From Folioceros fuciformis (taxonomy: Eukaryota), in contig JBNGIO010006235.1 in assembly GCA_049999805.1 (NCBI GenBank), positions 20,294 through 76,429 on the forward strand: 56,136 bases of DNA, read 5' to 3'. The translations under genes and the position numbers were made by a program. The notes below the pieces were generated by a model. That model was not told the origin of the DNA. It searched no databases and saw only the letters and a list, made by a program, of their open reading frames with translations. Shown here piece after piece: positions 1 through 56,136 of the stretch; position 1 is the stretch's first letter, and each line of letters opens with the position of its first letter.

Positions 1-1
1 T

Positions 2-1414
2 CAGGAGGAAGAGGAGAAAACCGGGGAGGCTGCGGTCAGGGTGGTGAGCTTAGACGTGAAGATGCTGGATTGGATTGCCATGGCGGTTGCTTCACATGCT
101 CTTGCCTGCACCAAGAAGCTGTGGAGGGAGGAGTCGGAGGAGTGGAAAGGGTGGAGGAGGTTTGTGGGCGGTATTAGGTGGAATCCGAACAGGAATGCCC
201 CAGTTCGAGTCCGGCTGCTGTCTGCTAGGGAGATGGCGGACGAAGTCAGGAAGCGGTGGGGTGAGCTGCCGGGTCCTGAGCAGCGTGGGACTTGGGCGAG
301 AACAAGAGAATGGCATGGTTGGTGGCCGATGACCAGTGTGATGCCCTCCTCGTTGATGCCACCGGAAGATGCTTGGGTTCTTGAGTATGTGCCTGCACAC
401 ATGCTGCAGATTACTATGGAGAGGGCAGAAGTTGAGGTGGAAGGGGGGAGGAGTGTGAAGAAGGAAGGGCCTGGCTGGTGGACAGTTTTGCTTACCCATG
501 CTCAGATGGTGGAGCTTGCGAATGTTCTGGATTGCTACTACGATGATCCTTTCACTGTTCCTGGGAAGAAGTTGAGTTCTGAAGGAGAGCTGCTGGTGCC
601 CTTGGGGTCCCGGGGTGGGGTAATACGGGCTGCGACCATGTCTGGGGCTGCCATGCTTGTGGGAGTGGCAGTGCTGATTGGTGTCTTGGTGGCATCCAGA
701 CTCCGGAGCGGGAAGCTCCAGAGCAGCTCTGTCCTACCTGCTGCTGTCACAAGCGTTTTGAGACCACTGTCCATGGCGGCACGCAATCGGAAACCGTTGC
801 TGCCAATCAATGACCAGTTACCTGGGAAGGAGATGGAGGTGCTATGCCGAGTTGTGGTAGCCATGGTGAAGGATGGTATTGGCTGGACGGAGGAGATAGT
901 GAGCAAGGCTGAAGAAGGTGCGTGGATGGGGTTGGACCTCACCAAATGGGAAAGGCCCCGAGAGGCCACCACAAATGAGCCTAAGGGGAGTGCAGACATG
1001 ACATCAAGTTTTGAAATTGTTGATGAAGTGAAGCCAGAAGATGAAGTCAGTAGTTCTGCAGTTCTTAGTGATGCAGCACGTGTGGTTGGAAGTGAAGTTG
1101 GCTCATCTCCTGGTACTGGTCCTGCCGATGTTGGTGACATTGCATTTCCAGCGGAGAACGTGCTCGTGTACCAGGTGGTCCTTGCCCGGGATGGGCAGGT
1201 TATAGGGTTCTCGCCTGTGAATACCGCTGCTATTCAGTGCTGGTCTCAGTTCCCGCTGGCGAATGCACTCTATGATGGGAAGAAACTGAAACCTGGGCTT
1301 TTGGAGAGAGTGCCCAAGTACGCCGGGTCTCCTGATGATGCTGTCGTCATAGAGCTTCTTTACCTGGATGACAAGGCTGCTACATCTGTCACTGCGAGAC
1401 CCTTTCAACTCTAG
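2..1414 (+). CDS. ANU10: 3' part of a plant-specific protein resembling chloroplast ANGULATA10 (frame open from the window edge, start outside window)
   Basis: Uninterrupted frame 2..1414 with one hydrophobic segment (AAMLVGVAVLIGVLVA). C-terminus YQVVLARDGQVIGFSP...PLANALYDGKKLKPGLLER...VVIELL...ARP resembles my recollection of the At1g28530/ANU10 C-terminus. Confidence 0.55.
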   Translation, partial: QEEEEKTGEAAVRVVSLDVKMLDWIAMAVASHALACTKKLWREESEEWKGWRRFVGGIRWNPNRNAPVRVRLLSAREMADEVRKRWGELPGPEQRGTWARTREWHGWWPMTSVMPSSLMPPEDAWVLEYVPAHMLQITMERAEVEVEGGRSVKKEGPGWWTVLLTHAQMVELANVLDCYYDDPFTVPGKKLSSEGELLVPLGSRGGVIRAATMSGAAMLVGVAVLIGVLVASRLRSGKLQSSSVLPAAVTSVLRPLSMAARNRKPLLPINDQLPGKEMEVLCRVVVAMVKDGIGWTEEIVSKAEEGAWMGLDLTKWERPREATTNEPKGSADMTSSFEIVDEVKPEDEVSSSAVLSDAARVVGSEVGSSPGTGPADVGDIAFPAENVLVYQVVLARDGQVIGFSPVNTAAIQCWSQFPLANALYDGKKLKPGLLERVPKYAGSPDDAVVIELLYLDDKAATSVTARPFQL

Positions 1415-4124
1415 GAGAACGAGGTTCGTCTTTGCATCACGGCTTCCACCTACTTCCATTTTGTCCGGATGTCTCAAGAAGTTTGGGTTCGGTTTCTCAC
1501 CCGGGAATGGGCAACCACGCTCGAGCAATCAGGTATAACAAGTTTTGTTGATCTTACCTGCTGGGAATGCCTTTGAACTTGAATTGAAGATGGGTGCCTC
1601 CTTGGGTGGTGGGTACCGGGTGCAGGAATGCATTTGCGAGCTTGATCGCGTACAGAGTAAGTAGAGCAGGCTCCTCTCTGATGTCTCGTTGGGCAGGTAC
1701 GAGATGCACTCTCCGAGGAGGCACGAGATCGTCGCGGACTCAGTTGTGTTCCCTCCTCAGATGCATGCCCAACAGATTTCTCTCTTGCGTGCTTGTTGTT
1801 TCAATTGATGCAGGAGATGGTGATCCATTTCCAGAAGAAGAGCGGACAGCTCGAACCACTTTTTCTGATGAAAAGCATCCGAGCAGGTACACTTCCCTGT
1901 GAACGTGGCTAGGAAGCTTTCTCTTTGTCTGTATTACATACATAACATGGGAGATGCCCCAACGCAGCATCCAGCCGCCTTAAAAGTTTCTCCCACCAGA
2001 TGCCTGTCAGTGAAGCTGCTCTCACGAGAGAGTGCCTGAGAAACTGAAGCAGAACGATGTTGCTTTCGCGACCAGGCGGAGCTCCGTGAGGCTGTGACAC
2101 GAGGGCAAATGGCCGTCGCAACCAGCTGCCAAGCCTCTTTCCTGGGAGCATCCTGGTGATGTGTGGAAGAACATGCACACCAGCTGGGCAGAGGGCACGA
2201 CAGGTACAAGTGCTGTCAGCCACGCTGGAATCTTCGCCTCTCCATATAGCGTAAGGGCCCATTACATGAAAGGCATGCCCAGTACGTTTACACCTCCCCC
2301 ACAACCATACAGACCTCACTTATTGTCCTTCACCGTCTTTATCCTCTCCTACAGGCCATCATGCATGTGGAGACGTTCTTTTTCCTTCTCCCACTGCCTC
2401 CAGCAAAATCTCACCCTTTCTCTGGCCTCACCGAAAGCCTTACCGTGACCAAGGACACCAAATCACTGCAGGTACCTGCCGTCCTGCGGTGGCCCTCAAA
2501 AGGTTTTCACCCACCCTGTCGGCAGCTTAAAGCACAGCACATTACAGCCTATCACAGTGGTCTCGCATTTGCCGCAATCTGCAAGCACTGATCCTCCTGG
2601 GGGCAGGTGCCAGGGCCTGTGCACCGTGTGTCGGTGCCATAGTGAAGCCAAAGGTTGGGCCGGGGAATTTGGTGTGGTGAATCTTTGCTCCGTGTACCCC
2701 AGACAACTAGAGGATGAAAACCTTCGGGGTGGGGCCAACCCAACCCTGACAGATTCGCCCTCCCAACCTATGGCCGCTCCATGGTGACACAGTCAACAGA
2801 CGCAGCCAGATTTTTAGTAGTGTATTGTAGGCCCTGCCAGCCCCTCCCCTGTATTCCCTCCCGCATGCATGTTCACGATCCCACTCCGGGGTTCCCTTCC
2901 ACACTAGGTAAGGACACTTCAGTGCGGATCTGTGACAGGTTTTCTATCAAACATGGTTTGGTGCGCTGATGTCACAGCCAGGGCATGTGGCCCGCCACCT
3001 CCATCAACCTCTCCTTCGCCATGCTTTTCTTAGCTGGTTTGGTAGCCTGGACTCTTCAATTCCCCCTCACCACTGAAATCTCTCACAGACTGCCTCCCCT
3101 TCTTGGTCACTGCCGGCCTCCAGTCCTATTGTCGGTCACCGGTCCCACTCGCCTCTGTTGCACCAGCCGAGCGTCGCCATTGGCAAATTTGCGATGCCGA
3201 CGCCACTCCAAGATAGCAGCTAGGATCCTCCACATTCAACTCGTAGATAAAAAGGCGCCAGCCGGCCGACGAGGAAGAGCGTCGTGTATTTCCTTATGGC
3301 TCGGATTAGGCGCTAGACCGTCTTTGAGTTCAGCTCTCCATGCCGCTTGGCTCGTAAACGCTCGAGCTTCCCGTTCATTCCATTCTCTTTCCTTCATCTC
3401 GCGGCTCATGTCCGATACCCTTGTCAAGGTGGGAGACCAATTTCCGCTTCAGGTTACGGTAGTTTAGCATCCGTAAGCACTCACAATAGACTTCACCCGC
3501 ATTACGTGCCCTATTACAGTGTTACAGGGTAGACTCTGTTTTAGGATTGCTCTCACTTCTCTCTCTGTCAGTGGTTCGCCTCTCGCCCACACGTACCCGC
3601 CTCGGCTTTAACCTCGCACGTGTGGGACTCGGCATTCCTGCTTGGGGCCTGGCTGCATCAGTCTGTGCTCGCTCCGGCGGATTGCTCTGCGGAGAGGCTC
3701 GCTGCAGCGTATTGCTGTGGCGCGATCGGGGCGGGGGCGAGCGCGCCGGCGGGGAGTGGATCGAGCTATCGGAGGCGGGAGTTCGACGAGATTGTGGCGT
3801 AGTGTGGAGCGGGGTGGAGGAAGAAGGAGGAGAAGCAGGAGGAGGAAGGGGAAGGAGGAGGAGAGGTGGATTGACGGGGGAGAAACCCTGGCTGCTGATT
3901 GTGGCCAGCTTCGGACTGTGTTCGTGGTTGGAGGAGGTGCGGGAGCGGGATTGCGCGCTGATCTGGTGGTGAATGCGGCCGCGCTGGTGTGGAGGGGGAG
4001 TGCTGTGGTAGGTATGCGAGAAAGGGCGTAGGATTTGTGTGGGATCCGGGGTGGAGATGGATGCGGCGTAGGTTCAGGTGTATCTGCAGGTTAAGGCACG
4101 TGGACGGCTCGTGTTGGAAGGGAG

Positions 4125-5500
4125 ATGGTCTTGAAGATCATGAAGCTTAGTAAATCGAAGTCGAGTGTGAGCGCTTCTGCTTTGAGCGGGAGTGCCGGTG
4201 ACGTACCGGAGATCGAGTTTGAATTGCGGCCCGGCGGGATGCTGGTGCAGAAGCGGGAATTTGTGGATCCTGCGCTCTCGTTAGGGCCGCTGATCAGGGT
4301 GAAGGTGTCGCATGGACTGTCGTCGCACGAGATCAGCGTCCCGCAGCAGGCCTCCTTTGGTGAGTGTCACGGCTCCGTGCAGGTGGTGCGGTTTCCAAGA
4401 GCCTGGATCGGAGGGACTGGTGGTTGGATGAGTGGTTTCGCAATTTGTGTTGCTGTGGTTGTGTGTAGGTCTAGGGTGTGTGTGGTCTGTAACCGTCTAT
4501 GTGACGTTGTGTGTTCTACGAGACAGTGTTACGCGTTGTCGAATTCGGGCATTGCATGTCGGGCCCGTTCCGGCGCTTCACTCCGTCTGCAATCTGTTCA
4601 AGGTTCTGGTTCTGTGGGCCAGTTTGAGAAGGATAGTGGTGATGGCTGACGAGGATGGTGTTTGGCATTGACAGGTGATGTTAAGAGGCTGCTAGTAAAT
4701 GAAACCTCTCTACAGCCAAGTGAGCAAAGACTGCTTTTCAGAGGGAAGGAGAAGGACGACAACGAGTACTTGCATGTGGCTGGGGTGAAGGATAAGGGCA
4801 AACTTATTCTGGTGGAAGATCCAGCGAGCCGAGAGCGCAAGATCCAGGCCAAGCGGAAGGAGGAGCTCATTGCGAAGGCATGCAAAGCTGTGGCTGCTGT
4901 GCGATCAGAAGTTGACAGATTGGGTGGAGAGGTGAGCGTCTGTACCTCTGACTAAGCCTCCCGAGCACAGCAACAGCGCACAGTGATCAAGTTGAACCTT
5001 TCTTGACTGGCCTTGCATTGTCTTCGTATGTGCTCCAGCTTGGTAGCCTTCAAGATACTGTTTCATCAGGAGGGAAGGTTGAAGATCAAGAGTGTGATGT
5101 ACTCACTGAAAAGTTGATGATGCAACTTCTGAAGTTGGACACCATCGATGCTGATGGAGACGCCAAAAACCAGAGGAGGGTGGAGGTGAGGAGTCTTTTG
5201 TCGAATTGAAACTGACGCCACGCTGTCTGAGCATGCGTGATCGCCAGGCTGTGCCCACTTCCATGCTGACTTCTCTGCTCTGACCGTGTGCAGGTGAAGA
5301 GGATACAAAATTATGTTGAAGGCTTGGATGCTATTAAGGAGCGGATGAAACACCCTCCCACCTTGCCAAACTCCGTTATTGTGACGACACGTTGGGAAAC
5401 GTTCGACAGTGGCGTCGGCAGCTTGAGTGCCCCTCCTTCCTCAACAACGCCATCCTCTGCCCTGGACCATTTGACATCCGAATGGGAACGGTTTGACTAA
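4125..5500 (+). CDS. BAG-family co-chaperone (ubiquitin-like + BAG domain, BAG1-4 type); exons 4125-4359, 4675-4931, 5039-5185, 5294-5500
   Basis: Motifs EFELRPGGMLVQKR, QRLLFRGKEKD..EYLHVAGVKDKGKLILVEDP, LTEKLMMQLLKLDTIDADGDAKNQRRVEVKRIQNYVE and VTTRWETFD. GT-AG introns join in frame. Confidence 0.93.
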
Positions 5501-6402
5501 GGGTTCTGCCGGCTGCTCCTACTCTGTCCAAGCCTGCAGAGCTAGAGGACGACGTGACGATCTTTGTGCAAGGCAAGGCTGTCGAGAAGGAGTCAGGAGG
5601 GTGATCCCAATGTTATATAGTATTTTTTAACTCCTCATCCTTGTCGTTGGGGCAACGAATAAGTAGTGGGATCAAGAAGGTTGTGGCAAGTTAGCAGGTT
5701 TCATCCGCCGGTCAAATTTTGTACACATATAATTTATTCATTTTTGGTGGGGACGGGGTCCTTGACTCGCAGGCTGCTTCCTTTGATTCTGATTTTCTGT
5801 TCCTGTTTATACGAAGCTGTCCACTTCCTTGAGGGATGCTTGATGGCAAATTGAATATGTAGAGGAACCCAGGTGTGCAGAAGTCTGGTTCTGGCGTCGA
5901 GATGCATACAAGCCTGGGATTGGCTTTTTATTTTCTTTGAACTTATAATACCAGACAACATAGAGAACGAAGCAACGAGAGTTGGTCCATAGACGTCTGC
6001 GCAATGGAGATGAGCCTCCAGAGGGTCCACACTATGTAAAGACCTACTTGCTGTCCACTACACCTGACACAGTGTACACTGTTTAAGCTTGGAAAAACCC
6101 TTGCACTAAAAAAGGAAACTGGATTGTTGCACTTTCTCCCCTCGCCACACCCTTTCGGCGAGGAGCCTCCGTTCCGTTACATTTGGGGGTGGACCAAATT
6201 GCACCCTAGCGTCTGGGAGAGCGTGTTATGTGCCCGCCAGCTGCGACGACTCGCTGTGCGATGTTGATGCGAGCGTAACGGGAGCGTTGTGTCGTGTGGC
6301 GGCTATGGGAATGTGTGAAGAAGTGGCCCAACCCTAGAGCCGAGGCGATGGCAACAGTCTGAGTCTTGAGAGGAAATTTGGTGCAGGACAGGCGCTCCGG
6401 AG

Positions 6403-7513
6403 ATGCCTCCACGGAAGAGGCCAGCAGCAGCAGCGGCAGCGGCGGCAGAGGACGGGGATGCAGACGCGTCCACTTCCGCTCCAAAGAAGAAGCAACGGGG
6501 GGCAGGGGTGAAGAAGGAGGTGAAGACGAAGGAGAGGAAGAAGGAGGAGGTGAAGAAGAAGGAGGCGAAGTCAGTGGTGGAGAAGCGGGCCAGCCGGTAC
6601 ATCGCGTCTCCCAACGCGCAGACGCTGGAGAGAATTGAAAGGGCCTTCAGTCACCGTCTGTACCTGATTGACAAGGCGGTGGTTGGGGAGCCCGAGGCAC
6701 CCGAGGCATGCGAGTTCGTGGTCCTGGGGAACACGGGGAACGTGTACACTGTGAAGGTGCAAAAGAAGCCGCAGTGCACTTGCCCAGATTTCATGAGAGG
6801 CCATCTCTGCAAGCACTACCTCTTCGTCATGCTCAGGGTGCTCAAGCTGAAGACGGACGACCCTCGCATCTGGCAGAAGGCGCTGCTGTCCTCCGAGCTG
6901 TCAGAGCTGCTTACCAATCCTGCAGTCGGGGACGGTGTTCGCGCCAGCCACACTGTCATTGCACGCTTCCAGGAGATTACCGGTCGTAAAGTCTCAGGTA
7001 AATGGATTTGCATGCGACAATTGCTCCCCCCTTTGATGTACCTGTGGATGGGAGGAAGGAATAGTTTAGGGTTCGGCAACAATGACATGTGGGGACGGGG
7101 ATGTCGGTGGTGCAGGTGAGCTGGGCACATCGCAGGAGGACAACAGTAGCAAGGGCGTGCAGAGGCCGGTGGAAGGCGACTGTCCTGTTTGCTACGAGCC
7201 CCTGGTATCCACCACCAAGAAGAAGTCTGAGCCGGTGGTGTTCTGCAAGAGCTGTGGGAATAATGTGCACCGGGAGTGCTTCGAGCTATGGAGCAAGAGC
7301 AAGGGCAAGGGGAAGGTAACGTGCATCTACTGCAGAGCCGTGTGGGTGGACGAGTCCGTCTCTCTATCCGTCCCTTCCAAGGAGGGGCGAGGTGGCTTCG
7401 GAGCAGAGTATGTGAACCTGGCAGCCTATTCTGAGACCCACGCTGGGGCCGAGACCAGTTTGGAATCACTGTACCCGAACTCTCACGAGTTCATCAGGAG
7501 GAGGAGGAGGTAG
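6403..7513 (+). CDS. SWIM zinc finger + RING finger protein (ZSWIM2/MAP3K1 N-terminal-like); exons 6403-6997, 7116-7513
   Basis: SWIM motif VLGNTGNVYTV...CTCPDFMRGHLCKHYLFVMLRVL and RING motif CPVCYE...CKSCGNNVHRECFELW...CIYCR. The phase-1 GT-AG intron 6998-7115 joins the frames. Confidence 0.9.
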
Positions 7514-7577
7514 CGCTTATGGCTGGCCAGAGGGATGGATGGGTGGATCCCATTTCAGGAAAAGAAGGAAGGGCAGC

Positions 7578-7830
7578 TACTGTAGAGCCGTGTCGGTGGA
7601 CGAGTGTGTCTCAGCATCCGCCCCTTCCTCTTGAAGGAGGGGGGAGGTGGCTTCGGAGCAGAGTATGTGAACCTGGCAGCCTACCCTGAGACCCACGGTA
7701 GGGCCGACACCAGTTTGGAAGCACAGTACCCGAACGCGCACTAGTTTATCAGAAGGAGGAGGTAGTGCATAAGGCTGCCTGACCGGATGAATGGAAGGGT
7801 GGATTCCAAGTTAGGGCAGGAAGGAAGGAT
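7578..7830 (+). repeat. Degenerate tandem duplicate of the last ~250 bp (CDS end + 3' flank) of the SWIM/RING gene
   Basis: tactgtagagccgtg...gtggcttcggagcagagtatgtgaacctggcagcc...aggaggaggtag repeats 7328-7577 with substitutions, indels and a premature stop. Confidence 0.9.
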
Positions 7831-9328
7831 GTCTTCTCGGATGCGGAAGACGGATGAATGCCGCCTCCATTAGGTAGAGTGTACAAATTTCTTGCGGAGG
7901 TAGTTGTGCTCCTGAGCGAGGACAATAGTGTACATCCTGACAGATTACTGACTCGCATTAACACTTTGACTGAGGTAGGATATTTCTCGGCCTCAGGCAT
8001 GGCAGCAACTGGCAAGTTATGAGTGGTAGAATTGTTAAGAGGGGCATGTGTATGAGTTGGCTGTACATGACTTACACAGCTCACCTGCTCTCCGCTGGCG
8101 TGGGGGAAACGGAAGGGAGCAGGAAGTGATGTACAGGCTTTCATGGCGGTGATGAAAGGAGGGATGGCTACCCATCCCCACCCTTTGTTTGACCCGTTAA
8201 GACTTGGGAGCCCATGATCAAGATCTAGACGGCTTGCATGTCGCTACCGAACTCATCATCGAGGTCGGCGTTTTGAGCTCATCCAAAAGACGCTCCATCA
8301 TTCTTGCCTGCGAAAACCCCTGCATCGTTGCGAAACATTTAGAGTCGATGATTATGATCCATGACCGAAAAGGAAGTAGAAGTCTAAGTCAAAGGAAGTT
8401 CAAATGCGTGTCGCCCTCGTCCTGGAGACTGGTGGCGTCTGGTGCGCAGTGTCCTGCAGATGTTTCAGACGAAGAAGCAAGTTGATGAGTTTGTCCTTTC
8501 CGTCTGGACTTTGCAGAGACTCGGAGACAGTCCCTGTCTGCAGATCTCTCCCGCAGATATCACGGCCATAAAACAAAGTGAAATGGCAGGCAGTGAGCAT
8601 GGAGCGAATCGGGCGCGTTCCGCTGGGAATCATCGTCACATCGTTGAGACCAGTATCAGATAGTTAAAGCCGGTCCGGTAGCCCAAGGAAAGAAGAGGGA
8701 GAGGAGGAGGAGCTCGTGGTGCAATAGAGATGGACAACTCGGCTAGCGACATCTACACTTAGTCTTATATTAGTGATAATGATAATATAATGAGGACAAA
8801 GTGGCCACCTATCGCAAAAGAGTACTGTGTCTTCCGGTGTCCAACTGAGCTACTTACAATAGGATAAAACACGTCTAAGGAGAATCGGATTCGAGAACGT
8901 GAGCTGGTTTCCTGGCAGGTTGAATGCAACCAGAGTCCAGGAACGTCAGTCAAGAGCTGTGAAGAAAAGGGAATCGATTCTCTTGTGACATAAAAAAACA
9001 CTTCCGCAGCTACACTACGATGATGGAGGTCGAGAACCCTATGGCATTACAAAAAAATGAGCGTGCCGAGAATGGAGTTGGCTGATGACCTCCATAACGA
9101 CAGAGGAAGCAAAGGTAGATAAGCTTAGTAGGTAGCGGGATAGGGGAAAAAAGATGAAGGTGAGCGATTGCTTCCTGCGGCACGTAGTCTGTATTTTCCT
9201 TGAAGGTGAAGCAGCAAGTGACGGACGCTTTGAAGGGGAGAGGAAGATGACCTAGTGTTGTAGTCGCTCAAGGTCCCACGGCGATGGAAGCTGCATGCTC
9301 CTGAGGTCGAGGCTGAGACCTGGCGATA

Positions 9329-10543
9329 TCATACACCGGCCAAGGCCAGCTGCAGGCTGGAGAAGACGAGCAGAGAGAGCCAGGCGATGAAGGAGAGGCA
9401 GGGACGTGTAGAATGGCCGGCGCCATTGCCGCTGGGGCTGCTGACGGATGCGCTGGAGTCGCTGGCCGGGTAGGGGCAGCCGGCTGTGCTGGGATCGGTG
9501 TTGGTTGTGGTTGCTGTGCCGCTGAAATCGCATGTGGTGGACGCGAATCCGTGCGTCTGGTAGTAGGAGTTAAAGGCGTAGGAGGCGTGCGCCAGCAGAG
9601 TGTTGGGCGAGAAACAAGCCTGTCCTGATTGCAGAGGAGCGCAGTCCGCGCCTCCCGGGCCACACGCCCAGTTCAGCGCATCCAGCAGACTTTGGGAGTT
9701 GGCATTGCTCTTGGCGATACACCAGGTGCGCAGCGTCGCCAACTGCCTCCTCCTGCTCCCACTCTTGCTCTTTTTCAGGCTCCCACTCCCTGCCGCTGTT
9801 GTTGTGCCATGGACATCTTCATCTCCCGGCAATGCCAGAGAGAACGGAACGGTGCCACGGGCACGGAACCGTGAAGGCGAGGAAAAAGATGCTGCTTCTC
9901 GTGGGAGGCCGAAGGAGTTGGAGTCATGATTGTCCTCGCCGGATAGCGTGGGTGCACCTGAGGCAGCCTGAAGGGCGCAAAAGACAGCTACATTGTCCGG
10001 CGCCATCGCCAGCAGGTTGGACAAGGTCGACCCGACATTGGACAGGAGCAGCGATGGCGGCACGCGCAGCAACACCGCCGAGGAGCGGAAGGCGGAGGTT
10101 TCGGCCGCGCCCAGGCTGCCTGGCAAATGGAGGTGGAGCTTCGAGGCCGCTTCCTCCACTGCGTCACCCGCCATACCCTGGCGCAGCACAGACATCACCG
10201 ACAGCAGCTCGTTTCCGTACCAGGCATCCTCCTCGGCCGCCGCCCCGTGCTGCGTAACGGCACGGAGCCAAGCCATGGCGACCACGGGCTTCGCCATGCC
10301 CCCGCGGGGCACGGCGATCACCACTTGGTTTCCCTCCTCAGCGCAGGCCCGCAGCACAGGTGCATACTCCGGTCCTCGCAGCCCTCCCACCAGCAGCGCC
10401 GCAGCTCCGTCGCCATGGCCGGCGGACTCCTCAGCTCTGCCTCGTATTTTTGCCGCCGCCGCTTCCGCCCCCCTTGCCGGGCCCGGCCCCAGCAGGATCG
10501 CGGCTAGCAGCAGCAGCAGCGGCGGCGGCAGCGGCCGTTGCAT
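9329..10543 (-). CDS. Secreted, likely GPI-anchored X8 (CBM43) domain protein with a degenerate GH17-like N-terminal region; single exon, ~404 aa
   Basis: ATG at 10543 gives a signal peptide (MQRPLPPPLLLLLAAILLGPGPARG). X8 motif WCIAK...ALNWACGPGGADCAPLQSGQACFSPNTLLAHASYAFNSYYQ...CDFSGTA...DPS..GCPYP, followed by a hydrophobic C-terminus. Confidence 0.88.
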   Translation of the reverse strand: MQRPLPPPLLLLLAAILLGPGPARGAEAAAAKIRGRAEESAGHGDGAAALLVGGLRGPEYAPVLRACAEEGNQVVIAVPRGGMAKPVVAMAWLRAVTQHGAAAEEDAWYGNELLSVMSVLRQGMAGDAVEEAASKLHLHLPGSLGAAETSAFRSSAVLLRVPPSLLLSNVGSTLSNLLAMAPDNVAVFCALQAASGAPTLSGEDNHDSNSFGLPREAASFSSPSRFRARGTVPFSLALPGDEDVHGTTTAAGSGSLKKSKSGSRRRQLATLRTWCIAKSNANSQSLLDALNWACGPGGADCAPLQSGQACFSPNTLLAHASYAFNSYYQTHGFASTTCDFSGTATTTNTDPSTAGCPYPASDSSASVSSPSGNGAGHSTRPCLSFIAWLSLLVFSSLQLALAGV

Positions 10544-13399
10544 TGGCACTCCCTCGCTCTGAGCCGCTTGAGACGCTGGTGCTCCTGGGACGAGACGCGG
10601 ATGAGACGAGGCCTGGGGGGCGAGGCGAGGCGAGGCGGGGCGGGGCGGGATGCGAGACGGAAAGGCGAAACGCGAAGTCGCTCGATACGCGACTCTCTCA
10701 CGACTGGGGAATTGGAGTTTGAAGCGTGCGAGGGGAAGGCAGGCAGGGACCACAAGAGGGACTGTGGCTGGCTGGCTGGCTAGCTGGGCTGTCCCTGCCC
10801 TCTGCCCCTGCCTCTGCCTCTGCGTCTGCCCCTGCCCTCTGCCCCTGCCCGGCTGACAGATGAGAGAAGCGAGCGCCCAGCTCCTCCTACCTTGCTTGCT
10901 TGGCTGGCCCAAAGATCCCGCGCCCAATGTTGGGCCTGGGCCTGGGCCTGGGCCCGTCCCGCCCCGACCCGCCCGTAACGGATACCTTACAACGGGTGCC
11001 TGCCCACGCGCTGTATCTATTGGTTCTCTATGCTTCCTGAACTTTACCGCCTGCCCCGTTCTCACACACACAAACAGACAACGTAGCGATAAATTGCGCT
11101 TTCTTTCTTTCCTTCCTCGCTCCCCGCCTTCCAGCCCACTTTTATTGCTACCCACTCATTTGATCGAAGCTCTAGATCCGCCCCAAACCATGCCGCAGCA
11201 TCTGCTGCAACACCATCCGCATAGACTCGCTTCTTCTTCGTTCGTCTCTCCAATAAAATATTCAAATCAGTTGTATCATTAGAACACATTTGTACATCAA
11301 GACTGATTGCTTACTTAGCTGCGTTTCCAAGTACATGCAAATCTTCCAAGGGAACCTTCCATTTCAAGTACATTCATCCCAACAGCAAGTCTTGAGATGA
11401 AGATGGTTAAACATGCTTATGATACGTACTAGAAAGGAAAACAAATATAGTGTGGATAGAATGTACATAGTTCGAGTACTGGATTCTGAGTCACATTACA
11501 TATTGAAGTACATGCACGGCCCAAGCTACAGCTCGAAATCATCTTTTTCGCTTTGTACAACTATGTTTCTTAGACGCTTTGTACTACTATGTTTCTCAAA
11601 TTGGAAAACGATTCTTCGATTAGTTAGTTCTACTATTGTGTGACCGTATCAGACATACGAGACCATTGCATAGAGAACTTCAATAGTACATGAGAACAAG
11701 ACACCTTGAGAAGACAAAGTTTGACAAATCAAATTCTTTGCCCGTCTAGGTTTCGTGATCTATCAAATGAAAGGTACCAAATTCTTTTGCCCTTTTGGGC
11801 TTCATAAGCTATCAAATCAAGAGTACCCATATCTTGAGAGAAAGAGAGTGCATACATAAAACTGCTTACTGAACTTGAGACCTTGATAGGACAATATTGG
11901 AGGTACATGCAAATAAGAAACCTCGAGACAAAGTGTGCCAGAAGGACTTACATTCGAGAAAGCTCAAGTGCCATGTGTTGTAAGTTGTAGGACAAGGCCT
12001 TGAGTTGATGACTTTAGTACAAGACACATGTCATTCATTGATTGTTTGCGAGACCCCATGAGTCAAGCCGTATTTTTGTGTGGCTTATTGAGATAATGAG
12101 AAGGACGATGTAAACGATGAAGACGGAGATAGGATGAGAATTGAGATGCTTAAGAATATATGGGAGGATGGAAAAGCATAGTCCTTCACCAACCCGGCTT
12201 ATTGAAGTTGCAAGTTTAGGATTTCAAAATATTCTAAGAAACTTCTCCCACGAGATATCTGGTCCCGGTCGGGAATTTTCGGAGTAGCTGCCTGCCAAGA
12301 CTGAGGGAGAGAGATGAGGGTGACGGTGGCGAGGTGCGAGTCGCGAGGTTGGCGAGGTTGGCGGTGGGGTGGAGTGTCATAACTGTCGCGAGTCATGGTG
12401 CCGGGACCGGTTGACGGGCTATAGATAGTCTCCGCATTGTGTGTGGATTGTGCATTGCGCAGTGCGCATTGCGTTTGCTGTCTATTATTGTTTGATCCGG
12501 CAGGTTCCATCTTCGTTGTTGTTTGTTGGCTTGCCGTCCCGCCCGCCTTCGGTGGTGGTGGCGTGTGGCACCACGCGACACGGGAATCATCGCCCCCACG
12601 CGCCATACTCCTTTCGTGCTTCTGCTTTTTCCGCCGCACTCTTGAAACTGCGGTCCATGTCATCGCAGCCTTTGCGTTGTCGTCCAGGCACGGGATGCTC
12701 TTCTTGTTAAGTTGCTAAAAGGCAGATTTCGTGTGCCAAATCCTCCTTATCATGGGAGGGGCTTGCTGGAATGGTATCCCGTTTGCGCGCGCGTTACGTG
12801 CCCCGCGTTCGGAATGCCCTGCCCTGCCCGTCCACTCACCTTGTTGAAGAGGAGGTTGTACAAGTCATGTCTCCATTGTCGGCCGCAGTTTGATTTTCGG
12901 GTAGAGGTGTAGGATAGGGAAGAAGCCCTGTTGCAGTGTCGCCGGGGAAGGGCCCGGGCCGCTGTCGGTGGCCAGGTTTAGAGGGTGCTTCTGCTGCTGG
13001 TCGGCTCGTGAATCTTTTGATACTAAAGCAGCTTGGCTGTTTCTCCAAACAGATTCCTGCGTGCATCGAACCGATTGGCCTCATTTCACTCGCAAGACGT
13101 CGGAAACCTGATGAGACAAATACACTACGCCCCGTGGTGGTGTCTCTGCCAGTTGAGTGAACAGGCAATAGGTCCACCATGATGGAAAGTGAGCAAAGAG
13201 TTATGAAGCCAAAGTCCCCGACGCGAGTGAGTGCTCAGGCGCCGTATCTGACAGAGCTCGCAAGTATGCACGTGGACGTAAGCTAGGAGAGGGCGTGTGA
13301 TGGCGAACTCAGTGAGGGAGTTACGTATCGAACAAGGACTTGAAGCAGGAAGGCAGTCTGCGTTACGCACCTGCTCTCTGGCAGGAAGCTCTCTAGGTT

Positions 13400-13820
13400 T
13401 ATCAGTCTCCGGCTGCACTCCTGCCGGGCCCAGGCAGACCGCGCGCAGAACGTGCCTCAAGCCAAAGGAGGTGATGGATTCCAAGCTGAAAGCCTGTGTG
13501 TTTACACGCTGGTGCTCTACAAAGAGGGAAAGGCTGCTCACTCACAGATTGTTGAAGGAGGAGGACTGCTGGGTGGCGTTGTGGTGGACACGGGGCCTGC
13601 CTGCTGGACGCGGATGCAAAATGTGTCAGATGCACTCCAAGTTTTTGAAATCATGGCCAAGGGGATATGGTCATGACAGGATACGGCGCTGATCGTGCCT
13701 GTTTTCTTACTGCATGAACACAGAAAACGCCCTGACATGGACTGCCTTCATTGCAGGTATGCACAGCAAGGACGTGGACATGAGGCACTCGCTGTGCATA
13801 TATGGATGGACAAATGGAGG
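13400..13820 (+). pseudogene. PLS-type PPR fragment (frameshifted)
   Basis: EGKAAHSQIVEGG..VVVDT...DALQVFEIM and ...TAFIAGYAQQGRGHEAL-like segments spread across frames. Confidence 0.65.
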
Positions 13821-13829
13821 AGGCAGGAC

Positions 13830-16135
13830 TCGTCTTGGCTGACCACGTTACTTGCCTTGCCCTCTGTAGGTCTTCAGAGTGCTAACAAAGGTCACGCTAT
13901 CTGGTTCCGTCAGGCCATATTGCTCCGTGCTTGCATAAAGCCTGATGCCTTCTTCATCAAGCCCATGCTGACCATAACCTCCAACGAGGAACGGTCTTAC
14001 AGCATGTTTCACCTGCAGCACGTCAACGCGAGTGCGAGCTTTGTCTAAGCTGCCACATTCGGCATACATGTCCACAAGAGCACTCCCCAGCAACAGGTCC
14101 GCTTCCTGCCCCCTCCCTTCCGCGGATGTGGGAGTGAAGCTGCTTCCCTTCACGTGTACCTCTGATGCTGGCACATCCTTTGAGCAGGCTTGCAAGCATG
14201 ACACCATCTAATGAAGATATGCCTTCCTCGATGCTTCCATACAGATTGAGACCTTCCTGACCAAGACCATATGCAACCACCCTGGAATCTTGGCTGTCCG
14301 TGTCACAGGTCTTTGGCTGGTAACATGTCAATGATAATGCCAACATCTCCCAAGCTTCCACACTCCGCATACGTATCTATCAAGTCACGGCTAATGCCCA
14401 CATCTGCATGTAACCGTAGTTTTTAAATTCGAGCATGGATGTGTGAACCCTGCCACAGAGAGACCCCAGTGCAGGCACACGATTCGAGTAGGCTTGTGAA
14501 AGTTGCAGAGTCTGCCACAGTCAATCCATCCTCGTCCATTCTAGCATAAAGCGTGAGGGCTTCTTGACCCTTACCCTGACCATATGGAGCATATCCTGCA
14601 AGCATGACTTTCAAGGTGACAACATCTATAGCCTGCAGCTTCTCAAAGACTCCTTGAGCACTCTCCAGATCTCCTCATTTTGCATAAAAATCAATCAAGG
14701 CATTGCCTCCAGTCATATCTCCATCATCGAGTCCCTGTTTCTGGACGTCTGCATGAATACGCTTGCCCTCCGGCATAGCTCCAATCCCAGCACATGCCTT
14801 CCAAGAGGCACACAATTGTAGCCTCGTCCAGAGTCACATGATTAGCTTGCATCCGCGCGTCTAGCTTCAGGGCCTAGGGAGCAAACCCATGTCCAGCATA
14901 TCCCGCAATCAGTGCCGTCCATGTGACATCTTCCACTGGCAGCCTGTCAAACATTTGGCAAGCATTGTCTAGGAGGCTCCCGCACTTGGTGTTTGGCAAG
15001 CATTGTCTAGGCTCCCCCACTTGACGTACATGTCCACCAGGGTAAGTACCCCCAGTGCAATGTCTGCTTCTAGTCCTCGCAACAATATTTCCGCATGTAT
15101 ACAGACATGCTATGCTCGCACACGCCTTGAGGAGGCTGACAAATGTGACATCATTGGGTGCAGTAACACCATCCTTTGCCATTACAGAACTTTGTTTCGG
15201 AGCCTCCTGGCCAACCCTTGTTGCAAATACCCCAGTAATCTTGCTATTCCATAACACCACATCTTTCCTTTGCATCTTTTCAAACAACCGGCGAGCATCC
15301 ACCAATCCCCCACACTTTGCATGCTTGTCAACTAGTGCATTCCCAACAACCAAATCTATTTAAAGTTCAAGCCCTCGTCCCTTTATTTTCTGCTACAACC
15401 GCTTGCCCTTATTTATGGCTCCAAAGGCGGAACATGCCTTAACGAGACACACACAAGGAACAGCGTTTGCCAAAGTCAAACCACCCTACTCCAGGTTCTC
15501 GAATAGATCGAGGGATTTCTGACCGAGCCCTTGGTGGGCATATCCTGACCGAACTGCGGTCCATTTTACAACATTTCTAGCTGGCAGTCCGTCAAACACA
15601 GCGTGAGCATCATTCAAACTGCCACTCTCTGCATACATATCTACCAGACTGCTCCTAACGGTTCCATTGCAGCTTCGTTTTGAGTCCTTAATATCAGCAT
15701 GGACCAGCGTTCCTACTCAAGATCCCCAATGCAGGCACAAGCTTTCAGAGCTGCCACAAGCACATACTCCTTTTGCTTTCGCACTTGATGATTCCCGCAA
15801 CTCCCAGTACAGGTGAATACCCTCCTCAGCTTGGCCATTCCCTGTGTGTGAAGCGATGATAGAAGCCCAGACGTGTGCGTGTTAGGTGAAGAAAGTTTTC
15901 TGAAGACCGTCCGTGCGAGATACCATGCGATGCGAGCTGTACATCCTGATGAGCTATACAACTTGGCATGCGAGCTATACATCCTGATGCGGTGGTTGGC
16001 TAGAAACACATTCGTCTCATATCCATTTCTCACGAGGATGGCGTGGATGCGCCTGCCTCCACTGAGTTCGTTCTTCACAGAATACTCTTTGAGGACAGGC
16101 ACACGATTCCATGCTCTGCTCGTCTGGTCTTCCAC
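13830..16135 (-). pseudogene. Degenerate PLS-class PPR (RNA-editing factor) gene with many stops and frameshifts
   Basis: GRRIHAILVRNGYETNVFLANH..RMY, VVGNALVDKHAKCGGLVDARRLFEKMQRKDVVLWNS, WTALIAGYAGHG, GSALVDMYAECGSLDKAR and PDSVTFVSTLK occur in broken frames. Confidence 0.88.
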
Positions 16136-16988
16136 ACCCAGAATTGTCCCTTACTTACTTGCCACCCTGCACACCCGCGAGCACTAGTCCACCAACGAGC
16201 AAGGAACGGTGCCATAACCACAAACTCTGCAGATGAGAACAGGCTTCCATACCAACACCTTTCAGATACACCTCAAGTACCAAACACAAAGGGCATGGAA
16301 TCTCTGCCACCTCTGCAGCGTTGCTTCACATAAGAATTTCATCACGTGAGCAACTGTTGGGAACACCTAAGTGAGGCACTTGACTGGAAGACCGCAAAAG
16401 AGCATGGAGGGAATCCTCAGCAGAACACGTACGTTACCTTCTTGGACCTACTGTCCCGCCACTGCAAGTGATCTGCCCAAAAGCCTTCTTTCACTGCGCT
16501 ATGCTGAATTGGTGCTTCTGACATAGGGATGCAAAACGTCAACAAAGAGCTTCTCAGATGCATATTGAGCAGAGGCCAACAAAGCACTCACTCACCCAGC
16601 ACGGTTTAGCAGGCGCCTGTAGCATCTCTTCAAAGGGATGGGTGAACCACATCTTCCTTGCAGCAGCCTAGAATCGACTAGAAGCAAAGCAGATGCACTA
16701 CTGGTCTTCATCTCTTGCACAGGGGCCATAAGAGGAGAGGGCGGTGCTCTAGTTTAAGGTTCTGAGCTGATGTTACTTATGGGGAGGAATGGTAATCACT
16801 CTTGAGAACGCTGGCTGATGCTCTTCGTTCATGACATCTGTCACAGAGCTGGTTGAACAGGCTGACGATGATGCAGCTCGAGGATGAAATGACACAAGGC
16901 TGTCATGGTAGTGTTTTCTCTCAGTCTACTCTTCCACGCCATAGCCTTTACTATTGTGTGTGCACTGGCATTTACAAGCGATTCAAGA

Positions 16989-17090
16989 TTTGCTGCAAGC
17001 TGAGATTATATGACTTCTAGGGCTTTGCTGCAAGCTGAGATTATATGACTTCTAGGGCTTTGCTGCAAGCTGAAATGATATCACTTCTAG
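16989..17090. repeat. 35-bp tandem repeat, ~3 copies
   Basis: tttgctgcaagctgagattatatgacttctagggc repeated. Confidence 0.9.
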
Positions 17091-17109
17091 TCTTTTACAT
17101 TTCATATTG

Positions 17110-19450
17110 CTAGGTTTCAATGTCAACAATGTAGAACAAGTCTATTCTCCTTGCACCACAAAGCCATGCAGTTTTCTTTCCCTCCAAGTATCTAACTTGT
17201 GTCAATCGCAATAACTCCCACATTCGGTTTTGGCGTTGAAGGGACCTCAAAGCCTCTTTCAAACCTCCAGCTATAGCCACTCCACCATCATCCTTGTCTG
17301 TGGCTTGCATTAGAGTGAATTCACTCTTAGCCAACATAGATTTCATCATTAGTGCAGGTGCTATGATGTCATCTGGAAATTCTATCCCAGCAGCCACAAG
17401 AAGGTGCACTTTGATTAGAAAGAAGAACATCTTCACACCATTCACTGAAAGCTTTCGAATCCACTTACAATTTTTTTCCTCTACAACCATAGTATAGCCA
17501 GGTTGTCCTTGCACAACATGATTCCCACCTCTTTCTTCACTCATGAGGTGCAAAGCACGGCCACACCATCATGAACCAAAGATTTTAGCATTTCTTGGAA
17601 AGATACATCATCACGAGACAGATAAGGACGACAAGGAAGCATTGAAGAACTATGATATCCAACAATATCATCCATTTTTGACTCCAATAAGTGCAAAGTA
17701 TCTTTTTTGAACATTGTTAGCCTTTCTTCACTTGACTTGATGACCATCAATATCTCCTCTTGACTGAGACTTAGTTTCCTCATGACCTCTTGGTGATGAA
17801 TAACTGATTGTCCCTAACATTCTTCAACTCATATTGGATGGCTTCGAATCTTGCTTTGATAGTCTCCAATCTAGTTCCACTAGAAAGGTCAGAGCGATGT
17901 TGCACAAAAGGAACATGTGCTGAACTCATACTTGCCAAAGACCTTTTTGACTTTGAGCTTGTAGCTATCTCTTATGTTGTCACATATAAGACATCACCTG
18001 CATCACTTGCACATTTCTTCTTGTCATGTATAAGATTGTTTGCTATTTTCAATATGCACTCATGTTGTTAGTCATGAAACTTAGCGTTCTCTCACACAAT
18101 GTTAGCTAAGTCTCCTCCCACACTATGATAGCACAAAATCTGCTATCATCATCTCCATAATAGGGCCTTGATCATGAATTGGAGGCTAATAATACATACG
18201 ATCCAATATATAGCGCATAGCAAAGTATCCTTCACCGCACTTCAAAGCTTGCTTTTCATCCAAAAGAACCTCTTGATAATTTTTGTAAAGATATACTTGT
18301 CTTTACCTCTCATTACAAGGTATCAATTCAAGTACGCAATAGGGGTTGAGGATACCTTGCCCCAACATAACTCCTAGGCAACCTTTAGGTGAAGCACAAA
18401 AAGCCCTCAACTCATCAAGAATGTGGCATTTCACAAATGTATTGGCCAAACTAGGATGTTGTTTGGATCTGACGAGTATGTCAATATGATTTCTAATCAC
18501 TTCTCCACCATTGAATTCTATCAAAATATCAATGCCATTGCAAGCCATTGAGATAAGATTATAACCAAATTTGTATTGATAAGAATGCATTCCTAAGTTC
18601 TGCTCAGAAAAGAGATGATTTCGGAAGATTACCTAAAACAAGGACATGAAAGTGAATACAAGTAGCTTTGCTGTGTAGATTAGTATCCTTGTCACATTCT
18701 TCAACAAAAGTATTTTAGACAGACAAACAAATAAAATGTACCTGAAACCTTGGAAAGAAACTCTCAATTAAGATTGTTTGAAGTTGATCTTCACATTGTA
18801 ATCGACGCCCAAAGAATTCATATCCCCTATCTTGTAGAATGGTTGCCTCATTTCTTGACAACCATTATAGAGCCTGTAGATTGCTAAACGTCATACGGTT
18901 ATAAATTATTGCCGGAATGTAAAAGCCTTGAGTTTTTTCATCTTCTAGAGTAGCTTCATAACACAATTCCAACCCCACCATAATATTCATCACGTCTTGG
19001 GTTTTTAAGTTAATGTACTTGCGATTAGTCATAAATATGGAATTAAGGACATATTCAAGAATCTCTCAACTTACAAACCCTTGTTCCTTAGTTTCTTTAA
19101 TTAAAGAAGTATTTGGTTATATAAGTTTACCTAGAAAATCATGAGTAAGCCAATTTGGATTTAGTACTCTAAGATTAATTTTTTTGAAATAAATAATTTT
19201 TCCCATAATCATGTAGATAAGATGATGTAGCAACTGCTATTTTCATTTGGTCAGTTAGCTTAAAGCTAATAAGCTTATTGCAGTGTTGTCTACAAAAGTT
19301 CACAAACTGTTCTTCATTCATGAAGGGTTGAGAAGAGTATTGTGATGTCCACTTTATCAAGGCATTACTTATCCTCCTATACACTTCAAGTACTTTAATT
19401 GCCTCATTGCATAAGCTTTTCAATATTTTTTACATCTTGGACCATATGTA
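17110..19450 (-). pseudogene. TORNADO1-like (Roco family; COR domain and C-terminal region) pseudogene
   Basis: Fragments WTSQYSSQPFMNEEQFVNFC...YLHDYGK/IIYF...LNPNWL, GIDILIEFNGG...HIDILVRS, HLMSEERGGNHVVQGQPG...VAAGIEFPD and LTQVRYLEGKKTAWLC parallel TRN1 motifs (HMLCE..HVVEDQLG; LWRVRY..G.IAWIC). Multiple stops and frameshifts; AT-rich. Confidence 0.72.
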
Positions 19451-20559
19451 TTTAATATATATTTTAAAATATGTATCTATTATTTTTATTTCTAAAAACA
19501 AATTAATGAGGTCATTGTATTCTTGTTTTAATTTTATTAATATAATTTATAATATATTCTGAATAGATTCTTTATATTCTTTAAATTTATCTAGATGAGT
19601 AATTAAAACAAATAATTCTAGTTTTTTTTTCTCCTGTTTTTTGCACATTAAATAAAATAAAATTTAACCAATACCTTAATTTCTCTTCAAACAGTGTACT
19701 CAGCGCAATAAGTGTACTAAGCGTACTAATCATGCACTCAGCACAGTGCCTGTGAATGACATCGTTATCAATGGCTTTGTCTGCAAAACACTCGGCTGCG
19801 CCTCGACGACATGCCCTGAAAGCCCAACAACTTTAACCCTGGCACCGACTGTGGTAATCAGTGGGTGCCATTTGACATGGTGCCCTTCATACACTGCACT
19901 ACCAGGAATTCGGGATCACCTTCTCCACTCACGTACTACAGTGTAAAGGAACAAGAATTTCAGAGGTACTATGCATTGCAGGTTCCACGAATCTGCAGAC
20001 AAGCTTGGAAAAGAAACGACTGGTTATAAGACCTATTGCCGCGTGGAACTTCCTTGCAGCCGTGCACAACTTGCGACAATGCTGCCAGTCGACTCCTGAT
20101 GCCCAGCTGCACGTGTGTGGGATCGGATGCACGTCTTGCAAGTCTCACAAGCTACCTAAAATACAACGATATCAGTCCAGATCTGGACACTGGAAATAGC
20201 CATGCCTCTTCCATCGTGTCGACTTATCCTATCCAACGCCTGGAAGCAGGCTGACTGACACCCTGGGTTTGGAACGATTGTAAGCACGGACGGACGACGA
20301 CACGCCTGGAGGATCTGACGGAGGACGGCTTGAATTTGTCAACATGTTGGCGTGAACGATTGACAGCATATCAAAGCGTTTTCATCTTATCTCAGGAGAC
20401 TTGTCAAAGTCCCTGCCCTGGGCGAAGCTCATTGCAGACAGAAACGCGAATCACATCAGAAAGCCTTCTGCCTGCAAGTCCAAAGGGGTTGCTCATTCAC
20501 GACTCATGTCAAACAGTCAGACAGCGGACGTGGTGAGGATTCAACACTGTAACCATGAT

Positions 20560-21170
20560 CTGCAAGCCTTGTTACACATAGATGGTGGGCACCGTTCCAG
20601 TGTCTCGGTGCTACCGTGGCAATGGGTGCAGTCTAAGATTCATGGTAACTGGAAGGGTTGTGCCTTGAGGAGACTGAATGCCAAGGCCAACTTTTCAGGT
20701 AGTCCACAAAGAGCATTTCCTTTTCGTGCCCAGTTAATGAACCCGACAGACTACCGATACCTTGATCCACCGGCAAACTTCAGGCTCCTTAGCTTTGACA
20801 AGGTATGGTCCCGCTGGTCCCCTACCATGAAGTCATGCACTTCGTTACGGACCCCAATCGATGCCATTGCAGGTCTCTTCTAAGCACCTGCAGCCCTCCG
20901 GAAACTGTCAATATAATGAATACCTTCCCACATATGTACCAGCATCTGTATAGATGTTCGACATTAACACAAAAGCGGCAGAAGCATCGTGAGGTTCCTG
21001 CTCAGCCAGGTATTCGAAACATCGAAACCCATGCTCCAACATCACCGTGAATCTTGCAGGCACTTGGCCAAGATTTCCAGCTCACAGTAAAAGCACTCCT
21101 CCACAAGGTATTCTCTGCTTCTGCCGGGTTCCCTAACCGCCCAAGAATGGATGCAAAGCGCAGTGAACTG
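20560..21170 (-). pseudogene. PPR C-terminal E1/E2-DYW relic of the KPAxA (DYW:KP) type
   Basis: Minus-strand translation gives SACKIHGDV/EHGFRCFEYLAEQEPHDASAAFVLMSNIYTDAG, then RRAAGA*KRPAMASIGVRNEVHDFMVGD, then GNALCGLPEKLALAFSLL. Confidence 0.8.
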
Positions 21171-21923
21171 AAAGCTACGAACCAGGTTTGAACAGCACGG
21201 ACACAATGGTCATTATTTCATGACCATTAGTTCACATCAACTGATTTCGAAGATCAGTTGATGTGAACTCTCTTGTTAGGCTTGGTGCAAGTTCAGCATT
21301 CGTCCTTGGCACTGTGAACAAGCAACAGCTGTGCATTCGTTCTTCGTGTTGTGGTTTTCGTTGGGAATCTAGTCCACGCAGACGTCCTAAGCCGCGTTAA
21401 GCATTCGTTTGGAATCTAGTCCACGCAGACGTCCTAAGCCGCATTAAGCAACGTCGTTCGGTTCTGCTAAATCTCAACTGGCCAGGGATGCTTCTTTCTT
21501 CGACGAATGAACCGGACTGCATACCTGTCAGAAACCTGTCCTTTATCTGACAGCACTTCAGCTGCGTAAGCTCAAGTACATTGCTTCTTCACGGGCTCGA
21601 GTTCAGGCTTCTAATGACCATGGAAGAGCGTCTGGTAAGTGGTCTACGTGGTGATGGAACTATTACCAGGACAAAAGTGATGAGATTAATAAACTCTCGC
21701 TACCTCCACACAAACAACTTGGAAGTCAAGACTCCACGTCAAGACATGGATACAGAGTGCATTGTAGTTAGGAATATGGGTAAGAGTGCATTGTAGTTAG
21801 GAATATGGGTCAGAGTCGTGTACGAAAGAAAAATGATCCAGTGAAGAAAAGCTTGTGCTTCGGAGGTGGGCTGCATACACCATTCGGAGCTTAATTTGAC
21901 AGCTTTTAAAAAATATTTGCAAG

Positions 21924-24113
21924 CTATGGATGTTGCCCCGCTTCTTCTTGGTTCGCAGGATGCTGCTGGTTCATGCCAAGTGGATTCTGGTGATGTCGAT
22001 GCTCCACGTGGTCATGACCATGCTGCAGCAGCTGATGGTCACCATATAGGTCACCATGGTGCAACTGGGTCCCCGACGTAGCAGCTGCTGGTGGAGCTGC
22101 AGCTGCTGGTCCCCAGCCAGTGGGAGCTGCTGAGGCTGCTGGTCCCCAGCCAGCGGGAGCTACTGCAGCTGCCGGTCCCCATGCACCGGGGGCTGCCGCT
22201 GGCTCGCATGTAACGAGGAATGCTGCAGCTGCCGGTCCCCATGCAGCGGGGGTTGCTGCTGGCTCGCATGTAATGAGAGCTGCTGGCTCGCATGTAATGA
22301 GAGCTGCTGGTTCCCATGGTACTGGTGGTCTTCGAGGAAGAGCTGTTGATATGTTTGGTGGTACTCCTCTCTTCTGACGAGTTGCTGGTGCTGGTTCATG
22401 CATGTAAAATTCGTTGGGGCTGCCCATGAAGCCGTGAGTAGTGGTGCATGTTCAGGACCGACTGGTGTTGTCGCTCATGATGTCACTCCGGGTGCTGTTG
22501 TTGTTGGTTGTACACTTCATAATTGTCAATGGCTCCCTGGAGCAGTTCCTGAGGCTGTCGGGGCTGTTGCTGAGACGGTCGGGGCTGTTGCTGAGACGGT
22601 CAGGGCTGTTCCTGAGGCTGTGGGAAGTGGTAAAAATTATTCTGGTCCCCGCAGAGTGAGCATATTCCGCACTTTTTTGTCCTGCTGCTGGGTGAGCATG
22701 TGTGAAATATGCTCACCGTTTGAGTTTGGAGGAACCTTGCCGCTCTGCTGCTGGTATAAACTATGAAAGTTTACAGCAACATGGTCGCTTTGCCAATGAT
22801 GGTGAAAGTCTGTAGCAACCTGGCCGCTTTGGTGATGGTGATGGCGAAAGTTGGTAGCAACTTGGCCGCTCTGTTGTTGATGACGAAAGTCGGGAGCAAC
22901 TTCGCCGTTCTGCTGCTGATGACGAAAGTAGGTAGCAATCTGGCTGCTGTGCTGCTGATTGTTGAAAGTTTGTCGAACTTGGCCACTTTGCTGGTGATGT
23001 TCAAAGTTTGTCGCAGCCTGGCCGCTTTGCTGGTGATGGTCAAAGTTTGTAGCAACCTGATCGTGAAAGTTTACAGCCACCTGGCTGCTTTGCTGGTCGT
23101 GAAAGTTTCTACCATCCTGGTGGTCAAGGTTTGTGCCAACCCGACCGCTTTGCTGGTGGTGTTCGTCAGGATACATGGTAGCATGGGTTACCACATGATC
23201 CTCCCACGTCCGATTACTCGCCATACCGGAAGAAGAAGCCGGAAACGTTGAAAGATCCTCCATTTGCAGGAGATAGTACCGAGCATAATTTTGGTGCGCG
23301 GTGGCATCTGTGGCAATGGACTCCAACGTCGCACTATTTCTCCAACGTCGCACTATTTCCCCTTGGGCTACACTGCGAGAAGAGCTACCAAAATTGTTGC
23401 TCTCCCCCTTCGTCGAAGGCCATCTGACCCAAGCCTTCACCCGGCACACATATCGCCTGCCGCCACTGCTGCTGTATCCCACTGCTGCTGTATCCGTTCC
23501 AGCCTTACGCCCGTCACTTTCCGCCTTTGGTGGAGGTCATCTGCTGCAACTCGAAGCTGCAATAGGTTCGCCTGAGATAGCGAGCCCTTCTTCTGGCCCT
23601 CGCCGGAGTCGAGGGAATATCTCGGAAGTATGTCCTCCACCAAGATCTTCTTATTAGCCTCCTTCAGCTGCAAGGAAAGAAGTTGCAGGAAGAACAGACA
23701 GAAATAATTTCTGCGAAACCGGATCCAAGTCACACCTGCTTCAATTCTCCTGACTGCTTCTTCATGACGGACTCCAACATCGACTTGCCATCCAACTTCC
23801 TCTTTACCTGATTGGAAACACCTTTGTAACGACTAATGACTTCCTCGACGCTCGGAGCGCCCCAGAACAAATTATTATTTTGATTGTTGTTGTTCCGCTT
23901 GCTGGTGCCCGCGCTGCCGCCATAGCAAATGAAGCCTACGTCCACATCGCACAGCTTCGACAGCTCAAACGCTTTCTTGTTCAGCCCCTTCTTGCGCTTC
24001 GTGAAGGTGGTTTGCCGCTGGTGATCGTTCACAATACGTCTAATCAAGATCTTGGACCGGCCTGAGCCAGGCTTCGCCTTCTCCCCGCCACCACCTCTAC
24101 CCCCTCCTGTCAC
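21924..24113 (-). pseudogene. Type I (M-type) MADS-box gene with coiled region and long Gln/His-rich repetitive tail, probably pseudogenized; intron ~23735-23668
   Basis: MADS domain GRSKILIRRIVNDHQRQTTFTKRKKGLNKKAFELSKLCDVDVGFICY...SVEEVISRY. No in-frame ATG (GTG at 24113). A CAG|GTGTGA...CCTTGCAG intron leads to LKEANKKIL; downstream are frameshifts and stops. Confidence 0.8.
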
Positions 24114-24439
24114 GCCACAGCAGTCGCAACTGCACCATCGCTAGGTGAATCACCACCGTCGCAGCAAAATTGCCAATTGCAGCCATCGATCGTCTCGTCA
24201 TGGTTGATGCCGGCTGGCTCGGCTTAGAGCCAATCTACCTAAATCCACCAAATCTACCTAATGTCCAACTCATGAGCCAAACTTCAAAGCCGGGTCGACC
24301 CCTGGCAACGCGACCTAGAGGCCTCCCAAGTACCGCGCAGGCTATTTCCCCTCCTGAACTGAGAGAGTGCACTTAAGCCGGTTAGGATTCCATCGGGCCA
24401 TGCCACAGCCTCAAATTTAACTTACTTTGAAAAGAAACA

Positions 24440-24615
24440 CTTCCCCTAACGGGAGATCAAAGCTTCCGTAACAAGAGACCTAAGCTTCCCTAACGCAAGA
24501 CTAAGCTTCCCAACGCAAGACCAAGCTTCCGTAACGGGAGACCCAAGCTTCCGTAAAGGGAGACCCGAGCTTCCGTAAAGGGAGACCTAAGCTTCCGTAG
24601 CGGGAGACGTAAGCT
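24440..24615. repeat. ~21-bp tandem repeat (aagcttccgtaacgggagacc), ~8 degenerate copies
   Basis: Visible periodic aagcttcc motif. Confidence 0.85.
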
Positions 24616-24694
24616 ATTCTTCTACGCTCAGCGGCTGATCCGACCACCATTAACCATCGAACTTTGTTTGGTGTGCCTCTGATACTTCCTATGC

Positions 24695-25352
24695 TGCTGT
24701 AGCTCCGATACTTGCTCTTCTGCTGGAGCTTCAATATTAGCTCTGTTGGTGTGTAGCTCCGATACTTGCTCTTCTGCTGGAGCTTCAATTTTAGCTCTGT
24801 TGGTGTGTAGCTCCGATACTTGCTCTCCTGCTGTAGCTTCAGTATTAGCCCTGTTGGTGTGTAGCTCTTATACTTGCTCGCCTGCTGGAGCTTCAATATT
24901 AGCTCTGTTGGTGTGTAGATCCGATGCTTGCTCTCCTGCTGGAGCTTCAATATTAGCTCTGTTGGTGTGTAGCTCCGATACTTGCTCTCCTGCTTGTAGC
25001 TTCAGTATTAGCTCTGTTGGTGTGTAGCTCCGATACTTGCTCTCCTGCTGTAGCTTCAATATTAGGTATGTTGGTGTGTAGGTCCGATACTTGCTCGCCT
25101 GCTGTGCATAGGTTCAGTATTAGCTCTGTTGGTGTGTTACTCCGATACTTGCTCTCATACTTGCGCTCCTGCTGTAGCTTCAATATCAGCACTCTTGTTG
25201 TGTAAATCCGATACTTGCTCTATTGTTGTGTAAATCCGATACTTGCTCTGTTGTGGTGTAAATCCGATACGTGCTCTGTTGTTGTGTAAATCCGATACTT
25301 GCTCTGTGGTTGTGTAAATCCGATACTTGCTCTGTTGTTGTGTAAATCCGAT
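24695..25352. repeat. 54-bp minisatellite (~9 copies) grading into a related ~28-bp unit (~5-6 copies)
   Basis: Unit gtagctccgatacttgctctcctgctggagcttcaatattagctctgttggtgt, followed by gtaaatccgatacttgctctgttgttgt. Confidence 0.92.
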
Positions 25353-25390
25353 CCATACCCAGATATCAGGGCAGGACATGTTACCAGATC

Positions 25391-25560
25391 TTGTGCACTG
25401 CCCTGATATCTGGGTATGCCCAGCAAGGGCTCGGACACGACAAATGGACGAGGCGGACCTCAGCTTGGCTGACCGTGTTACCTGTCCTTTGGCGTTGTAG
25501 GGCTGTGCAGGCACGGGAGCCTCACAGCAGCTTGCGGCAGCTCCACCCACAGATTGTGGG
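25391..25560 (+). pseudogene. Short PPR fragment
   Basis: CTALISGYAQQGLGHD motif followed by a degenerate PPR-like segment. Confidence 0.55.
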
Positions 25561-26720
25561 AACAGGACTGCTGGATGAGCGAGTGTTTGGTACTGTACCT
25601 GACTTGTAGATGCCAATGAACTGGAAGTTGCAGGCCAGTCTGATGAGTCTGCCAGTTTAGGTCTAGGCTCCGACGCCGGTCACACTTGACGTGGTATTCA
25701 TATATACCACTTGGACATGCGGGCCCCGCTAGCTTAAGTGTTATAACCGCCGCGCGTCAAGGTGCTGGGACCGGTTGATGGGTCTATCGTCTCCACGTCG
25801 CGTCTATTTTTTTGGCTCTTGTAGGCGTGATATGCCTTGCTTAGCCTAGCCGTCCAGCCCGCCCTCGCTAGGGGTTGCGTGTAGCAACACTACACGCCAC
25901 AGGAATCATCGCGCCATCTCGCCATACTCCTATCGCGCTTCTGCTTTTTCCACCACACTCTTCAAAGTGCGGTCCATGTCATCGGAGCTTTCACGTTGTC
26001 GACAATGCACGGGATTCTATGCTTGTTAAGTTGCTAAATGCAGCTTTTGTGTGGAATCCTGTGTCTCGTGAGTGTGGCTTGTTGTTATGACATTGCCTGT
26101 GTGTGCTACGTGCCCAGCATTTGATTGCTCTGCCTTGCATTGAGCCCTGTTGAAGAGGATACTGTACATCTCAGATCTCTACTCTTGGACCAGGGTCTCT
26201 GCGTTGTGTTTGTCAGAGCTGTGGGGCCGGCAAGGAGCCCTCTAGCGCTCTCACCAGTGCTGTTGCCAGTTGGAGGCTTGTCGCTGCCGCTTCGACAATT
26301 GCGCTTTGGAGGAAAGGAGAAGGGCATGTTCATCAGCCGCAGTCGCATGGCATTTGGCAGCACCTCTTGGCGGTAGCTGTCGGACTCTCTCGTCAGCGGA
26401 TGAGTGGCACTCCCGGGATTGCAAGGTTGCTTGAGTTAGACAGACGCCGAAACTCCGTTGGCAGGATTGCTGATTTTCCTGGAGGATGTGCTTGCCGAAC
26501 AGTTGCCCTGAACCCTCACCTTAGGGTTTGGCACCTGTGTGCCTCTCGGAAAGTCGACCGTCCTGCAGTTGAACTCTTTTTCTGTTGCTAAGCATATATT
26601 TGAGCACCAAGGAAGGCACAACGGGGTGCAAGCAGAGATCCGCAAGGGTTTGGAGGACATTTCATCACCTCTCTGCTATAAAGAATAGTCACCATAGGTT
26701 GCTGTCCGTCCGTGGATCTC

Positions 26721-28587
26721 ATGGACTACCCTCCAGGAGGGGGTGGCCATGGCCACGGCCAATTGTCAAGAGTGGACGACCCTGAAGTAATGCGTCTTTC
26801 CTTCCTTCTCTTTCTGCACTATACTGGCCCTGGCAATGTTTCTGGCAAGCTGTTTGTGACACCCGCTAGCATTACCACCACAACCACTTTATTGTCTCTG
26901 AGAGGAAAGCGTGAGCTGAAACCATTACCCATTGTTTGGGACTTCTGACGACACCCTTGGCAGTTTAGTTTTCGCCTGCAATGTTGTTAACCACTTGCCA
27001 CTTCCCTTCAGATACACAGAAAGTCCACTTTGCGGAGAACAGGCGTCAGTGCCGAATGTGCAGCTCCCAAGTTGGCTCATGAATTTAATCCTAAGGCAGG
27101 TTCCCTGCTGCATGCACCAAAGAGATCATTTCCATTCCACTCACAAGACTGCACGACAAACGTTTGACGTCAGCAGAGACTCTGCCCTGGTGTCTCATGC
27201 AATTGAGTGAAATGGCCAACAGGTTCACCCTAAGAGCGATGAAGCCAAGGCACGTATCCGTGAAATGTTACAAAAGAACTACTTGTTTAAAGCTTTGGAC
27301 GACGAACAGACTCGAGTGGTAACGTCATGCAGCTGCAAGACAAGATTGTCATGTCCAGAAATCCCAAATCGTGCACCATGCTTGACAGGTTCTACGCTTG
27401 TCGTCAGGTTGTTGACTCAGTAGAAGAGGAGCACCACCCAAGGGCGAGTCTGATCATTAAGCAGGGAGATTCAGGCGACAAATTCTATCTCCTAGAGGTG
27501 CTATTTGCTACCTGCACGCTTGTGACAATGAAGCTCTTGCATCGGAACTAAAACCTGCCCTTCGTGAAAATCAGTCAGGGACTGTAGAAGTTTGGATACG
27601 GAAGAAAACTGATGCCGAGGAAGAAAAGGTGAAGGTATATGGTCCCGGGGACAGTTTTGGAGAGCTTGCTCTCCTATATGATGCTCCCCGTGCTGCAACG
27701 GTCAGGGTATGCAGCTTACTCGCACTGAACATCATGTCTGCTTCGCACCAGCAAATTTTTGACCCAGGCCCGCCGATTTAGTATGTTGTTTACCTGCGCA
27801 GGCCTGTAGCGATTGCGTGGTGTGGGCCATGGACAGGACAACCTTCCGAACCATCCTGATGTACACGACCAACACCAAGAGGCTCCTCTACGAAAAGTTC
27901 CTGAGCGATGTCCATCTTCTGAAGGTACCTGAGTTCTCAAGTAACCAGAACTTCATTGCGAGTCATCCCCCATCACCATAGTGCCAACGGATTTTAATTC
28001 TCCGTTCTGGAGGCAGGCACTCACGAAATACGAGCGAGCAGCTATTGCTGATGTTTTGGAAGCCGAGTATTTCGATGAAGGTGAAGACATCGTCGTCGAA
28101 GGCCATCCTGGCGAGAGATTCTACTTCATTGAAGAGGTAACATCAGCTGGTCGATATGGATGGTTTGGTCTATGCGCGATGATCTCAGTCGGCCCACACT
28201 CACTTCTGTGCCTACAGGGCACAGCAGAGGCAGTAACAGGGGGTAAAGTGGTAATGAACTATAAGAAAGGCGACTATTTCGGAGAGTTGGCTCTGATCAA
28301 CGATGAGCCTCGTGCAGCCACCGTCACGGCCACCAGTCGCTGCAAAACCGTTTCCATCGATCGGGGAAGTTTCAAGGTATGGATCATTTGACACAAATGC
28401 CACACCAAGCCAAAACACATGAGCCCTGCACGGGCATCCCTATTCCACAAGGACTATAGGTAACGGAACACTCCCTCCCTTAATGCAGAGATTGCTTGGC
28501 AAGCTTGACGGCAAAATTCCTAGGAAGAAGTCTGACTATGAGAAAGGGAAAGCTAAAGCGAAGGAGGCAGCCTCCAGCAAAGCATAG
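26721..28587 (+). CDS. PKAR: cAMP-dependent protein kinase (PKA) regulatory subunit, ~322 aa; exons 26721-26786, 27012-27095, 27223-27318, 27408-27497, 27575-27706, 27802-27924, 28017-28136, 28218-28376, 28489-28587
   Basis: Inhibitor site RRTGVSAE, linker VHPKSDEAKARIREMLQKNYLFKALDDEQ, and two cNMP-binding domains with phosphate-binding cassettes FGELALLYDAPRAATV and FGELALINDEPRAATV. All introns are phase 0. The first exon is less certain. Confidence 0.92.
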
Positions 28588-28977
28588 AACTGTTTTCGAC
28601 ACCGGGTTGTAGCTTTACTAAATCAAAACCAGACCGAAAAGTCCCAGCCGGCACTTGACATGGGGGATCCAGGCCGTCCAAGAGGAGAGTCGGTTTTGAA
28701 GGAATTCGGATGGGCGGACAGCTCGCAGAACAGGAACAACGAGAGCTCAAAGGCGCTAGCGTGACCTCTTCTTAACGGTTGTAATAATGTAGAGCCACGA
28801 AGATCCTCCTGAGACATTCTGGAGAGGGGATACTGGGCTATCTTCCGAGGCAAGTTCCAGCTTCTTGGAACCTACGGCCGCCTCTGCAACGACCTGTAGT
28901 CTAAGTTGAGACCAGAATGACGTCCTTACCCTTCTCGGCTTGGACGTGATTTGTCTATACTCTGGACACCTTTTGAC

Positions 28978-32159
<3,182 letters not shown>

Positions 32160-32585
32160 TTACGTGTATTTTTACATATATAGTTTTGACATAACTTCGA
32201 GAGTGTTTTAACTACCGATGGATAGTGAACTCTTAAACTACTTTATTTTAAGCATGACATCAGAATGCTAAACGGTCCCTAAGGAAAAACAGTGTGCGTT
32301 GATACAATATCATGCTTTAGGGTTTAGGGTTGTTACCGAAGATCACGCATACCATACTTATGAAATGCTGCCACCGGACAACTTACAGAGAAAAAGGTTG
32401 TTTGATTTGCCCACCCACAGCGCGCATACTTTTCCTAGACTGACGCCAGGTATGACTGTATGAACGTGCTTTACTATGAAGCAAACTTGTGTAGACAGCG
32501 TCACTGACGGAAGTGAAAAGTGATAAATACTCCTTACTGCGAAACACAGAACAGGGGAACACCACTTCGACTCCGGCATCCCAGC

Positions 32586-35500
32586 CTACGGACCGGAGAA
32601 TCCTCGACGTGGTACGTATAGCTCCAACTTGCTCCTTTTCTGTTTGGAATCTTTGCAGAACTGAAGCAGCCCCTCTCCGGACTCTTCACTAATGTGTGAG
32701 AAGTCACTTTCCGCGTTGCTACCATGACCGCTGCTAAGCCCTTCTTTCACTTCATCGTAAGGTAGAGCAGCAACGGTGTCTTTCGTCAAGTCTCTATACT
32801 TCCTCCAGTCCTGACTTGAGAACTGCACAGCTCCACCACCTCTTCCACCCAACTGAAGTGGATTAACAGCTTTTGCACGGCGAGAATCTGTGCACTTTTG
32901 AGGACCAAGCCTTTCCCACACAGTCTTCTTCGAGGATTTGTCAAGTGAAACGGATGGCTGCACATCAGCTGCAAATGGCTTAGCCTGTAGCTTTTTGCTG
33001 TGACTCACAACACCTGTTCTTCTCTGTTCCACATCATGCAGATTATCTTTCAAAGACGACCTATCATTCCCATCAACCGTCACACCGGCACCTCTTGGCC
33101 TCGTGTGATTGGATGAAGTCCCACGAGGCACAACCTGAGACCTTCCTCTCCGTTTACTTGTTCTTGCACTTGCGGCCTCACCAACCCCTCGTGAGTCCAA
33201 TTCGTCTCCCCACTTCTTGTGGACGACAGGGGTGTGGTTGTGCAACTTGGGCTCTATGAAGCGTCTAGTACCCTCTTGCACATCCTCCACAACGTCTCCC
33301 CATCTTTCCGAGATACGAGGATACGGGCTAGGCAGCTCTGATGTTCCATGATCAATGACGGGATTACTTGCACCTCTGAATGTTGGACCGTCATGCGAAG
33401 TCAACCTGCTCATTTCTTGAGGAATAACGTCACTGTCCTTTAGAAGGCCCTCCTTCCTTGCAACCTGGGATGGACCAGCAGAGGCACTCATTTCCGGTGG
33501 CTGCCCCACCTTCAAGACTTGACTTTCAAGCCCCTTGCCAGAAGTAGCTTGCACCGCAATATGCTCACGCCTGCTTTTAGTTTTCCCAGAAGAGCGCCGA
33601 GCCCTTCCTCTATTGTCTGAACTCAACAACCCGGTGCCCTTGCCAGTGCCAACATTAAAGGGCTGTTCCTCCGGTCTTGCCGAAAACTGAAAAGATGCTG
33701 GGACAGCTGCTGATGCGTAGTCCGAAGCACCTGAGCCGGAGGGAACAAGATCTTGCCTGTTCTTACTGGGCATTCCTCTGGTCCGAACTTCAACATTTTT
33801 GGAAGGACCATCACCAGGAATGGTAACAATAAACTTGCTAGCTTCTGTTTCTGCTGCTGGATCAAGGTACTCAATAAACCGTTGATGCCTCGTTGTGTCC
33901 AGGGTGACTTTGATTCCCAAACCTACGGTTTCTTCCTCCAACGCCTGTGGGTCGACACAATGTACACGGCGATTGGTGGCTGGGACGTTAGGATACACAG
34001 CTGGTCCCTTGTCCTTCAACCCCGTCACTGACGGATGTGCAGAGCCATCCACGCCATCCCTCGGGTCCAGGGACTTATCGACAAAGGACACAATCTGCTC
34101 ACTTGCATCGTACTCTACATAATTCGAGTCCGCTACAGCCTCCCCTTCATCCTGCCAGATACTCGTATCTCGAGCATTAGGTGGTCTGTAGATTGCCATA
34201 AATTGATGAGGCTTGGTTGTTCTTGTTTTCCCTCTATTAATTCTACCTGGTGCAGCTTCTTCTTTCCATCCATCTTTACTGCTTTGCCCAAAATGGAAAG
34301 CCTCAGCCTCTCGTTCTCTGTAGTGACTTCTATCTTGCAGATCATTTTCTTTCCACAGATCTTTGCTCCTTGGTGCAAAACTTACTACCTCGGGTCTTCG
34401 TCCAACATTATGGCTTCCATCTTGCACACCCGTGTCTTGCCGTCCGTATTTAACACTGAGAGGAAGATTCAGATCAGCTGCTTTTCCTCTTAGACTTTCT
34501 GCCGAGGCTCGCGGTTTACTAGCGTTTGAAAATTCTTTTCTGTCTACATCCCTTCCAACAGGGCCCACCTCTGAATTCTTGTCTGCAGACGGTTCCTGTT
34601 GCAGTGCTGGACTGTCTATGGTTGTAGACTTTTTTGGCACCCGTTTTTCTTGCTTTTTCCCACTGTCTCTAACCACTGTTGAATCCTGCGAGTGCCTTTC
34701 TACACATTAGCTGGAGAAGAGCACTGTCAAACGAGAAAGCAAAACGACCTCGAATGGATTCCAATGGTCACCTGAGCCGATGAATTTGCTGCGTTTTGCT
34801 TCTCAGCTTGGACGTGCTTCTCGAATTGCTCACGATCATGCTGGATCTTAACCTACAAGTATCATTACATAACTGTCAGGAGGAGACTGAGGAGCTCTGT
34901 TCCAAGAAAGCATCCCACCCTTTTGAACCACGTCAGACTGACTCGACAATGCCATTCCTTACGGAGTTCGTTCATCAGGTGCGTTAAAATGTTAGTATGA
35001 AAGTTCGCTACCCACTGCCCTGTCCAAAGAAGCACTTCGCTATCCTTACATTTAAGCAAACTCACAATTTCTCGTACGAACTGATGACCGAGGTCAATCC
35101 GCTTCTTAGGCTGCTGGTGCTGAACTGGTTGACGTAGTCGAGGCCGACTGCTCGCCGAGTCTTCACTGCTGCTGCTGTGTGCTTCTTCCAACAGAGCTCG
35201 AGCTCCAGCAACACTTGGCTTCAAAGCACTGTTGGCTGTGCTGTCCATGCTGCTGTCTGCCTCCTTGTCCAAATTACTTCTCGGTCGAAACTCCTCTTCG
35301 CTGCTTGCAATGTCCGGCTGGAGAGGTGTCGTAGGTGCATCGTGGTCCTGGCGGGGTGGAACCATGTGAATAACCTCTTTCTTTTGACGATCAGGTTGTT
35401 CGGTGCTAAGTACCTCATCATACTGCTTCGCTTTCACATTCCCCTCAAAGTCGGCTGGATGCGAGGAGGAGGACGTACTTCCCGGCTGCTCAGATCCAGC

Positions 35501-36235
35501 ACCGCCATCGTTTTCTACTACGTCCTCTGCTTCCGCCGTGCCACCTTCGACGGGCTCCAGTACCTCTCCTGGTCTCCCGTCCAGCTGCGCGCTCCGGGTG
35601 CCAGCCTCCCCTGGGCAAATGTCGCTGCTCGGTGCACTGTATTCATCCACGCCGACTTCCGCAGTCCTACTGGAGTCGAGGACCTCACCATCCAAACAAG
35701 AAACAGTCTCAGCGCGGCCGCCATGAGCGTCCTCCTCCTCTCCACAGGCGTCACTTCCACTCTCCACAGACCGCACAACCCTCAGATCTACCACAGCGTC
35801 GACAACTACCTCGGGAGAGGCTCCAATGACGTCCGGACGCGCTTCGTCAGAATTCACGGCACTCAGCTCCAAACGCCCCTGGCTACCGGGATGAGGTGTC
35901 ACAGCATTTTGGCTATCAAGACTGGCGCACTCCGGGTCCCGAGCTCCTGGACTTTCCACAACCAGATCTTCGTCTTTCTGCACACCGTCCCCGACTTCAG
36001 GTAAAGCCGGCACGCTTTCAACCACTCCAGCTGCATCCCTATCGTGCAAAGCTCCAGCTCCGACTTCCGCCAGGGACTCCTCACGACCTTCCAGCACCGT
36101 TCCGCCCTCTGCTTCACCGTTCTTCACTCCCTCATCAGCCCGAGGCAGAGCTACCTTGTCTGCATCAACTCGATCAGGAGCAGCACTCCCATCGGCCTGA
36201 GGTGGTGCAAGAACGCTCTCCGCGACGCCACTCAT
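32586..36235 (-). CDS. Large (~1160 aa) mostly low-complexity protein of unknown function; probable exons 36235-~34943, 34852-34772, 34685-32586
   Basis: Two long ORFs (456 and 696 aa) on the same strand are bridged by an 81-nt exon (VKIQHDREQFEKHVQAEKQNAANSSAQ) with GT-AG sites. No domain recognised. Confidence 0.7.
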
Positions 36236-37499
36236 CCTGCTCCCGTAACCCTTCCACAGGCGATAGTATCGGGCTGTGGCCCTCCTAAGTCACCCCAGCC
36301 TCACCGTGCCCTCCTTTCCCACCTCTGCGGACTCTTCCACAGGCCATGGCTCGTCCCCCGAGCCAAAATTGCGCCAGCCACGCTGCAATTGCTCCCCAAG
36401 CACCAGATCTGCCTGCCACTAGTTCAAACCCTGCCAAGCTCTCCGAACCCTCATCTCACTGCCTGCCGAGAGGACCAGCTTCCCATGTGCAGTATCTGCC
36501 GGTGTGCACAATGAAGCATCTCGGCGGTCGCCACGCCAGTGTCTAGCAAGCATCACACGATCTGCCGATGAGTCGATGCACACATCAGGTTGTTTCAATT
36601 CATCGCCTGCTGTGACGGGGACTGAGAGGGACTTGTCCTAGTCAGTGGTACACACCAAGCCCGGTGTCGAGCATGTCCCGTCGTCCGCACCAGAACCATA
36701 TGGAAGCTTGATTTGGGTTTTCAATTTATCACTAAATTGTTCGTTTCCCTTCTCACCCAGATCCCATACCTATGTGCACCACTTTTCAACACACAATCTC
36801 TCAAAACTTCGAGTTTACTTCCCTTCAGGTACCCCAACTAAGTGGGACTTTCTACTTAACACCTTATATACTATGCTATACATAGCAAGATGGGTTCATC
36901 ATTTCATTTATTATTTCTTTATTATCAATTGAACTAGCATGTTCAAATGAGTTCTTTCGAGAAACTCACACTGCATATTTATATATACACACTTTTATAA
37001 ATTGAAGTATTGGATCCTTTGTTCTTGCATAAACTTAGATATAAGAGGACGTGGCACACACCATTTTGAATGCTAAGAAGTTGTGGATAGGAATGGATAT
37101 ATGTGTGAAGTCTCGCTTTCAAGTGATTTCAGTACCATCAGCCCAAAATTAGCTCACTCAATTAGCTCACTTAGTTTAGAATGAACGCAAGTTAGCTTGC
37201 TAGTGAACTGTGGGGTAGATAAATCTTTTGCCAAAATTAAACTAGCTAATAGTTAGACAACATGCACAACTTTGATATAAGGTCGTTATTTGATGAGGCA
37301 GCTTTTATACTTTTTAAAAGTCAAATATGTTAAATCATGAACCCTTGGTTTCTACATCTAAAGACGAACAAGATGGAAAAACCCATCTACCCAAGAGAGA
37401 GGGAGATAAGCCATGAAACGAACACTAAGGGTTAACCTCTAAAACCTAAAGACTATCAATAGCACCTACAACTCGTTTGGGGGAGAAAGGGTCTACCTA

Positions 37500-38390
37500 C
37501 TAGTGGGGTTGCTGACACCGGCTCTCCTGCCAAAGTTGTCGTCTTGTATATGACATTAGCCAACGCTCATTGTAGAGCAATAGAAACCCTCCGCCGAGAA
37601 AAACGCTAACCCATGTTTCCTCTTGTGAACCATCTAGGCGCAAGACTTCAAAAACTTGGAAAATGCCTTGCCCATGGCCCATGGGTCTCAACGGCAAGGG
37701 GGGTAAAGTTTGTCCAACTTGTAAAGGAGTGTACTTATGAACCTTGGCCGATGGACTCCCCTTTGCAGCCCAACCCAAAGAGTTGAGGATAACATGCTCT
37801 TAGACCGTGATCGATGTGGGGTTAGTTACAACCGGGTTAGCAATAAAAACTTGTTGATCTCCCTAGATGAGAAAAAGGTCAACCTAAAGAGAATTGCCAT
37901 TAAGTACAGTGTATAGGTGCTCCTTGAAGAGTAGAAAGCCAACCTCCTTGGCCAAGAAACACATGACATCTCACACAGAGTTGCTGCGCCAAGCAATTTG
38001 TTGACCCCCACCCGGACAATGAATAAGATGAGTACTAGAGTTGTCTAGAGGCACCCCACAACTGCAAGAGAAGAGAGAGTAGGCCAACGGTTGGACCAAA
38101 CCAAGGTGAAACCTCATCACAATAGAGAGTGTGGTTGGTGCAACTCAAAAGGCCTAGATGTTAGGTCGAGCCAAGAACCTGCAGCCTTTCCTAGCACGTA
38201 CCGTCCTAGGGATAGAAGAATCTCGAAGAATATTAAGGTGCATTTGCTCATACTCCTTTTCCAGAAGAGAAGTTTGGAGCTCGTGATTTCCCACCACAAG
38301 AAGAGATGAAAATTGATGCACAACAATCCTAGCTGTAGAAGAAAGAGCATTCCTAGCCGATCATAGGGACACTTGCAAAGGGAGGGCACC
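37500..38390 (-). mobile_element. Degenerate non-LTR retrotransposon relic (CRE-like, restriction-like endonuclease C-terminus)
   Basis: AKVHKYTPLQVG...PLP and DVMCFLAKEVGF segments are homologous to the better preserved copy at 53352-54088. Confidence 0.6.
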
Positions 38391-39325
38391 TTCCAGATAC
38401 CAAAGACAAAAAATTACAAAATATAGGCATCACGAATGAGAAAACGAGAAGCCAAAATAAGAGCTGAACAATCATAAACTAAATGATAAACCCTACTCTA
38501 CTCCCCATGGTTGTTTTAAAAACTATGCAAAAAGAATATTGAATACCAATACACAATTCAATTTCTTCATGAGAAAAAAATATTGTTTTATATGAAAAGC
38601 AGCAAGAAATCCCCACATATACTTCATTGTAAAATAAATATTCCTAGATATTTTTAGAACTGCTCCTTCACACCATTTCAATAGATGTACATCTAAAGAT
38701 CTCTTCTAGCGAGACATAAGCATCAGTATATGCATTTTATGATAACAATTTTTGTAAACAATCTTTGCAACTTTAAGATAATGCCAATCGACTGGTACAA
38801 GACATAAACGCACATTCCCTTGTAAACAAGAGCGTAATTAGCATCTGGTTGAAAAGTGTAGTGTGATTGATAACATGCAAAACAATCAGTTCATGTTTCA
38901 CGTAGTGAAGTAAGCATCTTCAAAGCACATTCCATAAGAATAAGAAAGTACAAAGGTGGCTCTCCTTTTTAGGAATGAAGATGTTTGTTCTATAGAACAT
39001 GCATCTAAAATTAACCCTACTTCAATTTTGAATCTTACGAGATACAATTTATGTTCACGTTTCTTCTAAAATGCCCCTATAATTTTCTAAAATATATTCA
39101 TGACAACTTCATTTTAAAATTGGTTCAACTATCGTCTATTTTAAAAAGCATTCTTGGTATCACATGATTCAAAATATTCAAAGGATATTTATTACTTTAT
39201 GTTAATTACGTATTATAAATATACAATGATGTTATTGTTTTTCATTCACTTTGTATTTCATTATGTTTTGAATCGAAATCTTTGAGCACTCTCTAAGCTT
39301 GTTATATCAATGTACTATTGGAACC

Positions 39326-40403
39326 ATGGGACATTCTATCTATCTTACCCTAATATTTTGTTGGTGTTCAATTCATTTGACAGAAGCTCGACCCTATGTC
39401 ACATTGGACGTTCCTATAACAACACTTGATGTGGTGCCAACACTTGATTCTCCATCGATAATGGTCCCAACATTACCTGAAACAACACCTCCAGGAGACA
39501 TACCTCCCCCATCTATAAATGGAGCTCCAACACTTGATTCTCCAACAACAATGGTGCCAACATTACCTGACATAGTACCTCCAGGAGACATATCTCCTCC
39601 ATCCACATATGGAGCTCCACCATCATTTCCAACGCCACCTTCCCAAGATAGCCCTCCCTCTATGTGGAAAGATGAACTACCTTATGTTGTTTCACCACCT
39701 ATGGGAAAGTTTGGTGATTCCCCATTTAATGGAGAAATAGCACCATCTGTGTATGAAACGCCTCCCACTTATGAGTCACCTCCCATTGATTACTCTCCTC
39801 GCTTGTCTAACCCACCTCCTTTTTCTAGTCCATTCCCCACTTATTACTCTCCTCCTAGCTATGACTCACCTCTTGCTTACGAGCCACCTCCTTCTACTTC
39901 ATCTCCCACTTCTTACTCTCCTCCTACCTATGACNNNNNNNNNNNNNNNNNNNNNNNNNNNNNNNNNNNNNNNNNNNNNNNNNNNNNNNNNNNNNNNNNN
40001 NNNNNNNNNNNNNNNNNNNNNNNNNNNNNNNNNNTCTCCTCCTACCTATGACCCACCTCTTGCTTACGAGCCACCTCCTTCTTCTAATCCATCTCCCATA
40101 TATGACTCTCCTCCTACCTATGACCCACCTCTTGCTTACGAGCCACCTCCTTCTTCTAATCCATCTCCCTTTTATTACTCTCCTCCTACCTATGACCCAC
40201 CTCTTGCTTACGAGCCACCTCCTTCATCTAATCCATCTCCCACTTCTTACTCTCCCCACACCTATGACCCACCTCCTACTAACGAGCCACCTCCTTCTTC
40301 TAATCCATTGCCCACTTATTACTCTCCTCCTACCTATGACCCACCTTCTTATGAAAGCCCCCCAAATGAGAGCCCAGATTATGAACAACCAAGTGAAAGA
40401 TAA
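39326..40403 (+). CDS. Secreted Pro/Ser/Tyr-rich repetitive (extensin/PRP-like) protein; spans an assembly gap
   Basis: Signal peptide MGHSIYLTLIFCWCSIHLTEA, two 30-aa repeats, then a 24-aa (72-bp) repeat SPPTYDPPLAYEPPPSSNPSPxYY. Confidence 0.75.
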
Positions 40404-42690
40404 AAATTTTGAGCTAAGAAGTCATACATGGGTACAAGAAGGATTCATTTTTTAGTTTGTTTGACTAGAACAGGACTAGTGTAGATAACATGGAGGAAGT
40501 TAGACGTGCACACAACTATCATGTTGGAAAGAATTTGAATGAGTCTTCATGTAACTTAAAAATTTGTCAATACCATGTTAAAAACATAGGATGTGAAGGG
40601 ATGTGAAGAATTCTCGGGGTACCTTAATGCAAGGTTAAGGATATGTTTGAGAATGCTCATACTTTGGGAAGTGATCTGTCTAAACAATAAACAGAGCTCC
40701 CTGAATGGATGGATAGTCCGTTACTTTGAAAGTGTGAGATTAGATTGAACAAATGATCTTTGTCATAAACCCTAAACCCTTTTTAAATTATCATAATACG
40801 ATTCATCATAGTTTATAATCCCTAACCCCTAAACTTAAAAAAAAAAAAAACAAAGAAGAAGAGAGAAGTCACAATTCCCTGTTCTTCTAACTCGGAAGAA
40901 CTTCGTTCACCCCTTAAGCAAAGAACCACACACGATGAGGTGCGTTTTCCATGCGGAGAGCGGTGGAATTTGAGAGGGCGAGTTCCGTTCTGGACTTCAA
41001 GCTGAGCCTTCATACACGGTGCAATCGATGTGACTCTGAGAGAGGTTGACGCACGCGATGTCAGATGCTTTTTCAGCCCGTCCACAGCTTTGAAGATTCG
41101 GTGCTTTACGTCCTCCAGAAATCTTACAACCTTACACTGCTTTACTCTGTTCTGTGGCGTGGCGTGGACACCTACCTGCCTGATGCTCGTGCCCCACGCT
41201 TCACCGATGCAAGGATCGCATTAGGCTAGAATCTGAAATGCACACAACTGTGCGCTTCAACAGACAGTCGCCAGACCAATCCATGTGACCTGACAAAGCT
41301 CGGTAAACCATTACGCATCTTAGGTCACCAAAGTGTCCGAAGCTTTTCGCAGGAAAGGAAAGCACTTCGGCCGCCTCCAGAGCCCCTCCGAGGGGCTAGG
41401 GCGCCTTTTGCAGCCACCTCGCTGAGATGTGGGACCTGCAACATCTTGTTACTGCGGATTATCTCCTCCCCGCATCATGGCAGCATTAATTTAGGCATCC
41501 TGTTGTCCTGTCTCGCAGTAGCCGCGCCGGTGAAGCTTGTGGAAGACGAAATTTCGAAGTGGCGTGACAGTGATGCAGGAGGCAAGAGCCGGGCCCGGGA
41601 AAGACCGGCACCGCCTCTCTGATCAGGCTCACGCGGATCGTGACTCCGCTGCACCTACTTGTGCACAAAGTCTCCATGCTTGACGTGCTGTCGACTGCGT
41701 AGAGCAAGCCTCCGAGATCTGGTGAGGTCTGGCACTGGAGAGGGTTTCACTTTCAGCAGATCAAGATCGAATGGAGTGCGGCATCGTACGGGACCTGGCC
41801 GCTGTGATGAATCCTCCCGAGCTCATCAGTCGATGCCTGGGAGCGGGATCCCGCTTTTCCTGCATCTCCCTCCTTCCTCGACCCCGGCAAAGGTAACCCC
41901 GCGCAAGCCAGCTGGTGCTTTCCGTTCATTCCCGAGACCTGGAAACTCTCACGTCATTGGCCGGACTCTCCCAGGCGGACAAAGGCTTGTCTTTGCGTGT
42001 GCTAGGGGATAGTCTTCGGACAAGGATGACAATCTAGCGACAAATAAACAAATATGAGAATGGAATTCCTTGCAGAGGATGCAGATTCCGTCACCAAGTG
42101 GCGCTGCGTGAGTGAAGTACTGTTTACATTGAAAACCCTTCGGTCCGTCAGCCAGCCCGTATATAGCGGGCGACGGACGGACCGTGTCGGCGATTTTAAC
42201 TCGTGTTGTTGGACCCACCAAAAGGTGAATCCATATGCCGGGTCCAAGCCTGGGATCGTCCCGGGCTGCCCGACATTTTGGGCTACAGAAATTTTTTTTT
42301 TGGCATTCTCGCATGCTCCTCTTCTCTCTCGGGTTGTGGTTCCTTGATTTATTGATTTTTTGGCTATGGATGAAATTAGGATTTTTTTCGCTCTTAGCCT
42401 TTTTTTTTATATATTCTCAAGATTGATTTTTTAAGACACTGTCCTCACATACATAGATATTTTATCGAGTAATGTAATGAGTTCTTTCATATTGTTGGTC
42501 ATGGTTGCAGTAAGTAGTTTGACAGTTGAGGCTACAAGACTTATAAAACCCAGTGTTTCGACGGTTTGGTGGAAGGCTCCAAGTCGGCAAGGTCTTGGGG
42601 AGAGGTTGCACATGCAAGCATGGCAAATGCTTTCAGCTTCAATGCAAGATGAGAAGTGGAGGTGGCAATATCGTATGACTTATATAACTT

Positions 42691-43031
42691 TATGTTTTCA
42701 CACAACACAAACAACAAACATGTTACTCTCAAATATAGTTTCGAACAATTCACTTGTCTAAATAAAATATGCTATGCATCATTGTGAAGCTCTTGGAACG
42801 AGCTTTCTCTGAGATGCTCGTTTGCATGTTTTCATTACGACTGGAGTGAGATATAATGGTGTCTAGTTTTTATGTTTTCACACAACACAAACAACAATCT
42901 TGACATTTTCAGGCTTCGTTTCAAACAGCACACTTGTCCAAATGAAATCTGCTATAGATCATTTTGAAGCTCTTGAAACGAGCTTTCTTTGAAGTGCTTG
43001 TTTGCAATTTTTTATGAAGACCAGAGTCAGA
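42691..43031. repeat. Two diverged direct repeats with 180-bp period (transposon-internal/subterminal-like)
   Basis: tatgttttcacacaacacaaacaacaa...gaagctctt(g/a)gaacgagctttc begins at both 42691 and 42871. Confidence 0.8.
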
Positions 43032-43084
43032 ATTTGATATTCACAGTTTCTGAGCATTTCTTGTAACATAAACAACACTTGCAA

Positions 43085-43720
43085 TTAGTTTGAAGAGGAG
43101 CTGCTCCTTGCTCTTTTAGAAGATTGTACCAACAGCTTTGCAACCTCCAGCTGCATGTATTGTTGTAGCTCTGAGATTTTTAAGCTCTGTTCTAATCTAC
43201 TCTTCTTTACAACTTGCATGCTTTCTAACTTTGCTGTCTCAATCTTCGCAAAGACCTTAGCAAACCTAGAAATACTATTAGCTATTCTATCAGGCTTGAA
43301 TTCATCAGACCTGTGCTTTTTAGTCTTGGCTTTCTTAGCTGTTATACCCTTCAACTTAGTTACCTTTATTATAGGAGATTCACCACATTCTTCTTCCGGT
43401 GGTGAAGAGGTTGGCAAGTTTGGTGAAACAGTAGCCATAAGTGGAGGGTCCACCGTAGAAACAATGGGGTCTTCAGCAGTGTTGAGAAGAATAGTAACTT
43501 GCTCAGAGCAGCAATATGAAGTTGTCAAATCAACAAGCCCAGGGTCATGAGAGTTCGGAATTCCAACTACCTTAGGATTGTCATTCATGAATGCATCCAT
43601 GGTCTCCCAAAACACCCATTCTGAGGCATAGACCCCGGTTATGAGCTTCTTTGTCTCTGCTTTACAGTGCCGCTTCAAACTGTCAATCACTGTCAATCTT
43701 GTTCGTGCATTGAATTCCCG
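43085..43720 (-). mobile_element. Truncated Myb/SANT-like (trihelix/PIF-Harbinger ORF1-like) coding relic
   Basis: TG..ASEWVFWETMDAFM..NPKVVG, then C-terminal coiled coil IANSISRFAKVFAKIETAKLE...LEVAKL. The N-terminal helices are missing. Confidence 0.55.
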
Positions 43721-44918
43721 TAGCCTGAAGTATGCCTCCCCGCTCTCCTCGCTTTCATCGCGTTTTTCATCATTGTTCGTGTTCATCGTTTCAGGATGCG
43801 GGCTACAAGACGCGAGCTGGAAAATGCGATGAAAGCGGGAAGAGCGGGGAGGCGTACTTCAGGATGCAGGCTACAAGATGCGGGCTGCAAAGTGTGATGA
43901 AAGCGGGGAGAGCGAGGAGGGCGGGAAGGCGAGCTGCAGAACGCGATGATAGCGGGGAGGCGGGCTGAAAAAAAAGGCGGGGTCAGTGTTCCCATGAAGG
44001 GAAAACCGACCCGGTATATAAAATAATCAAAATTTTAAAACTTATCAAAATAATAAACGGTCTGTCGACAACGGAAGTTTCCGTCTATTGTCGACAGACC
44101 ACCCCAAAAATAGGATGATCCGATCTAGGCGGGATGGACGGAGCATGCCACAACCACAATGTAAACACTACTTGAGAGGTCCAGGTACAGAACTGGATGC
44201 TGTCAGTGGCTCAGCTCTCAAGGCACCATTCTCTCTCTAACAGTCAGCTCTCAAGGCATCATTCTCTCTCTAACAGGCAATCGCACTCTCTCTCTAGCAG
44301 GCAAGAACAGCAGAAGGGGATAGACAGCTGGAGAGTGGAAGCATCCATTCGGGAAAATGCAGGAAGGGTACATACGTTTTCTGTACCCGTTTGTTCTGAT
44401 TCCGGTACTGCCTTCCAGGTGTGTATCCTGTGGCACGCTGGGGTGTGCCGCATCACACCCCTTTGGACGTACCCATGCACTGTACATACATCTATATGTT
44501 TTCACGACCCAGTTACAAAGCTAACGGAACAATCTCCCACCGCCTGGGACGCCCTTTGGTTTGCTGCCTCTTCCCCTGCCCTGATGTCATGCCAAGCCGG
44601 TCTCGATCACCGGCTGTGCCGGTCACTGTGTCGATATTCTGTGATAGAACGCTATCGCCGAGCGCAATCGCCCGGGGGGCCCGGGTCGCTGACGAGCTCA
44701 TCAAGGAACTGAACAGGACAGGCGCGTAACAATAAATACCACTTTTCCTATAAATTATAGGAGAGAGAGTGCCGTGGTTGGGGTGAGAGAGTGAGCGTCT
44801 TTTCCTGTGAAAAGCAGCACTGGGGAAAAAGCATTCTCTGTCCCGGTATGGAAACCCTTCTTTTTTTAATTTTTTTTAAAATAAGTACCTAGTCTGAAAT
44901 AACTGGTAGGGATAGAAC

Positions 44919-44921
<3 letters not shown>

Positions 44922-44950
<29 letters not shown>
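44922..44950. repeat. (TA)n microsatellite
   Basis: ~14 TA units. Confidence 0.95.
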
Positions 44951-44956
<6 letters not shown>

Positions 44957-45032
44957 TCAAGTTTCTTTCACACTTCGATTCTACCCTAAGGGCTGATCAC
45001 ATGAAGGAATTTAGGATTTAGGTTTTGGGGTC

Positions 45033-45272
45033 TAATTCGGGTTTATGATTAGAGATAAGAACTTTGAAGTACTGCTGGAATTAGGGTTTATGATTAGGGA
45101 TAAGAACTTTGAAGTACCACTCGAATAAGGGTTTATGATTAGGGATAAGAACTTTGAAATGCAGCTGGAATTTGGGTTTATGATTAGGGATAAGAACTTT
45201 GAAGTACAGCTGGAATTAGGGTTTATGATTAGGGATAAGAACTGTGAAGTACAGCTAGAATTAGGGTTAGGA
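45033..45272. repeat. 45-bp tandem repeat, ~5 copies, containing TTAGGG motifs
   Basis: Unit ttagggtttatgattagggataagaactttgaagtacagctggaa. Confidence 0.92.
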
Positions 45273-46761
45273 GTTGGCAAGCCTTGGCCTCTTCTTCCAT
45301 GTGGGCATGTTGGGATACGTTGGATTTGTGGAATCTTGGAAATGCATAAACCAACCGATGCATCTTTGCATGAAGGCTTAGTAGTGACTACTGCTGTAGT
45401 TACTTGAATCTTCTTTGAATCAAAGAAAGTTTGTACTGTTGGATGACACTGCCGTCTAAGTCTAGTCTAGTATAGTATTGAGTGTAACTGTGTTGTTGTG
45501 GAGTGTCATTTGGTGGGTAGATCTATAACCATCCGTTTTCAATCCACAATGCATGTAGACAGCCCTGTACATCATCTGGTCGGCCAGCTCGCATGTTGAT
45601 TCTCGCATGAACAAGTCTTGGGTGGCTGTCGAACAGGAACTGGAGATGGAGAACAGGAAGGGAAGAAGGAAGGAAGGAAGGAAGCGTGGAAGGCGCGTGG
45701 AAGGTAAACTCTACAGGCTCTTCGGACACGTTGGGCGGAAAGTGCAGTAGCCCATGAGAGAGGGAGAAGCGAGAAGATAGGGTAAGAGGGGGCAGACGCA
45801 AGGGAGGTATGTATCCCCGGTCAGGGACTACGGAAGGTCAGCGGTTGGGCCCCAAGCACCAAACACCCCCTGGAGTCCGGACCCCTGAGTCCCAGAAGGC
45901 CATCCAGCCAGCCAATCGCACATGCCCCACAGACGTGGGCTACATTGCCGCAACGGTAAAGGTTCAGTGAACCTGGACGCCGGGCCCTCCAATGGGACCT
46001 TCGTGCACGGCTCGCAACCCGCCCCGTCTTCTTCACCTCTCCACGCCTCCCTTGCACCGCAGCGCACCGCATCGCCTCGCCCCCGCCCCGCCTCGCCTCG
46101 CCTCGCGCCGCGCTAGCTNNNNNNNNNNNNNNNNNNNNNNNNNNNNNNNNNNNNNNNNNNNNNNNNNNNNNNNNNNNNNNNNNNNNNNNNNNNNNNNNNN
46201 NNNNNNNNNNNNNNNNNNGCCCCGTCCCGCCTTCCCGTGCCGGCCTCGCTAGCGCTGCTCGAAAACATAAAAAATCCAGAGTCCCTGGTGTAGAAATTCG
46301 TACGGCCTCGTTGTGCTTGTCGTAGTGTTGTCCTTATAGCACACGCAGCGTAGCTCTCGGGCTTGTTGCTGCATCTTCTTGTCTTCCTTCCGTGAGCTCC
46401 ATCCGCTCCGTACTCCCGCAGCCCGGTTCGGCCAGCTCTCGTGGAGAGTAAGAGGTGCGCACTAGAGTCCAGCGTGAGTGGGGGGAGGGCCAGCGCAGGT
46501 GCCTTTTTTTTCACCTGGAGTAGTGGATCGGGAGCAGGACTGCCTCGGATGGATTTGTGCTGGCTTGCTGCTCGCAATTGGTGGAGTAATTGGTGATTGG
46601 GAGAAGCAAATTCTCTGCATTGTTGCGTGTGATGTGGTGAAAGGAGGAGGATCAGGATTTTTCTCACACTCTGGCTGCGGCTTCTCGTCTTGGCGGTGAA
46701 GCTCGCTGACGCCGCGTCCGCCATGGTGGTAGCCGCGCTGCTGCGGCTCCTACGCAATTAG

Positions 46762-49700
46762 ATGGACAAGTATCTGTCCCGGAGCGTGTCGGATATCGGT
46801 GCATTCTCCCGGAACCTGCCGGACGCCCGTGTCGCCGGGGGAGGAGGCGGACCACCCGCTTCTAGGTTTCAGTGGAGCGGCGCCATGACGGCGGAGTCGG
46901 AGACGGATGCCAGCTCCGAGGACCTGCTGCACCATGTCGTCCCGGATGATGATGCGGAGACGGGGAGCTGGAAGACGCTTGCTTTTCTGTGGCTGGCCAG
47001 GTTGTTCCCTTGCGTCACCTGGCTCAGTGCCTACGATTTCGGCGCCTACTTCAAAACGGATTTGGTGGCAGGCATCACGGTCGGGACGATGATCGTTCCA
47101 CAGGTTGGTGCCTGCCACACCACGATGATGGTCTCTTGTTTCGCATGCCGAGTGAGCGAGGTCGGGGAAGAAGGATTGATCGTCTCCCTGGCAGCGACGG
47201 AATTTGCGGGCCCTCGATTTTGTATTTTGCTTTTTCCCGGATGGATATGTAACGAACTTGGTTGCAGACAGCTGGGGTCCGGTTTCCAGCTTCGCCTCGG
47301 CAGCCTAGTGCTGCGCCGGCAGGTCTGCGCAATTGCCCGCGTTTCTTTCGAGGAGATATGGCTAACCGGCTGTGTTGCTTGGCCGCAGGCTATGTCTTAC
47401 GCCAAGTTGGCTGGCCTTCCTCCGGCCCTTGGCCTGTGTAAGATCGCGAGACTGTTTGAGTTGTGTGACTTGTGTGTCAACTTCCGAGCAATCGCTGCCT
47501 GCCGGGCAGCCAGCTGGCTAGAGTTGCATTGTAGAGCTTAGGGGGATCGTGTGTCCCGGTCATTTGACGAGGGTGTGGATCGCCCCGACAACCTCCGACT
47601 CCGTCTGACGCCTTTGGCTGGACATGTTGTGTGACGATCACAGATTCGGGATTTGTTCCCATCATTGCGTACTCGATTTTCGGATCCTCCCGTCAAGCTG
47701 CAGTGGGACCGGTCGCTCTGGTATCGCTTCTCGTCTCCAATGGGCTGGCACCCATTATGGCCGCGGACACGATGCGACGCGAAGCGGAAACTACGCCTGA
47801 TCTGTATGCGCGGCTGGCGATACTTTTGGCTTTGATGGTAGGAGTGATCGAGTGCATTATGGGAGTCGCAAGGTAATGGTTGGGGGGCCGAACTTGGGTC
47901 TCGTTGTCTTCATCTTCTTATTCTGATGTGAATGCGGATGATGATGCGTCGTCTCTTGGTCCATTGCAGGCTGGGATGGCTGATTCGCTTCATCAGTCAT
48001 TCTGTCATTTCGGGGTTCACTTCTGGATCCGCTATCATCATCGGCCTATCTCAGGCCAAAAACTTCCTAGGGTACGACGTATCCTCCAGCAGCGAGCTCA
48101 TTCCTTTGATACGAAGTATTGTGGAAGGCTTTGACCAGGTACAGTTCCCTTGAGTTGGTTTAGCAGTTTCCATGGGTCTAGCAATACAAGCTGCTTGTCC
48201 TGCGGCAGTTCTTCTTCTAAATCTCTTCACTTGCTCCTTTTTTTTGCAGTTCCTTTGGCAGCCGTTTGTCATGGGTTTCGCTGTTCTGGGTCTATTACTG
48301 GGCATGAAACATGTGGTAGGTTTGTATTTCATTACTTGCTTTACTGTCTAAGGTTTGGTTAGTACTGGGTATCACAGTTTCCAAATCACAACCATTAAAC
48401 TTCATTCTCGTCCGCACGTTGCAAGAGTCCCGCCGTGAGCTTTCCTGCTCTTCGAATTTGTGGTATTATGCTCACTTGACAGAGTCTGTGCAAATGCAGG
48501 GAAAGTCCGACAAAAGATTCTTGTTTCTTCGTGCGGGTGGACCCTTGACGGCGTTGGTTCTGAGCACAGCATTTGTCAAAGTGTTTAGGCCTGCCTCTAT
48601 CAGTGTGGTGAGACTTGCTTCGCATCCGGTGCACGGGCCCCATAAGGTCGTGTAAAGACTACTTGTCTTATTTTATTTGGTTTTGAGTTGCAGGTTGGCT
48701 CAATTCCTAAGGGCCTCCCACCTTTCTCCTTGAACTACACCTTCGACCACGTGAAAGATTTACTTCCAACAGCATTTCTCATCGCTGGTGTCGCCATCCT
48801 GGTGATTTAATCAATTGCCTCGCTTGGAACTTATGCACCTTGAAAGCTGTCTACTACACCCGAGCACCTTTGATACCTGCATTGTAACTTGTTATGATTG
48901 TGGGCCCCTTGCTATCAGGAGTCTGTGGGGATAGCTAAGGCCTTGGCAAACAAAAATGGGTACGAGCTTGACTCGAACCGAGAGGTAGGTCCACCCACGA
49001 CCCTGAGGGCGCTGCTACCCTGCTGACCTCGACATCAGTTTGATGCTGGCTTCTTCTGCTTGTTGCTTCCCTTGTCTAACTAAAGCCAGGTTCTTTGTGT
49101 ATTTGCCAGCTCTTTGGACTAGGAGTGGCAAACGTTCTTGGGTCGGCATTTTCAGCCTATCCTGCCACAGGCAAGACAACATCACATTATCATGCCGCGA
49201 GATTTATGAGATTTCCATTTGCTGTCAAATCGGAGTGGCGATGTTTAAGTGGATAGAAATGTCTTTCATCCTCTTCGTTGTCCGAGTGATGATTGTGTGG
49301 GACTTATGTATGGCTGAAGTTTAGGTCAAGACACGTCGTCCACAAGATTTGTCTGGTGAAATGTGTTTTTCCTTTGCCAGACGTTACCATCAACTCTTCG
49401 TAGCTCAGTTTTTACCATGACACACGTTTGGCAGGGTCCTTCTCAAGATCGGCCGTCAATAACGACACTGGAGCCAAGACGGGAATTGCCTCCCTTGTAA
49501 CAGCTCTTATAGTCTGCTTGGCACTGCTGTTTCTGACACCACTGTTCACAGATATCCCGCAAGTGAGGCAGATTATCCACACCTTGCAGTAGACCTTGTG
49601 GTGCTGAGGATTTAGTTGTGAGCATTTGTTTTTACTGCATTTTAGGTTGCAAAGGCCTTCTTTCATGATTATGCGTGTACTTTCTCTGCAGTGTGCGTTG

Positions 49701-51199
49701 GCGGCTATTGTGGTCTCTGCCGTCATTGGTCTGGTGAGACACATCCCGACAGGAGTATTATCTGGTCACTTTACCGTCACGATGTTCATCAATAGTCCCT
49801 TGGGCTTGGCGCTTTTCCTTTTGGAGTGAGGGATACGTCTAGTGTCTTGAGCTTGACCTGTTGCTTTGTGATAGGTTGACTACGAGGAAGCTATATTCTT
49901 ATGGCGTGTGGACAAGAAGGATTTCCTCCTTTGGCTCGCTGCAAGCGTCATCACGCTTTTCTGTGGAGTGGAGTACGGCGTGTTACTATCGGTGGGTTTC
50001 TTGCTATCTAGGTGTTTCCAAACCGCAGTCCTTAGAGCAGTGCAAATTTCCTGTTTTCTGGCTCACTAGGCCGCATGCCGTTGTGTTCTTGTCTTACGCC
50101 GTTGTCTGAACTCGATCTCTTGTGGCTCAGGTTCTTTTGTCTCTGGTATTCGTAATCTACCAGTCAGCAAACCCACACATAGGTGATCATCCGTCCTTTC
50201 CTCCCGCCCTTGGGATGTACACTTGGGTAATTGTGCAATTATTTGATAGCTGTGCATTTTGTGCAGTTGTTCTTGGCCGTCTTCCGGGCACGACAGTGTA
50301 TAGAAACAAAAAGCAGTATGCGGATGCCTACATTTACCATGGAATTGTAGTCATTCGCATCGACGCCCCAATCTACTTCGCCAACGTCAGCTATGTTAAC
50401 GACAGGTTTGCTGGCGTTCTCTTGTGCCCGTTTGGAAGGACGGGTGGTAACTTGAATTATGCACTTTTTGTGTTTTTGGTGTCTCATCGTCGTTCCTGTT
50501 TCCTGTGCTTCTCGGGGAGATGATCCACAGGCTCCGAGAACTCGAAGCATTTTCTGCGCAGCACGCTAACAGGGGAGTCGAAGACAAGAAGATCAAATAC
50601 ATAATTCTTGAGATGTCTCGTACGGGTTCTGACCAAGCTAGTGAACAACATGTGCTTTGTTGGGGTGCGTGGCATACTGGTTCTGACGTCCGTTTGCATT
50701 GCAGCTGTTACTCATGTTGACTCAACGGCGATACATGCAATCAAGGACCTTTATCTCAACTATAAGGCCCGACATATTCAGGTTAAAGTTCAGCCCAGAA
50801 AACTGTAGCTGTCCAGCGCGTGATGAAAAGGCTTGGCTGATGAACATTTTGTGTGATAACCCGACATGGCTTGGCTGATGTATACATGTCGTTTTGCAGC
50901 TTGCTTTATCCAATCCGAACTCCAAGGTTATGAAGTCTCTTGCCAGAGCAGGAGTCCCAGATCTCATCGGGAGGGAGTGGTTCTTTGTACGAGTACATGA
51001 TGCTGTCCAAGTGTGCAATTCCCGTTTGGAGGAGCGACTTAGACGAATGCATGCAAATGGCGCTCCTACTGAAGCATTGACTCTCAAAGAGGAGGAAACC
51101 ACGGAAAGTGGAACCTTCAGAAGTTCATCAAGCAACAGATTTTGGCAGGCAACACAACCGGAAACTGAACCGCTTCTCAAAGGGGCGGACAATGTTTAG
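46762..51199 (+). CDS. SULTR4: Sulfate transporter group 4 (SLC26/SulP with STAS domain), ~17 exons
   Basis: [107 protein letters not shown] and [13 protein letters not shown]. Confidence 0.95.
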
Positions 51200-51513
51200 C
51201 TAATACTCTGAGTGAACCGGAGCTGCTGAATCGAAATCAACACAATGGCGGATCACGTAGAGGTATAACCTGTAATGTGTATTAAAGGAATCATTGGCCC
51301 TAAGCCGCACTATAGGCTACCGTTCCGTGATGGTAATTTATTTGCCCTCTGTGAAATGTAGTAGTGTTCATCGAATTTAGGATTGTATTTTATTTAGGAT
51401 CCCTTTAAATGAATAGACATTAGATTGGAGTCCTCTATTGATTCTTGCGCAATTGGCCTCAATCCCTCATTTGTGGAATATGGTGTATTTTTTAGTCCTC
51501 CGGCCCCCTCCGT

Positions 51514-52076
51514 AGAGCTAGATTGCTCATCAGTTGTTCCTATGCAACTAGATTGCTCATCAGTTGTTCCTATGTAGCTAGATTGCTCATCAGTTGTTCC
51601 TATGCAGCTAGATTGCTCATCAGTTGTTCCTATGCAGCTGTTCCTATGCAGCTAGATTGCTCATCAGTTGTTCCTATGCAGCTGTTCCTATGCAGCTAGA
51701 TTGCTCATCAGTTGTTCCTATGCAGCTGTTCCTATGCAGCTAGATTGCTCATCAGTTGTTCCTATGCAGCTGTNNNNNNNNNNNNNNNNNNNNNNNNNNN
51801 NNNNNNNNNNNNNNNNNNNNNNNNNNNNNNNNNNNNNNNNNNNNNNNNNNNNNNNNNNNNNNNNNNNNNNNNNGTTGTTCCTATGCAGCTAGATTGCTCA
51901 TCAGTTGTTCCTATGCAGTTGTTCCTATGCAGCTAGATTGCTCATCAGTTGTTCCTATGCAGTTGTTCCTATGCAGCTAGATTGCTCATCGGTTGTTCCT
52001 CCTATGCAACTAGATTGCTCATCAGTTGTCCCTATGCAGGAACTCTCCATAGAACTAGATTGCTCATCGGTTGTTC
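51514..52076. repeat. 30-bp minisatellite with a 14-bp internal duplication variant (44-bp units); contains a gap
   Basis: agctagattgctcatcagttgttcctatgc, with or without an extra agctgttcctatgc. Confidence 0.93.
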
Positions 52077-52239
52077 AGGGTTTAGGGTATGCAGGGACAA
52101 CTTGTTCGAATAAATTGTTGGACTTCGAGGTGTGGGTTAATTGAGATTTATGGATTGCATAATGTGGATTGGGTTTGAAGATTTTATTATTAATTTATAT
52201 ATCAATTGTGGCAGTTAGCTTGAAGATATATATTGGTCG

Positions 52240-53095
52240 TGGAACTTGTTTGAAGAAAACAATAGGAAATGAGAACAAGTATTGGGTTGTGTAAGTTTGC
52301 TTGAAGAAAAAGGTAGCAAATGAGAACACGAATTGGGTTGTGGAAGTTTGCTTGAAGAAAAAGGTAGGAAATGAGAACATGAGTTGGGTTGTGGAAGTTT
52401 GCTTGAAGGATAAGGTAGGAAATGAGAACAAATATTGGGTTGNNNNNNNNNNNNNNNNNNNNNNNNNNNNNNNNNNNNNNNNNNNNNNNNNNNNNNNNNN
52501 NNNNNNNNNNNNNNNNNNNNNNNNNNNNNNNNNNNNNNNNNNTTTGCTCAAAGAAAAAGGTAGGAAATGAGAACACGAGTTAGGTTGTGGAAGTTTTGCT
52601 TAAAGAAAAAGGTAGGAAATGAGAACAAGTATTGGGTTCTATAAGTTTGCTCAAGAAAAAGGTAGGAAATGAGAACATAAGTTGGGTTGTGGAAGTTTGC
52701 TTGAAGGAAAAGGTAGGAAATGAGAACAAGTATTGGGTTGTGTAAATTTGCTTGAAGAAAAAGGTAGGAAATGAGAATAAGTATTGGGTTGTGTAAGTTT
52801 GCTTGAAGAAAAAGGTAGGAAATGAGAACATGAGTTAGGTTGTGAAAGTTTGCTCGAAGGATAAGGTAGGAAATGAGAACAAATATTGGGTTGTGTAAGT
52901 TTGCTTAAAGAAAAAGGTAGGAAATGAGAACATGAGTTGAGTTGTGAAAGTTTGCTTGAAGAAAAAGGTAGGAAGTGAGAACAAGTATTGGGTTGTGTAA
53001 GTTTGCTTAAGAAAAAGGTAGCAAATGAGAACACAAGTTGGGTTGTGGAAATTTTCTTGAAGAAAAAGGTAGGAAATGAGAACAAGAATTGGGTA
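52240..53095. repeat. 51-bp tandem repeat, >=14 copies; contains a gap
   Basis: Unit ttgaagaaaaaggtaggaaatgagaacaagtattgggttgtgtaagtttgc. Confidence 0.93.
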
Positions 53096-53351
53096 ATTTT
53101 CTACTCTTGAAAAAGAGGTGCAAAGTTCTATTGACTCTAAAGATAGGAGGAACAACTCAAACACTAAAGATAGGAGAAATAACTAGAGGAAGACACAATA
53201 CCAAAAGGTGTACTAGTCCCTTTGAACATCATTCTCAAAACTATCTACTACTCCCTAAATATCATAATGTGGAATAACAAAAGGCTACTGATCACTAGTG
53301 TCGAAGAAGTTTCTTGACTTGCGGTAGTTGTTATTCTAAAGAGTACGGTTG

Positions 53352-54088
53352 TCAATGCTCTTCGAAAAGCAATGGATACACGTTGTCAAAAGAAGGCCAC
53401 CATAGAAAAAAAAGGAAGAACCCATTTCTATTACTATGATACACCTTTGTGCACTCCTTAATGAACCTTGAAAAGTCCATGCCAATCATCCCATTGGTCT
53501 CAAGAGCAAGAGGGATGAAAATATGCCCGTCTTGCAAGAGAGAATACTTATGGACTTTGGCTCTTGCACAACCCTTTGCCGTCCATCTAGAGGTGTTGAT
53601 GATGACATGCTTACAAATTGAATTCTTAGTGGGATCTATGACAACCACACTAGCTACATAAACTTGTTGCCCCCTAGTGAAAAAAGGGTCCGCTCTAAGT
53701 AAAACCCTATTGCACAAAGTATGGACGCTTACTATACGAAAGAATCCCACATTCCCTAGCCATTGAGAACATAACATCCTCAATTGCATCATGAGTGGCA
53801 ATGGGGTGCCCCTTGACGGAACAACAAGCCAAATGAGACCTTGTGTTGATAGCCTTATGTTGATAATGACAACCCCACAATTGCATGTAGAAAGAGAAAA
53901 AGCCAACGGATGGGCCAAACCTAAGCAGAATCTCATCATGGTGGCAAAAGTTGTTGGTGCGATTCGAAATGCCTGAATGTAAGCTCAAGGCCAAAACGCC
54001 AAGAGCCTACTCCTTTACTTGAATAAGCAAAATCTCATCATGGTGGCAAAAGTTGTTGGTGCGATTCGAAATGCCTGAATGTAAGCTC
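53352..54088 (-). mobile_element. CRE/R2-group non-LTR retrotransposon relic (Zn knuckle + restriction-like endonuclease)
   Basis: CNCG...HLACC...HDAIEDV, RAD...G...VVVIDP...AKVHKY...FIPLALETNG...FIKE across frameshifts. There is a ~62-bp internal duplication near 53925/54027. Confidence 0.7.
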
Positions 54089-54582
54089 TAAGAAATTACA
54101 TGCAGATGTAGATTTATTATAAAAATAACATTGTATATATTCAAGAAAAAGAGAGTAAGTAAAACATTAAAACTTAAACTTAACTATTCATGAATGGGTG
54201 TGACTATTACTAACAGTCGTAACCCTAGCGAAGAGGTAAGACATTTTAAACTATACACACAATATGAAACTGGATATAATATAACCCTAATCTCATTATG
54301 CCAACATCAATACTCCTTCACTCCCACTTGTTGGATTATGACGATTCGGACGTCTCCTCTTCGCCTTCTCTAACACGGGTCGAGTGTGAGACTGTGAGCT
54401 GAGCTGAAAGCTCCGCTGTGTGCATGTACTGGGTTGCGCCGACACCTTTGCCTTTAAAGAAACGCGATGGAGCGTATCTGCACAAACTTGGGTAGCAGGT
54501 GCGTCGCGACCCTTATAGCATCCCTCCTCGCTTCAAGTCCTTTATTTGTAAGCTGTTGGAGCGTAGGATCTCTGAGCTCAAG

Positions 54583-55453
54583 ATGTCGTCTTCAGCTACT
54601 GACTCCCCTCCTGCAAAGCGCCGTGTCTGCCATCGTGACAAGCTAGGGCGGTTTGTGAGCAAGCCGACTAGAACAGCCGCCTCCTCTCAGCAGCAAGGAT
54701 CGGCAAAGATGCCTGCTCCTGCTGCTCAAGGTGGCAGCGGCGGAAGGCGTTCGCGAGGGAGGCCGCGCGGCACCACCAAAGCTTTTCTTGATCAGCGGCG
54801 CTCGTCAGAGACTACAGCCTATAAGACAAAGGCTGCTGTTGCGTGTAAGGCAGCTCCCCGCAAGACGGCTACCCCTAAAGAGAAGTCTCTTTCAAGGGAT
54901 CAAAGTGCCAAGTTCCGCTTCAAAGCTGGTGAGTTCGCGTATGCTGATTCTGACTATAGGCCTACTGTGCCGATAAGATTTCCAGTTCCTACACACTCTG
55001 ATGAGGAAACCAAGATTGTGAGCCTTGGTTCTTTTGCTATTCCTTGTACCCCTCTGTGGTATAAGTGCCCTTACACCCATCTGAAGATGATACGAGTGAG
55101 GATAGAGCACTGCCGCGAGTATCAGCGCCATGTGGTCAGCTTTTACAGTAAGTGTTCCCTGTCTACTTTTATGTCAGCATCCCCATTGCTTTCTTCTCAC
55201 AGTTCTCTAACAAGCTCCCACTTGCCCTGCAGGATCTGAACTAAGGCTGGAGGAAGAGCACAGCCTTGAGACTGAGGAGAGGATCTCCTACGTGGAGCGT
55301 AGGAAGAGAAACTCTCCAAGATCGGATGAGAGCTTCACCACTCCTTCCGAACATGATCCTGATTCCTCTGAGCCTGATTCCTTTGGCAGTCGTGCAAGTG
55401 TGGCTGTAAATAGTGTGGAAGAAAACAGCGTAGACTGGGGATATGACTGGTAG
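54583..55453 (+). CDS. Putative spliced antisense gene inside the Copia 3' region, 261 aa; exons 54583-55147 and 55233-55453
   Basis: An 85-nt intron with GTAAGT donor, CTAAC branch point and CCCTGCAG acceptor joins two open frames in phase. Basic N-terminus (PPAKRR, RGRPRG) and acidic C-terminus. Confidence 0.62.
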
Positions 55454-55807
55454 TTTGGGTCACTAAACTGCAGGACTGAGGAAGTCATTCGGCTTCCCCA
55501 TTCCTAAACATTTCATGTGCCTCTCGTGCAGCTCCCTACCTAGGGCTTTTGTCATAATATCTGCTGGATTTTCTGCTGTTGGCACATACTCAAGTATAAC
55601 CTGTCCACTCTTAATCAAGTCTCTGATGAAATGATACTCCACCTCAACGTGTTTTGTCCGTGAGTGATGCACAGGGTTTTGTGCAAGGTTTATAGAACCC
55701 TGACTGTCTGTTTTGATCACTGTGCAGGTGGGGTGAGGTAGTCCGAGTTCATTGAAAAGCAGCTTGCACCAAGCAATTTCTTTAGAAGCGGCTGTGAGGA
55801 CACGGTA

Positions 55808-55824
55808 CCCTAAACCCTAAACCC
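55808..55824. repeat. Interstitial telomeric sequence CCCTAAACCCTAAACCC
   Basis: Perfect plant telomere repeats interrupt the Copia RNase H frame. Confidence 0.9.
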
Positions 55825-56136
55825 TTCTTTGCTTGAAAGAGCAACCGTTGGTTGCTTCTTGCTGGACCAACAGATTGGTCCCCCAGCAAACATGACGATA
55901 TATCCAGAGACAGATCTTCTACTGTCTATGTCACCAGCGTAGTCTGAATCGGTATATACATCCAGTTCAAGGGAGGCATCAGGTTTGTATTTGTAAACGA
56001 TTCCATACTGTGCTGTCCCCTTTAAGTATCGAAATACCCTCTTAACACAAGTCCAGTGCTCCTGTGCAGGGTTTTCCAAGTATTGTGAGAGCACACTTGT
56101 GGAATATGCCACTTCAGGACGAGTAGTGTTTGCTGC

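Follow-up and report, generated by a model that had tools for sequence, protein, structure and literature searches.

The window, by which we mean the whole stretch of 56,136 nucleotides that was analysed, ends inside a Ty1/copia retrotransposon that is read from the minus strand. In the space from pol to the polypurine tract (PPT) of this element lies an open reading frame (ORF) that is read from the opposite, plus strand and is interrupted by a candidate intron. Apart from the element the window carries a split methionyl-tRNA synthetase gene and an ORF with an X8 domain, and the element abuts a different, far commoner repeat (53300-54088) with depth bins of up to 4771 and an internal 102-nt duplication. 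The X8-domain ORF, the plant-type tRNA-Met primer-binding site (PBS) of the element and a TTTAGGG-type 17-mer, the latter two described below, point to a host of the plant lineage, as judged from these sequence features. The depths and read contigs quoted in the following come from X1 and X2, two read runs of one sample which is probably the assembly's own source, and they are not mutually independent.

The pol gene is present as two minus-strand pieces, the RNase H region (55813-56136, continuing beyond the window end) and the C-terminus (55463-55804, 113 codons followed by a stop codon at 55463-55465), which are in different frames and were both assigned by homology. A search with the frames 55813-56136 and 55466-55804 gave 1159 candidates, 1070 of them at E≤1e-5, and many of the matches carried the Pfam families RVT_2, rve and gag-copia and names of the TNT 1-94 type. 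The first piece aligns with residues 1105-1207 and the second with residues 1214-1322 of P0017, a Copia polyprotein of 1326 amino acids, while the corresponding matches to P0005 (264 amino acids) cover residues 43-151 with 70% identity and residues 150-260 with 69% identity. The two pieces thus match approximately the final 220 amino acids of polyproteins from Copia elements, stopping no more than 4 residues short of the end, and since the alignments to P0005 and P0017 run out at that point, the pol stop is at its usual place. In the full-length relative P0017 the rve domain (502-602) precedes RVT_2 (832-1072), i.e. integrase comes before reverse transcriptase. The 5' half of the element, including gag, integrase and reverse transcriptase of this copy, lies beyond position 56136 and outside the data.

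The break between the two pol frames falls between residues 150 and 151 of P0005 and coincides with a telomere-like 17-mer (55808-55824), consisting of two CCCTAAA units and CCC, which has one match in the window and none in any of 100 shuffles. The pol contig at 55649-56005, with a depth of 204.2, departs from the window solely at this 17-mer (4 letters and 11 gaps), and in general the high-depth contigs have 11 letters fewer than the window there and a few C>G changes. The pol break is therefore either private to this copy or an assembly artefact.

On the far side of the extra ORF the first-pass annotation had proposed a PPT/LTR junction at about 54309-54329, and this proposal holds up. Read on the minus strand, the PPT AAGTGGGAG is found at 54321-54329 with TG directly after it (to 54319), and a 3' LTR of 232 bp, AT-rich and starting with TG, extends over 54089-54320, its edges being placed to within 2 nt from the PPT/TG and the contig junctions. 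The GC content is 27.6% over 54089-54309 compared with 52% in the adjoining internal region (54330-54582). A PPT of the same type, AAGtGGGAGAt, is listed for the Jatropha Copia families Jc4, Jc5, and Jc7 (PMC3852365, Table 1). The LTR is also 2-4 times deeper in reads than the internal region (bins of 535-963 compared with about 240-330), as expected from two LTRs per element and from solo LTRs.

Contigs that match the window rightwards from 54089, three in X1 and three in X2, gave a preceding consensus that ends in GCTCTGATACCA, with an agreement of 0.71. This is the complement of the tRNA-Met PBS TGGTATCAGAGC, which is given for all nine jatropha Copia families (PMC3852365), and it abuts the LTR edge at 54089. 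As the element is on the minus strand, a PBS complement in this position marks the contigs as junctions between 5' LTR and PBS in further copies, among which complete elements possessing both a 5' LTR and a PBS thus occur. The comparison with a 5' LTR that had been suggested for confirmation of the LTR was in this way made indirectly, through the junction contigs of other copies, the 5' LTR of the present copy lying outside the window.

Some details of the LTR deserve mention. Its 3' end reads ...TTA rather than the customary ...CA, and the window holds the 3' LTR only. The start of one exact contig, 54292, lies within the LTR at a distance of 30 letters from its boundary with the PPT, as is expected of a word graph at a repeat edge, where contigs that abut share an overlap of 30 letters. 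A different delimitation of the LTR, 54054-54306 (TGTTGG...CCAACA), was ruled out, since 54024-54088 is part of the neighbouring repeat, where it is a 98% duplicate of 53922-53986, and the contigs switch partner at 54085-54089. Besides this 65-nt flank duplication, nothing in 54000-56136 recurs elsewhere in the window, and the search of the window found no tRNA gene.

The extra ORF fills most of the interval between these landmarks on the plus strand. Exon 1 (54583-55147) has 565 nt, or 188 codons plus one nucleotide, exon 2 (55233-55453) has 221 nt and a stop codon at 55451-55453, and the candidate intron between them (55148-55232) is 85 nt long, giving 871 nt (54583-55453) for the whole gene with exons and intron. 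When the exons, which were read directly and recomputed, are joined they give 786 nt, i.e. 261 codons and a stop, with the sole stop at the end, and the 261-residue product that had been predicted after removal of the intron is thereby reproduced. The intron starts with GTAAGT, contains CTAAC at 55207-55211, 18 nt ahead of the terminal CAG, and has a pyrimidine-rich 3' part; without splicing the exon-1 frame terminates at 55237-55239, 5 nt beyond the acceptor. Pfam-mapped exons in the methionyl-tRNA synthetase gene of the host, in the same window, are approximately 50-105 nt apart, so that an intron of 85 nt is ordinary in this genome. The ORF stop was noted before as lying near the minus-strand pol stop, and the two are indeed only 9 nt apart (55453 and 55463), while the distance from the pol stop to the PPT is 1133 nt (54330-55462). 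The ATG at 54583 has an A at -3. On its 5' side the internal region 54330-54582, on the plus strand, is a putative promoter and 5' UTR, and the three upstream ATGs at 54338, 54424, and 54467 would burden any transcript started in the LTR.

For quantification of the coding signal we compared the interval with randomized sequences. When 54321-55462 was shuffled 2000 times with its dinucleotides preserved, only 3 shuffles matched the stop-free frame of 247 codons (54496-55239) that includes exon 1, and sense-strand frames in the pol-to-PPT interval are no longer than 93 codons. For the intron pattern with its three signals the 56-kb window has a single match against an expectation of 0.09, and 7 of 100 shuffles of the window had at least one; this pattern was drawn up only once the instance had been seen. 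The exon-2 frame is open just from 55211 (81 codons) and is weak evidence when taken alone. The GC content at the three codon positions of the extra ORF is flat (0.53/0.55/0.50), unlike that of pol or of the host ORFs. A read run with the same species label that was guessed to be RNA (X4) gave two contigs, which both fall on the abundant neighbouring repeat and leave 54155-56136 uncovered, and is evidence neither way.

One reading of these numbers is that there is no gene at all, and that an open frame and splice-like signals have come together by chance. The unremarkable length of the exon-2 frame, the post hoc definition of the intron pattern with its matches somewhere in 7 of 100 shuffled windows, and the low recognition value of the exon-1 protein in a protein atlas (1576) would all agree with this. 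Against it stand the rarity of the frame length among the shuffles and the placement of the intron at the very point at which the frame would close without it, 5 nt ahead of the exon-1-frame stop, and we find this reading very improbable.

The next question is whether the ORF belongs to the element, for which we turned to the contigs of the read runs. Contigs in X1 that are identical to the window had depths of 230.8 (54292-54550), 183.6 (54639-54896), 227.4 (55040-55322), and 204.9 (55293-55647), the last of which links exon 2 of the ORF to pol across both stop codons. The same pieces had depths of 99-179 in X2, where one contig of 1216 nt extends 619 nt past the window end. The ORF, the ORF/pol junction and pol share one depth (about 180-230). 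This is approximately 20 times the depth of the numerous shallow contigs found in these runs (8-15), among them diverged exon-1 copies and single joints in the neighbouring repeat. Read as contig depth, which is not itself a copy number and has no single-copy yardstick here, this amounts to a single unit, with pol and the ORF together, in approximately 15-25 near-identical copies. The antisense ORF with its splice signals is thereby placed inside a Copia element, between pol and the PPT/3' LTR as the first-pass annotation had it, linked to pol and in a multi-copy state, and we consider it very probable that elements of this Copia family regularly carry it as an internal component.

These results also bear on the case that had been named as fatal to the proposal, namely a host gene, present in one copy, that happens to adjoin a truncated Copia fragment. 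Such a view may take some comfort from the window showing only the 3' end of an element and from the broken pol frame of this copy at 55808-55824. It is contradicted by the depth, which is approximately 200 for ORF, junction, and pol alike compared with 8-15 for many contigs, and by the junction contigs between LTR and PBS; in addition a PPT and an LTR are found on the ORF's far side from pol, and diverged additional copies of exon 1 are present. We judge the single-copy host gene to be close to refuted.

The diverged exon-1 copies are represented by three contigs with 39 mismatches in 376 nt, 31 in 324 nt, and 44 in approximately 305 nt, corresponding to a divergence of about 10%, and with 0, 0, and 15 gapped letters. 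All three gap totals are multiples of three, which is a hint that the frame has been maintained, as far as totals without the letters themselves can indicate. A fourth diverged contig (55029-55318) spans the intron and has 25 mismatches and 1 gap. The diverged exon-1 contigs could also belong to a parental gene. Furthermore, each run has one contig in which 54333 is connected with 55134 (depths 104.8 and 77.1). Such a joint, if genuine, reveals a sub-family without most of exon 1, and with a short side of only 22 letters and a likeness threshold of 80% it may be an alignment artefact.

The motifs reported earlier for the predicted protein were all found in the translations, with the NLS-like PPAKRR, RDKLGRF, and RGRPRG encoded by exon 1, followed by a middle part with Cys and His residues (C-x6-C-x3-H-x9-HC-x5-H, at about residues 128-187 and also in exon 1) and an acidic tail. 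The N-terminal half is basic, rich in Ser, Ala, Pro, and Arg, of low complexity and disordered-looking, whereas the tail encoded by exon 2 is acidic and rich in Ser, Glu, and Asp, with DWGYDW as its final residues; the net charge is +20 for residues 1-110, +4 for residues 111-190, and -11 for residues 191-261. AT-hooks are built on an R-G-R-P core with basic residues on both sides. Residues 53-65, GRRSRGRPRGTTK, contain an RGRP core with flanking arginines and no AT_hook call was made by Pfam at E≤1; we describe the stretch as AT-hook-like. The predicted protein contains no transmembrane-looking stretch.

Protein searches and folding were done with exon-wise translations, that of exon 1 being P0001, and not with the spliced 261 residues. 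Pfam recognized no family in P0001 or P0002 at E≤1. With P0001 the word-index protein search among proteins of near lengths gave 95 candidates, none at E≤0.01, and among shorter proteins 5 candidates, none significant. Metagenome contigs gave 94 pattern matches and viral contigs 5, none of which was confirmed, and the protein atlas offered nothing usable for the whole of P0001 or for residues 105-188. The PDB sequences produced just three designed ankyrins (E 0.04-0.12), and a BLASTP comparison of P0001 with a full Copia polyprotein gave no match. Two matches from an exhaustive phmmer search of 1.84 billion representatives were rejected as repeat proteins, the short match being summed over 14 and 4 stretches. 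In 11 metagenome Copia loci with pol tails of 31-53% identity no counterpart of the ORF was detected (tblastn best E 6.7). By sequence comparison the predicted protein is an orphan across the libraries searched. The structure prediction that had been recommended was run on exon 1 as a single-sequence AlphaFold model and yielded no usable fold; the model is unreliable (mean pLDDT 44.9, pTM 0.18) and hints at a small hairpin near RDKLGRF (pLDDT 67-69) and at beta strands in residues 128-187.

An orphan protein of this kind invites the explanation that the ORF is a passenger, either a captured host or foreign piece or a frame that arose de novo in a long 3' internal region, which was present in the founding element of a recent burst, has stayed intact in approximately 20 copies through their youth and is of no use to the element. 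The copies are near-identical, with exact-match contigs at high depth, and if all of them are young, little can be concluded on selection from a frame that is intact. The product without homologues or recognisable domain, its low-complexity and disordered-looking N-terminal half, the poor fold (pLDDT 44.9), the flat GC by codon position and the possible deletion variant without exon 1 are likewise what a passenger could be expected to show, and transduction is discussed as one source of extra ORFs (PMC7264820). On the other hand, the gene is complete, with a start codon, a consensus intron and a stop codon 9 nt from that of pol, its frame length was matched by just 3 of 2000 shuffles, and the three diverged exon-1 contigs carry gaps of 0, 0, and 15 letters only. 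Moreover, a search among 15 billion proteins revealed no host family as a parent, and capture of a conserved host gene would probably have shown one. Taken together we regard a passenger as unlikely, but as an explanation that has to be reckoned with, and hold with moderate confidence that the element has in this ORF a functional gene for a protein.

Antisense ORFs between pol and the 3' LTR, designated aORF-3R, have been described in maize Grande (gene23), rice RIRE2, Silene Retand, and bean PvRetro13 (PMC7264820, PMC4093653), and 14 further bean families are related to PvRetro13, all 15 antisense bean families being Ty3-gypsy (PMC4093653, Table 2). The antisense product of Grande is nuclear and has its own promoter, and the antisense extra ORFs of Ty3/gypsy elements are described as lacking database similarity (PMC7264820). 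Compared by description and not by sequence, the ORF studied here is like the aORF-3R in its site between pol and the PPT/3' LTR, in its orientation opposite to gag-pol, in the long 3' internal region and in having no similarity to known proteins, and differs from them in residing in a Ty1/copia element and in having a candidate intron. The word “intron” occurs in neither PMC7264820 nor PMC11963269. By this analogy the layout most resembles the one known from Ty3/gypsy, and what would be new is the Copia host element and the intron.

Extra ORFs between pol and the 3' LTR are also known from Copia elements of the SIRE type and from bean pvRetro3 and pvRetro4 (PMC4093653, Table 2), where they are on the gag-pol strand and envelope-like, whereas the present one is on the opposite strand and encodes a product with basic and acidic parts and no transmembrane-looking stretch. 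A further parallel can be drawn to the antisense gene of HTLV-1, a vertebrate retrovirus and not of Pseudoviridae type, as an analogy in layout only and without homology. The mRNA of this viral antisense gene undergoes splicing, and it encodes a nuclear regulator. As is proposed for the present element, HTLV-1 has an antisense coding gene near the 3' end, the promoter in its case lying within the 3' LTR or close to it (PMC7264820).

Antisense transcription inside LTR retrotransposons is also known from AtRE1 and Mdoryco1-1, which are Copia-type, and from micropia. In the first two elements only antisense promoters are described, and the antisense RNAs of micropia are without coding capacity (PMC7264820); the element described here differs by its 261-codon frame and its intron. 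The first-pass annotation had called the architecture unfamiliar from Copia, and a search of mainly open-access literature, among it PMC7264820, PMC4093653, PMC11963269, PMC8220671, and PMC12477816, found no antisense extra ORF in Copia and none with an intron, in line with that statement, the layout as such being well known in Ty3/gypsy.

The noncoding examples raise the possibility that it is the antisense RNA that matters and not a protein. A plus-strand transcript would then pair with the genomic RNA and feed or tune small-RNA silencing, and the open frame would be incidental. Noncoding antisense transcripts or promoters occur in several retrotransposons and regulation by double-stranded RNA has been proposed for antisense extra ORFs (PMC7264820), and the convergent layout at this locus is such that plus-strand read-through runs into pol. 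A role for RNA only, however, needs neither a frame of 247 codons nor a consensus intron, and the gap totals of the diverged exon-1 contigs, all of them multiples of three, likewise speak against it. We consider an RNA-only role improbable.

Our preferred interpretation, put forward with moderate confidence, is that the ORF is an antisense, intron-containing extra gene inside a recently amplified Ty1/copia element, and that its product acts as a nuclear, DNA-contacting regulator. From the features above we infer how such a gene would be transcribed and spliced and where its product would go, bind DNA and act. Transcription on the plus strand would proceed rightwards from the internal region of about 250 nt 5' of the ATG or from the AT-rich 3' LTR, and the transcript would be spliced at 55147/55233 and translated into the 261-residue protein. 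The protein may then enter the nucleus by means of its basic N-terminus, where the AT-hook-like RGRP core could contact DNA, the element's own LTR with its 28% GC being an obvious candidate target, and where the acidic C-terminal tail could recruit or deflect host factors. In this manner the protein would regulate the transcription or the chromatin state of its own element.

According to an argument of the first-pass annotation, reverse transcription of the sense RNA leaves an antisense intron in place, and we judge the logic to be sound: the genomic RNA is the complementary strand, in which the intron signals are reverse-complemented and cannot be spliced, and the intron is consequently copied into every new insertion.

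A bolder version of the regulator hypothesis, which we offer as a rather improbable speculation, is that the element encodes a sequence-directed anti-silencing or chromatin factor, i.e. a nuclear protein bearing an AT-hook that would sit on the AT-rich LTRs of its family and keep the copies transcribable through its acidic tail. The intron could in that case serve to identify the antisense mRNA as a regular spliced message like those of the host. Argonaute-binding hooks carry a Trp-Gly pair, and such a pair is present in the DWGYDW end of the predicted tail. If true, retrotransposons would have in this factor their equivalent of the anti-silencing proteins that some DNA transposons of plants encode.

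Antisense extra genes are widespread in plant Ty3/gypsy elements and for none of them is the function known. They can be studied conveniently in a compact Copia family such as this one, which has approximately 20 near-identical copies and an antisense gene of 871 nt. Its intron is a built-in strand marker, the persistence of which in retrotransposed copies indicates a gene on the strand opposite to the RNA intermediate, and the 55147/55233 junction is an unambiguous signature at the RNA level, a single junction read being sufficient to prove independent antisense expression. If the protein does regulate its element, the idea of accessory genes would extend from the retroviruses and Ty3/gypsy to Ty1/copia.

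The coding pieces spread over the window include a methionyl-tRNA synthetase gene on the minus strand (29400-32200), for which at least seven exons could be mapped with Pfam and where several of the gaps between exons are about 50-105 nt long. An ORF of 608 codons with an X8 domain is found at 9329-11155 (-), a sulfate-permease fragment at 46762-47541 (+), and, at 6370-7119 (+), a SWIM zinc-finger ORF that may derive from a transposase. The tandem arrays at 24644-25365 (periods 54/28 nt) and 39776-40394 (period 18 nt) lie within long open frames and look like repetitive coding sequence. The region 51486-53097 consists of two tandem-repeat blocks, 51486-52067 with units of about 30/44 nt and 52195-53097 with a 51-nt unit, broken up by runs of N; most likely the assembly failed to close a satellite-like array here.

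At position 54089 the Copia LTR is in contact with a very abundant repeat (53300-54088; contig depths there sum to as much as about 4800), which carries a minus-strand frame of 210 codons (53352-53984) and a 102-nt internal duplication, where 53922-53986 matches 54024-54088 at 98%. No Pfam match was obtained here.

Within the RNase H coding region of the Copia element, a plant-telomere-like 17-mer (CCCTAAA CCCTAAA CCC, 55808-55824) occupies the exact site where pol changes frame in this copy. Here, high-depth read contigs have 11 letters fewer than the window and some C>G differences. For the 17-mer the choice lies between a lesion specific to this copy and an artefact of assembly or polishing.

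Other read contigs skip parts of the element, with joints at 54333/55134 (800 nt missing; contig depths 105 and 77 in the two runs), 55069/55470 (400 nt; 11 and 9) and 55607/55826 (218 nt; 66 and 41), the short sides of the contigs at these joints being 22-48 letters. These contigs may represent internal-deletion variants of the Copia family, and in the candidate variant joined at 54333/55134 exon 1 of the plus-strand extra ORF may be largely missing.
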